Program-made: the position numbers and the translations under genes | Part shown: positions 1-64,000 of the stretch, piece by piece | How positions within the stretch are numbered: the first letter of the stretch is position 1 | How the letters are laid out: every line of letters starts with the position of its first letter | The notes under the pieces: generated by a model | Databases searched by the model: none | What the model was told of the DNA's origin: nothing | The model's input: the letters and a program-made list of their open reading frames with translations, nothing else | Assembly (NCBI GenBank): GCA_947626825.1 | Contig: CANQTM010000005.1 | Coordinates: 236 to 64,235, forward strand | DNA from: an uncultured Bacilli bacterium | Lineage (GTDB): Bacteria; Bacillota_I; Bacilli_A; RFN20; CAG-631 | Direction: 5' to 3' | Length of the DNA: 64,000 nt

Positions 1-643
1 TAATATATTCCATAATAACATCATCATTTAATGTATCATCTAAGATAATACTAACCCAATTATTTTTATTCATATGGTATGCAGGAAAAATTCCTGTTGT
101 TTTTATTAAAAATGGTATTTCGTTTTTAGGCAATTTTAAATTGATTATCTCAACATCTTTTTCTAAACTATTTGCAATTATTTTATTTTGTTTTATTGTC
201 ATTATTAAACCATACCATTTATTGTTTTTAGGATTTCGAAAAACACCACTATCATTTAAATCAGGCCAAGGGAAATCAGGCAAATCATTATATTTTGAAT
301 ATATTAATTTACTAATACGATTTGCTTGAGGCGTAAAAAAGAAATTCATATAAGTACATGAATCTTTTATTTGTTTTAAAAAATTAACAAATTCATTATA
401 AACTTTATAAGAAAAATCATTTTTAACTTCTAAACGATATAAAACATATTCTTCATTAAAATTCAAATCAATAATTTTACATTTGATATGGTTATTTTTA
501 TCGATTTTAACTTCAATTTTAAAGGTATCATTTAAAATATTTTTGCTAATAAAATATTCATTTTCTTTTAATTGAAAACCAAATGATTCTAGTTTATCAA
601 AATCAATAGATGTTTTTTGAAATATCTCTTCTTCAATTAGCAT
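1..643 (-). CDS. MmcQ/YjbR-family DNA-binding protein (3' end runs off the window; absent from supplied ORF track)
   Basis: My own minus-strand translation from the ATG at 643-641 (GAGGA SD about 8 nt upstream) gives MLIEEEIFQKTSIDFDKLESFGF...PDFPWPDLNDSGVFRNPKNNKWYGLIMTI...GIFPAYHMNKNNWVSIILDD. The frame stays open to position 1. The C-terminal motif is typical of MmcQ/YjbR proteins. Confidence 0.7.
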   Translation of the reverse strand, partial: MLIEEEIFQKTSIDFDKLESFGFQLKENEYFISKNILNDTFKIEVKIDKNNHIKCKIIDLNFNEEYVLYRLEVKNDFSYKVYNEFVNFLKQIKDSCTYMNFFFTPQANRISKLIYSKYNDLPDFPWPDLNDSGVFRNPKNNKWYGLIMTIKQNKIIANSLEKDVEIINLKLPKNEIPFLIKTTGIFPAYHMNKNNWVSIILDDTLNDDVIMEYI

Positions 644-682
644 ACTTTTGTCCTCAAACATAGTATACTAAATTTTTGCAAA

Positions 683-2899
683 TTAGTTAATAGTGATAAT
701 GGCTAATGTCGCATCGTCAGCATTTTGACGTATGCTTATTAATTGTGAAAATAAAACATTACACATTGTTGCTGGTAAATCCATTGACAAATCTTCTAAA
801 ATTGCATGAATATTTCTATTAGTGTCATCAATCATACCATCACTACACATGACAATAATATCACCTTTTTCAATAATGTATGATGAAGGTGATGGACTAT
901 CGATACTTACAATTCCTAAAGGTAAAGAATAATTATTAACTTCTGTTACTTGATGATTTCTAATTATATAAGCATTGAAAGCGCCAAGTTTATAAAAAGA
1001 AGCAATTTTCTTTTTCATATTTATGGCTAGTAGATCAAGTGTAGTATAACTTTCTAAATCATTTTTTAATTGAATGATATCATTGACTAAATTAATTGCT
1101 GTTTTGATATCCATGTTTGTTTTTAACATGGCTCTTAATGTGTCAAGTGTAAATTTACTTTCTTCATTTGCTTCAAGACCATGTCCCATACCATCAGATA
1201 TAGCCAAAAAGAATAAATTTTTATTTTTTAAAGTAGTAAAACTATCGCCATTTGCTTTAACGTCCTCATTTGATTGTTTAATTGCATAATCAATTTTTAA
1301 ATTTTCGATTTCAATTATAGAAATTATAAAATATGATGATGATAAAGTAGCATTATCTATATGAGAAATCATCATACAAGTTTGTAAAGTGTTATTGATA
1401 ATTGGTAATAACACTTCTTTAATTTCTTTAACAGTAATATTTTTAATAGCAATATCAAATTGATATTTATTTTCATTAGACAAGTTATTAATAAATAATA
1501 CATCATATTGATAATCTTCTAAAATGTTTTTAAGATTTTTGTAAAAGTTATTTGAAATAAGTAACCTATCGTTATTAAATGTTTGACTACATTGTTCCAT
1601 TATTTTAGAAAAACTATAAAAATCAGTAGCAATTATATCTTTCATTTTGGCATCTTCTTGTTTTTGATAATTATTTATAAGATATGTTGTTGTAAATTTA
1701 TCAAGTAAAGAAAAATAAATTTCTTGTTTTAAACAATTTTGTCTAATGTAACGAATTTTATCATCAGTTAAAGTGTTGTTTAATGAATCATTGATATAAT
1801 TTAAAAGTAAATGTTTACCTTTTTTATGACAATTATCTATTTCAGGACAATTAGAACACAATTTATCAAATACTTCTTTTTTGGTCTTTTCTAATATTTT
1901 ACTTATACGTGATTTATTAAAATTTTCACTAAGTGTAAGAAACATTTTTTGAAAATTATTTAATTGTTCAAGCATTTCATCTTTATTGTCAACATAAAGA
2001 CGATAATATTGATTTTCAATATTTTCATCATTTTTCTTTTTGATAAATAATAAAAATAATGAAACAATTAAGGCCATTGATAAATAATAATAAAAATCAT
2101 TTATTTTTTTAATAAAATATATGGCAATAAAAATAGCCAATATGAATAATGAATTTAAATAAGTGTGTTTACTTGAATTAATTGATAAACCAATGCTTGT
2201 AATTAAAGTAATATATAAATATTCATAAAGTATTGGTATGTTATATAAAAGTCCAAAAAGAATAATAACACTATTTATTGCTAAAACATTAATAGTATTA
2301 TTTTTTAAGGCAAAAATTAATAAAAGTAATGTTATTAGACCAATGCTAGTATATAAAAGAAATTTAGATGAAATTATATTATTTATTAAAGAAAAATAAA
2401 TAATAGTTAAACTTAAAGCAAGTACTTTTGCTTTATCATCTTGGAATGTAAACAAATAAAATGAAAATTTTTTTAATAAATAAGAAAATAATAAAGTTAA
2501 TAGACATCCAAGTAATAAAACAATAGTAAAATTGTATATATTAAAGTTTTCATAGCTAAATTGATATATCAAATAACTTAAAATTATTGCTAAAATATTT
2601 GAAGTTAAATAATTAATAATTAATTTACGATGAATAAATAAACTAAAATGATAAATTACAAAATAAATACATAAACCGATTAATAAATAAATACTATTAA
2701 GATAACTTTCATTTATAAAATAATATAATAATGAACCACATGCTAAACCAGAAAAAGATATTAAAAAAGATGCTATGCCATTAAACATAAAAAAAGTTAA
2801 TAATGGAATTGTTAAAAGAATGTTTAAGTTATCAAAATCAAAAAAAATCGCTAAAAATGACAGAATAAAAACTATAAAATATTTTAAAGTTTTTGACAT
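683..2899 (-). CDS. spoIIE: Stage II sporulation protein E-like PP2C phosphatase (polytopic N-terminus)
   Basis: 738 aa. The first ~300 aa form about 10 hydrophobic helices. The C-terminus is a PP2C/SpoIIE domain (FLAISDGMGHG ... VMCSDGMIDD ... DDATLAIITI). A GAGGTGG SD lies 9 nt upstream. It sits downstream of spoVT-yabO-yabP-yabQ as in Bacillus. Confidence 0.85.
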   Translation of the reverse strand: MSKTLKYFIVFILSFLAIFFDFDNLNILLTIPLLTFFMFNGIASFLISFSGLACGSLLYYFINESYLNSIYLLIGLCIYFVIYHFSLFIHRKLIINYLTSNILAIILSYLIYQFSYENFNIYNFTIVLLLGCLLTLLFSYLLKKFSFYLFTFQDDKAKVLALSLTIIYFSLINNIISSKFLLYTSIGLITLLLLIFALKNNTINVLAINSVIILFGLLYNIPILYEYLYITLITSIGLSINSSKHTYLNSLFILAIFIAIYFIKKINDFYYYLSMALIVSLFLLFIKKKNDENIENQYYRLYVDNKDEMLEQLNNFQKMFLTLSENFNKSRISKILEKTKKEVFDKLCSNCPEIDNCHKKGKHLLLNYINDSLNNTLTDDKIRYIRQNCLKQEIYFSLLDKFTTTYLINNYQKQEDAKMKDIIATDFYSFSKIMEQCSQTFNNDRLLISNNFYKNLKNILEDYQYDVLFINNLSNENKYQFDIAIKNITVKEIKEVLLPIINNTLQTCMMISHIDNATLSSSYFIISIIEIENLKIDYAIKQSNEDVKANGDSFTTLKNKNLFFLAISDGMGHGLEANEESKFTLDTLRAMLKTNMDIKTAINLVNDIIQLKNDLESYTTLDLLAINMKKKIASFYKLGAFNAYIIRNHQVTEVNNYSLPLGIVSIDSPSPSSYIIEKGDIIVMCSDGMIDDTNRNIHAILEDLSMDLPATMCNVLFSQLISIRQNADDATLAIITIN

Positions 2900-2921
2900 G
2901 CTATTTTACCACCTCAGGTTA

Positions 2922-2964
2922 AAAATAGCATAAAAAAAGCATAAAAAAAGTCAAAAAAAGTCAA
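2922..2964 (-). promoter_or_regulatory. Candidate sigma-A-type promoter region of spoIIE (duplicated TTGACT -35-like boxes)
   Basis: The minus strand reads TTGACTTTTTTTGACTTTTTTTATGCTTTTTTTATGCTATTTTTAACCTGAGGTGG. The proximal TTGACT is 16 nt from TATGCT or 21 nt from TATTTT. I cannot tell which -10 is used. Confidence 0.3.
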
Positions 2965-2967
2965 AAA
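2928..2967. repeat. Four helically phased A7/A5 tracts (GCATAAAAAAA x2, GTCAAAAAAA, GTCAAAAA)
   Basis: Direct reading shows units at 2928, 2939, 2950 and 2960, a period of 10-11 bp. This is the classic arrangement for intrinsically curved DNA. Confidence 0.8.
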
Positions 2968-2988
2968 GATAGTGAAAATTTCACTATC
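2950..2988 (-). terminator. Rho-independent terminator downstream of yabQ
   Basis: The minus strand has the hairpin GATAGTGA-AATTT-TCACTATC (2988-2968) followed by TTTTTGACTTTTTTTGAC. The stem is AT-rich. Confidence 0.5.
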
Positions 2989-3065
2989 TGAAAGTTTTTA
3001 TAAAATAAATAATTAATCCTACAATAATGATTATGCACAAGATAAATATAAAAAGAAATAAAACA

Positions 3066-3512
3066 TTAGTTTTGCTTTTGAAAATGATTTTTTCTTTTTG
3101 ATCTTTTATTCTTTTCATATTTTTTGTTTTCTTTAGCCTTTTTCCTTCTTTCTTTTATTATATCAAATTTATTTTTAAGTACCATTTTTTTTGAATTAAT
3201 TTTATTATTTATTTTGTTAAAAAGAAATTGATATGCATTTTGAAATGAATTTTCTAATAAAAGCATATATGTTATTATTCCAAGGAAAAGAAATAAAGGT
3301 ATAAAAATATTAAATTTTGCATTTGCTATAAAAAGCATGATAATAAAAAAGATTAAACTCATTATCAAAAAGAAAATTATTTCTAATACTAATCTTATTA
3401 AATGGCCTTTTTTCTTATAAAATATTCTATTAAATAAATCATAAAATATCATAAACAATATGCCATAAAAATAAGATGCTAAAATAACTTGAAAGGCAAT
3501 GCCATTATCCAT
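3066..3512 (-). CDS. yabQ: YabQ-like spore cortex biosynthesis membrane protein
   Basis: 148 aa with 3-4 TM helices and a K/R-rich tail. Its start overlaps the yabP stop by 1 nt. The call rests mainly on position directly after yabP plus weak similarity. Confidence 0.55.
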   Translation of the reverse strand: MDNGIAFQVILASYFYGILFMIFYDLFNRIFYKKKGHLIRLVLEIIFFLIMSLIFFIIMLFIANAKFNIFIPLFLFLGIITYMLLLENSFQNAYQFLFNKINNKINSKKMVLKNKFDIIKERRKKAKENKKYEKNKRSKRKNHFQKQN

Positions 3513-3781
3513 TATTTAAATAACTTTGTAAAAATACTTTCTTTTTTACCATCCTTGATTGTTTTATTATTAAGATAGCAAAGTGAATCGATAGTTCCTT
3601 TGATAATTAAATCTTGTTTTTCAGTATCCATTTTACCAATTGATAAATTTTTACCAGTAATTTTTAAATTTCCATAAGGTGTATCAATTAAAAATTCATT
3701 GGTGTTAAAACTAATAACTTTTTTAGCATTATTTAATTCAACACTATTACGATCTATAATTTTTAAAGTTTGATTATCCAT
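3512..3781 (-). CDS. yabP: Sporulation protein YabP
   Basis: 89 aa. ...NLKITGKNLSIGKMDTEKQDLIIKGTIDSLCYL resembles the YabP family. An AGGAGG SD is present. The yabO-yabP-yabQ synteny is conserved. Confidence 0.7.
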   Translation of the reverse strand: MDNQTLKIIDRNSVELNNAKKVISFNTNEFLIDTPYGNLKITGKNLSIGKMDTEKQDLIIKGTIDSLCYLNNKTIKDGKKESIFTKLFK

Positions 3782-3804
3782 ATAAAAAAACCTCCTATTT
3801 AATT

Positions 3805-4077
3805 CTATGAATCAATAGAAGGATTTATTTCTTTTTCTGAAATTATTTTATATAAAGATAAGGCCTCTTCTTTTTTAATTTTATCATTAGTAGAAAGAAC
3901 TTCAATACAAATTAATTTATTTCCAAGTTGTAAAGTAATTTGATCACCAATATTTACATTACTTGATGGTTTGGCCTTATGATTGTTTATATTTACTTGA
4001 CCAAATAAAATAATATCTTTACTGACAGTTCTTCTTTTAATTATTCGACAAATTTTTAAATATTTATCTAATCGCAT
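3805..4077 (-). CDS. yabO: S4-domain RNA-binding protein (YabO/HslR-like)
   Basis: 90 aa. MRLDKYLKICRIIKRRTVSKDII..GQV.IN is the S4 alpha-L motif. The gene sits between spoVT and yabP. Confidence 0.75.
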   Translation of the reverse strand: MRLDKYLKICRIIKRRTVSKDIILFGQVNINNHKAKPSSNVNIGDQITLQLGNKLICIEVLSTNDKIKKEEALSLYKIISEKEINPSIDS

Positions 4078-4117
4078 AATAATACCTCTTTCATATATTA
4101 TTATACGCTAAGTAGAC

Positions 4118-4636
4118 TTAACTATCTAGTTGTTTCATTATAAATTTTCTAAATTGATTGCAAGTATCTAAATCAAATTGGTTTAAAATATGTTCATTTT
4201 CAATAATAACAAATAAACCTTGAACACTATTTTTAGCATATAATGGTGCAATATAAACATTTTTTTCTTCAAATCTTTCACTAATTAGGTATACTCCTTG
4301 TAACTTAGTAAAGATTCCATCGTTAATTTTATTATGTAATTGTTGATTTATTTCCATATCTAAATAGTGTTCACTTTGTTTACCATAACCTACAATTACT
4401 TTGTCTTGATCAACAAATAAAATTGTTGCACCTATTTGTTCATTTAACACTTTAGCAATATTAAATAGATCTTCTTCTAAACCAAGTAGTGTTGAAAAAC
4501 GTTTTAAAAGTATTTTGTTATCTTCAACATAAATTTCTACTATATCTCCCATATTTAATTTTAGATTTCTTCTTATTTCTTTTGGAATGACAATACGACC
4601 TAATTCATCAATTCTTCTAACCATACCAGTTTTCAA
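4118..4636 (-). CDS. spoVT: Stage V sporulation protein T (AbrB/SpoVT-family regulator with GAF-like C-domain)
   Basis: The N-terminus MKTGMVRRIDELGRIVIPKEIRRNLKLNMGDIVEIYV is the swapped-hairpin AbrB/SpoVT motif, followed by a ~120-aa C-domain. I prefer the TTG at 4636 (GAGGTG SD 6 nt upstream) over the track's GTG at 4645. Confidence 0.8.
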   Translation of the reverse strand: MKTGMVRRIDELGRIVIPKEIRRNLKLNMGDIVEIYVEDNKILLKRFSTLLGLEEDLFNIAKVLNEQIGATILFVDQDKVIVGYGKQSEHYLDMEINQQLHNKINDGIFTKLQGVYLISERFEEKNVYIAPLYAKNSVQGLFVIIENEHILNQFDLDTCNQFRKFIMKQLDS

Positions 4637-4654
4637 TATCAACACCTCAAATAT

Positions 4655-4684
4655 TAGTATGGATATTTTTTGAAAATTTTAAAC
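4655..4684 (-). promoter_or_regulatory. Sigma-G-type promoter candidate for spoVT
   Basis: The minus strand reads GTTTA-N18-CATACTA, against the published sigma-G consensus GHATR-N18-CATXHTA. The -35 matches 4/5, the spacer is exact and the -10 matches 7/7. The -10 box ends 6 nt upstream of the SD. Confidence 0.35.
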
Positions 4685-4788
4685 AAAAAATAATAGCTTA
4701 TTATTTAATATTTAGAAGTTGCATTCAAAATAAAACTTATTTCTTATCAAATTATAATTTTTTCTTAACAATTTGCATAAATTTGTTC

Positions 4789-4817
4789 TTGAAACTAATT
4801 ATACTTTAAAGTATAAT
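4789..4817 (+). promoter_or_regulatory. Sigma-A promoter of the rpsB-tsf operon
   Basis: TTGAAA (4789-4794), a 17-nt spacer, then TATAAT (4812-4817). Confidence 0.7.
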
Positions 4818-4913
4818 ATTAGTGCTGCTTGAAAGTAGCAAATACGCACACAGCTATCATCTTAGTTGAATAAACATAGAGCTGTGGAGGTTAAAACTAG
4901 GAGGAAAATAAAA
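4818..4913 (+). promoter_or_regulatory. Structured rpsB 5' leader (possible S2 autoregulatory element)
   Basis: The leader is about 90 nt and richer in GC than its surroundings. It has a stem GCTGC/GTAGC (about 4824-4839) and a 7-bp stem CACAGCT (4849-4855)/AGCTGTG (4880-4886). The second stem abuts a decoy GGAGG. The real AGGAGG SD is at 4899-4904. Confidence 0.4.
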
Positions 4914-6011
4914 ATGTCAGATGAAGAAAAAACAGTTGTAGAAGATGCTGCAACTGAAACAACAGTTGTAAATGAAAATACAACTACTGAAACTGCAGAA
5001 GTTGAACTTGGTACTGCAGTTATCACAATAAAAAAATTATTAGAAGCAGGTTCACAATTTGGACATCCAACAAAAAGATGGAATCCTAAAATGCGTCCAT
5101 ACATTTATGCACCAAGAAACGGTATTTACATTATTGATTTACAAAAAACTGTTACATGTGTAGAAGAAGCATATAAGGCTTTAAGAGAAATTACTGCTAA
5201 TGGTGGTAAAACATTATTTGTTGGTACTAAAAAACAAATTAAAGATATTATCGTTGAAGAAGCAACAAGATCTGGTTCTTTCCATGTTACTCAAAGATGG
5301 TTAGGGGGAACTTTAACTAACTTTAAAACTATTTCAAAAAGAACAAAAGAACTTCAACAACTTGAAACTATGATTGCTGATGGTACTTTAGAAACTTATC
5401 CTAAGAAAGATCAATTAGCAAAAAGAAAAGAATATGATAAATTAGTTAAGTTTTTTGATGGAATCAAAGAAATGAGAAAATTACCACAAGCAATTTTCGT
5501 TATTGATCCTCGTATTGAACATAATGCTGTAGCTGAAGCTAAAAAATTAGGTATTACAGTATTTGGTATTGTTGATACTAATAGTGATCCTGATGTATGT
5601 GATTATGTTATTCCTGCAAACGATGATGCAATTCGTTCAGTTAAACTAATTACTTCTGTAATGGCTGATGCTATTTGTGAAGCTAAAGGTGCACCACTTG
5701 AAGTTGCTTATACAAAAGATGAAGGTGATGAACTTTCAATGAGTGATGTAATTAAATCAACTGATAAACAAAATGAAGTAAAAAGAAATATGAAAAAAGA
5801 ACGTGAAGAAAAAGCAACTACAGTAACTACAACTACAGCAACAGCTACTGCCACTACTCCAACAACACGTAAACCAGTAACTAAAAAGAAAGTAACTAAA
5901 ACTGAAAAGAAAGAAAATACAGAAGAATCAGTTGCAAATTCTACTGAAGAAAAACCAGTAGAAGAAACAAAAACTGAAGAAGTAAAAACAACTTCAGAAA
6001 ATAATGACTAA
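4914..6011 (+). CDS. rpsB: 30S ribosomal protein S2 with acidic N-terminal and long K/E/T-rich C-terminal extensions
   Basis: Conserved core ...[19 protein letters not shown]...GGTLTNF...FVIDP. The ATG at 4914 has an AGGAGG SD 9 nt upstream. The track's TTG at 4866 lies inside the leader. Confidence 0.95.
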
Positions 6012-6034
6012 TTAATTGAAAGGAAATATATAAA

Positions 6035-6901
6035 ATGGCAAATTTAAAACTTATCCCAATTCTTAGAGATAGAACTGGTGCTGGTATGATGGATTGCAAA
6101 AAAGCACTAGAAGCTTGTAATGATGATGTTGAAAAGGCATGTGATTGGTTAAGAGAAAATGGTATTGCTAAAGCTGCTAAAAAATCAGGAAGAATTGCTG
6201 CTGAAGGTTTATCTTTAGTTGCAGTTAATGGAAATGATGCTGCTTTAGTTGAAGTAAATTGTGAAACAGATTTCGTTTGTGCCAATGCAGATTTTAAAAC
6301 TTTATTAAAGCAAATTGCCACTACAGTTGTTAATAATAAACCAGTTGATATGGATGCAGCTAACGCTTTAGTTGTTGAAAACAACCAAACAATTAATGAT
6401 TTAGTTATTGCTGCAACAGCTAAGATTGGTGAAAAAATTTCATTTAGAAGATTTGTTATTCTTACAAAAAATGATGATGAATTATTTGGAACATATTTAC
6501 ATGCAGGTGGAAAAAAAGGCTCAATTGTTGTTGTCAAAGGTGGCGATGCCGAAGTCGCTAGTAATTTAGCAATGCAATTAGTTGCTACTGTACCTACATA
6601 TATTAATAAAGAAGATGTTCCAGCTGAATATATTGAAAAAGAATTACAAATTAGAATTGATGCAGCTAAGGCTCAAGGACGTCCATTAAATGAAAAAGCT
6701 TATGCTGGTATGAAAAACAAAATTGCTGAAGAAGTTTCTTTAACTTCTCAAGAATTTATTTTAGAAGATAAAGTTAGCGTTGGTTCATATTTAGCACGTG
6801 TTCATGCAAATGTAACACAAATGGCTTATTATATTGTTGGTGAAGGTATTGAAAAGAAAGTTGAAGATTTTGCTGCTGAAGTAATGTCACAAATTAAGTA
6901 A
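6035..6901 (+). CDS. tsf: Elongation factor Ts
   Basis: The N-terminus ...LRDRTGAGMMDCKKALE..N.D.EKA.DWLRE.G is the EF-Ts UBA-like motif. The gene follows rpsB. Confidence 0.95.
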   Translation: MANLKLIPILRDRTGAGMMDCKKALEACNDDVEKACDWLRENGIAKAAKKSGRIAAEGLSLVAVNGNDAALVEVNCETDFVCANADFKTLLKQIATTVVNNKPVDMDAANALVVENNQTINDLVIAATAKIGEKISFRRFVILTKNDDELFGTYLHAGGKKGSIVVVKGGDAEVASNLAMQLVATVPTYINKEDVPAEYIEKELQIRIDAAKAQGRPLNEKAYAGMKNKIAEEVSLTSQEFILEDKVSVGSYLARVHANVTQMAYYIVGEGIEKKVEDFAAEVMSQIK

Positions 6902-6908
6902 TTTTAAG

Positions 6909-6939
6909 AGTGCTTATTGTAATGATAAGCACTTTTTTA
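6909..6939 (+). terminator. Rho-independent terminator after tsf
   Basis: A 9-bp stem AGTGCTTAT/ATAAGCACT with a 7-nt loop, followed by TTTTTT. Confidence 0.75.
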
Positions 6940-7012
6940 AAACTAAGGAGAAAGGAAAAGGTTATAAAATTATTCATTTCTTTGATTAATTTTATAATAC
7001 AAGAAAAAAGGC

Positions 7013-7717
7013 ATGTATAAAAGAATATTATTAAAGTTAAGTGGTGAAGCTTTATCAAATGGTTTAGATGAACCATTTTGTCAAGAACATTTAAATGATG
7101 TTTCATTAGAAATTGCAACTTTAAACGCCAATAAAATCCAAATCGGAATTGTAGTTGGTGGTGGTAATTTATTTAGAGGAAAATTAAATGAATCATTAGG
7201 AATGGATCGTAATATTGGCGATTATATGGGCATGATGGCTACATGTATGAACGCATTAGCATTAAGCAACTCTTTAAAGAAAAATAATGTAAAATGTAAA
7301 ATATTGGGCTCTTTTCCTGTAAAAGGAATTATTGAACAATTTAGCACAGAAATGGCTGATAAATTTTTAAATGATGGTTATGTTGTTATTTATTCTGGTG
7401 GCACAGGACTTCCATATTTTTCTACTGATACTTGTTCAACATTAAGAGCATTAGAAACAAAATGTGACGCAATACTTGCTGCAAAAAATGGTGTCGATGG
7501 TGTTTATTCTGCAGATCCTAAAAAAGATCCAAAAGCTCAAAAATATGAACAAATTTCTTATCAAGAAATCATTGAAAAGAATTTACAAGTTATGGATTTG
7601 ACTGCGATTAGTTTGTGTAAAGAAAATAAAATGCCAATTATAGTCTTTAATATGAATCAAAAAGGTAATATAATAAAAGTAGTAAATGGCGATAATATAG
7701 GAACTATTGTCAAATAG
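7013..7717 (+). CDS. pyrH: UMP kinase
   Basis: MYKRILLKLSGEAL...VVGGGN..RG... is the amino-acid-kinase fold. The pyrH-frr synteny is conserved. Confidence 0.93.
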   Translation: MYKRILLKLSGEALSNGLDEPFCQEHLNDVSLEIATLNANKIQIGIVVGGGNLFRGKLNESLGMDRNIGDYMGMMATCMNALALSNSLKKNNVKCKILGSFPVKGIIEQFSTEMADKFLNDGYVVIYSGGTGLPYFSTDTCSTLRALETKCDAILAAKNGVDGVYSADPKKDPKAQKYEQISYQEIIEKNLQVMDLTAISLCKENKMPIIVFNMNQKGNIIKVVNGDNIGTIVK

Positions 7718-7731
7718 GAGGACAAAAAATC

Positions 7732-8283
7732 ATGGAACAAGATAACATTATTTTATTAGATTGTGATGAAAGAATGGAAAAATCAATTACATCATTTTCA
7801 GAATCTTTACTAAAAGTTAAAACAGGAAGAGCTAGTGCATCATTAGTTAGAGATGTTGAAGTTGATTATTGGGGAACAATGACTCCTTTATATCAAATTG
7901 CTAATATTTCAACACCTGATGCCACACAAATTTTAATTAAACCTTATGATAAAAACCAATTAAAGGATATTGAAAGAGCCATTATTAATGCTGATTTAGG
8001 TTTTACACCAATTAATGATGGTCAAGTTATTCGTTGTAACATTCCGCAATTAACTGGAGAAACAAGAGCTAAGTTAGTTAAAGAATGTTATCATATGGCA
8101 GAAGGCGCTAAAATAGCAATACGTAATATTAGACGTGATGCAATTAGTGAAATTAAAAAAGAAAAATATCCTGAAGATACTGAAAGAGATCTTGAAGAAG
8201 AAGTTCAAAAAATAACAGATAAAAAAATCAAAAAAGTTGATGATTTAGCTAAAGCTAAAGAAGAAGAATTAACTAATATTTAA
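7732..8283 (+). CDS. frr: Ribosome recycling factor
   Basis: 183 aa with a typical RRF sequence (...LLKVKTGRASASL...IRNIRRDA...). AGGAGG SD present. Confidence 0.95.
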   Translation: MEQDNIILLDCDERMEKSITSFSESLLKVKTGRASASLVRDVEVDYWGTMTPLYQIANISTPDATQILIKPYDKNQLKDIERAIINADLGFTPINDGQVIRCNIPQLTGETRAKLVKECYHMAEGAKIAIRNIRRDAISEIKKEKYPEDTERDLEEEVQKITDKKIKKVDDLAKAKEEELTNI

Positions 8284-8302
8284 TAAAATTTTTAATTTAA
8301 AA

Positions 8303-8338
8303 AATATTAAATTGCTAAATGTGATTTAATATTTTTTT
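8303..8338 (+). terminator. Possible terminator after frr (all-AT stem)
   Basis: A 10-bp stem AATATTAAAT/ATTTAATATT with an 11-nt loop, then a T-run. There are no G:C pairs, so it is weak. Confidence 0.35.
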
Positions 8339-8485
8339 CTTAAAAAACATTTATTACTAATAAGTTATAAGAATAAATATTTTTAAAACAACTAAAATAT
8401 AAATAGAGATAACAATAAAATAAATTATTTGTTATTTATTTTGCAATTGCTTATTAATCTGAATTTTGTTAAACTAAGATAAAGG

Positions 8486-8507
8486 CACATTAAATATATT
8501 TAATGTG
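8486..8507. promoter_or_regulatory. Perfect 22-bp palindrome CACATTAAATATATTTAATGTG immediately upstream of the uppS SD
   Basis: Read directly; the sequence equals its own reverse complement. It ends 3-4 nt before the AGGAG SD of uppS. Confidence 0.6.
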
Positions 8508-8523
8508 AGTTAGGAGTGGTATA

Positions 8524-9246
8524 ATGGAAATACTTAATAATGAAAACATTAAAATTCCAGAACATATAGCAATTATTTTAGATGGAAATGGTCGTTGGGC
8601 TTTAAAAAGAGGGTTAATAAGAACCATGGGCCATAAAGTTGGTGCCGAAACGATGAGAAAAACTATAAATTATGCTTTTTCATTAGGTGTTAAAGTTTTA
8701 TCACTTTTTTGTTTTTCAACTGAAAATTGGAAACGTGATAAAGAAGAAATAGCTTATTTATTTACTTTGCCAATTGAATATTTTAATAAATATACTGATA
8801 AATTAATTGAAGAAGATGTAAAAGTAGTTGTATCAGGAGATATAAGTGTTTTACCTAAAGAAACTATGCTTGCTTGTGATAAGGCAATTTTGAAAACTAA
8901 AAATTGTAAATCATATGTTTTAAATATTTGCCTTAATTATGGAGGAAAAGCAGAAATAATTAGAGCATGTAAACAAATTGTTAATGATGTTAATTCAAAT
9001 AAATTATTATTAGAAAATTTAAATGAAAAAACTTTTGAAAATTATTTATATACCAAAAATTTACCTCCTGTTGATTTATTAATTAGAACTAGTAATGAAA
9101 AAAGAATTTCCAATTTTATGCTTTGGCAAATTGCTTATGCTGAAATTTATTTTACTAAAACATTATGGCCAGCTTTTACTAAAAAAGATTTAGATAAAGC
9201 TATTGAAGAATATAATCATAGACAAAGAAGATTTGGAGGTGTTTGA
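8524..9246 (+). CDS. uppS: Undecaprenyl-diphosphate synthase (cis-prenyltransferase)
   Basis: HIAIILDGNGRWA...GH..G... and ...RTSNEKRISNFMLWQ.AYAE.YF are UPPS hallmarks. Confidence 0.93.
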   Translation: MEILNNENIKIPEHIAIILDGNGRWALKRGLIRTMGHKVGAETMRKTINYAFSLGVKVLSLFCFSTENWKRDKEEIAYLFTLPIEYFNKYTDKLIEEDVKVVVSGDISVLPKETMLACDKAILKTKNCKSYVLNICLNYGGKAEIIRACKQIVNDVNSNKLLLENLNEKTFENYLYTKNLPPVDLLIRTSNEKRISNFMLWQIAYAEIYFTKTLWPAFTKKDLDKAIEEYNHRQRRFGGV

Positions 9247-9247
9247 T

Positions 9248-10138
9248 ATGAAAACTAGAATCATCACTGGTGCTATTTTAGTTTTAGTTGTATCTCCATT
9301 TGTTGGCTTTGGTGGTTATGCAATGGCTGCATTTGTAGCTATTTTATTTGGTATTGGCATGTATGAATTATTAAATATTAAAAAGAAAGCTAATTTAGAA
9401 AAAATTCCTATATATATTTATATTCTTAGTGCTATTTTTGGATTATTAATGATTTTTGATATTCCTTATATAAGTGAATATGCTATTGATTATACAAATA
9501 ATGCTTTGCTTTATAATTATGGAATAAATATTTTATGGCTTGCTTTATTTATTGTTACGATTTTTACTGCATCATTATTTGATGAAAAATATAGTTTAAT
9601 TGATGTTCTTTATACTTTTACTACAATTATATATTTAGTTATAGGTCTTAAAGGACTTTTGTATTTAAGATCTTATGAAAATAATCAAGGATTATTATTG
9701 GTAATTTATGTTTTATTAGTTACTTGCATTACTGATATTTTTGCATATTTTGGTGGTATGACTTGTTATAAAATTTTAGGTAATGATAAAGTACATAAAC
9801 TTAATGAAAGAATTTCTCCTAAAAAGACTATTGAAGGAACAATAATTGGAACTATTTTTGGCATAATAGCTGGTTTTATTTTTGCTATGTGTTTATTTAA
9901 TAAAGTAGAATCATTACCAATTCATCATTGGGCAATTTATTTATTATTATCTTTTATTGTTTCAATTGTTGGCCAAATAGGTGATTTAATTTTATCATCA
10001 ATAAAAAGATATTTTGCTGTTAAAGATTATTCAAAATTATTACCAGGACATGGTGGCTTATTAGATCGTATTGATAGTTTATTAATAAATTGTATGGCAA
10101 CAGCAACATTTCTTAGTCTTTTAACTTTTTTTGCCTGA
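9248..10138 (+). CDS. cdsA: Phosphatidate cytidylyltransferase
   Basis: Polytopic protein with the C-terminal signature SSIKRYFAVKDYSKLLPGHGGLLDRIDS. The ATG at 9248 is preceded by GGAGGTG. The track start at 9203 lies inside uppS. Confidence 0.9.
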   Translation: MKTRIITGAILVLVVSPFVGFGGYAMAAFVAILFGIGMYELLNIKKKANLEKIPIYIYILSAIFGLLMIFDIPYISEYAIDYTNNALLYNYGINILWLALFIVTIFTASLFDEKYSLIDVLYTFTTIIYLVIGLKGLLYLRSYENNQGLLLVIYVLLVTCITDIFAYFGGMTCYKILGNDKVHKLNERISPKKTIEGTIIGTIFGIIAGFIFAMCLFNKVESLPIHHWAIYLLLSFIVSIVGQIGDLILSSIKRYFAVKDYSKLLPGHGGLLDRIDSLLINCMATATFLSLLTFFA

Positions 10139-10147
10139 GGTAAATTT

Positions 10148-11281
10148 ATGAAGAAAATAATATTATTAGGTGCGAGTGGTTCAATTGGAACTAGTACCAT
10201 TGAAGTTTTAAGAAAACACAAAAATAAATTTCGTTTAATTGGATTTAGTGTTTATAGTAAAACATCATTTATTGAACCAATATTACAAGAATTTAAATAT
10301 GTTAAATTTGTAGGTGTTAAATCATTAAAAGAAATAAAGCCATTAATTTCTAAATATCCTAAAGTTACTTTTTTAGAAGATATTTCTAAAGTTGCTTCCT
10401 ACAAATGCGATATTGTAGTTAATGCTATTGTTGGCTTTGCTGGTTTAAAACCAACAATAAGTGCTATTAAAGCAAATAATAATATTGCTTTAGCCAATAA
10501 AGAAACTCTAGTGGTTGCAGGTCAATTAATCAAAAAATTAGCCAAACATTATAATGTTTCTATTACTCCAATTGATTCTGAACATTCGGCTATTTTCCAA
10601 TGCTTAGAAAAAGAAAATAAGCCAAATAAAATTATTTTAACAGCATCAGGTGGACCATTTTTTAGAAAAAGTTTACAAGATTTAGAAAAAGTCACTTTAG
10701 ATGATGCTTTAAAACATCCAACATGGCAAATGGGGCCAAAGATTACTATTGATTCTGCTACAATGTTTAACAAAGCTTTTGAAATTATTGAAGCATATTA
10801 TCTATTTGATGTAAATGTTGATCAAATATCTGTGTTAATACACCCACAAAGTATTGTTCATTCTTTAGTAGCATTTAATGATGGTTCATTAAAGGCTCAT
10901 CTTGCAATAAGTGATATGAAAATACCGATTGCTTATGCATTGTCATATCCATTAAGACTTAATGATGTAACTAAGCAATTACAATTAGATGAAGTTTCTA
11001 ATCTAGAATTTTATAAACCTGATTTAAAAAGATTTAAGCCTTTACAATTAGCTTATGATGTTTTAGAAAAGAAAAATATTTATCCATGTGTTTTAAATGC
11101 TGCTAATGAAGAAGCAGTTAAGTTATTTTTAGATAAAAAAATTAAGTTCTTAGACATTATTGATATTGTTGAGAAAACTTTAAAAGCAACTAAACCAATT
11201 TCTGGCACTTTAACTTTTAAAAAAATTATTGAAGCTGATAAGTGGGCTAGAGGCTATGTAAGGAGGATGTTTGATTTATGA
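10148..11281 (+). CDS. dxr: 1-deoxy-D-xylulose 5-phosphate reductoisomerase
   Basis: MKKIILLGASGSIGTST... , LANKE.LV, PIDSEHSAIFQCL, and DSATMFNK..E.IEA are all present. Confidence 0.93.
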   Translation: MKKIILLGASGSIGTSTIEVLRKHKNKFRLIGFSVYSKTSFIEPILQEFKYVKFVGVKSLKEIKPLISKYPKVTFLEDISKVASYKCDIVVNAIVGFAGLKPTISAIKANNNIALANKETLVVAGQLIKKLAKHYNVSITPIDSEHSAIFQCLEKENKPNKIILTASGGPFFRKSLQDLEKVTLDDALKHPTWQMGPKITIDSATMFNKAFEIIEAYYLFDVNVDQISVLIHPQSIVHSLVAFNDGSLKAHLAISDMKIPIAYALSYPLRLNDVTKQLQLDEVSNLEFYKPDLKRFKPLQLAYDVLEKKNIYPCVLNAANEEAVKLFLDKKIKFLDIIDIVEKTLKATKPISGTLTFKKIIEADKWARGYVRRMFDL

Positions 11282-12507
11282 TTTTATTTGTCTTTGGATT
11301 ATCAAAAATATTTACAATTATATTATTTTTAATAATTATTTGTTTTTTGATTGCTTGGCACGAACTAGGCCATTTAATTGCAGCAAAAAAGTGTAATGTT
11401 TATTGTTATGAATATTCAATTGGTTTTGGTCCATTAATTTATCGTAATAAAAAACATGAAACACATTTTTGTATTAGAGCAATACCTTTAGGTGGTTTTG
11501 TTAAAATGGCTGGTGAAGAAGGTTTAGAAGAAGGCGAAAAAATACAAGATAATGATGGAAAAGAAATACCTAATGATAGAATTTTATCTAATAAATCAAA
11601 AGGTAAACGAGCTTTAGTTATGGCAGCAGGTGGCCTTATGAATATGATTTTGGCTATTTTTTGCTTTTACTTTTTTGTTTCTTTTAACCATCCAATTCAA
11701 GGAGATAAATTTACTACTGGTTTTATTCAACAAATTCATTCAAATGAAATATTTGTTGGTGAAGATTCTTTGCTTTCAAAAGCTGGAATGGAAAATAATG
11801 ATAAAATTATAAAAATAGAAACTAGATTAACAAATGAAGAATCTTATCAAGAATTCAAAACCAATAGTTTTAGTAAAATTCAAAAAGCATTAGATAAAAA
11901 GGCTCCACAAAATGTTGGAGATGTTCAAGAAATAAAAATAACATATCAAGATGCCAATGAAGATTATGCTGAAAAAACTATTACTGTTACAAGAGAAAAA
12001 CATTTAATTAAAGATGAAAATAACAAAGATGTTGAAGAAATAAGTAAAATTGGCTTATCGCAAGCTTATAAAATTTGTGAATATAATGCGATTACAGGAA
12101 TATGGGGAACATTTCATTTTACAGGATATTATGCTTTGGAAGTTTGCCGTGCTTTTGGTCAATTATTTACAGGTGACTTTTCAGGATTATCAGGTTTAGT
12201 TGGTATATATCAAACTGTTGATGATGTTGCTACTGATTCATATGGTGTTGGCATTGGCGCAACTATGATTAATATGATTTATTTAATAGGGGCTATATCA
12301 TTTTCACTTGGATTTTTTAATTTAATTCCGTTTCCTGCTTTAGATGGTGGTAGACTATTCTTTGTTGGTATTGAAGCTATTACTAAAAAGAAAGTTAATC
12401 CAAAAGTTGAAGGAATGATTCATACAGTAGGCTTATTTATTTTATTTGCTTTAATGATTATTATTAATATTCGCGATATTATGAATTTATTTGTATTATT
12501 GATTTAA
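11278..12507 (+). CDS. rseP: RIP (site-2) zinc metalloprotease RseP/RasP
   Basis: The HELGH motif is near the N-terminus, there is a central PDZ-like region, and NLIPFPALDGG is near the C-terminus. The start overlaps the dxr stop (ATGA). Confidence 0.9.
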   Translation: MILFVFGLSKIFTIILFLIIICFLIAWHELGHLIAAKKCNVYCYEYSIGFGPLIYRNKKHETHFCIRAIPLGGFVKMAGEEGLEEGEKIQDNDGKEIPNDRILSNKSKGKRALVMAAGGLMNMILAIFCFYFFVSFNHPIQGDKFTTGFIQQIHSNEIFVGEDSLLSKAGMENNDKIIKIETRLTNEESYQEFKTNSFSKIQKALDKKAPQNVGDVQEIKITYQDANEDYAEKTITVTREKHLIKDENNKDVEEISKIGLSQAYKICEYNAITGIWGTFHFTGYYALEVCRAFGQLFTGDFSGLSGLVGIYQTVDDVATDSYGVGIGATMINMIYLIGAISFSLGFFNLIPFPALDGGRLFFVGIEAITKKKVNPKVEGMIHTVGLFILFALMIIINIRDIMNLFVLLI

Positions 12508-12531
12508 AAAGTGTTGTTAGGGGGCAATAAA

Positions 12532-15500
12532 ATGGATGATCAATTATTAGATATTTTAAATAAATTACGTGTTGGAAAATTTTATTTTCCTTATTTTGAA
12601 GGTGGAAAATTAACTAAATATTCTTATATTAAAGAAAGAAAATTGTATATTATTAATTTGCAATTAAAGGCCCCTCTTCCTGCATTTTTATATATTTCTT
12701 TGCATAATTCTTTTCAAACTTATTTAAAAAAACATGATAAAGATGTTAAAGTGGCTTTATATATTATTTTAGAAGAGCCTTGTTTTGATAGCAAAGTTGT
12801 TAAAGATTACATTGTTAGCTATGTTGAAAACAAATTACCAAATTCTAATGATTTTTCTTTTTTTAAAGAACAATCAATGCATATTCGCGATAATTTAATT
12901 AAAATTACTTATTCTAGCATGGTCAAAGAAAAAATGTTAATGGATATAAAAAATAAATTAGAAAATTTTTTACATGCTGCTGGTTTTATACAACTAAATA
13001 TTGATTTTGTTTTTGATGAACCAGATGACAATCTTTTTGATTATAATAAAGATAGAGAAGAATATGAAACATTATTTGAAAAATATACAATTGAGAAAAA
13101 AAATATCGAAAAGAAATCAGATTATGGTTTTAATAGAACTTCTCGTCCTTCTTTTAATAATATAACATTTCAAAGAGTAGAACTTGATTCTATACCTGTT
13201 GATGTTAAAGATATTGAAGTAGAAGTTAAAGTTTTTGATGTTAAACCTGAGGGTAAAGGTGATAAAAAACTTAAAATAGGTGTAACTAATTATAAAGATT
13301 CATATACAGTTCATGTATGGACAACTAAAGATCAAAATTTAGATTATTACATGCAATTTTTAAATAAATGGGTTAACTTAAAAGGAAGTTTAGTTTTTAA
13401 TAGTTATGAAACTGAAGAAACTATTAATTTATATCAACTTGAAGAGATTGAAAGTAAAGATGAAGAAAAAATAGATGATGAACCTATTAAAAGGGTTGAA
13501 CTTCATTTTCATACAAATATGTCTGCAATGGATGGAATTTGTGATGTTTCTGATATTGTAAAACAGGCTGCTAAATTCAATCATAAAGCGATTGCTATAA
13601 CAGATCATAATGCTGTTCAATCATTTCCTGGTGCTCAAAAAATTCAAGCAGAATTAAAGAAAAAAGGTCAAGACATAAAAATACTTTATGGTATTGAATT
13701 AAATATGGCACCTAGAAGTTTAGATATTATAACAAATCCAACTAAAATTGATTTAAAAGATGCAACATATGTCTTTTTTGATTTAGAAACTTCAGGATTG
13801 TCATGTAAATATGATGATATTATTGAATTTGGTGCCGTCAAAGTCAAAAATAATAAAGAATTAGAACGAATTGATTTATTGATTAATCCTGGACATGAAG
13901 TGAGTAATTTTACTTCTAATTTGACAGGAATTACAAATGAAATGTTAAAAAATAAACCTTCCATTCAAGAAGTTTTACCAAAAATTAAAGAATTTATAAA
14001 AGATTGTATTTTAGTTGCTCACAATGCTTCTTTTGATATTGGTTTTTTAACTCAAGCATTTGGTTATAAAATAGAAAATCCAACAATTGATACATTACCT
14101 TTGTGTCGCTATCTTTTTGAAAATGAAAAAAGATATACTTTAGGTGGTTTATGTCGTTCTAAAAATATTGATTATGATGAAGAAAGTGCTCATAGAGGTG
14201 ATTATGATGCTGAAGTATTAAAAGAATTATACATTGCCGCTATATTACCTGAACTTGAATTAAAACACATTGAACTATCTCATGATGTTTTAGGCACATT
14301 ACAATCAAATAATGTTACAAGAAAAATGCATCCATATCATGTTAATATTTTAGTTAAAAACATGATTGGCATGAAAAATTTATTTAAAATTTTAACAATT
14401 GCTAATACAGATTATTTTACAGCACAAGCTTTAGTACCTCCTGAAGTTATTGATGAACATAAAGAAGGTTTGATTATTGGTTCATCATGTGCTAGAGGTG
14501 AAATATTTGAACTTGCTTCTACAAAAAGTGAAGAAGAAGTTATAAAAATCATGGAATGGTATGATTATATAGAAATTCAACCTCTTGATCAATATCAAAT
14601 ATTAGTTGATACTGAAAAAGTTGAATCAATGGAAAAAGTTAAAAAAATCATAAAGTTCATTATTGATTGTGCTAATAAAGCCAATAAACCTATTTGTGCT
14701 ACTGGGGACGCTCATTATATTGATGCAACCCAAGCTATTGCTAGAGAAGTATTTATTTCTACACCAGCCATTGGTGGTGGCTATCACCCTTTATTTGATT
14801 ATCAACATCGAATTGAAAAATATCCAATTCAAGATTTTAAGACAACAAGACAAATGTTAGATGCTTTTAGTTGGCTTGGCGAAGGAAAAGCATATGAATA
14901 TGTTGTTACAAATACAAATAAAATAGCTGATATGATTGAATATTGTTATCCAATCAAAGATCGTTTATACCCACCATCAATTCCAGATTCTGATGAACAA
15001 TTGAAAAATTCATGTTATGAAAATGCTCATAAAATGTATGGAGAACATTTACCAGAAATTGTGGAAAATCGATTAAAAAGAGAACTTGATTGTATAATAA
15101 ATAATGGCTATTCAATTATGTATGTTATTGCTGCAAAATGTGTTAAACATTCAAATGAACAAGGATTTTTAGTTGGATCTCGTGGCTCGGTTGGTTCATC
15201 ATTTGCAGCAACTTGTGCTGGAATTACAGAAGTTAATCCTTTAAAACCACATTATCGATGTCCAAATTGTAAATATAGTGATTTTAATATAGATGAAAAC
15301 ATATATCGTTCAGGATTTGATCTTGAAGATAAAAACTGTCCTGTTTGTGGACATAAGTTAATTGGAGATGGTCATAATATTCCGTTTGAAACATTTTTAG
15401 GATTTAATGGCGATAAAGTACCTGATATTGATTTGAATTTTTCAGCTTTAAATCAAGCAGATTCCCACTTATTTATTAGAGAAATGTTTGGAAAAGATCA

Positions 15501-16845
15501 TGTATTTAGAGCAGGAACAATTGCTTCAGCAGCAAGTAAAACAGCTTTTGGCTATGCCAAAAAATATTATGAAACTTTAGGCATTGAAATTAAAAATGCT
15601 GAAGCTGGACGTATTGCATTAATGTGTGAAGGTGTCAAAAGAACAACTGGTCAACATCCTGGAGGTTTAATTGTTATACCAGAAGATATGGATGTTTATG
15701 ATTTTACACCTGTTGGTCATCCTGCTGATGATATTGATTCTGAATGGTTAACAACACATTTTGCTTTTGAAGCTATTCATGATAATGTTTTAAAACTTGA
15801 TATGTTAGGACATGTTGATCCAACAGTTATGCGTATGTTAGAAAATCTTACTGGAATTGATCCTCATGATATTCCATTAAATGATAAAAAAGTTATTGCC
15901 ATGTTTAATGGTGAATCTGTTATAGATAACCCTCATTTAACTGCTGTAGGGCTGCCAGAATTTGGTACTACAGTAGCAAGAAAGATGCTTGTTGATACAA
16001 AACCTACAACATTTGCTGATTTAACAAAAATATCAGGATTGTCACATGGTACTGATGTCTTTTTTGGAAATATTAGAGATTTAATATTATCCAATACATG
16101 TAGTATTGTTGATTGTATTGGTTGTCGAGATGATATTATGTTAACATTGATGTCTTATGGAGTTAAACCTTTAGATTCATTTAAAATCATGGAAGCCGTT
16201 AGAAAAGGTAAAAAAATATCACCTGAATATGAAAAAATGTTACATGAAAATGATGTTCCTCAATGGTTTATCGATGCATGTCAAAAAATCAAATATCTAT
16301 TTCCTAAAGCCCATGCAGTTGCTTATAGTTTAATGGCTGTTAGAATTGCTTGGTTTAAACTTTATTATCCATTAGAATATTATGCAACATATTTTACATG
16401 GCGTAGTGATGCTTATGATATCGAAACTATGGTTAGTGGGCTTGGAGCTATAAAAAGTAGTTTTATAGCTATTGGAGATAAGATAAAAAATAATATTAAA
16501 TTAACTACAAAAGAAAATGGTTTGTATCCTTTTTTGGAAGTTGCTATTGAAATGTTTCAAAGAGGTTATAAATTTTTAAATATTGATCTTGAAAAATCAG
16601 ATGCCAATGAATTTGTTGTTGATTATGAAAATAAAGCTTTAATTCCTCCATTTAAAATTTTAGATGGCATTGGTACTAATGCTGCAAATTCAGTTATTGA
16701 AGCTCGCAAAAATGGACCTTTCTTATCTAAAAATGATTTAAAGAAAAGAACTAAACTAAATGATACAAATTTGAAATTATTAGAAAAAATTGGCGTTTTA
16801 AAAGATTTAAATGAATCAGATCAATTAACATTGTTTAATTTTTAA
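12532..16845 (+). CDS. polC: DNA polymerase III PolC-type alpha subunit
   Basis: 1437 aa. It has a PHP region (VELHFHTNMSAMDG), an inserted DEDDh exonuclease (FFDLETSG...AHNASFD) and a pol III core. The ATG at 12532 follows AGGGGG. The track's GTG at 12511 has no SD. Confidence 0.95.
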   Translation: MDDQLLDILNKLRVGKFYFPYFEGGKLTKYSYIKERKLYIINLQLKAPLPAFLYISLHNSFQTYLKKHDKDVKVALYIILEEPCFDSKVVKDYIVSYVENKLPNSNDFSFFKEQSMHIRDNLIKITYSSMVKEKMLMDIKNKLENFLHAAGFIQLNIDFVFDEPDDNLFDYNKDREEYETLFEKYTIEKKNIEKKSDYGFNRTSRPSFNNITFQRVELDSIPVDVKDIEVEVKVFDVKPEGKGDKKLKIGVTNYKDSYTVHVWTTKDQNLDYYMQFLNKWVNLKGSLVFNSYETEETINLYQLEEIESKDEEKIDDEPIKRVELHFHTNMSAMDGICDVSDIVKQAAKFNHKAIAITDHNAVQSFPGAQKIQAELKKKGQDIKILYGIELNMAPRSLDIITNPTKIDLKDATYVFFDLETSGLSCKYDDIIEFGAVKVKNNKELERIDLLINPGHEVSNFTSNLTGITNEMLKNKPSIQEVLPKIKEFIKDCILVAHNASFDIGFLTQAFGYKIENPTIDTLPLCRYLFENEKRYTLGGLCRSKNIDYDEESAHRGDYDAEVLKELYIAAILPELELKHIELSHDVLGTLQSNNVTRKMHPYHVNILVKNMIGMKNLFKILTIANTDYFTAQALVPPEVIDEHKEGLIIGSSCARGEIFELASTKSEEEVIKIMEWYDYIEIQPLDQYQILVDTEKVESMEKVKKIIKFIIDCANKANKPICATGDAHYIDATQAIAREVFISTPAIGGGYHPLFDYQHRIEKYPIQDFKTTRQMLDAFSWLGEGKAYEYVVTNTNKIADMIEYCYPIKDRLYPPSIPDSDEQLKNSCYENAHKMYGEHLPEIVENRLKRELDCIINNGYSIMYVIAAKCVKHSNEQGFLVGSRGSVGSSFAATCAGITEVNPLKPHYRCPNCKYSDFNIDENIYRSGFDLEDKNCPVCGHKLIGDGHNIPFETFLGFNGDKVPDIDLNFSALNQADSHLFIREMFGKDHVFRAGTIASAASKTAFGYAKKYYETLGIEIKNAEAGRIALMCEGVKRTTGQHPGGLIVIPEDMDVYDFTPVGHPADDIDSEWLTTHFAFEAIHDNVLKLDMLGHVDPTVMRMLENLTGIDPHDIPLNDKKVIAMFNGESVIDNPHLTAVGLPEFGTTVARKMLVDTKPTTFADLTKISGLSHGTDVFFGNIRDLILSNTCSIVDCIGCRDDIMLTLMSYGVKPLDSFKIMEAVRKGKKISPEYEKMLHENDVPQWFIDACQKIKYLFPKAHAVAYSLMAVRIAWFKLYYPLEYYATYFTWRSDAYDIETMVSGLGAIKSSFIAIGDKIKNNIKLTTKENGLYPFLEVAIEMFQRGYKFLNIDLEKSDANEFVVDYENKALIPPFKILDGIGTNAANSVIEARKNGPFLSKNDLKKRTKLNDTNLKLLEKIGVLKDLNESDQLTLFNF

Positions 16846-16872
16846 AAAAAATGATGATTATTTTACTATATT

Positions 16873-16925
16873 GGTTTATAATTTTAAACGAAAGGGAAAT
16901 TTAAAAATTATAAACCCTTTTATTT
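16873..16925 (+). terminator. Rho-independent terminator after polC
   Basis: A 13-bp stem GGTTTATAATTTT (16873-16885)/AAAATTATAAACC (16904-16916), followed by CTTTTATTT. Confidence 0.65.
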
Positions 16926-16947
16926 ATTAAAGATAAGGAAACTATAT

Positions 16948-17730
16948 ATGACTAATTTAGCAATTGTTTTGACTTGTTTAGATAATAAAGATTTCAAATC
17001 ATATGTTAATCAAACATCTTCATATATGTTTTTTATTTTAAACGACCATATTATTAATTACACTAAAGATTATTTATCTAATAGTGATATTGCTAAAACA
17101 TTTTTTGTAACAAAAAATAATGATAAAATAAATGATATTTTAGATAATCCAATAATAGTTAATGAAAACAATTTAAAAGAAAAATTATTAAATGAAAATT
17201 ATGATAATATTATTTTAATTAATAAATGTTTACCTTTATTAACTTCTAAAACGATTAATAAATTATTAAAAGCGCATCAAGATAAGCAATTTGATATTTC
17301 TTATTTTGATGGTTTTTATATTTTTAGTAAATCTATTTTTATAAATAAATATTTAAATAGCAATTTGTTAAATATTAATATTGTTGATTCTTTAAAAAGC
17401 AATAAAATAAAAATAAATAATAAAGAATCATTAATAGTTTATAATCGTAAAACTTTAGCAAAAGCTAATGGTTTGATGCAAGATAGAATAAATAATTATT
17501 GGTTAGAAAATGGTGTTAGTATTGAAAGTCCTAAATTAACTTTTATAGGTAAAAATGTTAAGATAGGCAATGATAGTATTATTTATCCTAATACTTATAT
17601 TTATGGTAATACTATGCTAGGCACTAATAGTAAAATAGGACCTAATGCATATATTATAGATAGTTTTATTGATAATGATTATTGCTTAGCAAATTGTATT
17701 ATCAATAAACAAAAATTATTAAAAAAATAA
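16948..17730 (+). CDS. Degenerate, C-terminally truncated GlmU-like protein (possible pseudo-enzyme or relic)
   Basis: 260 aa at the glmU position upstream of prs. It is collinear with GlmU (LAIVLTCLDNKDFKS vs the LAAGxGTRM loop; NKCLPLLTS vs GDTPLL; NGVSIESPKLTFIGKNVKIGNDSIIYPNTYIYG = start of the left-handed beta-helix). The catalytic motifs are lost and the protein ends after about 3 helix turns. Confidence 0.6.
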   Translation: MTNLAIVLTCLDNKDFKSYVNQTSSYMFFILNDHIINYTKDYLSNSDIAKTFFVTKNNDKINDILDNPIIVNENNLKEKLLNENYDNIILINKCLPLLTSKTINKLLKAHQDKQFDISYFDGFYIFSKSIFINKYLNSNLLNINIVDSLKSNKIKINNKESLIVYNRKTLAKANGLMQDRINNYWLENGVSIESPKLTFIGKNVKIGNDSIIYPNTYIYGNTMLGTNSKIGPNAYIIDSFIDNDYCLANCIINKQKLLKK

Positions 17731-17761
17731 AAAGCTAGATGCTACAAGGGAGAGATTAATC

Positions 17762-18727
17762 ATGAAATCACGTTTAAAATTAGTTTCTTTAACAGCCAAC
17801 GAAGAACTAACACACAAAATAGCTTCATATTTAAATGTTGAAGTTATGCAATCACAAATTACTCATTTTGCTGATGGTGAAATTTTATTTGAAGGTAAAC
17901 AATCTTTTAGGGGAGATAATGTATATATTATTCAATCAACATGTGCTCCAGTTACAGAAAGATTAATGGAAGTTTTAATTTGTTGTGATGCATTAAAAAG
18001 AGCATCAGTTCGTTCAATAACATGCATAATGCCTTATTTTGGCTATTCAAGACAAGATCGAAAAGCTAAAGCAAGACAGCCAATAACAGCAAGATTAGTT
18101 GCCGATTTGTTAACTACAGCAGGTTGTCAAAGAATAGTTTGTACAGATTTGCATGCTCCACAAATTCAAGGCTTTTTTAATATTCCAGTTGATGATGTTT
18201 CAGCTTTACCTATTTATTATCGTTATTTTAAAGATTTAAACTTGAAAGATCCAGTTTGTGTTTCTCCCGATCATGGAGGTGTCGTTAGAACATCAAAGTT
18301 AGCTGAAAAATTAAATGCTCCAATAGCTATTATTGATAAACGTCGTCCAAGACCAAATGAAGCTGAAATTTTTGCTATAGTTGGTGATGTCAAAGATAAA
18401 GATTGTATAATTGTTGATGACATTGTCGATACTGCTGGAACTTTATGTCTTGCAGCTTCAAAATTAAAAGAATTAGGGGCAAGACATGTATATGCTGCCA
18501 TTTCACATGGAGTTTTATCAGAACCTGCAGTATCAAGAATTAATGAATCAGCATTAGAACAACTAGTTATTACTGATACTATACCATTACCAAAAGAAAA
18601 AGAAAGTCCTAAAATTGTTGTATTGTCAATGGCTGAATTATTTTCAAGAATAATTGCTGCTTTAGAAAATGGCGAATCATTATCAAATGTACATAAAAAT
18701 TTTGCTAGTGAACATTATAGTGATTAA
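17762..18727 (+). CDS. prs: Ribose-phosphate pyrophosphokinase
   Basis: ...GYSRQDRK... and the PRPP-binding loop CIIVDDIVDTAGT are present. 321 aa. Confidence 0.95.
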   Translation: MKSRLKLVSLTANEELTHKIASYLNVEVMQSQITHFADGEILFEGKQSFRGDNVYIIQSTCAPVTERLMEVLICCDALKRASVRSITCIMPYFGYSRQDRKAKARQPITARLVADLLTTAGCQRIVCTDLHAPQIQGFFNIPVDDVSALPIYYRYFKDLNLKDPVCVSPDHGGVVRTSKLAEKLNAPIAIIDKRRPRPNEAEIFAIVGDVKDKDCIIVDDIVDTAGTLCLAASKLKELGARHVYAAISHGVLSEPAVSRINESALEQLVITDTIPLPKEKESPKIVVLSMAELFSRIIAALENGESLSNVHKNFASEHYSD

Positions 18728-18746
18728 TTCTTTATTTTAATTTTAT

Positions 18747-18786
18747 GGAAACCTATTTGAAATGTAAAATGGGTTTTCTTTTTTTA
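18747..18786 (+). terminator. Rho-independent terminator after prs
   Basis: A 7-bp stem GGAAACC/GGTTTTC (one G:U pair) with an 18-nt loop, followed by a T8 run. Confidence 0.55.
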
Positions 18787-18849
18787 TAATAAAAATTGAC
18801 AAAAATTTTAAAAAAAAGGTTTTATATTATTTTTTAGAAATTAAGCATA

Positions 18850-18858
18850 TGCTATAAT
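18850..18858 (+). promoter_or_regulatory. Extended -10 promoter (TGCTATAAT) of the DUF1538/PII cassette
   Basis: TGCTATAAT lies 33 nt upstream of the ATG. There is no good -35, which is usual for extended -10 promoters. Confidence 0.5.
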
Positions 18859-18890
18859 AAAATTAACAAAGGGAAAGGAGAATAAACTTA

Positions 18891-20417
18891 ATGAATAGAC
18901 AATTATTAAAGAAAATCAATGAAGCACTTTTTTCGGTTTTACCTGTTGCCTTAATTGTTATTATTTTAAATTTTACTCCATTAATTTCTCTTTCAAATAC
19001 AGAAATATTTTTATTTATTTTTTCTGCAATTTTCTTGATTTTAGGTATTGGCCTTTTTAATTTAGGGGCTGATTTAGCAATGACACCTATGGGTGAACAA
19101 ATAGGCGTTGGTTTAACTAAATCAAAAAAAATAGGATTATTATTAATTTTAGCATTTTCGTTAGGATTTTTAATTACTATTGCTGAACCTGATTTATCTG
19201 CCTTAGCATCACAAGTTAGTAAAGTTATCAATAGTACTTTAATTATAATTTTGGTTGGTTTTGGTGTGGGATTATTTTTATTAATTGGTGTGTTGAAAAT
19301 AATATTTAAAAAATCTTTATCTTCTTTATTAACATTTTTTTATATGACTTTATTTTCTGTGGCCTCAATAGTTATTATTAAAGGAAATATCAATTTTTTA
19401 CCACTTGCTTTTGATTCTGGTGGTGTTACTACTGGGCCAATAACGGTACCATTTATAATGGCTTTTGGAGTGGGTATTGCTTTAACTATTGGAGGAAGAA
19501 ATGCTAATGAAAACAGTTTTGGATTAATATCATTATGTTCAATTGGTCCAATTTTGGCAGTTATTGTTTTAGGAATGTTTATTAATGATAATCTTATATA
19601 TGAAATTCCAAATGCTTATGAAATTTCTTCTAATCTTGGACATTATATATTAAGTTGTTTTGGCATCGTTATTAAAGATGTTAGTATTGCTTTAGGCCTT
19701 GTTACTTTATTTTTCTTTGTAATTAATTTTATCTTTTTAAAACTACCTAAAAATAAATTAATTCAAATTTTATGTGGAATTATTTTTACATATATTGGTT
19801 TAATAATCTTTTTAAGTGCTGTTAATGTTGGCTTTATGCCAATTGGTTATCAAATTGGTTTGCAATTAGCAAATAATAAAAAAGCTTTAGTTATATTTGC
19901 TTTTATTTTAGGTTTTGTTGTTGTTTTGGCAGAACCTGCTGTTCATGTTTTAAATAATCAAGTTGAAAATATAACAAATGGTACAGTTTCTAAAAAATCT
20001 ATGTTGATTGCTTTGTCTGTTGGTATTGGACTTTCTATTGGGCTATCTATCATTCGTATAATTTTTGATTTTTCGATTTTATATTATTTAATCCCTGGTT
20101 ATTTTATTTCTTTAGGTTTATCTTTTTTTGTTCCAAAACTTTATACTGCTATTGCTTTTGATTCTGGTGGTGTTGCTAGTGGACCTTTAACATCAACTTT
20201 TATTTTACCTTTTGCTGTTGGAGCATGTATGAGTATTTCTGGTATAGATAATGTTATGGCAAATGCTTTTGGTGTGGTTGCTATGGTTGCTATGACGCCA
20301 TTAATTACTATTCAATTTTTAGGATTTAAAGCTATAATTAATCAAAAAATGCGTGAAAAAATTGCTTTAAAGAAAATATTGGATAAATCAGATGATCAAA
20401 TTATTGATTTTATGTAA
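18891..20417 (+). CDS. Internally duplicated polytopic membrane protein, DUF1538-like
   Basis: 508 aa with more than 10 TM helices. The two halves share the signature AFDSGGVTTGPITVPFIMAFGVG / AFDSGGVASGPLTSTFILPFAVG. The family name comes from memory of this motif, not from a search. Confidence 0.65.
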   Translation: MNRQLLKKINEALFSVLPVALIVIILNFTPLISLSNTEIFLFIFSAIFLILGIGLFNLGADLAMTPMGEQIGVGLTKSKKIGLLLILAFSLGFLITIAEPDLSALASQVSKVINSTLIIILVGFGVGLFLLIGVLKIIFKKSLSSLLTFFYMTLFSVASIVIIKGNINFLPLAFDSGGVTTGPITVPFIMAFGVGIALTIGGRNANENSFGLISLCSIGPILAVIVLGMFINDNLIYEIPNAYEISSNLGHYILSCFGIVIKDVSIALGLVTLFFFVINFIFLKLPKNKLIQILCGIIFTYIGLIIFLSAVNVGFMPIGYQIGLQLANNKKALVIFAFILGFVVVLAEPAVHVLNNQVENITNGTVSKKSMLIALSVGIGLSIGLSIIRIIFDFSILYYLIPGYFISLGLSFFVPKLYTAIAFDSGGVASGPLTSTFILPFAVGACMSISGIDNVMANAFGVVAMVAMTPLITIQFLGFKAIINQKMREKIALKKILDKSDDQIIDFM

Positions 20418-20428
20418 AGGAAAAAATT

Positions 20429-20851
20429 ATGTCTAATAAGAAACAAAATGAAAAAATAAAAGATAAAGAAGTTTTCAATAAAAGAAATAATAAACCACAC
20501 CCTAGTAATATAAAGAAGTTAAAAATATTAATAACAATTGTTGATCGTAGTAAATCTTTGTTTTATCTTGATTTACTTGAACAATTTGAAGTAAATATGC
20601 AAATGGTCATTTTAGGTAAAGGTACTGCTACTTCAGAAATGCTTGGTTATCTTGGCCTAGCAGAACCTGAAAAAGCTGTTTTAATATCTTGTATTAGAGA
20701 AGATAAAATCAAAGATATTATGGCAACTTTACAAGAAAAATTTCAAAAAATAAAAAATGGTAAAGGAATTGCCTATACAATTTCAATGTCAAGTATTATT
20801 GGAGTATTAACTTATCAATTTTTAAGTAATAATCAAAATATAAAAAAATAG
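20429..20851 (+). CDS. PII-like signal-transduction protein (with basic N-terminal extension)
   Basis: 140 aa. After a ~30-aa K/N-rich leader, the pattern KILITIVDRSK...MQMVILGKGTAT...KAVLISCI looks like a PII/GlnB-type beta-alpha-beta fold. It lies 11 nt after the membrane protein. Confidence 0.5.
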   Translation: MSNKKQNEKIKDKEVFNKRNNKPHPSNIKKLKILITIVDRSKSLFYLDLLEQFEVNMQMVILGKGTATSEMLGYLGLAEPEKAVLISCIREDKIKDIMATLQEKFQKIKNGKGIAYTISMSSIIGVLTYQFLSNNQNIKK

Positions 20852-20864
20852 TAGGTGAAAAATT

Positions 20865-21182
20865 ATGAATGAAAAATTTGAAGTAATTTTATGTATTGTG
20901 AATAGTGGCTTTTCAGAAAGTGTAATGGATGCTGCAAGAAAAGTTGGTGCCAAGGGTGGAACTGTTATTAATGCTAGAGGTACAGCAGCCAAAGAAGCTG
21001 AAAAAATATTCAATATTACAATTCAACCAGAAAAAGAAATAGTAATGATTTTAGCTAAATCAAACTTAAAAAATGATATTTTACACACATTATATGAACA
21101 TGTAGGTCCAAATACTTTGGCTCAAGGAATTGCTTTTGCTTTACCAGTTGATGAAGTAGTTGGAATTCAAGAAAATAAATAA
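20865..21182 (+). CDS. PII-like signal-transduction protein
   Basis: 105 aa. FEVILCIVNSGFSESVMDAARKVGAKGGTVINARGT...KEIVMILA... is paralogous to the preceding ORF. AGGTG SD present. Confidence 0.55.
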   Translation: MNEKFEVILCIVNSGFSESVMDAARKVGAKGGTVINARGTAAKEAEKIFNITIQPEKEIVMILAKSNLKNDILHTLYEHVGPNTLAQGIAFALPVDEVVGIQENK

Positions 21183-21263
21183 TATTTTTGATATTTAAAG
21201 ATATATTTAAAACAAAAAAGTTATCTAAATAAAAAATGTGTCGTGATTAGTAAATAAAAACAT

Positions 21264-21293
21264 TTGACTTTTAGTCAAAAAATATAGTATTAT
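21264..21293 (+). promoter_or_regulatory. Sigma-A promoter of rplM-rpsI
   Basis: TTGACT (21264-21269), an 18-nt spacer, then TATTAT (21288-21293). The -35 is part of the palindrome TTGACTTTTAGTCAA. Confidence 0.55.
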
Positions 21294-21356
21294 TATAGGC
21301 GGTCTATCCGACCAATAGTAGCCCCGGTAAAGTTACTAGAAAAAAGGAGAAAAAAT
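21294..21356 (+). promoter_or_regulatory. GC-rich rplM 5' leader, candidate L13 ribosomal-protein leader
   Basis: AGGCGGTCTATCCGACCAATAGTAGCCCCGGTAAAGTTACTAG is a GC island in AT-rich DNA. It contains GGTC/GACC and TAGTA/TACTA stems. An L13 leader family is described for Firmicutes. Confidence 0.4.
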
Positions 21357-21794
21357 ATGCAAAGACAAACAACAATTATTAAACCGCAAGATATTGAAAG
21401 AAAGTGGTATGTTGTAGATGCAACTAATATTCCACTAGGAAGACTTGCTTCAAATGTTGCAAAAGTTTTAACTGGAAAAGCAAAACCAACATATCAACCA
21501 AATATTGATACAGGTGATTATGTAATTATTATTAATGCTACTAAAGTTTTATTAACTGGTAATAAACTAAATAATAAGAACTATTATAATGTTTCTGGTT
21601 ATTTAGGTGGTTTAAGAACTCGTAGTGCAAAAGTAATGTTAAAAGATTATCCTGTTGAAATGGTTGAAAGAGCTGTATGGGGAATGCTTCCAAAGGGCCG
21701 TTTAGGTCGTAGAATGTATAAAAAATTACATGTATATGCAGGTGACAAGCATAATAATGATGCTCAAAAACCTGAAGTACTTGTAATTAAGTAG
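21357..21794 (+). CDS. rplM: 50S ribosomal protein L13
   Basis: ...RKWYVVDA....LGRLAS.VA..L.GK.KP.Y is a typical L13 sequence. Confidence 0.96.
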   Translation: MQRQTTIIKPQDIERKWYVVDATNIPLGRLASNVAKVLTGKAKPTYQPNIDTGDYVIIINATKVLLTGNKLNNKNYYNVSGYLGGLRTRSAKVMLKDYPVEMVERAVWGMLPKGRLGRRMYKKLHVYAGDKHNNDAQKPEVLVIK

Positions 21795-21805
21795 GAGGAT
21801 AAAAT

Positions 21806-22216
21806 ATGCCAGCAAAGAAAAAAAGTGATGCAGTACGTTATATGGGTACTGGTAGAAGAAAAGCATCTGTTGCTAGAGTTATTTTAGTTCCAGGTACTGG
21901 TAATATTACAGTTAATGGAGTTAAAGTTGAAAATTATCTTCCAGCAGCTACATTTGTAATGGATTTAAAACAACCATTAGTTGCAACATCAAATGAAACA
22001 CGTTTTGACATTACATGTAATGTTAAAGGTGGCGGTTATAATGGTCAAACTGGTGCAATTCGTTTAGGTATTGCAAGAGCTTTACTTCAAGCATCAGCAG
22101 ATTATCGTCCAACATTGAAATCTTTAGGTTTATTAACTAGAGATGCTCGTGTTAAAGAACGTAAGAAATATGGTCTTAAGGGTGCTAGAAGAGCTCCACA
22201 ATTCTCAAAACGTTAA
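21806..22216 (+). CDS. rpsI: 30S ribosomal protein S9
   Basis: Y.GTGRRK...ARV.L.PG.G...C-terminal ...[19 protein letters not shown]. Confidence 0.96.
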
Positions 22217-22220
22217 TCTA

Positions 22221-22266
22221 CAAACAACAAAAAATTTGGATTATTCCAAATTTTTTTGTTTGTTTA
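22221..22266 (+). terminator. Rho-independent terminator after rpsI
   Basis: A long palindrome CAAACAACAAAAAATTTGGA-TTAT-TCCAAATTTTTTTGTTTGTTT, followed by T-rich sequence. Confidence 0.65.
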
Positions 22267-22310
22267 CTATTTTTATTTTATTTTTCATATTATTTATTGG
22301 TGAAAATATT

Positions 22311-22967
22311 TTGAAAAAAAATTGTTTTTTAATTTTAATTTTTATTTTTTTAACTAGTTGCTTTAATATAAATAAAACCAATTATTTGATAGATAGTGTT
22401 ATTTTTATTGATCCAGGTCATGGTGGCAATGATAATGGAACAAGTTATTTAGATGTATTTGAAGATGAATTAAATTTAAAATTATCAACTATCTTATATG
22501 AAATGATTTTAGATGATGGAGGCATATGCTATTTATCTAGAGTTTCTGATTATGATTTAAGTTCAATGTATGCCAAGAATCATAAAATTGAAGATTTAAA
22601 AAAAAGGGTTCAATATATTGATAGTTTAAATACAACTTTATTTATTTCTTTACATTTAAATTATTATTCAAGCTCTAAAGTTAATGGTATACAAGTTTTT
22701 TATCAAAAACAAAACCAAGAAAGTAAAGAACTGGCAATTTTTTTACAAGATATTTTAAATGTAGAAAATCAAAGAAAAAAACAATGTAAGGTAGGAGATT
22801 ATTTTATTTTAAATAATACAACTTCTTTAGGTGTTTTAATTGAATATGGTTTTTTATCAAGCGAATATGATCGTCAAAGATTATTAGATGATAACTATTT
22901 AAATCATTTAGCTAAGTTAATAAAAAGTTCAATAAGTGAATATTTAAAAAATAAATTGAAATACTAA
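22311..22967 (+). CDS. cwlD: N-acetylmuramoyl-L-alanine amidase, CwlD-like, with lipoprotein-type signal peptide
   Basis: FIDPGHGGNDNG...SLHLN... is the Amidase_3 motif. I prefer the TTG at 22311 (GGTGA SD), which gives MKKNCFLILIFIFLTSC with an LTSC lipobox. The track start at 22143 lies inside rpsI and spans its terminator. cwlD also lies shortly downstream of rpsI in Bacillus. Confidence 0.7.
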   Translation: MKKNCFLILIFIFLTSCFNINKTNYLIDSVIFIDPGHGGNDNGTSYLDVFEDELNLKLSTILYEMILDDGGICYLSRVSDYDLSSMYAKNHKIEDLKKRVQYIDSLNTTLFISLHLNYYSSSKVNGIQVFYQKQNQESKELAIFLQDILNVENQRKKQCKVGDYFILNNTTSLGVLIEYGFLSSEYDRQRLLDDNYLNHLAKLIKSSISEYLKNKLKY

Positions 22968-22969
22968 TA

Positions 22970-23383
22970 TTGGTGATATTTATAAAAAAACTTTTATATT
23001 TTATAGGCAATATTGGTAAAATTTTGTCTTTAGTTTGTCTTTTTATTATAGTTGCAACTTTAATAGTTAGTTTTAAATTGTCAAAAGAAAATGTCGACAA
23101 TCCATTTTGTTTAAATAATTATGATGAAAGTCAACCAATTAATTTAGAATATCAAGAAATTTTAAATTATGATTATCATTATCAATGTTCAACATTATAT
23201 TTTGAAATAATTGTTATTGATAATTTAAATAAAAATCAAACTATTTCCTTATTGATAAGTATCGGACAACAATTAAAAGATTATAATTGCTTTACTCATT
23301 TTCAAGTTGAAGGTGTTGGTTTAGAAAAAGTGCTTTATGCAACTATTGATTTACAAACACAAGAATTAAATTATGTTTTTTAA
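22970..23383 (+). CDS. Hypothetical membrane-anchored protein
   Basis: 137 aa with a TTG start, one N-terminal TM helix and no recognisable motif. Confidence 0.4.
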   Translation: MVIFIKKLLYFIGNIGKILSLVCLFIIVATLIVSFKLSKENVDNPFCLNNYDESQPINLEYQEILNYDYHYQCSTLYFEIIVIDNLNKNQTISLLISIGQQLKDYNCFTHFQVEGVGLEKVLYATIDLQTQELNYVF

Positions 23384-23409
23384 ATGCTTTTACTAAAAAA
23401 AGCATTTTT
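23383..23409 (+). terminator. Rho-independent terminator
   Basis: A 9-bp stem AATGCTTTT/AAAAGCATT followed by a short T-run (TTT). Confidence 0.6.
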
Positions 23410-23424
23410 AAATTTTTGCATTTC

Positions 23425-23453
23425 TTGAATTATATATTTTATTAGTATACAAT
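23425..23453 (+). promoter_or_regulatory. Sigma-A promoter upstream of the tsaC-rpiB / atp genes
   Basis: TTGAAT (23425-23430), a 17-nt spacer, then TACAAT (23448-23453). Confidence 0.5.
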
Positions 23454-23477
23454 AAAAATGTTAAAGGAAAAAAATAA

Positions 23478-24533
23478 ATGGATACTAAAATATATCAGGA
23501 AAAAGAATATAAAAAAATAATTGCTGATCTTAACAATGGACAAGTAGTTGGTTTTCCTACAGAAACAGTATATGGTTTAGCAGTTGTAAGTGATAATTTA
23601 GATGCTTTAGAAAAACTATATCAAATAAAAGGTAGAGATGAAAATAAACCAATTTCTTTAATGGTTTCTGATATTACTACAATAAAAAAAATAGCCAAAG
23701 TTAATAAATGGCAAGAAAAAATTTTAAAAGAATTTATGCCTGGTCCTTTAACTGTTATTTTAAAATCAAAAAAAATAATAATTCCTAATTATATTACTTT
23801 AGGTATTAGAATACCTAAACACGATTTGATTTTAAAAATATTACAAACAATTAACAAACCTTTATTAGTGACAAGTGCTAATTTATCAAATAGTCCATCT
23901 CTTAATAAATATATTGATGTTTATAAAACATTTAATGGGAAAATAGCTTCTTTAATAGCTTTAGATGCTAACAATTCTTTGGCATCAAGCGTAATTGATA
24001 TAACTTCAAGACCAATTAAAGTCTTAAGAAAAGGTTTAATAAGTGAAGAAGACATTAATAAATGTTTAAAGAAAGAAGGAAAACAAAAAATGAAAAAAAT
24101 AATTGCTATAGGCTGTGATCATGGTGGTCTTGAATTAAAAAATTCTATTATAAAACATTATAAAAATAAATATGAATTTATTGATGTTGGGACTTATGAC
24201 ACTACTTCTTGTGATTATCCTGATTATGCTTTTAAAGTTGGGGAAATAGTTAATCAAAATAAAGCAAATTTTGGAATTTTAATTTGTAAAAGTGGAATAG
24301 GAATGTCAATAGCTGCAAATAAAGTGCCAAATATCCGCTGTGCTTTAGTTTGCAATGCTAAAAATGCTATGCTAGCTCATAAACATAATAATGCCAATGT
24401 TTTAGCAATGGGCAGCAATGATGTTAGCAAAAATATAGCTTATAAAATTATTGATAGTTATGAAAGTGTTGAATTTGAAGAAAGACATTCACTTAGAATT
24501 TCTAAAATAAGTGCTTATGAAAAAAGAAAATAA
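23478..24533 (+). CDS. Fusion protein: L-threonylcarbamoyladenylate synthase (TsaC/YwlC, YrdC domain) + ribose-5-phosphate isomerase B
   Basis: Residues 1-204 carry YrdC motifs (GFPTETVYGLA, PGPLTVIL, VTSANLSNSPS). Residues 205-351 are RpiB/LacAB (MKKIIAIGCDHGG, ICKSGIGMSIAANK, FEERH). There is no stop between them. An internal AAGGA SD plus ATG sits at 24090. Confidence 0.8.
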   Translation: MDTKIYQEKEYKKIIADLNNGQVVGFPTETVYGLAVVSDNLDALEKLYQIKGRDENKPISLMVSDITTIKKIAKVNKWQEKILKEFMPGPLTVILKSKKIIIPNYITLGIRIPKHDLILKILQTINKPLLVTSANLSNSPSLNKYIDVYKTFNGKIASLIALDANNSLASSVIDITSRPIKVLRKGLISEEDINKCLKKEGKQKMKKIIAIGCDHGGLELKNSIIKHYKNKYEFIDVGTYDTTSCDYPDYAFKVGEIVNQNKANFGILICKSGIGMSIAANKVPNIRCALVCNAKNAMLAHKHNNANVLAMGSNDVSKNIAYKIIDSYESVEFEERHSLRISKISAYEKRK

Positions 24534-24918
24534 TTTAAATGTTTATAACCCAAAAGAACAAGAAAAAGAATTAAAAAAATTTATAAAAAGATCTTTAATT
24601 GTTGGTAGTATTATTTTATTAATTTTGTTGATAATAACTTTTATTTTTCATAATATTTATCATATGATAATTGGTTTTATCATAGGAAGTATTATTAGTG
24701 TTATTTTGTTTTATATCATTCATAAGCAAATGTATGAAACATATTATTTAGATTTTAAAAAACAAGCTAGAAAAATTCATTTTCTTCATTTAATAGTTTA
24801 TTTATGTTCATATTTGATATTAGCTCTAATTTTTAAAACCTTTTGGATTGTTATTGGGTTAACACTTGGTTTACTTTTAAGTAAATTTGCTATTTTGACA
24901 TTTAGCTTTGATAAATAA
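24517..24918 (+). CDS. atpI: ATP synthase protein I-like small membrane protein
   Basis: About 133 aa with 4 hydrophobic helices, directly upstream of atpB. The call is positional. The start is ambiguous (GTG 24511 or ATG 24517) and overlaps the end of the fusion gene. Confidence 0.5.
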   Translation: MKKENNLNVYNPKEQEKELKKFIKRSLIVGSIILLILLIITFIFHNIYHMIIGFIIGSIISVILFYIIHKQMYETYYLDFKKQARKIHFLHLIVYLCSYLILALIFKTFWIVIGLTLGLLLSKFAILTFSFDK

Positions 24919-24924
24919 TATATG

Positions 24925-24948
24925 TGACTTCTTTTAAAAAAGAAGTCA
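24925..24948 (+). other. Hairpin between atpI and atpB (weak terminator or processing site)
   Basis: A 9-bp stem TGACTTCTT/AAGAAGTCA with a 6-nt loop. The sequence after it (ATATTTTG) is only a poor T-run. Confidence 0.35.
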
Positions 24949-25023
24949 ATATTTTGAATATCACTTTTATTTTTTTACAATTTATGGTAAGATTATAGTG
25001 TTTTAAAAAAGGGCGACAATAAA

Positions 25024-25824
25024 ATGAGTGAATTTTTTCATAAAATTTTAAAATATTTTTCAAATACGGCTAAAAGTGAATTGTTAGTCTCTCTTTTAAT
25101 TATGTTTATTATTGCTATTATTGCTATTATTTTAGGAATTGCCATTAAAAAAGCAGACCCTAAAAAGAAACCAAAAGGTTTGGCATTAATTGCTGAAACA
25201 ATTGTAACTTTTGCTGATAATCAAATAAGTGATATTTTAGGAACAGCTTTTTTAAAGTTTTCGCCATATTTAATTTTTTTATATTTGTTTATTCCTATGT
25301 CATTTATTAGTGGACTTGTTGGCCTTGCTTCACCAATGACTTATTTTACTATTCCATTATGTTTAGCTTTAGTCAGTTGGTTAGGTATTCAAATATATTC
25401 TATTCGTTATCAAAAAATTGAATATTTAAAAGGATTTTCTAGTCCATTACCACCATATATTCCATTATTTGTACCAATTAATATTTTAAGTAAATTTTCA
25501 CCATTACTTTCTTTATCGATTCGTATTTTTGGCAATGCAATTGCAGGATATATATTAATGTGGCTTGTATATTGGGGAACTGGTATGTTAAGTGAGTTGA
25601 TAATAGGCATTGCAGGATTAAACTTTATAGGAGTTATAATTGCTCCTTTATTACATGCTTATTTTGATGCTTTTGGCGCTTTTATACAAACGACAATATT
25701 TACAACATTGACGATGCTATTAATTTCTGTTGAAATACCAGCACCAGTAAATGTTGATATAAATATAAATAAAAAATATAAAATGAAAAAAGGTAAAAAA
25801 TTAATTGTACAAAAAAATAGTTAA
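25024..25824 (+). CDS. atpB: F0F1 ATP synthase subunit a
   Basis: Polytopic protein with the conserved LSLSIRIFGNAIAGY arginine motif. Confidence 0.92.
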   Translation: MSEFFHKILKYFSNTAKSELLVSLLIMFIIAIIAIILGIAIKKADPKKKPKGLALIAETIVTFADNQISDILGTAFLKFSPYLIFLYLFIPMSFISGLVGLASPMTYFTIPLCLALVSWLGIQIYSIRYQKIEYLKGFSSPLPPYIPLFVPINILSKFSPLLSLSIRIFGNAIAGYILMWLVYWGTGMLSELIIGIAGLNFIGVIIAPLLHAYFDAFGAFIQTTIFTTLTMLLISVEIPAPVNVDININKKYKMKKGKKLIVQKNS

Positions 25825-25838
25825 TAGGAGGAAAAAAT

Positions 25839-26126
25839 ATGTTAACTAATTTAACAAATGTTGTTGTTATGGCTTTAGAAAATGCTGGAACTGCTACTGG
25901 TATTGGACTTGCCTGTATTGGCGCAGGTCTTGCCGTTTTAACAGGTTTTGGTTCTGGTATTGGAGAAGGTAATGTTGCAGCTCATGCAATGGATGCAATT
26001 GGAAGAAATCCAGAAGCCACTAAAACTATTCGTTCAAATATGATTTTAGGTATTGCTTTGGCCGAAACTACAGGTATTTATGGTTTTGCTATTGCTATTA
26101 TCATTTTAATTATGGCTTTATTCTAA
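25839..26126 (+). CDS. atpE: F0F1 ATP synthase subunit c (Na+-type two-carboxylate signature)
   Basis: 95-aa helical hairpin: GSGIGEGNVAA...RNPEA...GIALAETTGIYGFAIAIIIL. Confidence 0.93.
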   Translation: MLTNLTNVVVMALENAGTATGIGLACIGAGLAVLTGFGSGIGEGNVAAHAMDAIGRNPEATKTIRSNMILGIALAETTGIYGFAIAIIILIMALF

Positions 26127-26164
26127 TAAGTTCAAAATAAAGAAAAAAGGAAAGGAGGATATCT

Positions 26165-26719
26165 ATGCGTTTTTTAAACATTATTTTATTAGCTGAAGAA
26201 AATGATGCTTTTTCTGATTTAAAAGAAATTGCTAATAAAATTATTCCAGATGATCCTTGGGCCTTTGTAGTGCAACTTTTAGCGACAGCTATTTTAGTTT
26301 TTATATTAGCAAAATTTTTAGTTAAACCAGTTAGAAATTATCTTAAATCTCGTCAAGATTATATTCAAGGCAATATAGATGAAGCAAATAATAAAAATAC
26401 TGAAGCAGATAACAAGTTATCTATGGCCAACAAACAATTAAAAGATGCCAAGACTACTAGTAAAGAAATGATTGAAAATGCTAAAGTTGTTGCCTTAAAT
26501 GAAAAAGATAAAATATTAAACGAAACTCAACAAGAAGTTACTTTAATGAAAGATAAAGCTCTTAAAGATATAGAAAACGAAAAAATAAAAATGCAAGAAC
26601 AAATTTCTAATGAAATTATTGATGTTGCACTTCTTGCTGCAAATAAAGTAATTGGTCGTGAAGTAAATAAAGATGATAATACAAAAATTATTGAAGATTT
26701 TATTGAGGATCAAAAATAA
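26165..26719 (+). CDS. atpF: F0F1 ATP synthase subunit b
   Basis: One TM helix followed by a long charged coiled-coil, in the expected operon position. Confidence 0.88.
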   Translation: MRFLNIILLAEENDAFSDLKEIANKIIPDDPWAFVVQLLATAILVFILAKFLVKPVRNYLKSRQDYIQGNIDEANNKNTEADNKLSMANKQLKDAKTTSKEMIENAKVVALNEKDKILNETQQEVTLMKDKALKDIENEKIKMQEQISNEIIDVALLAANKVIGREVNKDDNTKIIEDFIEDQK

Positions 26720-27267
26720 TGGAAAATGTGGCTAAACGATATGCTTTAGCACTTTTAAGTATTGCTAAAGATGAAAACAAAGTTCAAGAATATATAAATC
26801 AAATAGAAGAAATTATTAATATTTTCAAAGAAAATGAAGAATTATTAATTTTATTATCTAGTTATGGAATTTCTAATATAGAAAAAAAAGATTGTTTGAA
26901 AAAATGTTTTGAAAATAATATCTATGATTATATATTAAATCTTTTCTATGTTTTGATTGACAACAAAAGAATTGAATATTTGTTAGATGTTTGTCAAGAA
27001 TTTGTAAAAATAGCTTTAGAATCTTTAGCCATAAAAAAAGGCGTTGTTTATTCTACAATTACACTTAATGAAAAACAAATACAAAAATTAGAAAATAAAG
27101 TATCTAAAATAATAAATATGAAAGTTATTTTAACTAATGTTATTGATAAAAGTTTAATCGGTGGTTTCAAAATACAAATAGATGATTATGTTATTGAAGA
27201 TTCATTGAAAAAACGTCTTGAAACTTTAAAAGAAAATTTGTTTATAAAAAAAGAAGGAAGTGACTAG
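26719..27267 (+). CDS. atpH: F0F1 ATP synthase subunit delta
   Basis: 182 aa. The N-terminus VAKRYALAL and the C-terminus [23 protein letters not shown] are OSCP-like. Confidence 0.9.
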
Positions 27268-27272
27268 CTAAT

Positions 27273-28784
27273 ATGGAAATCAAAGCTAATGAAATTAGTG
27301 CTTTAATTAAAGAACAAATAAAAAAATACCATAATAAAGTAGAAATGGTTGACACTGGATTAGTTATGAGTGTTGGTGATGGTGTAGCAGTTGTTTATGG
27401 TTTGAAAAATGCTATGTTATCTGAACTTGTTTGTTTTAGCAATGGTACTCTTGGAATGATTTTATCATTAGATGAGAATTCTGTAGGAGTAGTTATTTTT
27501 GGTGATGATAGTCAAATAAAAGAAGATGATGAAGTAACAAGATTAAAAAAGATTGTTGAAATTCCAGTAGGTAATGGTTTTTTAGGACGTGTAATTAATC
27601 CTTTAGGAGAACCAATTGATGGTTTGGGTCCAATTGTATCACATAAAAGTCGTCCAATAGAAAGAATTGCCCCTGGAGTAATAACACGTAAATCTGTTGA
27701 TACACCATTACAAACTGGTATTAAAGCTATTGATTCTATTATTCCAATTGGACGTGGTCAAAGAGAACTTATTATTGGTGATAGACAAACTGGCAAGACA
27801 GCAATTGCATTAGATACAATAATTAATCAAAAAAATAAAAATGTTAAATGTGTTTATGTTGCTATTGGACAAAAAGCTTCAACAGTGGCTCAGGTCGTAG
27901 AAAAACTTCGTGTTCATGGCGCTTTAGATTATACAACAATTGTTTCGGCAACTGCTAGTGAAATGGCACCAATGCAATATATAGCTCCATATGCTGGTGT
28001 TACATTAGCAGAAGAGTGGATGGAAAATGGTGAAGATGTTTTGATTGTATATGATGATTTAAGTAAACATGCTGTTGCATATCGTACTCTATCTTTACTT
28101 TTAAGAAGATCTCCTGGAAGAGAAGCTTATCCTGGTGATGTTTTCTATTTACATTCAAGATTACTTGAAAGAGCCGCTAAATTATCTAAAGAATATGGTG
28201 GCGGTTCCATTACTGCTTTGCCTATTATAGAAACACAAGCTGGCGATATTTCGGCTTATATTCCAACAAATGTAATTTCTATTACAGATGGTCAAATTTT
28301 CTTGCAAGCTGATTTATTTGCTTCAGGTCAAAGACCAGCAATTGATACTGGTTTATCAGTATCACGTGTTGGTAGTGCAGCGCAAATAAAAGCTATAAAA
28401 CAGGTATCGGGAACTATTAAAATTGAACTTGCTAATTATCGTGAATTACAAGCCTTTGCTCAATTTGGCTCAGATCTTGATAAAACAACAAAAGATACTT
28501 TAGATCATGGTGCTAAAGTTTATGAACTTTTAAAACAAAAACAATATGATTTGATGGATGTATATGATCAAGTTTTGCAATTATTTACAGCTAAATATCG
28601 TTTTATTAAAAAAGTTAAACTTGAAAAAATTATAGAATATGAAAATGAATTGCTAAATTTCATGCATACAAATCATCAAGATATTATTGATAATATTAAA
28701 CAAAACAAACAAATTCTTCCTGAAATAGAAGAAAAATTAAAAGATATTATTGGCAAATTTACTGACGATTTTGTTGGTGAATAA
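27273..28784 (+). CDS. atpA: F0F1 ATP synthase subunit alpha
   Basis: Walker A GDRQTGKT, plus ...[36 protein letters not shown]. Confidence 0.97.
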
Positions 28785-28805
28785 ATTTGAAAGGAATTAT
28801 CTTTT

Positions 28806-29654
28806 ATGGCAATTGGAATGAATCAAACAAAAAATAGAATACGTTCTATAGCTTCAACAAAAAAAATAACTAAAGCTATGGAACTTGTCGCCACTTCAAA
28901 GCTTAAAAAAGCTAAGGATTTAAATTTTCAATTAAATCCTTATAAAAATGGCGTTTTTGAAGTTGTTTCATATTGTGCCAAAAATATAAAAGATAAAGAT
29001 TATAAATATTTTAAAGAAAATATAAATGAAAAAAGTTTGCATATCATTATTACATCAACTTTAGGGTTATGTGGAGGATACAATATAGCAATTTTTAAAT
29101 ATGTTATGGAAAATATTTCTTTAAATGATGATTTAATAGTATTAGGAAGTAAAGGTATACATTATTTTAAAGAAAAAAAATTTAATGTTATTAAAGAAAT
29201 TTATGATTTACCTAATTTAAATTTAAAAGAAGTCATTTCTAATAATCTAGCTTTGGAAATTTTAAATAGTTATGATCAAGGAAAATATAAAAATATTAAT
29301 GTTATATATACAAAATTTGTTAATTCTTTAACATTTGAACCAACAAAAATAACATTATTACCAATAAACAATTTAGTTGATGTTCCAACAATAAATAAAG
29401 AATTATTATTGGAGCCTTCACCTAATGAAGTTTTAGATAATCTGATTCCTTTTTATCTAACTACTTCAATTAAATCATTGATTTTTGAATCAATGCTATC
29501 TGAACAAGCTTCAAGAAGAACTGCAATGGAAACAGCAACTGATAATGCTAGTGAACTTGAAGAAAAATTAGTACTAGAATTTAATAAAGCACGTCAAGCA
29601 GCCATAACACAAGAAATTACAGAAATTTCTGGCGCTGCAAACACATTAAAATAG
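28806..29654 (+). CDS. atpG: F0F1 ATP synthase subunit gamma
   Basis: N-terminus I..RI.S...T.KITKAMELVA.SKL.KA and C-terminus NKARQAAITQEITEISGAA. Confidence 0.93.
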   Translation: MAIGMNQTKNRIRSIASTKKITKAMELVATSKLKKAKDLNFQLNPYKNGVFEVVSYCAKNIKDKDYKYFKENINEKSLHIIITSTLGLCGGYNIAIFKYVMENISLNDDLIVLGSKGIHYFKEKKFNVIKEIYDLPNLNLKEVISNNLALEILNSYDQGKYKNINVIYTKFVNSLTFEPTKITLLPINNLVDVPTINKELLLEPSPNEVLDNLIPFYLTTSIKSLIFESMLSEQASRRTAMETATDNASELEEKLVLEFNKARQAAITQEITEISGAANTLK

Positions 29655-31067
<1,413 letters not shown>

Positions 31068-31068
31068 T

Positions 31069-31458
31069 ATGAAAATACATTTAAAAATAATTGATTTAGA
31101 TGGTATTTATCTACAAAGTGATGTTGATTTAATAAATATTGTAACAACATCAGGTGAATTAACCATTTTAGCTAATCATTTACCATTAATTGCTAATATA
31201 AAAATATCTCACATGTATACAAAAAATGATGGAATTATAATAAATTATGCTATAGCTGGTGGCGTCTTATTTGTAAGTGAAAGTGAATGTAAAATCATTA
31301 CCAATGCTATAGAAAATGAAGAAGAAATTGATTTTACAAGAGCTAATGATGCCAAATTAAGAGCAGAAGATAGATTAAAATCTCCTAATGATAATATTGA
31401 TATTAAAAGAGCAGAAATAGCATTACAAAGAGCTTTAAATAGGTTGTCAATGAAGTGA
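31069..31458 (+). CDS. atpC: F0F1 ATP synthase subunit epsilon
   Basis: 129 aa from the ATG at 31069, directly after the atpD stop. The track's upstream start lies inside atpD. It has the typical beta-sandwich plus helical C-terminus. Confidence 0.88.
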   Translation: MKIHLKIIDLDGIYLQSDVDLINIVTTSGELTILANHLPLIANIKISHMYTKNDGIIINYAIAGGVLFVSESECKIITNAIENEEEIDFTRANDAKLRAEDRLKSPNDNIDIKRAEIALQRALNRLSMK

Positions 31459-31679
31459 TTTTAGCCATAGATTATTCTTTATTATTAAATATTATTCATT
31501 TGTGTTGCTATCTTGTGGCCTTAGTTCCATCAATATTATTAGCTATGTCAATAGATTATCCTAAATTTATCAAAGCACGTTCTAATAAAATTTATTATTT
31601 TTGTGCTTTCGTTATTGGCGCTTGTTCTACTTTTTTAGTTGGTGAATTAATTTTTAACATACTAACTATGTTTATATAA
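31455..31679 (+). CDS. Small two-TM membrane protein, DUF1146/YwzB-like
   Basis: 74 aa with a GTG start overlapping the atpC stop. Its position after atpC matches Bacillus ywzB. Topology and length fit that family. Confidence 0.5.
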   Translation: MILAIDYSLLLNIIHLCCYLVALVPSILLAMSIDYPKFIKARSNKIYYFCAFVIGACSTFLVGELIFNILTMFI

Positions 31680-31740
31680 AACTATTAAGCCTATCTTATA
31701 TGGTCATTAATAGTTTTTTTGTATAAGATAACTTTTTTTA
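31680..31740 (+). terminator. Terminator region with two mutually exclusive hairpins, each followed by a T-run
   Basis: Stem A is AACTATTAA (31680-31688)/TTAATAGTT (31707-31715) followed by T5. Stem B is TATCTTATA (31692-31700)/TATAAGATA (31722-31730) followed by CTTTTTTT. Confidence 0.5.
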
Positions 31741-31750
31741 GGACAAAATG
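31721..31750 (+). promoter_or_regulatory. Sigma-F-type promoter candidate for the SpoIIQ-like gene
   Basis: GTATA-N15-GGACAAAAT, against the published sigma-F consensus GCATR/GYATA-N15-GGHRARHTX. The -10 matches 7/9 and the spacer is exact. Confidence 0.35.
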
Positions 31751-31769
31751 GTTATGAGGTGAAAAAATA

Positions 31770-32438
31770 ATGAATTCATTTATTTTAAAGGTAGGAAAAT
31801 GGTTTAAAAAATCAGCATTTGGTATCATAGTTACTTCTGTGGCAATGACTTTTGTTATATGCGTTGGTATTTTAATAAATAATAGAAATTCAAAGCCTGT
31901 AGTTAAACCAACAGATAGTGTTCAAACACTAGATTCAAATAATTCAACACCATCATCTTCATCAAGTTCTACAGAAAATATAATCGAGAAAATTAGAGTT
32001 CCTTTTACTGTTAATGCCAAAATTGCAAGATATTTCTTTGATTCAAGTGATTCAATTGAAATAAAAAGTCAAGCATTAATAAATTATGATAATAAATTTG
32101 TTCCATCATTAGGTGTTGATTATACATATGAAAATGAACAATTTGTTGTTGTTAGTGCTTTTAAAGGAAAAGTCGTTGAAAAAATCAATGATAGTTTATT
32201 TGGTTTAACAGTTGTAGTTGAAAATGATGAAGGTTTAAGAGCACATTATAGTGGATTATCTGATGTTAATGTTTATGTTGATGAAACAATTTCACAGGGT
32301 CAACAAATAGGTAAATCAGGAGAAAGTACCATAAATGCAGATTTAGGAAATCATTTACATTTTGCAATTGAATTTGAAGACACATACTTAAATCCATTAA
32401 AAGCTTATAACAAAACAATATCAGAAGTTATACAATAA
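31770..32438 (+). CDS. spoIIQ: SpoIIQ-like membrane protein with degenerate LytM (M23) domain
   Basis: An N-terminal TM helix, a Ser-rich linker, then an M23 domain. SLGVD replaces HxxxD (Ser for His), AHYSGL replaces the YxHL His, and the HLHF (HxH) motif is retained. Confidence 0.55.
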   Translation: MNSFILKVGKWFKKSAFGIIVTSVAMTFVICVGILINNRNSKPVVKPTDSVQTLDSNNSTPSSSSSSTENIIEKIRVPFTVNAKIARYFFDSSDSIEIKSQALINYDNKFVPSLGVDYTYENEQFVVVSAFKGKVVEKINDSLFGLTVVVENDEGLRAHYSGLSDVNVYVDETISQGQQIGKSGESTINADLGNHLHFAIEFEDTYLNPLKAYNKTISEVIQ

Positions 32439-32445
32439 TTTTGTG

Positions 32446-32474
32446 ATGACTAGATAATAACTAGTCATTTTTTG
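32446..32474 (+). terminator. Rho-independent terminator after the SpoIIQ-like gene
   Basis: An 8-bp stem ATGACTAG/CTAGTCAT with a 7-nt loop, followed by TTTTT. Confidence 0.65.
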
Positions 32475-32512
32475 CTTTTTTGGTGACTTATGTTAAAGAA
32501 ATAAAATAAATA

Positions 32513-32541
32513 TTTACAAAATTGCATTTTTTCAATATAAT
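32513..32541 (+). promoter_or_regulatory. Near-consensus sigma-A promoter of the orphan lipoprotein gene
   Basis: TTTACA (32513-32518), a 17-nt spacer, then TATAAT (32536-32541). Confidence 0.65.
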
Positions 32542-32582
32542 ATCTATTGAAAGACAAATATATGTATGAAAGGAATAATATT

Positions 32583-34037
32583 ATGAAACAAAATTTATTG
32601 AAGATACTATTATTGGCATCGACAGTTAGTACATTACTTGTTGGTTGTAATGATACACCTTCTTCAACATCAGATAGCGTTGATACAAACGCTTCTGCTT
32701 CAAGTAACGCACCTATTGAAATTGATGAAGATTTAATTTATGATGCAGAAAAGGATCAAAAAGAAGTAGTAATTGAACTTGACAAGCATATTTATTTAGA
32801 AAATGAAAGAATTGATGACGAAATCCATTCTCGTGTTACTAAATTTGATGTATGGTCTAAATCAGTTGAACAATTTAGATCAAAATTGTCTAACTTTGAA
32901 GCCACATTAGTTGATAAAAATAAATATGGTGAAAATTATGTCAAAATTGAAGCAGGAGCAACAAATGTAAGATATGTAAAAATTTACTATTACAAAACTG
33001 TCGAAGATGCAATTGCAGCAACTACAATTCACATGCCTACTACTGATGAAGAAAAACAAAAATTATTCAATTTGGAAAGGTATATTGAAACTGATAAAAA
33101 TACTGGAAAAATTTCATTAAGAAAAACTGAATCTTTTGTTGAAGATGGTACAGTTTATGTTGCTGATGCTAATAGACAAAGAATTAGAGGAAACACAGCT
33201 CCTAATACATATTTAACAAAGACTAATTGGTCAAAAAAGGATATTGAATATTGGTTTGACCCAGATAAAATGGAAGTAGGACATTATGATTCAACTAAAA
33301 AAACACTAGCACATTATGTAGCTAATGAAACAGATTATTATTGTATATCTCCACTACCAGATAATACATTTGAAACTGATCCTATAACTGCAACTTTTGC
33401 TTATGAAATCATAGCTGATAAAGATGGAAAAATTTGTTATGCTGCAAAAGTAGATTATAACGTTTCTGATCCAATAACTCCTACATCTAATAGATATTGG
33501 TCATATTACAAAGATTATAAGACAAATCCTGCATTTTCATTTAGCGATACTTATGATCCAACTGATACAACAGGAAAACAATTAGAATTCCAAAAAGTAT
33601 TACCTGAAGGTGGCTTATGGTTATTTGGTGTTAATAATCGTCATGATGCTGCAGATGCACAAATTGATCAAATTTGGAATCAAGTTTCTGGCCAAAATGG
33701 TAAACAACTTTATAATGATGCTCAAAATATTAAAAACACTATGGATAATGCAGCAATTGAATCAACATTAATGTCTGCAAGAATTAAAGATTCAGAAAAT
33801 AAAGGTGTTAGAGTATATCTTCCTGCTAATGCTGGACAATTATATGCTTATTATTATGCTGAAGCAGCTAATAATTATCCTGATTTAGTAGCTGAAGGAG
33901 AAAAAGTTCTTGATGGTATTTATAGAGCTAATCTTCCAGAAGTTACAATAGAAGAAGTTTTATATAATTACTACAACGAAAAGAGTAAAGAAGAAATTGC
34001 TGAATGGGTTGCTAAGTTTCCAACAACTTCAGAATAA
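32583..34037 (+). CDS. Orphan lipoprotein of unknown function
   Basis: From the ATG at 32583 (AAGGA SD): MKQNLLKILLLASTVSTLLVGC with an LVGC lipobox, then an S/T/D-rich linker and about 440 aa with no motif I recognise. The track start at 32547 adds 12 residues with no SD. Confidence 0.75.
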   Translation: MKQNLLKILLLASTVSTLLVGCNDTPSSTSDSVDTNASASSNAPIEIDEDLIYDAEKDQKEVVIELDKHIYLENERIDDEIHSRVTKFDVWSKSVEQFRSKLSNFEATLVDKNKYGENYVKIEAGATNVRYVKIYYYKTVEDAIAATTIHMPTTDEEKQKLFNLERYIETDKNTGKISLRKTESFVEDGTVYVADANRQRIRGNTAPNTYLTKTNWSKKDIEYWFDPDKMEVGHYDSTKKTLAHYVANETDYYCISPLPDNTFETDPITATFAYEIIADKDGKICYAAKVDYNVSDPITPTSNRYWSYYKDYKTNPAFSFSDTYDPTDTTGKQLEFQKVLPEGGLWLFGVNNRHDAADAQIDQIWNQVSGQNGKQLYNDAQNIKNTMDNAAIESTLMSARIKDSENKGVRVYLPANAGQLYAYYYAEAANNYPDLVAEGEKVLDGIYRANLPEVTIEEVLYNYYNEKSKEEIAEWVAKFPTTSE

Positions 34038-34055
34038 TTTATAATCAATGATATA

Positions 34056-34078
34056 AAAAAGCCCTTCATGGGCTTTTT
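34056..34078. terminator. Bidirectional rho-independent terminator
   Basis: AAAAAGCCC-TTCAT-GGGCTTTTT has a GC-rich core with an A-run and a T-run, so it can serve both the + lipoprotein gene and the - TspO-like gene. Confidence 0.85.
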
Positions 34079-34086
34079 ATAATGCT

Positions 34087-34524
34087 TTAATTTAATAAAA
34101 ATATGCCAATATTTAAATATAAAGCTAACATTAACCAAATTAAATATGGTATATTGAAATAAAAATATTTCTTATCTTTTTGACTTAAAAAATAAACAAA
34201 AATCCAACTTGTAAAATAAATAAGTACTAAAACTAATAAACCAATTAGATAAAAGCCCATAAAGAAGAAAACAAAGTTCCATATGGTATGCATGAATAAT
34301 ACTATAACATATAAAATATATATTCTTTTATCTTCAAATGTTTTAAATAAGCAATAATAAAAAATCAAATAAATAATACTCCAAGCTATTGGAAATGAAA
34401 AACTTGGTGGTGCAAATTTAGGTAAAATAATTTCATCATATTTAACTTTTCCAAAGCTTATAAGTAATCCGCTAATAACAATACATAAAATTAAAGGTAG
34501 TAAAATTTTAAGTTGCTTTTTCAA
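34087..34524 (-). CDS. tspO: TspO/MBR-family tryptophan-rich sensory protein
   Basis: 145 aa with 5 TM helices. LPKFAPPSFSFPIAWSIIYLIF and HTIWNFVFFF resemble the TspO signatures (KP.w.PP...F..vW..LY; N..Ws..FF). Confidence 0.6.
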   Translation of the reverse strand: MKKQLKILLPLILCIVISGLLISFGKVKYDEIILPKFAPPSFSFPIAWSIIYLIFYYCLFKTFEDKRIYILYVIVLFMHTIWNFVFFFMGFYLIGLLVLVLIYFTSWIFVYFLSQKDKKYFYFNIPYLIWLMLALYLNIGIFLLN

Positions 34525-34571
34525 AAGATATCACCAATGATAGAATATGTAAAAAAAATCTAAATTATACT

Positions 34572-35000
34572 TTATTTTTTTAGATTTTTTATTTTGTTTT
34601 TATATAAATCAATGGCTAAAGTTTCTTTTTTAAAGAAAAAAACATATTTTGTAACATCAATAATAACATTATTTATATTCATAAAAGTATATAAAATTGA
34701 TTTTAAATTTGTGTTTATTTTATTAGTATATGCCAAAAAATAATTTTGTTCATTTAAGCAAATAAGTAAAATTTTAAAATCTAAATTTTCAATATAAATG
34801 CCATCACTAGTCTTTTGAAATATTAAGTCATTTATATATAAAACATCTTTTAATGTGTCAGTGGAGATTATATATCTTTTGGCTTTTATTTTAATTGAAG
34901 TATTTATAATTTCATTTTCTGGAAGAAAATGACTTGAAAAATTTTCATCATATTTTGCTAACAATTCTTTATTTATATTTTGATAAATTGTATTGTCCAT
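34572..35000 (-). CDS. Hypothetical protein
   Basis: 142 aa, soluble, with an AGGAG SD and no recognisable motif. Confidence 0.45.
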   Translation of the reverse strand: MDNTIYQNINKELLAKYDENFSSHFLPENEIINTSIKIKAKRYIISTDTLKDVLYINDLIFQKTSDGIYIENLDFKILLICLNEQNYFLAYTNKINTNLKSILYTFMNINNVIIDVTKYVFFFKKETLAIDLYKNKIKNLKK

Positions 35001-35112
35001 AACTGTTTTGACTCCTTTAATATTATTATTACAAAAATATTTTTTATTAGCAATTTAAAAATATATTTTTAAGGTATATGTGTACTTTGATAATAAAAAG
35101 CAAAAAAAGTTC

Positions 35113-35141
35113 TTGCAATTTTGAGTAAAGAAGATTATACT
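35113..35141 (+). promoter_or_regulatory. Sigma-A promoter of the S10-spc-alpha ribosomal protein cluster
   Basis: TTGCAA (35113-35118), a 17-nt spacer, then TATACT (35136-35141). Confidence 0.7.
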
Positions 35142-35147
35142 TTACAA

Positions 35148-35270
35148 AGTAGTTTGGCAATGATGTGCGAAGTTGCTGAAACACGAATGTTCGTTGTCAT
35201 TAATCGTGTATTAAGGTTCTCGCACGGAGCAAGTCTAAGCCAAGAATTAGGCGAAAGGAGAAATATAATA
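35148..35270 (+). promoter_or_regulatory. Structured S10-operon 5' leader
   Basis: About 120 nt, distinctly richer in GC than its flanks. It has nested stems GTGCGA (35165-35170)/TCGCAC (35220-35225) and ACACGA (35181-35186)/TCGTGT (35204-35209), with a competing ACGAA/TTCGT mini-hairpin. Confidence 0.5.
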
Positions 35271-35582
35271 ATGGCAAAAACAAAAAAAATCAGAATTAGA
35301 TTAAAAGCTTTTGATCATAAGACACTTGATGCAAGCGTTGCTAAGATCATTGAAGCTGCAAAGAGTACTGGAGCAAATGTTGTTGGACCAGTACCACTTC
35401 CAACAGAAAAACAAGTTTATACAGTCTTACGTGCTGTTCATAAGGACAAAGACTCACGTGAACAATTCGAAATCAGAACTCATAAGAGACTTCTTGATAT
35501 CGTAAATCCAACAGCAAAGACAATGGATGTATTAACAAATCTTGTTTTACCAAGTGGTGTTGATATTGAAATTAAATTATAG
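35271..35582 (+). CDS. rpsJ: 30S ribosomal protein S10
   Basis: [20 protein letters not shown]... after an AGGAG SD. The track start at 35121 lies in the leader. Confidence 0.96.
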
Positions 35583-35603
35583 TTGTAAGGAGGAACAAAA
35601 CAA

Positions 35604-36287
35604 ATGAAAGCTATTTTAGGCAGAAAAGTTGGCATGACACAAGTATTTGCAACTGATGGAACTATTCTTCCTGTAACTGTTATTGAAGTATTACCAAATG
35701 TGGTTATGCAAAAAAGAAATTTAAAAGATGATGGTTATGAAGCAATTCAACTTGGTTATGAAGATAAGAAAGAAAAGAATGCAACTAAAGCTGAAAAAGG
35801 ACATGCAGCTAAAGCTAACACAACTCCAAAAGTTTTCTTAAGAGAAGTTAAAGGAGACGAAATGTTAAAATATAATGTTGGCGATCAAGTTACTGTTGAT
35901 ATTTTCAAAGCTGGTGAACTAGTTGATGTTACTGCAAAAACAAAAGGTCATGGTTTTACTGGTGCAGTTAAAAGATGGAATAATGCTATTGGTCCTAGAG
36001 CACATGGTTCGGGTTATCATAGAGGAGTTGGTTCATTAGCTACATCAGGTAGATACAACAATACAGTTCGTGGTGGAATGCATATGCCAGGTCATTATGG
36101 TTATGAACAAGTTACAACATTAAATCTTACAGTAGTTGCTGTAGATGCAGAAAAAAATGCTCTTTTAATTAAAGGCGCAGTTCCAGGAGCTAAAAAGAGT
36201 TTAGTAATGATTCGCTCAGCTGTTAAATTCACTAAGAATGTTCCTGCAGCAAAGACACTTGTTGATTATAGTGCAAAGGCTGAATAA
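35604..36287 (+). CDS. rplC: 50S ribosomal protein L3
   Basis: MKAILGRKVGMTQVF... with an AGGAGG SD. Confidence 0.97.
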   Translation: MKAILGRKVGMTQVFATDGTILPVTVIEVLPNVVMQKRNLKDDGYEAIQLGYEDKKEKNATKAEKGHAAKANTTPKVFLREVKGDEMLKYNVGDQVTVDIFKAGELVDVTAKTKGHGFTGAVKRWNNAIGPRAHGSGYHRGVGSLATSGRYNNTVRGGMHMPGHYGYEQVTTLNLTVVAVDAEKNALLIKGAVPGAKKSLVMIRSAVKFTKNVPAAKTLVDYSAKAE

Positions 36288-36300
36288 GGAGGTCAAAAAG

Positions 36301-36924
36301 ATGAATTATAACATTGTTAATAAATCAGGTGAAGTTGTTAAAAATATTGAATTAAATGATGCAATCTTTAATGTTGAATATAATTCTCAATGTGTATTTG
36401 ACGCAATTATGGTTGCAAGAAACAATTCAAGACAAGCAACAGCAAAAACTAAAAAAAGAGATGAAGTAAGAGGCGGCGGTAAAAAGCCTTTTAGACAAAA
36501 AGGTACTGGACGTGCAAGACAAGGTAGTTCAAGAGAACCTCAAATGGTTGGTGGTGGAGTTGTATTTGGGCCAACAGGTATCCAAAACTTCAAAATCAAA
36601 CAAAACAAGAAAGCCGCAAGATTAGCATTAAAATCTGTTTTAACAGAGAAAGCTAATGATAAAAATTTAATTATTGTTGATGAATTTAATTTTGCAGAAG
36701 CTAAAACTAAAGAATTTGTTAAAGTTTTAGATGCAGTAAAAGCTGGAAATAAAATTTTATTAGTGGTAGAAGAAAATGATGAGGCAACAATCTTATCTGC
36801 AAGAAATCTTCCATATGTAAAAATTGTTTATCCAGAAGGTATCAATGTTTATGATCTTGTAAATGTTGAAACATTGTTAGTAAGTGAAAATACTTTAAAA
36901 ACAATTGAGGAGGTATTCGCATAA
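36301..36924 (+). CDS. rplD: 50S ribosomal protein L4
   Basis: ...GGGKKPFRQKGTGRARQGS... The ATG at 36301 follows AGGAGG. The track start lies inside rplC. Confidence 0.96.
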   Translation: MNYNIVNKSGEVVKNIELNDAIFNVEYNSQCVFDAIMVARNNSRQATAKTKKRDEVRGGGKKPFRQKGTGRARQGSSREPQMVGGGVVFGPTGIQNFKIKQNKKAARLALKSVLTEKANDKNLIIVDEFNFAEAKTKEFVKVLDAVKAGNKILLVVEENDEATILSARNLPYVKIVYPEGINVYDLVNVETLLVSENTLKTIEEVFA

Positions 36925-37295
36925 TGCCAGCAAAGAAAAAAGAAGAAAAGAAAGCAACACCAGCTGTTGCACCAGACAAGGCACATAAAATAATAGATCG
37001 TTATTTTGATATAATACTTAAACCAGTTGTTACAGAAAAATCAATGAAACTTACACAAGAACAAAACAAAATAACAGTAAAAGTAAGTGCTAAAGCTAAT
37101 AAAAATGAAATTAAAGATGCCTTTGAAGCAATTTTTGCTGTAAAAGTTGCAAAAGTAAATGTTGTTAATGTTAGACCAAAAGCAAAAAGAGTTGGTCGTT
37201 ATGAAGGAAAAGTTAGTGGTTATAAAAAAGCTATTGTTAAATTAGCTGAAGGCCAAAGCTTAGACCTATATTCAGAAGCAACAGCATCTGAATAA
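36924..37295 (+). CDS. rplW: 50S ribosomal protein L23 (N-terminally extended)
   Basis: Core ILKPVVTEKS... preceded by about 25 extra K/E/A/P-rich residues. Confidence 0.93.
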   Translation: MPAKKKEEKKATPAVAPDKAHKIIDRYFDIILKPVVTEKSMKLTQEQNKITVKVSAKANKNEIKDAFEAIFAVKVAKVNVVNVRPKAKRVGRYEGKVSGYKKAIVKLAEGQSLDLYSEATASE

Positions 37296-37322
37296 TAAAG
37301 AATATTATAGGAGGAAAAAAAT

Positions 37323-38156
37323 ATGGCTATAAAAACATATAGACCAGTTACGCCAAGTTTGCGTGCAACAACATCATTAGTAAATGATGAAATTACTAAA
37401 AGTTCTCCTGAGAAAAGTTTATTAAGTTCAGTTAAAAAACATGGCGGACGTAATAACCAAGGACAAATAACATGTCGTCATAAAGGCGGAGGACACAAAC
37501 AAAAATATAGAATTATTGATTTCGTTAGAAATAAAGATAATATTCCTGCAAAAGTAGCAGCAATTGAATATGATCCTAATCGTACAGCTAATATTGCTTT
37601 ATTACATTATGTAGATGGCGAAAAAGCTTATATTATTGCACCAAAAGGTTTACATGTAGGTGATGTTATTGTTTCTGGCGAAAAGACAGATATTAAAGTT
37701 GGTAATGCTTTATGTATTAAAAATGTTCCTGATGGTGAATTAGTTCATAATATTGAATTACATCCAGGACGTGGAGGCCAACTTATTAGATCAGCTGGTT
37801 CAAGTGCTCAAATTCTAGGTAAAGAAGGAAAATTTGTAACAGTTAGACTTTCATCTGGAGAAGTTCGTAAGATTTTAGGTGAATGTAAAGTTACAATTGG
37901 TTCTGTAGGCAATGAAGACCATAACTTAGTTAATTTAGGTAAAGCTGGTAGAAATAGATGGTTAGGTGTTAGACCAACAGTTCGTGGTTCTGTAATGAAC
38001 CCTAATGATCACCCACATGGTGGTGGTGAAGGTAAATGTCCAGTTGGACGTCCATCTCCAATGACTCCTTGGGGCAAAAAGGCTCTTGGAGTTAAAACTC
38101 GTAATAAGAAAAAAGCTTCTAATAAACTAATTGTTAGAAGAAGAAATGCTAAATAG
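37323..38156 (+). CDS. rplB: 50S ribosomal protein L2
   Basis: ...[13 protein letters not shown]... and ...[13 protein letters not shown]... Confidence 0.98.
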
Positions 38157-38168
38157 GAGGAATAGTAC

Positions 38169-38465
38169 ATGGCACGTAGTGTTAAAAAAGGACCATTTTG
38201 TGATAAGCATTTATTAAAAAAGGTTGAAGCCTTAAATGCTTCAGGCAAAAAAGAAGTTATTAAGACATGGTCAAGAAGATCAACAATCTTCCCTTCATTT
38301 GTAGAACATACATTTGCTGTTTATAACGGCCGTGAACATTTACCTGTTTACGTTACAGAAGATATGGTTGGTCATAAATTAGGTGAATTTGCACCTACAA
38401 GAACTTTCCATGGTCATATTGGTAATAATGCCGAAGATAGAGCAGCAGCTCTAGCTAAAAAATAA
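38169..38465 (+). CDS. rpsS: 30S ribosomal protein S19
   Basis: [10 protein letters not shown]... and ...[27 protein letters not shown]. Confidence 0.98.
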
Positions 38466-38480
38466 TAGGGGGACAAATTA

Positions 38481-38816
38481 ATGGAAGCAAAAGCAAAATT
38501 AATGGGCGTTAAAATGAGTCCTCAAAAAGTAAAATTAGTTGTTGATTTAGTTCGTGGTAAAAGTGTTAGTGAAGCATGTGACATTTTGGATTTTACAAAG
38601 AAATATGCCGCTCCAGTTGTTTCAAAATTAATTAAATCAGCAGCTGCTAATGCAGTTAATAATCGTAAAATGGATGAAGCTTCATTATATATAAAAGAAA
38701 TTTGGGTTGGCCCTGGTAGAACATTGAAAAGATTTATGCCAAGAGCTAAAGGAAGCGCATCAAGAATTTTAAAAAGAACTAGCCATATTTATGTAGTGGT
38801 TAGTGATGAAAGATAG
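38481..38816 (+). CDS. rplV: 50S ribosomal protein L22
   Basis: 111 aa, ...SPQKV.LV.DL.RGK.V.EA..IL.F..K... Confidence 0.96.
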   Translation: MEAKAKLMGVKMSPQKVKLVVDLVRGKSVSEACDILDFTKKYAAPVVSKLIKSAAANAVNNRKMDEASLYIKEIWVGPGRTLKRFMPRAKGSASRILKRTSHIYVVVSDER

Positions 38817-38831
38817 GAGGCAACAACTTAT

Positions 38832-39488
38832 ATGGGTCAAAAAGTTAGTCCAGTAAGTATGCGTCTTGGAATCAATAAAGATTTTCAAGCAAACTGGTAT
38901 GCGGATAAAGACTTCGCTAAATATTTAAATGAAGATATTAAAATTAGAAAATACTTAGAAACTCAACTTAAGGCTGCTTCTTTATCAAAAGTTGAAATCT
39001 TAAGAGGAAAAAATTCTGTTAAGTTAAATATTTTTGTACAAAATCCTGGTATGGTTCTTGGCCAAGAAGGCGCTAACCTTGAAATTGTTAAAAAAGGTTT
39101 AAAAGCAATTTGTGCAAAAGGTGAAGAAATTAAGTTAAATGTTATTAAAGTTGAAAATCCTGATTTAGATGCTAGAATAGTTGCTTTATCAATCGCTGAT
39201 GGTCTTGAAAAAAGACAATCATTTAGAACAGTTCAAAAGAAAGCAATCATGAGAGTAATGAAAGCTGGCGCAAAAGGAATTAAAACTTGTGTATCAGGTC
39301 GTTTAGGTGGTACTGATATTGCTCGTTCTGAAGGTTATGCAGAAGGTGTTGTACCTCTACATACATTACGTAGTGATATTGATTATGCTTCTACTGAAGC
39401 AGCTACAACATATGGCCGTTTAGGTGTAAAAGTTTGGATTTGCCGTGGAGAAATTATCCCTACTAAAAAATCTGAGAAAGGAGAATAA
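38832..39488 (+). CDS. rpsC: 30S ribosomal protein S3
   Basis: [13 protein letters not shown]... with KH and S3-C domains. Confidence 0.97.
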
Positions 39489-39493
39489 GCCTT

Positions 39494-39916
39494 ATGATGA
39501 TGCCAAAAAGAACAAAATATAGAAGGCCACATATTGTAAAATATGAAGGTCATTCTAAAGGCGGAACAGAAGTTACATATGGTGAGTTTGGTTTACAAGC
39601 TACTGAAGGTGGATGGATTTCTGATAAGCAAATAGAAGCTGCCCGTATTTGTCTTTCAAGATATACAAGACGAGGTGGTCAAGTGTGGATAAAAATATTC
39701 CCACAATTATGTCGTACTAAAAGAGCTATAGGTCTTCGTATGGGATCAGGTAAAGGTGCTCCAGATAGTTGGGTTGCAGTTGTTAAAGAAGGAAGAGTAA
39801 TGTTTGAAATAGGTGGTATTAGTGAAGAAGATGCAAGAAAAGCTTTATCACTTGCTGCATATAAACTTCCAGTAGGCTGCAAAATTGTTGAAAAAAAGAA
39901 AGCAGGTGCTGAATAA
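39494..39916 (+). CDS. rplP: 50S ribosomal protein L16
   Basis: [11 protein letters not shown]... The exact Met among the three is uncertain. Confidence 0.96.
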
Positions 39917-40116
39917 TGACAATTAATGAAATTAGAGATATTCAAACTCCAGATCTTTTAAAGAAAATTGGAGAATTAAAACAAGAATTATTCGCATTGC
40001 GTTTTCAACAAGGAACAGGACAATTAAAACAAACTGATTCAGGTAAAATGAGAGATATTAAGAAAACAATTGCTCGTATCTTAACTGTTGTAAAAGAAAG
40101 AGAACTTAGCAAATAG
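39916..40116 (+). CDS. rpmC: 50S ribosomal protein L29
   Basis: 66 aa, ...L.EL...LF.LRFQ...GQL... The start overlaps the rplP stop. Confidence 0.94.
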
Positions 40117-40127
40117 GAGGTAGCAAC

Positions 40128-40391
40128 ATGGAAAGAAATACAAGAAGAACTTTAAGTGGTATAGTTGTTTCAAATACTAACGATAAGACTATTACAGTTG
40201 CAGTATCAACTTCTAAAAAGCATTCTCTTTATAATAAAAATTATACTGTAACAAAAAAATTCAGAGTTCATGATGAAAAAAATGAAGCTCAAGTTGGCGA
40301 TGAAGTAGTTATTATGGAAACTCGTCCATTATCAGCTACAAAACGTTTTCGCTTAGTATCTATTACTAAAAAAGCTGTAAGCAATAATTAA
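40128..40391 (+). CDS. rpsQ: 30S ribosomal protein S17
   Basis: 87 aa, ...L.G.VVS...DKTI.V.V......H..Y.K......K...HDE.N....GD.V.I.E.RP.S..K. Confidence 0.96.
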
Positions 40392-40405
40392 TCGGAGGTA
40401 TCAGT

Positions 40406-40780
40406 ATGATTCAAAATTTATCAAGATTAGTAGTAGCTGATAATTCTGGTGCTAAAGTTGTAATGGCTTTTAGATTACTAGGTGGCTCTACAAGAAAATC
40501 TGCCAATATTGGAGATATTATTATTTGTTCTGTTAAATCTGCAACACCAAATGCCGATATTAAAAAAGGACAAATTGTTAAAGCTGTAATTGTTAGAACA
40601 AAGAAGGGCATTACACGTTCGAATGGTTCCCACATCTCTTTTGATGATAATGCAGTAGTTATTATTAATGATGATGGCTCACCTAAAGGAACACGTGTTT
40701 TTGGTCCTGTAGCTAGAGAACTTCGTGAAAAAGGAGAAGGATTTATGAAAATCGTTTCTCTTGCTCCAGAAGTATTATAG
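40406..40780 (+). CDS. rplN: 50S ribosomal protein L14
   Basis: [17 protein letters not shown]... Confidence 0.98.
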
Positions 40781-40792
40781 GAGGATATAAAC

Positions 40793-41158
40793 ATGAAAAT
40801 TAAAAAAGGTGATAAAGTTGTTGTCATTTCAGGTCATGAAAAAGGTAAACAAGGTGTTGTAAAAGAAACTATACCTAGTAAAGACAAGGTAATTGTTGAA
40901 GGTGTAAATATGGTTACTAAACATAATAAGCCTTCAAATCAACAAAGTGGAGCAGGTACAATTACACATAAAGAAGCACCAATACATGTTTCAAATGTTG
41001 CTATAGCAGATCCAAAAGGAGGAAAACCAGTTAAAGTTGGTTATATTTTTGAGGAAGTTGATGGCAAAAAAGTTAAAGTACGTGTAACAAAAGGAAAAAA
41101 TGCTTCTGGTGCAAAATTAGATAAAGTAAAAACTAAAGCTAAAAGAAAGGGTAAATAG
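40793..41158 (+). CDS. rplX: 50S ribosomal protein L24 (C-terminally extended)
   Basis: [19 protein letters not shown] with a KOW motif and a lysine-rich tail. Confidence 0.95.
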
Positions 41159-41169
41159 GAGGAATAAAT

Positions 41170-41796
41170 ATGGCAACTAAAAAACAAACAGATTCAACTG
41201 CTAAAAATGTAGAAAAAGTAGTTATTCCTGCAAAACATCATGAAAATGATACTTATAAACCAGTATTATTTAAAAAATATAAAGATGAAATTTCCCCAGC
41301 TATGTTAGCAAAGTTTAATTATAAATCACCAATGGAAATTCCTCATATTGAAAAAATCGTTATTAATATGGGTGTTGGTGATGCTACACAAAATGCAAAA
41401 CTTATTGAAGCAGCTGTTGAAGATTTAACTGCAATTTCAGGTCAAAAACCAGTTATAACTAAAGCTAAAAAATCAATTGCTGTATTTAAAGTAAGAGAAG
41501 GTCAAGATATCGGCTGTAAAGTAACTCTTCGTGGCAACAGAATGTATGAATTTTTAAGTAAATTAATTAATATAGTTCTTCCACGTGTTAGAGATTTTAG
41601 AGGTGTAAGTTCTAAAGCTTTTGATGGTCGTGGAAATTACACATTAGGTATTAAAGAACAATTAATTTTCCCTGAAATTAATTATGATAAAGTAGTTAAG
41701 GTTAGAGGAATGGATATTGTAATCGTTACAACAGCTAAAACTGATGCAGAAGGCAAAGAATTATTAAGATTATTCGGTATGCCTTTTGAAAAGTAG
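41170..41796 (+). CDS. rplE: 50S ribosomal protein L5 (N-terminally extended)
   Basis: The core from ...LFKKYKDEI...NMGVGDA... is preceded by about 28 extra residues. Confidence 0.95.
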
Positions 41797-41808
41797 GAGG
41801 ACAATACA

Positions 41809-41994
41809 ATGGCTAAAAAATCAATGATTGCTAAACAACAAAGAACTCCAAAGTTCTCTACAAGAGCATATACAAGATGCGAACGTTGTGGACGTCCTCA
41901 TTCTGTATTAAGAAAATTCAATTTATGTAGAATTTGCGTTCGTGAACTTGCTTATAAGGGTCAAATCCCTGGAATGAAAAAAGCAAGTTGGTAA
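41809..41994 (+). CDS. rpsN: 30S ribosomal protein S14, type Z (zinc-binding)
   Basis: 61 aa. CERCGR...CRIC is the CxxC...CxxC motif. Confidence 0.96.
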
Positions 41995-42017
41995 TTTTAA
42001 AGGAGGATTAAAACTAT

Positions 42018-42413
42018 ATGTCAATGATGGATCCAATTGCTGATATGTTAACTCGTATCCGCAATGCCAACCAATTAAAATATAAGACAGTATCAATGCC
42101 TGCTTCAAAAATTAAGCAAACAATTGCTACTGTTATGTTAAATGAAGGCTATATTTCAGACTTAAAAGTTGAAGGCGATGTCAAAAAAGTTTTAACCATC
42201 ACTTTAAAATATGCTGAAGATGGCGAAAGAGTAATTTCAGGTTTAAAGAGAATTTCAAAACCATCTTTGAGAATTCAAGTAAAAGCTGAAGATTTACCAC
42301 GAGTATTAAATGGCTTAGGTATTGCTATTATTTCTACTTCTCAAGGAATTATGACTGATAAAGAAGCACGTGCTAAAAATATTGGTGGCGAAGTGCTTGC
42401 ATATGTTTGGTAG
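42018..42413 (+). CDS. rpsH: 30S ribosomal protein S8
   Basis: [17 protein letters not shown]... Confidence 0.97.
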
Positions 42414-42424
42414 GAGGTAATTAT

Positions 42425-42964
42425 ATGTCACGTATTGGAAATAAACATATTACTATTCCTGCTGGAGTTAATGTTACTATTAATGGTTCAACTATTACAG
42501 TTAAAGGACCAAAAGGTGAATTAACAAAAAAATTTGAAGATTGTATTGAAATGAATCTTGATGGTGAAACTTTAACATTTAAACCATTAAATGAATTAAA
42601 GCACACACATCAAATGCATGGTACAACAAGAGCTATAGTTGCTAATATGGTTAAAGGTGTTAGCGAAGGCTTTGAAAAGATTTTAAATATAACTGGTACA
42701 GGTTATAAAGCCGAGCTTAAAAATGGAAGTGTTGTAATGTCACTTGGATATTCACATACTATTACAATGGTTCCACCAGCTGGAATTACTTATAGTGTTC
42801 CAAAAATTGATGAAGTTCATGTAACTGGTATCGATAAAGAATTAGTTGGCCAATGTGCTGCTGAAATTCGTGAATTAAGAAAACCAGAACCATATCATGG
42901 CAAAGGTGTTCATTATTCAGATGAAAAGATTAGACGTAAGGAGATTAAGAAAGCTGCTAAATAG
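42425..42964 (+). CDS. rplF: 50S ribosomal protein L6
   Basis: MSRIGNKHITIP.GV... The ATG at 42425 follows AGGAGG. The track start overlaps rpsH. Confidence 0.96.
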   Translation: MSRIGNKHITIPAGVNVTINGSTITVKGPKGELTKKFEDCIEMNLDGETLTFKPLNELKHTHQMHGTTRAIVANMVKGVSEGFEKILNITGTGYKAELKNGSVVMSLGYSHTITMVPPAGITYSVPKIDEVHVTGIDKELVGQCAAEIRELRKPEPYHGKGVHYSDEKIRRKEIKKAAK

Positions 42965-42991
42965 TAAGCTTTAGAAAGGAAAAGTGAAATT

Positions 42992-43348
42992 ATGATTAAT
43001 AAAACAAATAAAAGTGTAAATAGAATTAAACGTCATCGTCGAATTCGTAAACAAATTTCAGGAACTCCAGAATGTCCTCGTCTATCAGTATTTCGTTCTA
43101 ATAAGAACATTGCTGTTCAAGTAATTGATGATGTTCATGGTAAAACATTAGTAGCTTCATCTACAGAACAACTTCATGTTGTTAATGGTGGAAATATCGA
43201 AGGCTCAAAACTTGTTGGTGCTGATATTGCTAAAAAATGTTTAGCAGCTGGCATTGAAAAAGTTGTCTTTGATAGAGGTGGCTATATTTATACAGGCCGT
43301 ATTGCTGCTTTAGCTGCTGCAGCTAGAGAAAACGGCTTAAAATTCTAG
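42992..43348 (+). CDS. rplR: 50S ribosomal protein L18
   Basis: ...R.KRH.RIR..I.GT...[16 protein letters not shown]... and FDRGGY.Y.GR..ALA.AARE.GL.F. Confidence 0.96.
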
Positions 43349-43361
43349 GAGGAAAATTATA

Positions 43362-43982
43362 ATGGCAGAAGAAGAAAAAGTAGTTTCTGAAACTAAAGAA
43401 GTTAAAAATGATGTTAAAACTGATGCAAGAAATGATAATCCTCGTGGAAATAGAAAAAATTTCAATAAAAATAATCGACGTCCATTAAGAGAAAAGAAAG
43501 TTGATGAAATTGAAGATAGAACAGTTTCAGTTAACAAAGTATGTAAAACAGTTAAAGGTGGTCGTAAATTAAGATTTGCTTCTTTAATTGTTGCTGGTGA
43601 TCGTAAAGGTCATGTTGGTATGGGCACTGGAAAAGCAAAAGAAGTACCAGATGGTATGAAAAAAGCTTCAGAAAGAGCTCGTAAAAAACAATATACTGTT
43701 CCAATGGTTAAAGGAAATACCATTCCTCATGCTGTTATAGGTAAGCATGGCGCTTGTAAAGTATTTTTAAGACCTGCTCCTGAAGGTACTGGAATTGTTG
43801 CTGGAGGTCCAGTTCGTGCTGTCCTTGAACTTGCTGGAATTCGTAATATCTATTCAAAAGTTTATGGCTCTCGTACTTCAGTAAATATGGTAAGAGCAAC
43901 TATAAATGCTATAGAAAATTTAAAAACAGTTGAACACGTTGCTGCACTTCGTGGTAAATCTGTTAACGAAATCAAACATTAA
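43362..43982 (+). CDS. rpsE: 30S ribosomal protein S5 (N-terminally extended)
   Basis: The core from ...[36 protein letters not shown] is preceded by about 45 charged residues. Confidence 0.95.
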
Positions 43983-44002
43983 TCATTAAGGAGGGCTTAA
44001 AT

Positions 44003-44446
44003 ATGAAACTTAATGAATTAACATACACATCTGGTTCTCGTAGAAAAGAACTACGTGTAGGGAGAGGAATGGGCTCAAAAGGTAAACAATGTGGCCGAGG
44101 CATGAATGGTCAAACAAAGCATAATGGTGCTGGACCACATCCAGGATTTGAAGGTGGTCAATTACCATTATATAGAGCTATTCCAAAATTTGGCTTTAGC
44201 AATCGTAATAGAAAAGAATATGCTATTGTTAATGTCAAAGATTTAGAAGATAAATTTGAAAATGGATCAGTTGTTAGTCCAGAAGATTTAATTAATGCTA
44301 ATATCATCAAGAAAACTTTAGCAGGTATTAAAGTTTTAGGTGGTGCTAAAATGACTAAAAAGCTTACTGTTCGCGCTTCAAAATTCTCGTCTTCAGCTAA
44401 AAGTGCAATTGAAGAAGCAGGAGGCACTGTTGAGGTGATTGACTAA
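44003..44446 (+). CDS. rplO: 50S ribosomal protein L15
   Basis: MKLNEL....GSRRK..RVGRG.GS..GK..GRG..GQ... It follows rpsE after only 20 nt, so no rpmD lies between them. Confidence 0.96.
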   Translation: MKLNELTYTSGSRRKELRVGRGMGSKGKQCGRGMNGQTKHNGAGPHPGFEGGQLPLYRAIPKFGFSNRNRKEYAIVNVKDLEDKFENGSVVSPEDLINANIIKKTLAGIKVLGGAKMTKKLTVRASKFSSSAKSAIEEAGGTVEVID

Positions 44447-45768
44447 TGTTTAATCGTTTCGTTGATGCTTTCAAAAGCAAGGACGTTCGCGGAAGAATAT
44501 TCTTCACATTGTCAATTTTACTTATTTATGTTTTAGGTCTTATGATTGCTGTTCCAGGTGTTGTTGCTAATAATATCAATGATGCTTTGGAACATAATGA
44601 TATCTTAGGTATAATGAATATGTTATCAGGAGGTGCACTTGATTCATTCTCAATCTTTGCATTAGGTGTATCACCATACATTACTGCTTCAATTATTGTT
44701 CAATTGTTGCAAATGGGAGTTTTACCAAAATTGCAAGAACTTGCCGAACAAGGGGAAGCAGGAAGAAGAAAAATTAATGATATTACTCGTTATTTAGGTT
44801 TATTACTTGGTGCTGTGCAAGCTTATGGTATGATTGTCACTTTGGATAATCGAGGGGATTTTGACTTTTCAGGAATTTTCCCTAGTTTACCAAAATGGGT
44901 TGCTTATGTTTATGTAATTGCTGTTATGCTTGCTGGTACAATGTTTGTAATGTGGCTTTCAGACCAAATTACACAAAAAGGTATCGGTAATGGTGTATCA
45001 ATGATTATCTTCGCTGGTATTGTTAAAGAAATTCCTGCATCATATTCACAAGTTTGGTCTATTTTAGTTCAAGGCCAAGGTGCTGAATTCTTTAATGGAT
45101 TATTATTATTCATTGCCTATGTTTTATATACATGTTTCATTATATTATTTGTTATTTTCTTTGAATTATCGGAAAGAAAAATACCTATTCAACAATCAAA
45201 AGCATCTATTTCTCAACAAACAAAAATGAATTATTTGCCAATTAAGGTTAATCCAGGTGGCGTAATTCCAGTAATTTTTGCTCAAGCTGTTTTATCAGCT
45301 CCAGTAACAATTTTAGGTTTTATTGATGCCAATTCGGATGCATATAAGAATGTTAGTGATTTCTTTACTATTTCTAAATTATTCCATGGTTGGCCAGTTG
45401 CATTAATTATTTATATTTTATTAATTATATTATTCTCATTTATGTATGCACATATTCAAATTGATTGTGAAAAGATATCTGAGAATTTAACAAAACAAGG
45501 TTCTTATATTCCTGGAATTCGTTCAGGTACTGAGACAAGACAATATTTATCTAGTATTTTAAATCGTGTAACTTTTACAGGAGCTATTGCATTAGCCTTT
45601 GTGGCAGCAATGCCTTATATTTTACCAATGATATTTGTTAAATTAGCAGGAACATCATTTGGTGGAACTGGATTAATTATTGTTGTTGGCGTTGCTCTTG
45701 AAACTTGTTCACAAATTGATGGTTATGTTGCAGAACGTAACTATAAAACATTTAATTTTGACTTATAG
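44446..45768 (+). CDS. secY: Preprotein translocase subunit SecY
   Basis: 440 aa with 10 TM helices, and ...FALGVSPYITASIIVQLL... Confidence 0.96.
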   Translation: MFNRFVDAFKSKDVRGRIFFTLSILLIYVLGLMIAVPGVVANNINDALEHNDILGIMNMLSGGALDSFSIFALGVSPYITASIIVQLLQMGVLPKLQELAEQGEAGRRKINDITRYLGLLLGAVQAYGMIVTLDNRGDFDFSGIFPSLPKWVAYVYVIAVMLAGTMFVMWLSDQITQKGIGNGVSMIIFAGIVKEIPASYSQVWSILVQGQGAEFFNGLLLFIAYVLYTCFIILFVIFFELSERKIPIQQSKASISQQTKMNYLPIKVNPGGVIPVIFAQAVLSAPVTILGFIDANSDAYKNVSDFFTISKLFHGWPVALIIYILLIILFSFMYAHIQIDCEKISENLTKQGSYIPGIRSGTETRQYLSSILNRVTFTGAIALAFVAAMPYILPMIFVKLAGTSFGGTGLIIVVGVALETCSQIDGYVAERNYKTFNFDL

Positions 45769-45782
45769 GAAGGAATTAATAA

Positions 45783-46427
45783 ATGAATATAATTCTATTT
45801 GGTGCTCCAGGTGTTGGTAAGGGTACACAAGCGGAAAAACTAGTTAAAAAGTATCATATTGTTCACATTTCAACTGGTGAAATGTTTCGTGATGCTATTA
45901 AAGGAAATACTCCTTTAGGGCAACTTGCTAATTCCTATATTTCTAAAGGGCATTTAGTTCCTGATGAAGTCACAATATCACTTGTAAAAGAAAGAATTTC
46001 ACAAAGTGATTGTCAAAAAGGATTTATTCTAGATGGTTTCCCACGCACTTTGCAACAAGCAGAGTGCTTGGGAAAGATATGTTTAGAATTAAATATTAAA
46101 ATTGATTATGTCATCGATATCGAAGTTTTAGAAGATGAATTAATCACAAGACTTTCTGGTAGAAGAATATGTAAGAATTGTGGTAGTTCATATCATGTGG
46201 TCTTTAACAAGCCAAAAGTTAATGATGTTTGTGATAATTGTCAAGGGCCATTAATAACTCGAGATGATGATAATAAAGAAAGCGTTATTGTTCGTTTGAA
46301 TACTTATAAAAAACAAACTGAACCATTAATTAAATATTATATGGATCAAGGTATATTATTAAGAATTAACGGACAACAAGCAATTGACGATGTTTTTAAA
46401 GAAATCGTCAACAAAATTGGAGAATAA
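45783..46427 (+). CDS. adk: Adenylate kinase (zinc-lid type)
   Basis: P-loop GAPGVGKGTQ. The lid carries CKNCGSSYH...CDNCQG. Confidence 0.96.
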   Translation: MNIILFGAPGVGKGTQAEKLVKKYHIVHISTGEMFRDAIKGNTPLGQLANSYISKGHLVPDEVTISLVKERISQSDCQKGFILDGFPRTLQQAECLGKICLELNIKIDYVIDIEVLEDELITRLSGRRICKNCGSSYHVVFNKPKVNDVCDNCQGPLITRDDDNKESVIVRLNTYKKQTEPLIKYYMDQGILLRINGQQAIDDVFKEIVNKIGE

Positions 46428-46431
46428 TACC

Positions 46432-47181
46432 ATGATTAATATTCGAACACCTCAAGAAGTAAAACTTCTAAGAGAAGCTGGACGAGTAGTTGCTAAAACT
46501 CATCAATATTTGCAACAATTTATTAAACCTGGTATTACTACTAAAGAATTAGACAAATTGGCTGAAAAATTTATTCTATCATGCCATGCAACTCCAAGTT
46601 TTAAGGGACTATATGGATTTAAAGGATCTATATGTACATCAATTAATGATATGGTTATTCATGGAATTCCAAGTAGTCATGAAAAATTAAAAGATGGTGA
46701 TATTATTTCACTTGATATTGGAGCTTGCTTAAATGGCTATCATGGTGATAGTGCTTGGACTTACAAAGTAGGAAATGTTTCTAAAGAAGCAGAATTTTTA
46801 ATGAAAGTAACTCATGATGCTTTATTTGAAGGGTTAAAACAAGCAAAACCTGGTAATAGAGTAGGTGATATTTCAGCAGCTATTGAACATTATGTGGCCG
46901 CAAATGGATGTACAAGTCCTTATGATTATACAGGACATGGTGTAGGTACTAGTGTACATGAAGATCCATTAGTTCCAAATTATGGAAGAGCTGGTCACGG
47001 TCCAAAATTACAAGTTGGAATGGTCATAGCTGTAGAACCTATGGTTCATCTTGGCAAAGCAGAAGTTTATGTTTTAGATGATGAATGGGGCGTTAAAACC
47101 TTAGATCATAGTTTAGCAGCCCATTATGAACATACAATTGCTATAACTAATGATGGGTATGAAATTATGACAACATTATAG
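46432..47181 (+). CDS. map: Type I methionine aminopeptidase
   Basis: MINIRTP.E...L.EAG... with metal ligands in DIISLDIG...GYHGDS...HGVG...VIAVEP...HYEHT. The ATG at 46432 lies after the adk stop. Confidence 0.95.
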
Positions 47182-47195
47182 GAGGAAAATACAAT

Positions 47196-47417
47196 TTGGC
47201 TAAACAAGATGTTATAGAGGTAGAGGCAGTCATTGTAGAAGCATTGCCAAATGCAATGTTTAAAGCAAAATTAATAGATAATGACATGGTAGTCCTTGCC
47301 CACGTTTCTGGTAAAATCCGTATGAATTACATTCGCATTTTACCTGGTGATAAGGTTACCTTAGAACTATCTCCGTATGATTTAACACGTGGGCGTATTA
47401 CATTTAGACACAAGTAA
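47196..47417 (+). CDS. infA: Translation initiation factor IF-1
   Basis: TTG start. [20 protein letters not shown]...L.N......[28 protein letters not shown]. Confidence 0.96.
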
Positions 47418-47455
47418 TACACTAAAATATTTTTAAACCAAGGAGGGCATAAATT

Positions 47456-47569
47456 ATGAAGGTAAGACCTTCTGTTAAACCAATTTGCAATAAATGCAAA
47501 ATTATTCGTCGTAAGGGCCGCTTGATGGTTATTTGTGAAAATCCAAAACACAAACAAAGACAAGGCTAA
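47456..47569 (+). CDS. rpmJ: 50S ribosomal protein L36 (not in supplied ORF track)
   Basis: My own translation gives [46 protein letters not shown] lies 7 nt upstream. It is the Cys3-His zinc form. Confidence 0.95.
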
Positions 47570-47591
47570 TTTATAGGAGGATTAAAAACAA

Positions 47592-47969
47592 ATGGCTCGT
47601 ATCGCAGGAGTAGATATTCCTAATGAAAAAAGAGTTGTAATCTCTTTAACTTACATATTTGGTATTGGACGTAGTAGAGCATCTAAAATTTTACGTGATG
47701 CAAATATTAGTGAAGATATTAGAGTAAAAGATTTAACTGAACAACAACTTTCTGCTATTCGTAATGGCGTTTCATATTATAAAGTTGAAGGCGATTTACA
47801 TCGTGAAATTAATATGAATATTAAAAGATTAATGGAAATGGGTTGTTATCGTGGCCTTCGCCACAAAAAAGGACTTCCAGTTCGTGGTCAAAGAACAAAG
47901 ACAAATGCTAGAACTCGTAAAGGTCCTGCAAAAACTATTGCCAATAAGAAAATGGCAACTAAAGGATAA
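47592..47969 (+). CDS. rpsM: 30S ribosomal protein S13
   Basis: [11 protein letters not shown]......LTYI.GIG... Confidence 0.97.
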
Positions 47970-47984
47970 GGAGGAAAATAAACT

Positions 47985-48377
47985 ATGGCACAAAAGACTG
48001 TACGTAAAACTCGTAAAAAAGAGAGAAGAAATGTTGCTCGTGGTGTTGCTCATATCCATTCTACATTTAATAATACAATTGTTACAATTGCTGATGAATC
48101 AGGAAATGTTATTGCATGGTCAAGTGCAGGTGCATTAGGTTTTAAAGGTTCAAAGAAATCAACACCTTTTGCAGCTCAAATGGCTGGTGAAGCAGCAGCA
48201 AAAGTTGCTGTTATGCAAGGTATGAAATTTATTAGCGTTGATGTTAAAGGACCAGGTCCAGGACGTGAAGCTGCTGTTCGTTCATTGCAAACTGCAGGAC
48301 TTGAAATTAATGCAATTTCAGATGTAACTCCAATTCCACATAATGGCTGTCGTCCTCCAAAACGTCCAAGAGGTTAA
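47985..48377 (+). CDS. rpsK: 30S ribosomal protein S11
   Basis: ...[17 protein letters not shown]...WSSAG..GFKGS.K.TP.AAQ... Confidence 0.97.
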
Positions 48378-48431
48378 GCAGTATAAGTTTAAATCAAAGA
48401 CATTTATTATTTAGGAGGGACAATAACACAA

Positions 48432-49385
48432 ATGGAAAAATTCAAAAAACCAGAATTTAAAATTGATGATATTAATATTGAAGAAAATCATGCTAGATTT
48501 TCAATTGAACCACTTGAAAGAGGATTTGGTACTACTTTAGGAAATGCAATTCGTAGAGTACTATTATCATCTTTACCTGGAACTGCTATGTATGCTGTTG
48601 AAATTGATGGTGTTCGCCATGAATTTTCAGCTATTAGTGGAGTAAGAGAAGATGTAACATCATTGATTCTTAACTTAAAACAAGTTAATTATGTTTCAGA
48701 AAGTTATGCATCTGATTTAGATGGAGAAATCAAATTACATGTTGTTGGACCATGTGAAGTTACTGCTAAAGACTTTATTTGTCCAAGTGGTATTAGAGTT
48801 TTAAATCCAGATGAACATATTTGTGATGTGGCTGAAGGCGGTGTATTAAATGCAACAATTTATGTTAAAACAGGTCGAGGCTATGTTTTAGCAGAAAAAA
48901 ATAAATCAGCAAAACAACCTTTTGGTACAATTCCAACAGATTCAAATTATACACCAATTAAAACAGTTGGCTATGAAGTAATTCCAACTCGTGTAGGTCA
49001 TGATAACAATTATGATAAATTAATTCTTGATGTAACTACAAATGGCGCTTTTACACCACAACAAGCAGTTGCAATTGCTTCAAGAATTCTAATTGATCAT
49101 TTAGAATTATTCGCTCAAATTGAAACATTAGCTCCAATTCCTAGTATTATGGATGAGGTTGTTGAAGAAGAAACTGATAAATTCCAAGAAATGTCAATTG
49201 AAGAATTAGATTTATCTGTTCGTTCTTATAATTGTTTAAAGAGAGCTAATATTTTAACAGTTAATGAATTAACTTTAAAAACTGAAGATGATATGATGAA
49301 AGTTCGTAACTTGGGTAAAAAATCACTTAAGGAAGTTCGTGAGAAATTAAAAACTTTAGGATTATCATTTAAAAATGCTGAATAA
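48432..49385 (+). CDS. rpoA: DNA-directed RNA polymerase subunit alpha
   Basis: 317 aa. N-terminal domain ...PLERGFGTTLGNA.RRVLLSSLPG... C-terminal domain ...IEELDLSVRSYNCLKRA.I.TV.EL... Confidence 0.97.
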   Translation: MEKFKKPEFKIDDINIEENHARFSIEPLERGFGTTLGNAIRRVLLSSLPGTAMYAVEIDGVRHEFSAISGVREDVTSLILNLKQVNYVSESYASDLDGEIKLHVVGPCEVTAKDFICPSGIRVLNPDEHICDVAEGGVLNATIYVKTGRGYVLAEKNKSAKQPFGTIPTDSNYTPIKTVGYEVIPTRVGHDNNYDKLILDVTTNGAFTPQQAVAIASRILIDHLELFAQIETLAPIPSIMDEVVEEETDKFQEMSIEELDLSVRSYNCLKRANILTVNELTLKTEDDMMKVRNLGKKSLKEVREKLKTLGLSFKNAE

Positions 49386-49406
49386 TAAAGAAAGAGGTAG
49401 AAAATT

Positions 49407-49796
49407 ATGGCTCGTAAAAAAATTCGTGGCAAAGCTGGTGTAAAATTTAAATCGCCATATACAAGTGAAAAACGTGATTCTCAATTACGTACTCTTGTAA
49501 CTCATCTTATCATTCATGAAGAAATTAAAGTAACTGATACTATGGCAAAAAGTGTAGTATCTCTTGCTTCAAAAATGGTTACTTTTGCTAAAAAAGGAGA
49601 TTTACATGCTCGTAGATTAGCCGCAAGAGTTGTTAGACCAATGATGGCAGATAGTGATAAGACTGCTTTACAAAAATTATTTGATGATTTAGGCCCTAGA
49701 TATGCTTCTAGAAATGGCGGCTATGTTAGAGTTTTAAAATTAGGTAATAGACGTGGAGATAATGCTCCAATTGTTGTTTGCCAATTAGTTAAATAA
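49407..49796 (+). CDS. rplQ: 50S ribosomal protein L17
   Basis: ...R..L.R.L...LI.HE.I.T....AK.V.... Confidence 0.95.
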   Translation: MARKKIRGKAGVKFKSPYTSEKRDSQLRTLVTHLIIHEEIKVTDTMAKSVVSLASKMVTFAKKGDLHARRLAARVVRPMMADSDKTALQKLFDDLGPRYASRNGGYVRVLKLGNRRGDNAPIVVCQLVK

Positions 49797-49810
49797 TTAA
49801 ATTATTTTAA

Positions 49811-49840
49811 GGACTCAGGAATTAAACTGAGCCTTTTCTT
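49811..49840 (+). terminator. Rho-independent terminator after rplQ
   Basis: Stem GG(A)CTCAG/CTGAGCC with one bulged A and an 8-nt loop, followed by TTTTCTTT. Confidence 0.6.
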
Positions 49841-49858
49841 TAATAAATAAGTCATTTG

Positions 49859-49867
49859 TGCTATAAT
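49859..49867 (+). promoter_or_regulatory. Extended -10 promoter (TGCTATAAT) of ecfA1-ecfA2-ecfT-truA
   Basis: TGCTATAAT lies 28 nt upstream of the TTG start. It sits inside the track's over-extended ORF, which argues against that start. Confidence 0.5.
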
Positions 49868-49894
49868 AAAACACGAAAAAAGGAGGATTTAAAG

Positions 49895-50707
49895 TTGCAA
49901 AATATTATAGAATTTAAAAATGTTACTTTTAAATATGATGATAATTCTCCTTTATTAGAAAATTTATCTTTTAATATAAAAAAAGGAACTTATAGTGTTT
50001 TACTTGGACATAATGGCTCAGGAAAATCAACTATAGCAAAATTAATAATTGGTTTATTGCCATTAAAAAATGGTCAAATTTTTGTTAATGATTTGCAATT
50101 AAATGAAGAAAACATTGATAAGATAAGAAATAATGTTGCTATTGTATTTCAAAATCCAGATAATCAATTTATTGGTTCAACTGTTGAAGATGATATAGCA
50201 TTTGGTTTAGAAAATAGGTGTGTTGAACAAGAAAAAATGCCAGAAATAATTACTAAATTTGCAACTTTAGTTTCAATGGAAAATTTTTTAAAGGCTGAAC
50301 CTAGTGCTTTATCTGGAGGTCAAAAACAAAGAGTTGCTATAGCTGGTGCTTTAGCATTAAATCCTGATTTATTAATTTTAGATGAAGCTACTAGCATGTT
50401 AGACCCAAAAGGTAAAAAAGAAATAAATGAAGTTATCTCTATTTTAAGAAAAAACAATCCAAATATGAGTATTTTATCTATCACTCATCATATGGATGAA
50501 GCAATAATTGCTGATGAAATTTTAGTATTAAATAAAGGACAAATTGTTAAGGTTGGAACGCCAAAAGATATATTATTTGATCAAAAATTATTAGAAGAAA
50601 ATAATCTTTTACCACCTTTTGTTGTAAATGTTAGAAAACAAATGTTAGATAATGGTCTTGACATCCCATTATGTTTTAGTATTGAGGAATTGGTTGATAA
50701 ATTATGA
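49895..50707 (+). CDS. ecfA1: ECF transporter ATPase component EcfA1
   Basis: Walker A GHNGSGKST, signature LSGGQKQRVAIA, Walker B LILDEATS. The TTG at 49895 is preceded by AGGAGG. Confidence 0.9.
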   Translation: MQNIIEFKNVTFKYDDNSPLLENLSFNIKKGTYSVLLGHNGSGKSTIAKLIIGLLPLKNGQIFVNDLQLNEENIDKIRNNVAIVFQNPDNQFIGSTVEDDIAFGLENRCVEQEKMPEIITKFATLVSMENFLKAEPSALSGGQKQRVAIAGALALNPDLLILDEATSMLDPKGKKEINEVISILRKNNPNMSILSITHHMDEAIIADEILVLNKGQIVKVGTPKDILFDQKLLEENNLLPPFVVNVRKQMLDNGLDIPLCFSIEELVDKL

Positions 50708-51564
50708 ATATAGAAACAAAAAATTTATCATATAGTTATGATACTAGTAAAAAGAAAACAAATTTTGCTTTAAAAGATGTCAATGTTAAAATAGATAATC
50801 AAGAATTTTTGGCAATTATTGGTCCAACAGGAAGTGGCAAATCAACCTTTATTCAAAATCTAAACGCTCTTTTGTTACCAACAATTGGTGAAGTTGTAGT
50901 AGATGAATATATTATCAAAAACAAAATTAAAATAAAAAACATTAAGCAACTTCGTAAAAAAATAGGAATTGTTTTTCAATTTCCAGAATACCAATTATTT
51001 GAAGAAACAGTAGAAAAAGATATTTTATTTGGCCCAAAAAATTTTAATTTAGTTAATAAAAATAATGATTTAAAAGAAATGGCCACTAAAGTATTAGATA
51101 TTGTCGGTTTAAATGCAAGCTATTTAAACAAAGCTCCATTTGAATTGTCGGGCGGAGAAAAAAGAAAAGTAGCAATTGCCGGCATTTTAGCATTTGAACC
51201 TGATGTTTTGATAGTTGATGAACCAACAGCTGGTCTTGATCCTATTGCCGCAAATAATATGATGAATTTATTTTACAAATTGCACAATTTAGGGAAAACA
51301 ATAATTTTAGTAACTCATCAAATGGAACATGTTTTAGAATATGCAAATAGAGTAATTGTTTTTAATGATGGAACATTATCATATGATGGTAAACCTTGGG
51401 ATTTATTTTCTAATTTAGAATTAGTTAAAAAATTAAATATAGATGTTCCTAATATTATTAAATTATATAATTTAACATGTAAAAAATATCCTAAATTAGC
51501 AAATTATAAAGTTACAAATATTACTGAATTTATCAAATATTATAAGGAAGTGATGGCACTATGA
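50704..51564 (+). CDS. ecfA2: ECF transporter ATPase component EcfA2
   Basis: Walker A GPTGSGKST, signature LSGGEKRKVAIA, Walker B LIVDEPTAGLD. Confidence 0.9.
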   Translation: MNIETKNLSYSYDTSKKKTNFALKDVNVKIDNQEFLAIIGPTGSGKSTFIQNLNALLLPTIGEVVVDEYIIKNKIKIKNIKQLRKKIGIVFQFPEYQLFEETVEKDILFGPKNFNLVNKNNDLKEMATKVLDIVGLNASYLNKAPFELSGGEKRKVAIAGILAFEPDVLIVDEPTAGLDPIAANNMMNLFYKLHNLGKTIILVTHQMEHVLEYANRVIVFNDGTLSYDGKPWDLFSNLELVKKLNIDVPNIIKLYNLTCKKYPKLANYKVTNITEFIKYYKEVMAL

Positions 51565-52472
51565 CACTTGGAAAATATGTAAATGCCAACACTTTTCTTC
51601 ATCGACTAGATCCAAGAAATAAATTTATTTTATTATTTGTATTTATGGTTTTAATATTTCTTATTAATCCATCAAGAAATAATTTTATGGTTTTTGGATG
51701 GATGAGTTATTTATTAATAACAGTCTTTTTAATTGTTTTATATAAAATAGCTAAATTGAAATTATCTTTAATTTTTAAATCTTTAAAACCCATGTGGATG
51801 ATGATGTTTTTTTTACTAATTATTAATATTTTTATTAATAAAGAAGGTACTTTGTTATTTGAATGGTGGATCTTTAAAATTCATTTAGGTGCTATTTTAC
51901 AAACATTAAAGATATTTATCCGATTAGCTTTATTAATAATGTTATCAACATTATTTACTGCAACAACAAAACCATTAGATATCACTATTGCTATTGATGA
52001 TTTATTTGGATGGTTAAAAATTTTTAAAATAAATGTTCACATTTTTTCAATGACAGTTTCTATTGCTTTGCGTTTTATTCCAACTATTTTAGATGAAACA
52101 TATAGAATTATGAAAGCCCAATCATCTAGAGGTGTAGATTTTAAATATGGAAAATTTAAAGAAAAAATTGTTGCAATTATTTCATTAATTATTCCATTAT
52201 TTATGAGTGCTTTGACAAGAAGTGATGAACTTGCTAATGCAATGGAAGCTAGAAATTATAATCCTTTAGCAAAAAGAACTAGATTTCATAAATTGAATTG
52301 GCATTTTTCTGATACTTTTACTTTATTATTTTCAATTTTATTACTTGCATTAGAAATCACTTCTATAATTTTAATTAAGCAAAATGTTATTAGTTATGTT
52401 TTAAGTGATTTGTGGTGGCAAAATCTTTGGAATGATATGATTAATTGGTTTAAAGGATGGACAATTTTATGA
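51561..52472 (+). CDS. ecfT: ECF transporter transmembrane component EcfT
   Basis: 303 aa, polytopic, with ...HRLDPR.K... at the N-terminus and the ARG-type coupling helices ...M.AQSSRG... / ...A.AMEARNY... It follows ecfA1 and ecfA2. Confidence 0.88.
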   Translation: MTLGKYVNANTFLHRLDPRNKFILLFVFMVLIFLINPSRNNFMVFGWMSYLLITVFLIVLYKIAKLKLSLIFKSLKPMWMMMFFLLIINIFINKEGTLLFEWWIFKIHLGAILQTLKIFIRLALLIMLSTLFTATTKPLDITIAIDDLFGWLKIFKINVHIFSMTVSIALRFIPTILDETYRIMKAQSSRGVDFKYGKFKEKIVAIISLIIPLFMSALTRSDELANAMEARNYNPLAKRTRFHKLNWHFSDTFTLLFSILLLALEITSIILIKQNVISYVLSDLWWQNLWNDMINWFKGWTIL

Positions 52473-53206
52473 AATATAAATGCATTCTTAGTTATGATGG
52501 GTATTCATATAATGGTTATCAAAAACAAAAACATGATAAAAATACCATACAAGAAGTAGTAGAAAATGCGTTGTCTAGGTTATTTAAAGAAAAAATAGAT
52601 ATTTTTGCTAGTGGTAGAACAGATAAAAAAGTTCATGCCTTAGGACAAGTTTTTCATTTTGAAAGTAAAAATCTTATTCCTCTTAATAATTTGAAAAAAG
52701 CTATTAATGAATTATTACCAAATGACATTAGCATAAAAAAGGTTAATTTTGCGAAAGATAATTTTCATGCAAGATATAGTGTTAAAAAGAAAATTTATGT
52801 TTATAAAATCAAATATGGAAAAGAAAAAAATGTTTTTGATAATCGTTATTATGCTTATGTTAATAAAAATTTAAATTTAAAATTATTAGAAGAAAATAGT
52901 CAATTGTTTGTTGGTGAACATGATTTTAAAAATTTTACAACTAATAAAAAAGATGAAGTTGTTTCATTTATAAAAACTATTTATTATGTTAAAGTAAAGA
53001 TGACAAAAAATAAAATCACAATTGAATTTTGTGGCTCTGGTTTCTTAAGGTATCAAGTTAGAATGATGGTTGGCGCTTTATTTGCCATTGCAAGTGGTCA
53101 AGAAAATAAAGAATTTATAAATCATCTTCTTGAAAATAATGTTGACAATAGATGTTCATATAAAGCTAAACCTGAAGGTTTATATTTAAAAAAAGTTATT
53201 TATTAG
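52469..53206 (+). CDS. truA: tRNA pseudouridine(38-40) synthase
   Basis: MKYKCILSYDG..Y.G.Q.Q... and ASGRTDKKVHALGQV.HF are present. The ATG at 52469 overlaps the ecfT stop. Confidence 0.92.
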   Translation: MKYKCILSYDGYSYNGYQKQKHDKNTIQEVVENALSRLFKEKIDIFASGRTDKKVHALGQVFHFESKNLIPLNNLKKAINELLPNDISIKKVNFAKDNFHARYSVKKKIYVYKIKYGKEKNVFDNRYYAYVNKNLNLKLLEENSQLFVGEHDFKNFTTNKKDEVVSFIKTIYYVKVKMTKNKITIEFCGSGFLRYQVRMMVGALFAIASGQENKEFINHLLENNVDNRCSYKAKPEGLYLKKVIY

Positions 53207-53222
53207 GGGTAAGTGATAAATT

Positions 53223-54614
53223 ATGAATTATAAATATTTCTTTTTTGATTTTGATGGTATGTTATGTGATTCATATGATCATATAACAACGGCCTTTGTT
53301 AATACTATCAAACAAGTACGTAATATAAATATTAATTATCAAGAAGCTTATGATTTATTTAAAATAAATTTTGAAGAAGTTTTTAAATATTATAAAGTCT
53401 TAGATTATGAAGAAAAAATTTTTAATAGTTATTATCAAGATATAAATTATTATCCAAAAGCACAATTATATTTACCTATTAAAAATCTTTTAAAAAATAT
53501 TATTGCTAGTGGTGGAAAAAATTTTATATATACTAATAGAGGAACTACTCTTTATGAATATTTAAAAGAATTTCAAATTTCTGATTTATTTACAGACATA
53601 ATTATTAATGCTAACAAACCAGATCCTAAAATTTTATTAGATATGATTGATAAACATCATTTAAATAAAGAAGAATGTGTTGTTGTAGGAGATCGTTTTT
53701 TAGATGTTGAAGGAGCCTATAATGCTAAAATTGCTGGCATTTTATATGATGAAGAATCAAAAATATTTTTTCATCATGCCACATATGTTATAAAAAAGAT
53801 TAATCAATTATATAATTTTATTGATATGCCATATAAAATAAAAAATAATTATCATACTCATACAACTAGATGCAATCATGCTATAGGTAGTGATGAAGAA
53901 TATGTTATTGAAGCTATAAAGACAGGATATCAAACATTAGGATTTAGTGATCATTTAATGATTCCAAATATTAATTTAAATTATGAATATTTTGATTCAA
54001 TAGCTTTGCTTAAAGAAAAATATAGAAATCAAATTGATATTAAAATTGCTTTGGAAGTAGAATATTATCCTTATTATATACCATTTTATCAAAAACTAAT
54101 TGCTGAACATAAAGTTGATTATTTAATTTTTGGCAATCATGGAACAATGGCTGAAAATGAAACGACACGTCCAGAAAAAATATGTTTTATTAATGAATTT
54201 AATGATGATTATTATTTAGATCTTTATTTTGATTGTCTTTCTAAAGCTGTAAATACTCATTTATTTAAATATATTGCTCACCCTGATTGTTTTTTAAAAG
54301 GTTATGGTAAATGGAATGAAAAAGCTATTGCTTTAACTCATAAAATAGCAAAATTGTTACAAGACAATCATTTATATGCTGAATTATCAGGTTCAGGATA
54401 TCGTAGTCGTAAAAAAGTATTTTATAATGGAGAATATTATCCACCATATCCTTTTAAAGAATTCTTTAAAATATTGAAAGAATATGATATAAAATTTGTT
54501 TTAGGTTGTGATGCTCATGCTCCAGAACAATTACATGATGAAGCAGTAGAATATATTTGTAGTTTAGCTAAGGAATTAAATTTAGATGTAGTATATGAAT
54601 TAAAAGATTTATAG
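53223..54614 (+). CDS. Fusion protein: HAD-superfamily phosphatase + PHP-domain (HisJ-type histidinol-phosphatase-like) hydrolase
   Basis: The N-terminal ~200 aa carry HAD motifs (FFFDFDGML motif I, ...YTNR..., VVGDR..DVEGA). The C-terminal ~260 aa form a PHP domain (NNYHTHTTRCNHA..., GFSDH, FGNHG, IAHPD, GCDAH). Confidence 0.75.
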   Translation: MNYKYFFFDFDGMLCDSYDHITTAFVNTIKQVRNININYQEAYDLFKINFEEVFKYYKVLDYEEKIFNSYYQDINYYPKAQLYLPIKNLLKNIIASGGKNFIYTNRGTTLYEYLKEFQISDLFTDIIINANKPDPKILLDMIDKHHLNKEECVVVGDRFLDVEGAYNAKIAGILYDEESKIFFHHATYVIKKINQLYNFIDMPYKIKNNYHTHTTRCNHAIGSDEEYVIEAIKTGYQTLGFSDHLMIPNINLNYEYFDSIALLKEKYRNQIDIKIALEVEYYPYYIPFYQKLIAEHKVDYLIFGNHGTMAENETTRPEKICFINEFNDDYYLDLYFDCLSKAVNTHLFKYIAHPDCFLKGYGKWNEKAIALTHKIAKLLQDNHLYAELSGSGYRSRKKVFYNGEYYPPYPFKEFFKILKEYDIKFVLGCDAHAPEQLHDEAVEYICSLAKELNLDVVYELKDL

Positions 54615-54629
54615 GAGGATATCTGTTAT

Positions 54630-55706
54630 ATGGATAAAATAATGCTTGATCGATTAGAAACAATTCATGCTAGATATGAACAAATTCAAAATGATTTACA
54701 AAATGATGAAATTATTTCAAATTTAAAAAAATATACTGAACTATCTAAAGAAGCACGCCAACTTGAAGAGGTTAATAAAACATTTTTAGAATATAAAAAT
54801 ACACAAAAAAATTTAGAAGAAGCTAAAGAATTATTAAATGAAGATGATCCAGAGATGGTTTTAATGGCTAAAAACGAAATAGAAGAAGCTAATAAATTAA
54901 TATCTGAATTAGAAGAAAAATTAAAAATATTACTTTTACCTAAAGATCCTAATGATGAAAAAAATGTTATTATGGAAATTCGTGGTGCAGCAGGTGGCGA
55001 TGAAGGAAATATTTTTGCTGGCGATTTGTTTAGAATGTATTCACGTTATGCTGAACAATGTGGTTATAAGATTGAAATTAATGATTCAAATGAAACTGAA
55101 TTTGGTGGATATTCTTTAATTTCATTTATGATTATAGGTGAAGGAGCCTATTCTAAATTTAAATATGAATCTGGAGCTCATAGAGTTCAAAGAGTTCCAA
55201 AAACAGAAGCACAAGGAAGAATTCATACCTCAACAGCTACAGTTTTAGTTATGCCTGAAGTTGATTTAAGCAATACGGAAATGAAAATGGAAGATGTTAC
55301 TATTGAAGTATATCGTTCAAGTGGGGCAGGAGGCCAACATATTAATAAAACTGAATCTGCTGTTCGTTGTATTCATAATCCAACAGGTATAGTTGTCGCT
55401 TGTCAAGATGGAAGAAGTCAACATGCTAATAAAGAAAAAGCTTTGCAAATTTTAGCAGCAAAAGTTCATGACTATTATGTTTCTGAAGTTGAAGAAAAAT
55501 ATGGTCAAGAAAGAAAACTTAAAATTGGTTCAGGAGAACGTAGTGAAAAAATAAGAACATATAACTATCCACAAAATAGAGTAACTGATCATAGAATAGG
55601 TTTTACAATTCAGAAACTTGATCGTGTCATAGAAGGTGATCTTCAAGAAATTATTGATGCCTTAATCAATGAAGAACAAAAAGAAAAATTAGAGGCTGAA
55701 ATGTAA
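54630..55706 (+). CDS. prfA: Peptide chain release factor 1
   Basis: The GGQ motif (SSGAGGQHINKTESAVR) is present. I could not locate the canonical PxT tripeptide by eye. The 358-aa length and the adjacent prmC support the RF1 call. Confidence 0.93.
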   Translation: MDKIMLDRLETIHARYEQIQNDLQNDEIISNLKKYTELSKEARQLEEVNKTFLEYKNTQKNLEEAKELLNEDDPEMVLMAKNEIEEANKLISELEEKLKILLLPKDPNDEKNVIMEIRGAAGGDEGNIFAGDLFRMYSRYAEQCGYKIEINDSNETEFGGYSLISFMIIGEGAYSKFKYESGAHRVQRVPKTEAQGRIHTSTATVLVMPEVDLSNTEMKMEDVTIEVYRSSGAGGQHINKTESAVRCIHNPTGIVVACQDGRSQHANKEKALQILAAKVHDYYVSEVEEKYGQERKLKIGSGERSEKIRTYNYPQNRVTDHRIGFTIQKLDRVIEGDLQEIIDALINEEQKEKLEAEM

Positions 55707-56545
55707 TGACAACTTATGCAAAGTTAGTTAAAAATTTAGAAAAAAAAGTTAAAGAAGCCAATAAAGAAATAAATGTTGTTAAATGGCTTTTTTATAATAG
55801 TGACTTTTTTTGTGGTTATCAAAATCTAAATACAGAAGCATCACTTGAAGATATAAATAAATTAGAAATTATGGTAAATCATTATCTTTATGATAATATG
55901 CCTCCTCAATATATTTTAAATAAGGCTTTTTTCTTTAACTATACTTTTTATGTCGATGATGGATGTTTTATTCCACGTTATGAAACAGAACAATTAGTTG
56001 AAGAAACATTGTATCGAATTGATGATAGATTTTTAAATAAAAATATTGATATTGCTGATGTATGTTGTGGTTGTGGTGCTATTGGCATTACTTTAAAAAA
56101 AGAAGTTCTAAATTCTAATGTATTTATGTGTGACATTTCAAATTCAGCAATTGAAATTACTAAGAAAAACGCTTTAAATTTAAATGCTGATGTCGAAGTC
56201 GTTCAAGGTGATTTTATTCAACCAATTTTACAAAATTCTAAACAATTTGATGTAATTGTTTGTAACCCTCCATATATTAAAAATTCGGAAAAATTGGAAT
56301 CTATTGTGGTTGATAATGAACCTAATATTGCTTTATTTGGAGGAATTGATGGATTAGATTTTTATCGTATAATCTTCAAAAATTTTGATAAAATAATAAA
56401 AAGCCATGGCTTTATGGCTTTTGAATTTGGTTATGATCAAAGAAAATTATTAGAAAAATTAATTAATGAAAGTTTACCTTATAAATATGAATTCTTAAAA
56501 GATTATAATAATCTTGATAGAATGTTATTTATATATAAAGATTAA
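55706..56545 (+). CDS. prmC: Release-factor glutamine N5-methyltransferase
   Basis: The SAM motif DVCCGCGAIG and the catalytic VCNPPYI are present. It is coupled to prfA through an ATGTAATG overlap. Confidence 0.9.
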   Translation: MTTYAKLVKNLEKKVKEANKEINVVKWLFYNSDFFCGYQNLNTEASLEDINKLEIMVNHYLYDNMPPQYILNKAFFFNYTFYVDDGCFIPRYETEQLVEETLYRIDDRFLNKNIDIADVCCGCGAIGITLKKEVLNSNVFMCDISNSAIEITKKNALNLNADVEVVQGDFIQPILQNSKQFDVIVCNPPYIKNSEKLESIVVDNEPNIALFGGIDGLDFYRIIFKNFDKIIKSHGFMAFEFGYDQRKLLEKLINESLPYKYEFLKDYNNLDRMLFIYKD

Positions 56546-56793
56546 TAATTTCTTTTGTTATTGTTTTTTCGATTTTCAATGACTTGATCTTGTGATGCTT
56601 TTGATAACATGAATTGACCAATTGATTCAAAAAAGTTACCTAATGAATTTACTTGATCTATTGTTAAATTTTGACTTATAACAAATCCAATAATTGAAGA
56701 TAAAATGGCAAATTCATTGCCATTAAAGGAAAAAAGATAGTCTGAAAGACTTTTATAATCATTATTAACAAATTGATTCATTGAATCATTCAA
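56542..56793 (-). CDS. Hypothetical small protein
   Basis: 83 aa with a TTG start (AAGGAAG SD) or an internal ATG at 56781. There is one central hydrophobic segment. Its stop codon overlaps the prmC stop on the opposite strand. Confidence 0.35.
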   Translation of the reverse strand: MNDSMNQFVNNDYKSLSDYLFSFNGNEFAILSSIIGFVISQNLTIDQVNSLGNFFESIGQFMLSKASQDQVIENRKNNNKRNY

Positions 56794-56820
56794 AGTAATC
56801 TTCCTTTATTAAAACAAAAA

Positions 56821-56829
56821 TGGTATAAT
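56821..56829 (+). promoter_or_regulatory. Extended -10 promoter (TGGTATAAT) for the 78-aa ORF
   Basis: TGGTATAAT lies 28 nt upstream of the ATG at 56857. An AAAGGTGA SD is present. Confidence 0.5.
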
Positions 56830-56856
56830 AAAAAAAACAAAAAAAGGTGAACACAA

Positions 56857-57093
56857 ATGGAATTAGAAAATAAAAAATATTTTGAATTGAATAGTGAAGA
56901 AAGAAAACAAAGAAACAAAGAAAATTGGCAAAAAGCCAAACCTATAGTAAAAAGAGTTGTTATTACAACATTTTGTGTAGCAATTTGTTTGATTATGGTT
57001 ATAGGCTTACTATATAATATATTTAGAGATAAAAATCAAAATAATAGTGAATCAACTCATAATCATGAAGCTATAGTTTTAGATATTAATTAA
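56857..57093 (+). CDS. Hypothetical single-pass membrane protein
   Basis: 78 aa with a charged N-terminus, one TM helix (VVITTFCVAICLIMVIGLLY) and a polar tail. It has its own promoter, SD and terminator. Confidence 0.5.
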   Translation: MELENKKYFELNSEERKQRNKENWQKAKPIVKRVVITTFCVAICLIMVIGLLYNIFRDKNQNNSESTHNHEAIVLDIN

Positions 57094-57113
57094 GCAGTCT
57101 AACTGCTTTTTTT
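57093..57113 (+). terminator. Terminator of the 78-aa ORF, overlapping the clpP 3' end
   Basis: Stem AGCAGT/ACTGCT with a 3-nt loop, followed by TTTTTTT. Confidence 0.5.
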
Positions 57114-57683
57114 AATGACTTTATCAATGATTCCATATTCAAGTGCTTCATTGGCATCCATAAAATAATCTCGTTCAGTATCTTCTTTAATTTTGTTATA
57201 AGGTTGATTTGTATTAAAAGATAAAATGTGATTTAATTTTTCTTTTAATTTTAATATTCTTTTGGCGGCTATATCTATATCACTTGCTACACCACTAACG
57301 CCACCGCTAGGTTGGTGAATCATTATTTCTGAATTTTCTAAGGCAAAACGTTTACCTTTTGTACCACCTGCTAGCAAAAATGCTCCCATAGAAGCTGCAA
57401 GACCAACGCAAATAGTTACTACATCACAATTAATATATTTCATAGTATCATAAATTGCCATTCCACTAGTTATAGAACCACCGACACTATTAATATATAA
57501 TTGAATGTCTTTTCCTGGTTCTTTACTTGATAAATATAATAATTGGGCAATTGTATTTGAAGCAACAATATCATCTATTTCGCCGGTCAACATAATAATT
57601 CTTTCTTTTAATAATAATGAATAAACATCATAATGTCTTTCGCCATCATGACTAACTTCAATAACTGTTGGTATATAATTCAT
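57099..57683 (-). CDS. clpP: ATP-dependent Clp protease proteolytic subunit
   Basis: MNYIPTVIE....GER.YD.YS.LLK.RII.L... with the catalytic Ser in [14 protein letters not shown] and His in MIHQP. Confidence 0.97.
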
Positions 57684-57691
57684 AATTTTAA

Positions 57692-57723
57692 GTATAATTA
57701 AAAATTAATTATACAGTCCTCCT
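57692..57723 (-). promoter_or_regulatory. clpP 5' region: AGGAGG followed by a perfect 10-bp hairpin (also contains a TATAAT)
   Basis: The minus strand reads AGGAGG-ACT-GTATAATTAA-TTT-TTAATTATAC-TTAAAATT-ATG. The SD-like box is 34 nt from the ATG. The hairpin accounts for 23 of those nt. Confidence 0.45.
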
Positions 57724-57790
57724 AAAGTAAAGTATGCCCAAGTATAAATTTTTATACATTTTTTATAAGTTGTATTTTACTAACCTAAAG

Positions 57791-57825
57791 AATGTAATAA
57801 AAATTACATTTTTATTATTTTTTTG
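57791..57825 (+). terminator. Orphan terminator-like hairpin in the clpP/pgk intergenic region
   Basis: Stem AATGTAAT/ATTACATT with loop AAAA, followed by TTTTATTATTTTTTT. No + strand gene lies immediately upstream. Confidence 0.35.
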
Positions 57826-57853
57826 AAAAGGCATTTAAAAAGAATAAAAAATA

Positions 57854-57882
57854 TTGCAACTTATTGGCCTCTATTTTATAAT
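57854..57882 (+). promoter_or_regulatory. Sigma-A promoter of pgk-tpiA
   Basis: TTGCAA (57854-57859), a 17-nt spacer, then TATAAT (57877-57882). Confidence 0.7.
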
Positions 57883-57932
57883 ATGATTGTAAGTGTGGGG
57901 TTTTATAACCACAAAGAGGAGATTATATAATT

Positions 57933-59171
57933 ATGAGTAAAATGACTGTTACAGATTTAAAGGAATTAAAAGGCAAAGTCGTTTTTGTTCGTGTTGATTT
58001 TAATGTGCCATTAAAAAATGGTGAAATTACAGACGACAATAGAATAGTAGCTGCTTTACCTACAATTGATCATTTAAGAAAACAAGGAGCAAGAGTTGTT
58101 TTGTTTTCACATTTAGGAAAAGTTGATCACAAAGATCCCGAGAAATGTGCAGCCGATAAAGCTAAAAATGATATGAAGTTTGTTGTAGGCCGTTTATCTG
58201 AATTATTACACGATGAAGTTGTTTATGTTAATGAAACTCGTGGTGAAGTTTTAAATAATGCAGTGAAAAATTTAAAAGATGGTCAAGTTTTATTGATGCA
58301 AAATACTCGTTATGAAAAAGGTGAAAGCAAAAATGATCCAGAGTTGTCTGCTTATTGGGCTTCACTTGCTGACGCTTTTGTAATGGATGCTTTTGGCAGT
58401 GCACATAGAGCTCATTCATCAACTTATGGAGTGCCTGAAATTTTAAATGCAAATCACAAACCAACTGCTTTAGGATTTTTAATGCAAAAAGAAGTAGAAG
58501 GATTAAATCGTTGTGTAAATATTTCTGATAAAGATCGTCCTTTTGTTGCCATATTAGGTGGTGCAAAAGTTTCAGATAAAATTTTAGTTGTTGAAAAACT
58601 TATTGAAAAAGCTGATAAAGTTTTAATTGGTGGAGCAATTACTTGCACATTCTTAAAAGCTTTAAATAAACCAGTTGGTAATTCTCGCTATGAAGCAGAT
58701 CAATTAGACTTTGCTAGAAAATGTGTTGAATTAGCCAAAGCTAAAAATAAATTAGTTTTACCAATTGACCATGTTATCGCTGATGATTTTGCAATGCCTC
58801 TTGATATTAAACGAACTGATGGCGTAGATATTCAAGATGGGTATGAAAGACTTGATATTGGACCAAAGACTGTTGCATATTATGAAAAAATATTACAAAA
58901 TGCTAAAACTGTATTTTGGAATGGTCCAATGGGTGTTTTTGAAAATCCTTTATTTGAAGAAGGAACAAAATCAATTTGTAGAATTTTAACAAAAATAACT
59001 GCAGAAAAAGGAGCTTTTACAGTTATTGGTGGTGGTGATTCAGCAGCTGCAGCTGCACAAATGGGATTTAAAGAAGGATTTTCACATGTTTCAACAGGTG
59101 GTGGAGCTTCTCTTGAATTAATTCAAAATGACGGTCATTTACCTGGCATTGATATTATTGCTAATAAATAA
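57933..59171 (+). CDS. pgk: Phosphoglycerate kinase
   Basis: ...VFVRVDFNVP... , ...FSHLG... , and the C-terminus ...GGGDSAAA......FSHVSTGGGASLE... Confidence 0.97.
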   Translation: MSKMTVTDLKELKGKVVFVRVDFNVPLKNGEITDDNRIVAALPTIDHLRKQGARVVLFSHLGKVDHKDPEKCAADKAKNDMKFVVGRLSELLHDEVVYVNETRGEVLNNAVKNLKDGQVLLMQNTRYEKGESKNDPELSAYWASLADAFVMDAFGSAHRAHSSTYGVPEILNANHKPTALGFLMQKEVEGLNRCVNISDKDRPFVAILGGAKVSDKILVVEKLIEKADKVLIGGAITCTFLKALNKPVGNSRYEADQLDFARKCVELAKAKNKLVLPIDHVIADDFAMPLDIKRTDGVDIQDGYERLDIGPKTVAYYEKILQNAKTVFWNGPMGVFENPLFEEGTKSICRILTKITAEKGAFTVIGGGDSAAAAAQMGFKEGFSHVSTGGGASLELIQNDGHLPGIDIIANK

Positions 59172-59190
59172 TTAATTTCATGGTGAATTT

Positions 59191-59952
59191 ATGAGAAAAA
59201 AAGTAATCTTTGGCAATTGGAAAATGAATCATACAAGAAACGAAGCATTAAACTTTGTTTTAGAAATGAATGAGGAAATTAAAAATGCTAAAAATCATGG
59301 TATTCTTATTGGCATTGCACCTACATATATGTCACTTGATATAGTTGCTAAGAAAAAAACAAAAAGTTTACTATTAGCTGCTCAAAATGTAAATGAACAT
59401 GAATCTGGTGCTTATACTGGTGAAGTATCAATTGCTATGTTAAAAGAAATAAAAAATTTAACACATGTTATTATTGGTCATTCAGAAAGAAGACAATATT
59501 ATAATGAAACAAGTGTTAAATGCAATGAAAAAATGATGGCTATGGAAAAAGCTAATCTTATTCCAATTTATTGTGTTGGTGAAACATTACAACAATTTGA
59601 AAATGATGAAACAAAAGAAATTATTAAAGAACAAATTCATCAAGGACTTTTAAATTTATCTAGTGATTTTGTTACTAAAATGATTATTGCTTATGAACCA
59701 GTTTGGTCAATTGGAACTGGTAAAAATGCTTCAAAAGAAATTGCTCAAGATGTTTGTCATTTTATTAGAAATGAAATTGCTAAATTATATGGTCAAAAAG
59801 TTGCTAATAAAGTTATTATTCAATATGGGGGATCAGTTAAACCTAATAATGTTAAAGAATATTTAACACAACCAGATATTGATGGTGCTTTAGTTGGTGG
59901 TGCTTCTTTAAAAGCTAGTTCTTTTATTGAATTAATTTCTAATTTATATTAA
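59191..59952 (+). CDS. tpiA: Triose-phosphate isomerase
   Basis: ...GNWKMN... , ...IGHSERR... , ...AYEPVWSIGTG... , ...YGGSV... Confidence 0.97.
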   Translation: MRKKVIFGNWKMNHTRNEALNFVLEMNEEIKNAKNHGILIGIAPTYMSLDIVAKKKTKSLLLAAQNVNEHESGAYTGEVSIAMLKEIKNLTHVIIGHSERRQYYNETSVKCNEKMMAMEKANLIPIYCVGETLQQFENDETKEIIKEQIHQGLLNLSSDFVTKMIIAYEPVWSIGTGKNASKEIAQDVCHFIRNEIAKLYGQKVANKVIIQYGGSVKPNNVKEYLTQPDIDGALVGGASLKASSFIELISNLY

Positions 59953-59976
59953 TAATTTATTTATAACAATAATTTT

Positions 59977-60035
59977 AAAAAGAAGTAAGTAAAACATAAA
60001 TTTGAAAATGTTATGTCAAACTACTTCTTTTTTAT
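59977..60035 (+). terminator. Rho-independent terminator after tpiA
   Basis: A long imperfect hairpin AAAAAGAAGTA(A)GT...ACTACTTCTTTTT with an inner ACAT/ATGT stem, ending in a T-run. Confidence 0.6.
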
Positions 60036-60058
60036 ATAAATAGTTAATATTGCTTTTA

Positions 60059-60087
60059 TTTACATAAAAATAGGAAAATAGTATAAT
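60059..60087 (+). promoter_or_regulatory. Sigma-A promoter upstream of cysS
   Basis: TTTACA (60059-60064), a 17-nt spacer, then TATAAT (60082-60087). A second copy of GAAAATAGTATAAT at 60135-60148 lacks a -35. Confidence 0.55.
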
Positions 60088-60170
60088 TATTCTAGTTTTT
60101 TTAAAAAAAATATTTTTTTAAAGAATTTTGAAATGAAAATAGTATAATAAGTATGGAGGGACAATTGATC

Positions 60171-61511
60171 ATGAGAGAGATTCGTTTATATGATAGCAAG
60201 ACCAAAAATATTCAAATATTAAAACCAAAAGAAAAAAATAAAGTCTCAATATATTGTTGTGGTCCAACTGTTTATAATCATGCCCATATTGGTAATATTC
60301 GTCCAATGATAGTTTTTGATAATTTAAGACGACTTTTAAAGGCTGTAGGTTATGATGTTCTTTTCATTTCAAATTATACTGATGTTGATGACAAAATTAT
60401 TAATGAGGCAATTAAAGAAGGCTGCAGTGAAAAAGAAATCACTACAAAATATATTGCAGCTTATGAAAAATTAAGAGAAGCGTTCAATGCACCATTACCA
60501 GATAAAACACCTCAAGTTACTATATATATGCCAAAAATTATCGAATTTATTGACAAGTTAGTTAAAAATGACTTTGCTTATGTCATTGATGGAGATGTTT
60601 ATTTTAGAGTTAGTAAAATACCAACTTATGGCTGCATTTCAAATAGAAATATTGAAGATTTATTGGTTGGAGCTCGTATTGAAGAAAATGTTAAAAAAGA
60701 AAATCCTTTAGATTTTTGTTTATGGAAAAGTACAATTAAAGGTATTAATTGGGATTCTCCATGGTCTAAAGGTCGTCCAGGATGGCATACAGAATGTGTT
60801 GCTATGATTAATGACATCACACAAAATACATATGTGGATATTCATGGTGGTGGAATGGATTTAAAATTTCCACATCATGAAAATGAAGAAGCACAATCTT
60901 ATGCATATTGTAACCATACATTGGCCGGCATTTGGATGCATAATGGTATGGTTACTATTAATGGTGAGAAAATGTCAAAGTCATTAGGAAATTTTATTTT
61001 AGGCAAAGATTTACTTGAAAAATATGATGGTCAAGTAGTACGTTGGGTTATGAATGCAACTCATTATCGTGCCCCTATTAATTTTACCGATGAAATTTTT
61101 AACACCGCTGAAAGCGAATTAAACAAAATAAATAATTCACTAAAACAAGCTTCATTAATTTTAAATATGCATAATGCATTTAATGATGAAGTAGATGAAA
61201 ATTATATCGATAAATATCTAAATTATTTAGCTGATGATTTAAATATTTCAGATGCTTTAAGTGTTTTATATGAAACTTTGAAAATACTAAATCAAGCAAT
61301 TCGCAATAAAGAACAAGTATTGACTGACATTGCAAAATTATTTAATACCATTAATTACATGTTAGATTTAATTGGCATAAAGAAATATGAAAAAAAATTA
61401 AGTGAAGATGAAAAGAAATCATATAAATTGTGGTTAAATGCTAAAGCAAATAAAGATTTTGCTAAAGCAGATGAAATAAGAAAAGAACTTATCGACAAAG
61501 GTATTTTATAG
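60171..61511 (+). CDS. cysS: Cysteine--tRNA ligase
   Basis: ...CGPTVYNHAHIGN (HIGH-type), ...WHTEC... , ...KMSKSLGN (KMSKS). The ATG at 60171 follows GGAGGG. The track start at 60153 overlaps the SD. Confidence 0.95.
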   Translation: MREIRLYDSKTKNIQILKPKEKNKVSIYCCGPTVYNHAHIGNIRPMIVFDNLRRLLKAVGYDVLFISNYTDVDDKIINEAIKEGCSEKEITTKYIAAYEKLREAFNAPLPDKTPQVTIYMPKIIEFIDKLVKNDFAYVIDGDVYFRVSKIPTYGCISNRNIEDLLVGARIEENVKKENPLDFCLWKSTIKGINWDSPWSKGRPGWHTECVAMINDITQNTYVDIHGGGMDLKFPHHENEEAQSYAYCNHTLAGIWMHNGMVTINGEKMSKSLGNFILGKDLLEKYDGQVVRWVMNATHYRAPINFTDEIFNTAESELNKINNSLKQASLILNMHNAFNDEVDENYIDKYLNYLADDLNISDALSVLYETLKILNQAIRNKEQVLTDIAKLFNTINYMLDLIGIKKYEKKLSEDEKKSYKLWLNAKANKDFAKADEIRKELIDKGIL

Positions 61512-61512
61512 T

Positions 61513-62229
61513 ATGGAATATATATTTGGTAAGAATACAGTTGCTTTTTTTATTAATCAACATGAGGTGCATGAAGTTTTTGTTATGCAAAATTTTGATG
61601 ATAAAAAAATTTTAAAGCAAATACAAAATAATAAAATAAAATTAACTATTAAGGATAAAAAATTTTTTGATAGCAATTTTCATAATGCCAATCATCAAGG
61701 CATTTGTGCTGTTATTAATAGTTATAAATATTCATCACTTGAAGAAATAATAGATTATGCTAATCAAAAAGAGTTTCCTTTAATAGTTGTTTTAGATGGT
61801 ATTGAAGACCCACAAAATTTAGGGGCTATTATTCGTACTTGTGAAGCTTTTTCAGTTGATGGTATTATTATTCCTAAGCATAATGCTTGTAAAATTAATG
61901 CAACTGTAGCCAAAGTCTCAACTGGAGCACTAGGAAATGTCAAAATTGCTGAAGTTACTAATTTAACTCAAACTTTAAAAGAACTCAAGAAACATAATTT
62001 TTGGATTTATGAAGCTGAAGCAAATAATAGTCAAGAATATTCTTTTTTTGATTATAAAGATAAAACAGTTCTTGTAGTTGGCTCTGAAGGTTATGGCATT
62101 TCTCGTTTAGTTAAAGAACAAGCTGATTATAATATTAAAATTAGTATGACTGGAAAAGTTAATTCTTTAAATGTTTCTGTAGCAACAGCCATTATAGTTT
62201 CATATATTTCCTTAAAACACAATATGTGA
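61513..62229 (+). CDS. rlmB: TrmH-family 23S rRNA (guanosine-2'-O)-methyltransferase, RlmB/YacO-like
   Basis: SpoU motifs ...LDGI.DP.NLGAI.RT..AF..DG.I.P... , ...VVGSEG.G.S... , ...SLNVSVA.AI... The position after cysS matches Bacillus yacO. Confidence 0.85.
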   Translation: MEYIFGKNTVAFFINQHEVHEVFVMQNFDDKKILKQIQNNKIKLTIKDKKFFDSNFHNANHQGICAVINSYKYSSLEEIIDYANQKEFPLIVVLDGIEDPQNLGAIIRTCEAFSVDGIIIPKHNACKINATVAKVSTGALGNVKIAEVTNLTQTLKELKKHNFWIYEAEANNSQEYSFFDYKDKTVLVVGSEGYGISRLVKEQADYNIKISMTGKVNSLNVSVATAIIVSYISLKHNM

Positions 62230-62245
62230 TCTTTGGACTAATATT

Positions 62246-62851
62246 ATGAATAATAACATACATTTTGAGAACATAGATGAAGAAAACAAAAAAGATGTGC
62301 GCAATTTATTAATGACTTATCTTAAAAAATATGATCAATTTTTAAATAAAATCGCTATAAGTGTCAAAAGAAAATGTGCAAAATTAGAATTTGAAGACAT
62401 TAAACAACAAATAATTTTGGCTTTATTTAGTAACACTAAAACATTTAATATAGATTTGTATCCTTCAGCTAATACATATTTTTCTCAAGTCGCATTAAAT
62501 GCAGGAAGCAATATTATAAAATGTTATTGGCAATTAAAAAACAAAGCAAATGTTGAATGCCTTTCTTTAGATGCCTACATTAGAGATGAAGACACAGAAT
62601 ATCCATTATCAGAAATTTTTGCTGACAATAAAAATAGTGATTTAAATCCTGAAAATTATTATTTAAATAATACACTTATAAGTAAACTTGATAAAATAAT
62701 TCAATCAATGCGCCCATTAGAAAAGCAAATTTTTATTTTATTTATGAAAGGATTGAGTATTGAAGAAATTGCTAATAGATTGAAAAAATCGAAAAAAACG
62801 ATTTATAATTTTATTAGATTGATTAAATTAAAATTGAAAGAAAAAATCTAA
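62246..62851 (+). CDS. sigH: Sigma-70-family sigma factor, SigH-like
   Basis: 201 aa. Region 2 (FEDIKQQIILALF...) and the region 4 HTH (LEKQIFILFMKGLSIEEIANRLKKSKKTIYNFIRLIKLKL) are collinear with Bacillus SigH. The synteny rlmB-sigH-rpmG-secE-nusG is conserved. Confidence 0.65.
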   Translation: MNNNIHFENIDEENKKDVRNLLMTYLKKYDQFLNKIAISVKRKCAKLEFEDIKQQIILALFSNTKTFNIDLYPSANTYFSQVALNAGSNIIKCYWQLKNKANVECLSLDAYIRDEDTEYPLSEIFADNKNSDLNPENYYLNNTLISKLDKIIQSMRPLEKQIFILFMKGLSIEEIANRLKKSKKTIYNFIRLIKLKLKEKI

Positions 62852-62891
62852 ATTATCCACTATAGGGCCATATATTTAAAATAAATATTAA

Positions 62892-62920
62892 TTGACTATT
62901 TGCTTTTTGAGTAGTAAAAT
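62892..62920 (+). promoter_or_regulatory. Sigma-A promoter of rpmG-secE-nusG
   Basis: TTGACT (62892-62897), a 17-nt spacer, then TAAAAT (62915-62920). Confidence 0.65.
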
Positions 62921-62941
62921 AACGAAGATGGAGTGAAGGTA

Positions 62942-63091
62942 ATGAGAGAAAAAATTATTTTAGTATGTACAGAATGTTTATCCCGTAATTATACCACTTC
63001 AAAGAAAAAAGCGGGTGCTACTACACGTTTAGAAGTGAGTAAGTTTTGCCCTAAATGTAATAAACATACTTTACACAAAGAAAGTAAGTAG
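62942..63091 (+). CDS. rpmG: 50S ribosomal protein L33 (not in supplied ORF track)
   Basis: My own translation gives [62 protein letters not shown] is present. It is the CxxC...CxxC zinc form. Confidence 0.95.
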
Positions 63092-63103
63092 GGAGGTATG
63101 AAT

Positions 63104-63331
63104 GTGGCATTTTTTAGATGGATGTGGAAAGGCCTAAAAACAACTGGTTTATCAATAGCTAATTTTTTTAAAGGCGTTGTAAGAGAAATCAAAAGAATTA
63201 GATGGCCAAATAAAAAAGCAATGACAGAAAATACAGTTACTGTAGTTGTATTTTCAGCATTTTTTGCTTTGTTTTTTAGTGCATGTTATACAATTGGACA
63301 TGCTGTTTTAACAGCATTAGAATATTTTTAA
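63104..63331 (+). CDS. secE: Preprotein translocase subunit SecE
   Basis: ...E.KRIRWPNKK......TV.VVVFS.FFALFF... is the single-TM SecE pattern. I prefer the GTG at 63104 (GGGAGG SD 7 nt upstream). The track's ATG at 63098 is only 1 nt from the SD. Confidence 0.85.
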   Translation: MAFFRWMWKGLKTTGLSIANFFKGVVREIKRIRWPNKKAMTENTVTVVVFSAFFALFFSACYTIGHAVLTALEYF

Positions 63332-63349
63332 TCATTTGAGGAATTTGAA

Positions 63350-63907
63350 ATGGATAATTTAGAAAAAAACTGGTATGTCGTAAATACATATGCTAGTCAT
63401 GAAAATAAAGTTAAAGATAACATTGTTCGTCGTATAGAATCAATGAATATGCAAGACTATATATTTAGAGTTGTAGTTGCAGAATATGAAGAGCCTGTAA
63501 AAAAAGATGGTGTCATTGTTCCTAACAAATTTAAAACTAAAAATATGTATCCTGGATATATCTTTATTGAAATGATTATGACTGATGAAGCATGGTATGT
63601 AGTACGTAATACACCAGGAGTTACAGGTTTTATTGGATCTTCAGGAAAAGGTGCAAAACCATTTCCAGTTTCAACAAGTGAAATTGAATCTGTTTTGAAA
63701 AGAGTAGGGCTTAGTGAAAACAATTCAACAATTGGTTATAAAGTTGGGGAAATTATTAGAGTTGTTAATGGCCCATTTGCAGAAACAATTAGTCCAATTG
63801 AAGAAATAGATGAAGAAAAGAATTTAATTACTGTTAAAACAATTATTTTTGGTAGGGAACAAGATATTCATTTGTCAGCTAGTGACATTGAAAAATATAA
63901 TAAATAA
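63350..63907 (+). CDS. nusG: Transcription termination/antitermination factor NusG
   Basis: ...WYVV.TYA..ENKVK..I........ with NGN and KOW domains (...GE.IRV..GPF...... Confidence 0.95.
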   Translation: MDNLEKNWYVVNTYASHENKVKDNIVRRIESMNMQDYIFRVVVAEYEEPVKKDGVIVPNKFKTKNMYPGYIFIEMIMTDEAWYVVRNTPGVTGFIGSSGKGAKPFPVSTSEIESVLKRVGLSENNSTIGYKVGEIIRVVNGPFAETISPIEEIDEEKNLITVKTIIFGREQDIHLSASDIEKYNK

Positions 63908-63917
63908 AATTTAAATT

Positions 63918-63958
63918 GAAAAATTTGCGTAGTATATTACAAAAATTTTTCTTTTTTT
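63918..63958 (+). terminator. Rho-independent terminator after nusG
   Basis: A 9-bp stem GAAAAATTT (63918-63926)/AAATTTTTC (63943-63951), followed by TTTTTTT. Confidence 0.55.
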
Positions 63959-64000
63959 ATTAAAATAGTTCGGTTTAAATAATGATATTCACATTTGTGG

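Follow-up and report, generated by a model that had tools for sequence, protein, structure and literature searches.

A double-DUF1538 membrane protein encoded with two PII-fold proteins in an uncultured Bacilli bacterium: a candidate PII-regulated cation/proton exchange module

PII-regulated transporters and the UmpAB antiporter

Few signal transducers are as widespread as PII proteins, but only a handful of their transporter partners are understood (AmtB, SbtA and some ABC systems). In the GlnK-AmtB and SbtB-SbtA pairs, a PII or PII-like protein plugs the transporter with which it is co-transcribed. PII proteins regulate multiple targets, and GlnK is sequestered in an AmtB-dependent manner. 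To our knowledge, all well-studied PII-transporter pairs move nitrogen or inorganic carbon species.

A different transporter family is represented by UmpAB of Halomonas (Vreelandella) zhaodongensis. Its two DUF1538 proteins are encoded separately, and a 2017 study described the pair as a Na+(Li+,K+)/H+ antiporter (PMC5484666). UmpA and UmpB share 43% identity, and in E. coli KNabc vesicles they catalyze Na+/Li+/K+-H+ antiport with K0.5 values of 0.26-0.46 mM and a pH optimum of 9 (PMC5484666). This single experimental report is based on heterologous complementation and acridine-orange dequenching with the PII partner absent, and the study neither included nor mentioned the adjacent PII-like gene (PMC5484666). 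Since the sole functional study of the family left out the adjacent regulator, the physiological behaviour of these antiporters may have been mis-measured.

The locus described here lies in a stretch of 64,000 nucleotides from an uncultured Bacilli bacterium (the window), in which a fused DUF1538 protein is followed by two small PII-fold proteins, PIIA and PIIB. The preferred reading, to which we give a probability of about 0.55 as a whole, sees in the locus an antiporter for monovalent cations and protons, gated by a hetero-oligomer of PII-like proteins in response to a ligand. The analysis shows directly the domains, the duplication within the membrane protein, the PII fold, the gene linkage with its fusions and the charge bias that reverses from one half to the other; what is transported, which ligand is sensed, whether and in what ratio the proteins assemble, and which way regulation works are inferences. 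A preliminary description of the locus, made from the sequence alone, had proposed a PII-gated transporter or channel. Its sequence-level observations are confirmed as a whole and its interpretation is partly supported. The UmpAB report contradicts the view that this family lacked an experimentally assigned function, an outcome that the description had itself named as refuting, and softens the "unknown substrate" to monovalent cations and protons, probably, through homology to UmpAB only.

The cassette and its duplicated membrane protein

Three genes, all on the + strand, make up the cassette. They and the signals around them are as follows.

18747..18778, + strand: terminator-like hairpin and T-run 3' of prs, the upstream boundary of the cassette (pattern scan; prs by Pfam)
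18850..18858, + strand: TGcTATAAT, extended -10-like motif, putative promoter (read from the sequence, consensus match only)
18891..20417, + strand: fused double-DUF1538 membrane protein of the UmpAB family, 508 aa (Pfam, family-level NCBIfam matches, half-versus-half alignment, AlphaFold)
19413..19439, + strand: half A motif DSGGVTTGP, codons D175-P183 (invariant columns; predicted TM6 break)
20160..20186, + strand: half B motif DSGGVASGP, codons D424-P432 (invariant columns; predicted TM6' break)
20429..20851, + strand: PIIA, divergent PII-fold protein, 140 aa (paralogy to PIIB; AlphaFold and Foldseek; kept position)
20865..21182, + strand: PIIB, PII-family protein with a short T-loop, 105 aa (Pfam P-II; profile against PDB PII proteins)
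21264..21293, + strand: promoter-like TTGACT-18-TATTAT 5' of rplM-rpsI, the downstream boundary (pattern scan; L13 and S9 by Pfam)

The gaps between the genes are 11 nt (DUF1538 gene to PIIA) and 13 nt (PIIA to PIIB), and Shine-Dalgarno-like GGAG, AGGA or AGGTGA motifs stand 7-10 nt 5' of the ATG in all three, matching the spacing and the individual ribosome-binding sites first noted for the small genes. The TGcTATAAT motif precedes the start codon of the DUF1538 gene by 32 nt. All of these flanking signals are consensus matches only, and promoter-like sites in the region are not enriched (21 versus 23 in shuffled sequence). The earlier picture of an autonomous cassette holds as far as the extended -10-like, prs terminator-like and rplM promoter-like sites go, but finds no backing at the 3' end, where a pattern scan between PIIB and rplM found no terminator-like site. 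A scan of the window from 16 to 24 kb for riboswitch and leader RNAs (E <= 0.1) found none 5' of the DUF1538 gene. The order prs / DUF1538 / PIIA / PIIB / rplM / rpsI is repeated in three independent ENA assemblies.

As had been predicted, the 508-aa protein contains two Pfam DUF1538 (PF07556) domains (E 1.5e-124; 413.7 bits against a gathering threshold of 22.6), from a family of about 3,700 clusters at 50% identity. Half A (approximately residues 1-235) and half B (approximately residues 249-508) are 32% identical over 219 residues (E 2e-26), and both signatures read from the duplicated halves, AFDSGGVTTGPITVPF and AFDSGGVASGPLTSTF, are present in the open reading frame, which bears out the internal duplication. 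Two acidic residues are conserved in both halves at predicted helix breaks, the Glu of an AEP motif and the Asp of an FDSGG motif. In the AlphaFold model (pLDDT 82, about 10 helices per half), for which the underlying alignment was shallow (32 sequences, 64-83% identity), TM6 of half A is broken between helices 167-181 and 185-200, and TM6' of half B between helices 416-428 and 432-449.

Counts of Lys plus Arg over eight loop regions alternate, with opposite sign in the two halves, and this pattern holds in 76 close fused proteins, 36 diverse fused proteins and 45 split pairs alike. The alternation points to seven membrane crossings per half. Together, the positive-inside rule and the shallow-alignment model indicate a predicted 7+7 TM inverted repeat. 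The C-terminus of half B, being rich in Lys and Arg, is placed in the cytoplasm; it is also where PII domains join in transporter-PII fusions. Searches of the PDB by sequence and by structure (Foldseek) found no significant relative of the DUF1538 protein (best Foldseek E 0.07, TM 0.12-0.18), leaving a transporter without a solved structural relative. Weak Foldseek matches to EAAT/GltPh, MFS and PPase proteins (TM < 0.2) were rejected as structural relatives.

The window protein resembles UmpAB in its PF07556 domains, its AEP and FDSGGVTT motifs, its two homologous, predicted 7-TMS units and the PII-like gene immediately downstream. It differs in that the units are fused in one chain, that the halves are 32% identical where UmpA and UmpB are 43% identical, and that two PII genes follow instead of one. 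The protein is 26-36% identical to UmpA and UmpB of V. zhaodongensis and shares with them the conserved AEP and DSGGVTT motifs. The NCBIfam UmpA and UmpB models (NF041627 and NF041628) match at family level with 161.4 and 127.6 bits, below the equivalog cutoffs of 490 and 500 bits; scores so far under these cutoffs mean that UmpAB function is not transferable to the window protein as an equivalog.

Two PII-fold partners and their linkage to DUF1538

PIIA and PIIB are paralogues (23% identity over 99 residues, E 2e-8), as had been proposed, and the suggested PII/GlnB fold is upheld for both, though by different routes. PIIB exceeds the Pfam P-II (PF00543) threshold (28.4 bits versus a cutoff of 25) and can be aligned end to end with PII structures. 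A Pfam search of PIIA gave no match, so the PII-type models expected for both small proteins were found in PIIB only; precomputed PF00543 matches are present in a few PIIA homologues. For PIIA, the fold assignment draws on structure prediction and paralogy only. The AlphaFold model has a ferredoxin-like beta-alpha-beta-beta-alpha-beta core (E31-39, H40-51, E57-62, a loop in the T-loop position between beta2 and beta3, E82-90, H91-107, E114-119), and its leading Foldseek matches in the PDB are PstA, CPII, SbtB and GlnK1, with almost all of the top 50 being PII or PII-like. The basic extension at the N-terminus (about 30 aa) was recognized correctly: residues 1-22 are basic and predicted to be disordered (pLDDT < 50). 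At the other end, the C-terminal tail YQFLSN is conserved.

PstA/DarA and CPII, receptors for c-di-AMP or for ADP/AMP and bicarbonate, are likewise non-canonical PII-like proteins with altered loops. The Foldseek matches to them (E 2e-4 to 1e-3) come with only 11-20% sequence identity to PIIA, and the likeness rests on the PIIA model. PIIB, in turn, is the orthologue of the lone PII gene found behind split DUF1538 pairs, umpAB included; the PII-like open reading frame immediately 3' of umpB (Pfam P-II, 44.5 bits) is 36% identical to it (E 5e-19).

The PII proteins linked to DUF1538 form a subfamily of their own, marked by the signature EPEKE / PGxGIAF and by a short T-loop. Alignment by HMM to PII structures shows that K58 is retained as the Lys of EPEKE and the B-loop glycines within PGxGIAF. 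K90 is changed to Ile or Leu, R101 to Gly, and R103 is variable or His. Compared with canonical PII, the T-loop has lost about 7 residues and the modifiable Tyr51. The canonical effector site, made up of K58, G87/G89, K90, R101 and R103 together with a long, Tyr51-bearing T-loop, is not conserved as a set. In canonical PII, K90, R101 and R103 are the basic residues that bind nucleotide phosphates. Their replacement and the short T-loop suggest that the sensed signal may not be ATP, ADP or 2-oxoglutarate.

The best PDB sequence match for the PII family profile is 9p1x_H (NifI1, 105 aa, short T-loop). In methanogens and Clostridia, NifI1 and NifI2 likewise come from neighbouring, paralogous PII genes that differ in length. 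The putative target in the window is a membrane transporter rather than nitrogenase, there is no nif context, and the two proteins fall outside the NifI group.

DUF1538 genes are followed by one or more PII-like genes in essentially all of 157 informative loci, which come from many phyla of Bacteria and from several lineages of Archaea. Among 80 close loci, the order DUF1538-PIIA-PIIB occurs in 73, two are cut off behind PIIA and five lack DNA beyond the DUF1538 gene, so that adjacency is seen in 75/75 with downstream DNA, although the genes flanking the cassette vary. A diverse sample of 84 loci covered Proteobacteria, Acidobacteria, Myxococcota, Desulfobacterota, Bacilli, Clostridia, Spirochaetes, Planctomycetes, Bacteroidota, Caldiserica and four archaeal lineages; loci were sought with an alignment of B halves, a mixed alignment of A and B halves being too divergent for the search. 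Here a PII-like gene lies directly downstream in 79 of the 82 loci with downstream DNA. The exceptions are L113, where it sits between two DUF1538 genes, L102, where it is encoded upstream, on the other strand, and the fragmentary L131, where a sub-threshold PII-like open reading frame follows DUF1538. The module occurs in Halomonas, Planococcus, Virgibacillus, Methanospirillum and Anaerocaecibacter muris, among others. The notion of a self-contained DUF1538 and two-PII cassette is therefore sustained by conserved linkage (75/75 close and at least 79/82 diverse loci), and recurrence of the pairing in nearly all informative loci makes it look like an undescribed regulated ion-transport module.

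This distribution bears on whether the small genes are ordinary nitrogen-regulatory PII proteins that happen to lie beside an unrelated membrane protein. Homologues of PIIB are indeed named "P-II family nitrogen regulator" in databases. Against such incidental adjacency stand the linkage across two domains of life, the existence of PII-PII and transporter-PII fusions, the distinct signature and T-loop of the subfamily, and its surroundings: among 148 flanking genes no recurrent nitrogen or carbon-fixation neighbourhood was found, and no glnA/amtB/nif context. The explanation is effectively refuted. Instead, an orphan PII-like subfamily, mis-named as a nitrogen regulator, is now tied to a single membrane family.

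Tandem PII-PII fusion proteins are encoded in 43/84 diverse loci. P0459 combines two DUF1538 domains with PIIA-like and PIIB-like domains in a single chain, and P0400 combines two DUF1538 domains with a PIIA-like domain. The tandem fusions and the few C-terminal transporter-PII fusions argue for a physical complex, and a hetero-oligomeric PIIA/PIIB pair appears plausible from the tandem fusions and P0459. The 1:1 ratio in the tandem PII fusions argues against the 2:1 heterotrimer of NifI1,2, and could mean an A3B3 arrangement or trimers stacked on each other. A second example of heteromeric PII signalling may be at hand in the paired or tandem PII domains.

Covalent fusion also weighs on a further alternative, in which the membrane protein would serve mainly as a sensor or anchor, binding and releasing PII-like proteins that control other cytoplasmic targets. 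PII proteins as multi-target regulators and the sequestration of GlnK by AmtB offer precedents, and the basic, disordered N-terminal tail of PIIA could make other contacts. Such a role is improbable: some organisms have the PII domains and the transporter in one chain, the linkage is strictly one-to-one while no further neighbour is conserved, and UmpAB transports without PII.

Candidate mechanism and substrate

Under the preferred reading of a PII-gated cation/proton antiporter, the 508-aa protein would be a single-chain version of the UmpA/UmpB pair, with its two homologous 7-TM units sitting in the membrane in opposite orientations. By homology to UmpAB it would most likely swap monovalent cations (Na+/K+/Li+) for protons. 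The divergent PIIA and the more canonical PIIB would act as its dedicated cytoplasmic regulators, probably as a hetero-oligomer that docks on half B, at its Lys/Arg-rich cytoplasmic loops and its C-terminal tail. Once docked, PII may open or plug the transporter on a small-molecule signal, as in GlnK/AmtB and SbtB/SbtA. This offers a concrete hypothesis of regulated cation/proton exchange.

The DUF1538-PII module is rated, by analogy, as a probable variant of the GlnK-AmtB and SbtB-SbtA principle. In all three a small PII-fold protein is encoded beside, and probably co-transcribed with, a secondary transporter, and GlnK1 and SbtB are among the structural neighbours of PIIA. The window partner differs from Amt and SbtA, as DUF1538 alone was detected in it and no PDB structural match. 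Two paralogous PII subunits are present (as a tandem fusion in some relatives), the T-loop is shorter, K90/R101/R103 are not conserved, and the complex here is only predicted.

The same architecture and PII gating could serve a physiological substrate other than Na+, K+ or H+, such as bicarbonate, ammonium or another ion or metabolite linked to carbon or nitrogen; UmpAB antiport would then be a side activity or specific to the halophile clade. This possibility draws on the nitrogen and inorganic carbon cargo of GlnK-AmtB, SbtB-SbtA and CPII beside DabAB, on the heterologous nature of the UmpAB evidence, and on the scores of the window protein and all sampled DUF1538 relatives (80-161 bits versus UmpAB equivalog cutoffs of 490-500). 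In addition, one Clostridia clade has the cassette beside a glycine-riboswitch-controlled Na:alanine symporter (AgcS), a class IV aminotransferase and an aldose 1-epimerase. That amino-acid neighbourhood is limited to one closely related clade, and nitrogen or carbon-fixation genes do not recur among the 148 flanking genes. The canonical 2-oxoglutarate/ATP site is not conserved in the PII partners, and the conserved intramembrane Asp and Glu at predicted helix breaks would suit cation binding. A substrate other than Na+, K+ or H+ is possible but less likely, and exchange of monovalent cations for protons remains the preferred candidate.

A broader picture, that of an ancient, near-obligate module of Bacteria and Archaea with a 7+7 antiparallel fold absent from the PDB, a 1:1 heteromeric PII and an effector other than ATP, ADP or 2-oxoglutarate, is tentative as a conjunction and less likely than not.

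A scan of 55 loci at gathering thresholds found neither a riboswitch, be it for Na+, Li+ or another ligand, nor any other regulatory RNA 5' of the DUF1538 genes, which weighs against the cation/proton reading. Matches to glycine, lysine, TPP and T-box RNAs in these loci were rejected as DUF1538 leaders, as they belong to neighbouring genes. Conserved neighbours were likewise set aside as a functional clue because synteny is lineage-specific only. Occasional neighbours include the end of an mrp operon (MnhG), P-type cation ATPases, and TrkA_C, CBS and Usp proteins; these ion-transport and nucleotide-sensing genes give a weak hint of ion homeostasis, too thin for substrate assignment. As another weak hint, PF07556 is among the key pH-adaptation genes in a genome-based model that predicts optimal growth pH (PMC13255231).

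Cassette layout and reading

The cassette comprises MEM, a membrane protein with two fused DUF1538 (PF07556) halves, A and B, and the paralogous PII-fold proteins PIIA and PIIB (E 2e-8). With slightly better than even odds (about 0.55), it encodes an UmpAB-family cation/proton antiporter of inverted 7+7 architecture, whose gating would fall to a dedicated PII-like hetero-oligomer responsive to a ligand. The window is low in G+C (~27%), and its closest relatives are MAGs of uncultured Bacilli and Anaeroplasmataceae-like bacteria.

Features of the cassette and its flanks (neighbouring genes identified with Pfam)
17762-18727: prs, 5′ neighbour
18747-18778: terminator-like hairpin after prs (consensus match only)
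18850-18858: TGcTATAAT motif 5′ of MEM (consensus match only)
18891-20417: MEM, 508 aa, same strand as PIIA and PIIB
20429-20851: PIIA, 140 aa, same strand as MEM
20865-21182: PIIB, 105 aa, same strand as MEM
21264-21293: promoter-like site before rplM (consensus match only)
21357-22216: rplM-rpsI, 3′ neighbours

Gaps of 11 nt (MEM/PIIA) and 13 nt (PIIA/PIIB) and Shine-Dalgarno-like motifs before PIIA and PIIB agree with the preliminary description; MEM has such a motif too. Its proposal of autonomous signals held in part: the motif at 18850-18858, the prs hairpin and the rplM site are present as consensus matches, and a pattern scan found no terminator-like site between PIIB and rplM. The gene order prs/MEM/PIIA/PIIB/rplM-rpsI recurs in three independent metagenome assemblies. 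These neighbours are particular to the window's organism; flanks vary among close loci.

Three nearby ORFs, all on the + strand, have features of their own. At 16948-17730, upstream of prs and at the usual place of glmU, lies a 260-aa hexapeptide-repeat protein in which Pfam recognised no N-terminal nucleotidyltransferase domain. A single ORF at 23478-24533 joins a Sua5/YciO/YrdC (TsaC-like) domain to a ribose-5-phosphate isomerase B (LacAB_rpiB) domain. As listed (22143-22967), the ORF for amidase_3 (N-acetylmuramoyl-L-alanine amidase) shares ~70 nt with the 3′ end of rpsI; its start is probably over-extended, because gene calls of sister contigs begin later (265 aa).

The transporter and its characterised relative

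The internal duplication proposed earlier was borne out: MEM carries two Pfam DUF1538 matches (E 1.5e-124), and its halves share 32% identity (E 2e-26). Against the NCBIfam UmpA and UmpB models ("Na,Li,K/H+ antiporter subunits") it scores 161 and 128 bits, where the equivalog cutoffs are 490 and 500; by these scores MEM is a family-level relative of both. The main rival, in which the architecture is kept and the substrate is something other than cation/proton, is a possible but distinctly less probable account.

The cation/proton reading has its experimental counterpart in umpAB, a split DUF1538 gene pair cloned from Halomonas zhaodongensis (Meng et al., 2017; PMC5484666). Co-expressed UmpA and UmpB rescue E. 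coli KNabc and co-immunoprecipitate, and UmpAB vesicles perform Na+/Li+/K+-H+ antiport (K0.5 0.26-0.46 mM, pH optimum 9) (PMC5484666). The earlier statement that this membrane family has no assigned function is thus outdated. The published primer F4 located umpAB in the genome of Vreelandella zhaodongensis NEAU-ST10-25, where the operon continues (L165:5233-6106, - strand: PII-like gene and CBS-pair gene). Directly after umpB is a 117-aa PII-like ORF (Met at 6013; Pfam P-II 44.5 bits; 36% identity to PIIB, E 5e-19), followed by a 138-aa CBS-pair protein. The 4.2-kb clone stopped at umpB, and neither gene is mentioned (PMC5484666). The Planococcus donghaensis pair in the homologue table of that paper, our locus L109, has a tandem PII-PII gene downstream. 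A full-text literature search found DUF1538 mentioned in six papers, but no paper that names "PII-like" and "UmpAB" together; among the papers examined, UmpAB figures solely as an antiporter annotation. The DUF1538-PII association is apparently undescribed, as well as robust and broad, and places the family's only functional study in a corrected context.

The AlphaFold model of MEM (pLDDT 82.2, pTM 0.81) contains helices only, ~10 per half; helix breaks coincide with the AEP motifs, which are invariant (E99, E348), and with the DSGGV(T/A)(T/S)GP motifs (D175-P183, D424-P432). Neither Foldseek against solved structures (best E 0.07, TM 0.12-0.18) nor a PDB sequence search gave a significant match. 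K+R residues were counted in eight aligned loop regions of 76 close fused proteins, 36 diverse fused proteins and 45 split pairs. In all three sets the charge bias switches from region to region within a half, and A and B carry opposite biases.

Mean K+R counts per region, close fused set (half A; half B)
N-terminus: 3.6; 1.0
Loop 1-2: 0.4; 3.7
Loop 2-3: 2.1; 0.45
AEP loop: 0.7; 3.2
Loop 4-5: 2.4; 1.1
Loop before DSGG: 0.5; 0.8
GGRN loop: 2.2; 0.45
C-terminus: 0.5; 5.9

Applied to this pattern, the positive-inside rule predicts a 7+7 TM inverted repeat, with half A N-in/C-out and half B N-out/C-in. Given this inverted topology, split pairs would be antiparallel heterodimers, and the two broken helices that carry a conserved Asp, TM6 and TM6′, would come together in the core of the membrane.

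The PII-like partners and their linkage

PII-type Pfam models had been expected in both small ORFs. PIIB exceeds the P-II cutoff (28.4 bits vs 25), whereas PIIA has no Pfam match. The PII fold of PIIA is nevertheless predicted by its AlphaFold model (pLDDT 72.8 overall, ~90 in the core), a beta-alpha-beta-beta-alpha-beta fold with a basic, disordered segment at residues 1-22; its best Foldseek PDB matches are all PII-like (PstA, CPII, SbtB, GlnK1).

A cross-phylum alignment defines the subfamily signature LIVTIV..G..GAxGGT..GRGTGxxE..FGIxIEPEKE..PGxGIAF.LPV..V.GI.H, and in searches with its profile PII structures score E 1e-6 to 1e-3, NifI1 (9p1x_H) being the best. Compared with canonical PII, the subfamily retains K58 and the glycine-rich loops; K90, R101 and R103 give way to other residues, and the T-loop, ~7 residues shorter, lacks Tyr51. 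PIIA of the window's clade has lost the GAxGGT segment, keeps GKGTA, EPEK and NGKGIAY, and ends in a conserved YQFLSN tail. The 1:1 tandem PII-PII fusions suggest an assembly other than the 2:1 heterotrimer of NifI1,2. The module belongs to the already known PII-partnered transporters; its novelty lies in the family of the transporter, in the pairing or tandem arrangement of the PII domains and in an effector site that departs from the canonical one.

The predicted linkage proved to be conserved. A first genome scan returned 80 close loci (46-69% identity), chiefly from gut Clostridia/Bacilli MAGs, with Anaerocaecibacter muris also represented: the order MEM-PIIA-PIIB holds in 73, two are cut after PIIA and five lack downstream DNA. 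A second scan with a B-half alignment gave 80 distant loci, which with four plasmid loci make 84 diverse loci. These span Proteobacteria, Acidobacteria, Myxococcota, Bdellovibrionota, Desulfobacterota, Bacilli, Clostridia, Spirochaetes, Planctomycetes, Bacteroidota, Caldiserica and Aminicenantes, together with archaea (Methanospirillum, Methanomicrobiales, Methanomassiliicoccaceae, Woesearchaeota). Of the 82 that have downstream DNA, 79 carry a PII-like gene right after the transporter.

Architectures of the 84 diverse loci, from HMM scans of every ORF
Split A+B, one PII: 28
Split A+B, tandem PII-PII: 11
Split A+B, two separate PII: 4
Fused AB, tandem PII-PII: 32 (33 with L159, weak first domain)
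Fused AB, two separate PII: 2
Fused AB, PII, contig ends: 1 (L127)
Exceptions: 3 (L102, L113, L131)
Truncated, without downstream DNA: 2

Among these loci a lone PII domain occurs with split transporters only, and the PIIA-like, more divergent domain comes first in all two-domain forms. As for the exceptions, L102 has its PII gene upstream on the opposite strand, and L131 is fragmentary, with a PII-like ORF after DUF1538 below threshold. In L113 (2688-6474, Spirochaetales MAG) one tandem PII-PII gene lies between two fused DUF1538 genes; one regulator may therefore serve two transporters.

A search of 1.84 billion representatives yielded 3,738 clusters at E <= 1e-3, and in some homologues PII domains appear to be fused onto the transporter C-terminus. 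One polypeptide, P0459 (720 aa), combines DUF1538x2 with PIIA-like and PIIB-like domains, and another, P0400 (654 aa), combines DUF1538x2 with a PIIA-like domain. With the tandem PII-PII genes, these fusions are Rosetta-stone evidence that MEM, PIIA and PIIB may act as a single complex. Other long homologues, including P0372 and P0380, bear acidic low-complexity tails in place of PII domains.

Genomic neighbourhoods

The 148 flanking genes of the diverse loci hold no recurrent partner and no nitrogen or carbon-fixation theme, and no riboswitch precedes the DUF1538 genes in 55 loci scanned. What the flanks do show is a thin spread of genes for ion homeostasis and nucleotide sensing: Usp (4), CBS (3), P-type cation ATPase C-terminal domain (3; two upstream, one downstream), TrkA_C (2), MnhG (2, at the mrp operon end), ClC (1) and CNNM (1). 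In Planococcus, the Mrp Na+/H+ antiporter operon ends in an MnhG/MrpG-like gene (L109:2260-2631, L110:2634-2885), and the DUF1538-PII cluster comes directly downstream of it on the same strand. PF07556 is also among the key genes of a machine-learning model for optimal growth pH (2026 study).

In one Clostridia clade the cassette neighbours genes for aldose 1-epimerase, a Na:alanine symporter under glycine-riboswitch control and a class IV aminotransferase, a setting treated as lineage-specific. Glycine riboswitches (L011:2530-2625, L025:2463-2564 and L053:3670-3765, - strand) drive a divergent Na:alanine-family symporter adjoining the cassette, and in ~30 loci an aldose 1-epimerase gene shares the strand of the DUF1538 gene and sits 10-230 nt upstream.
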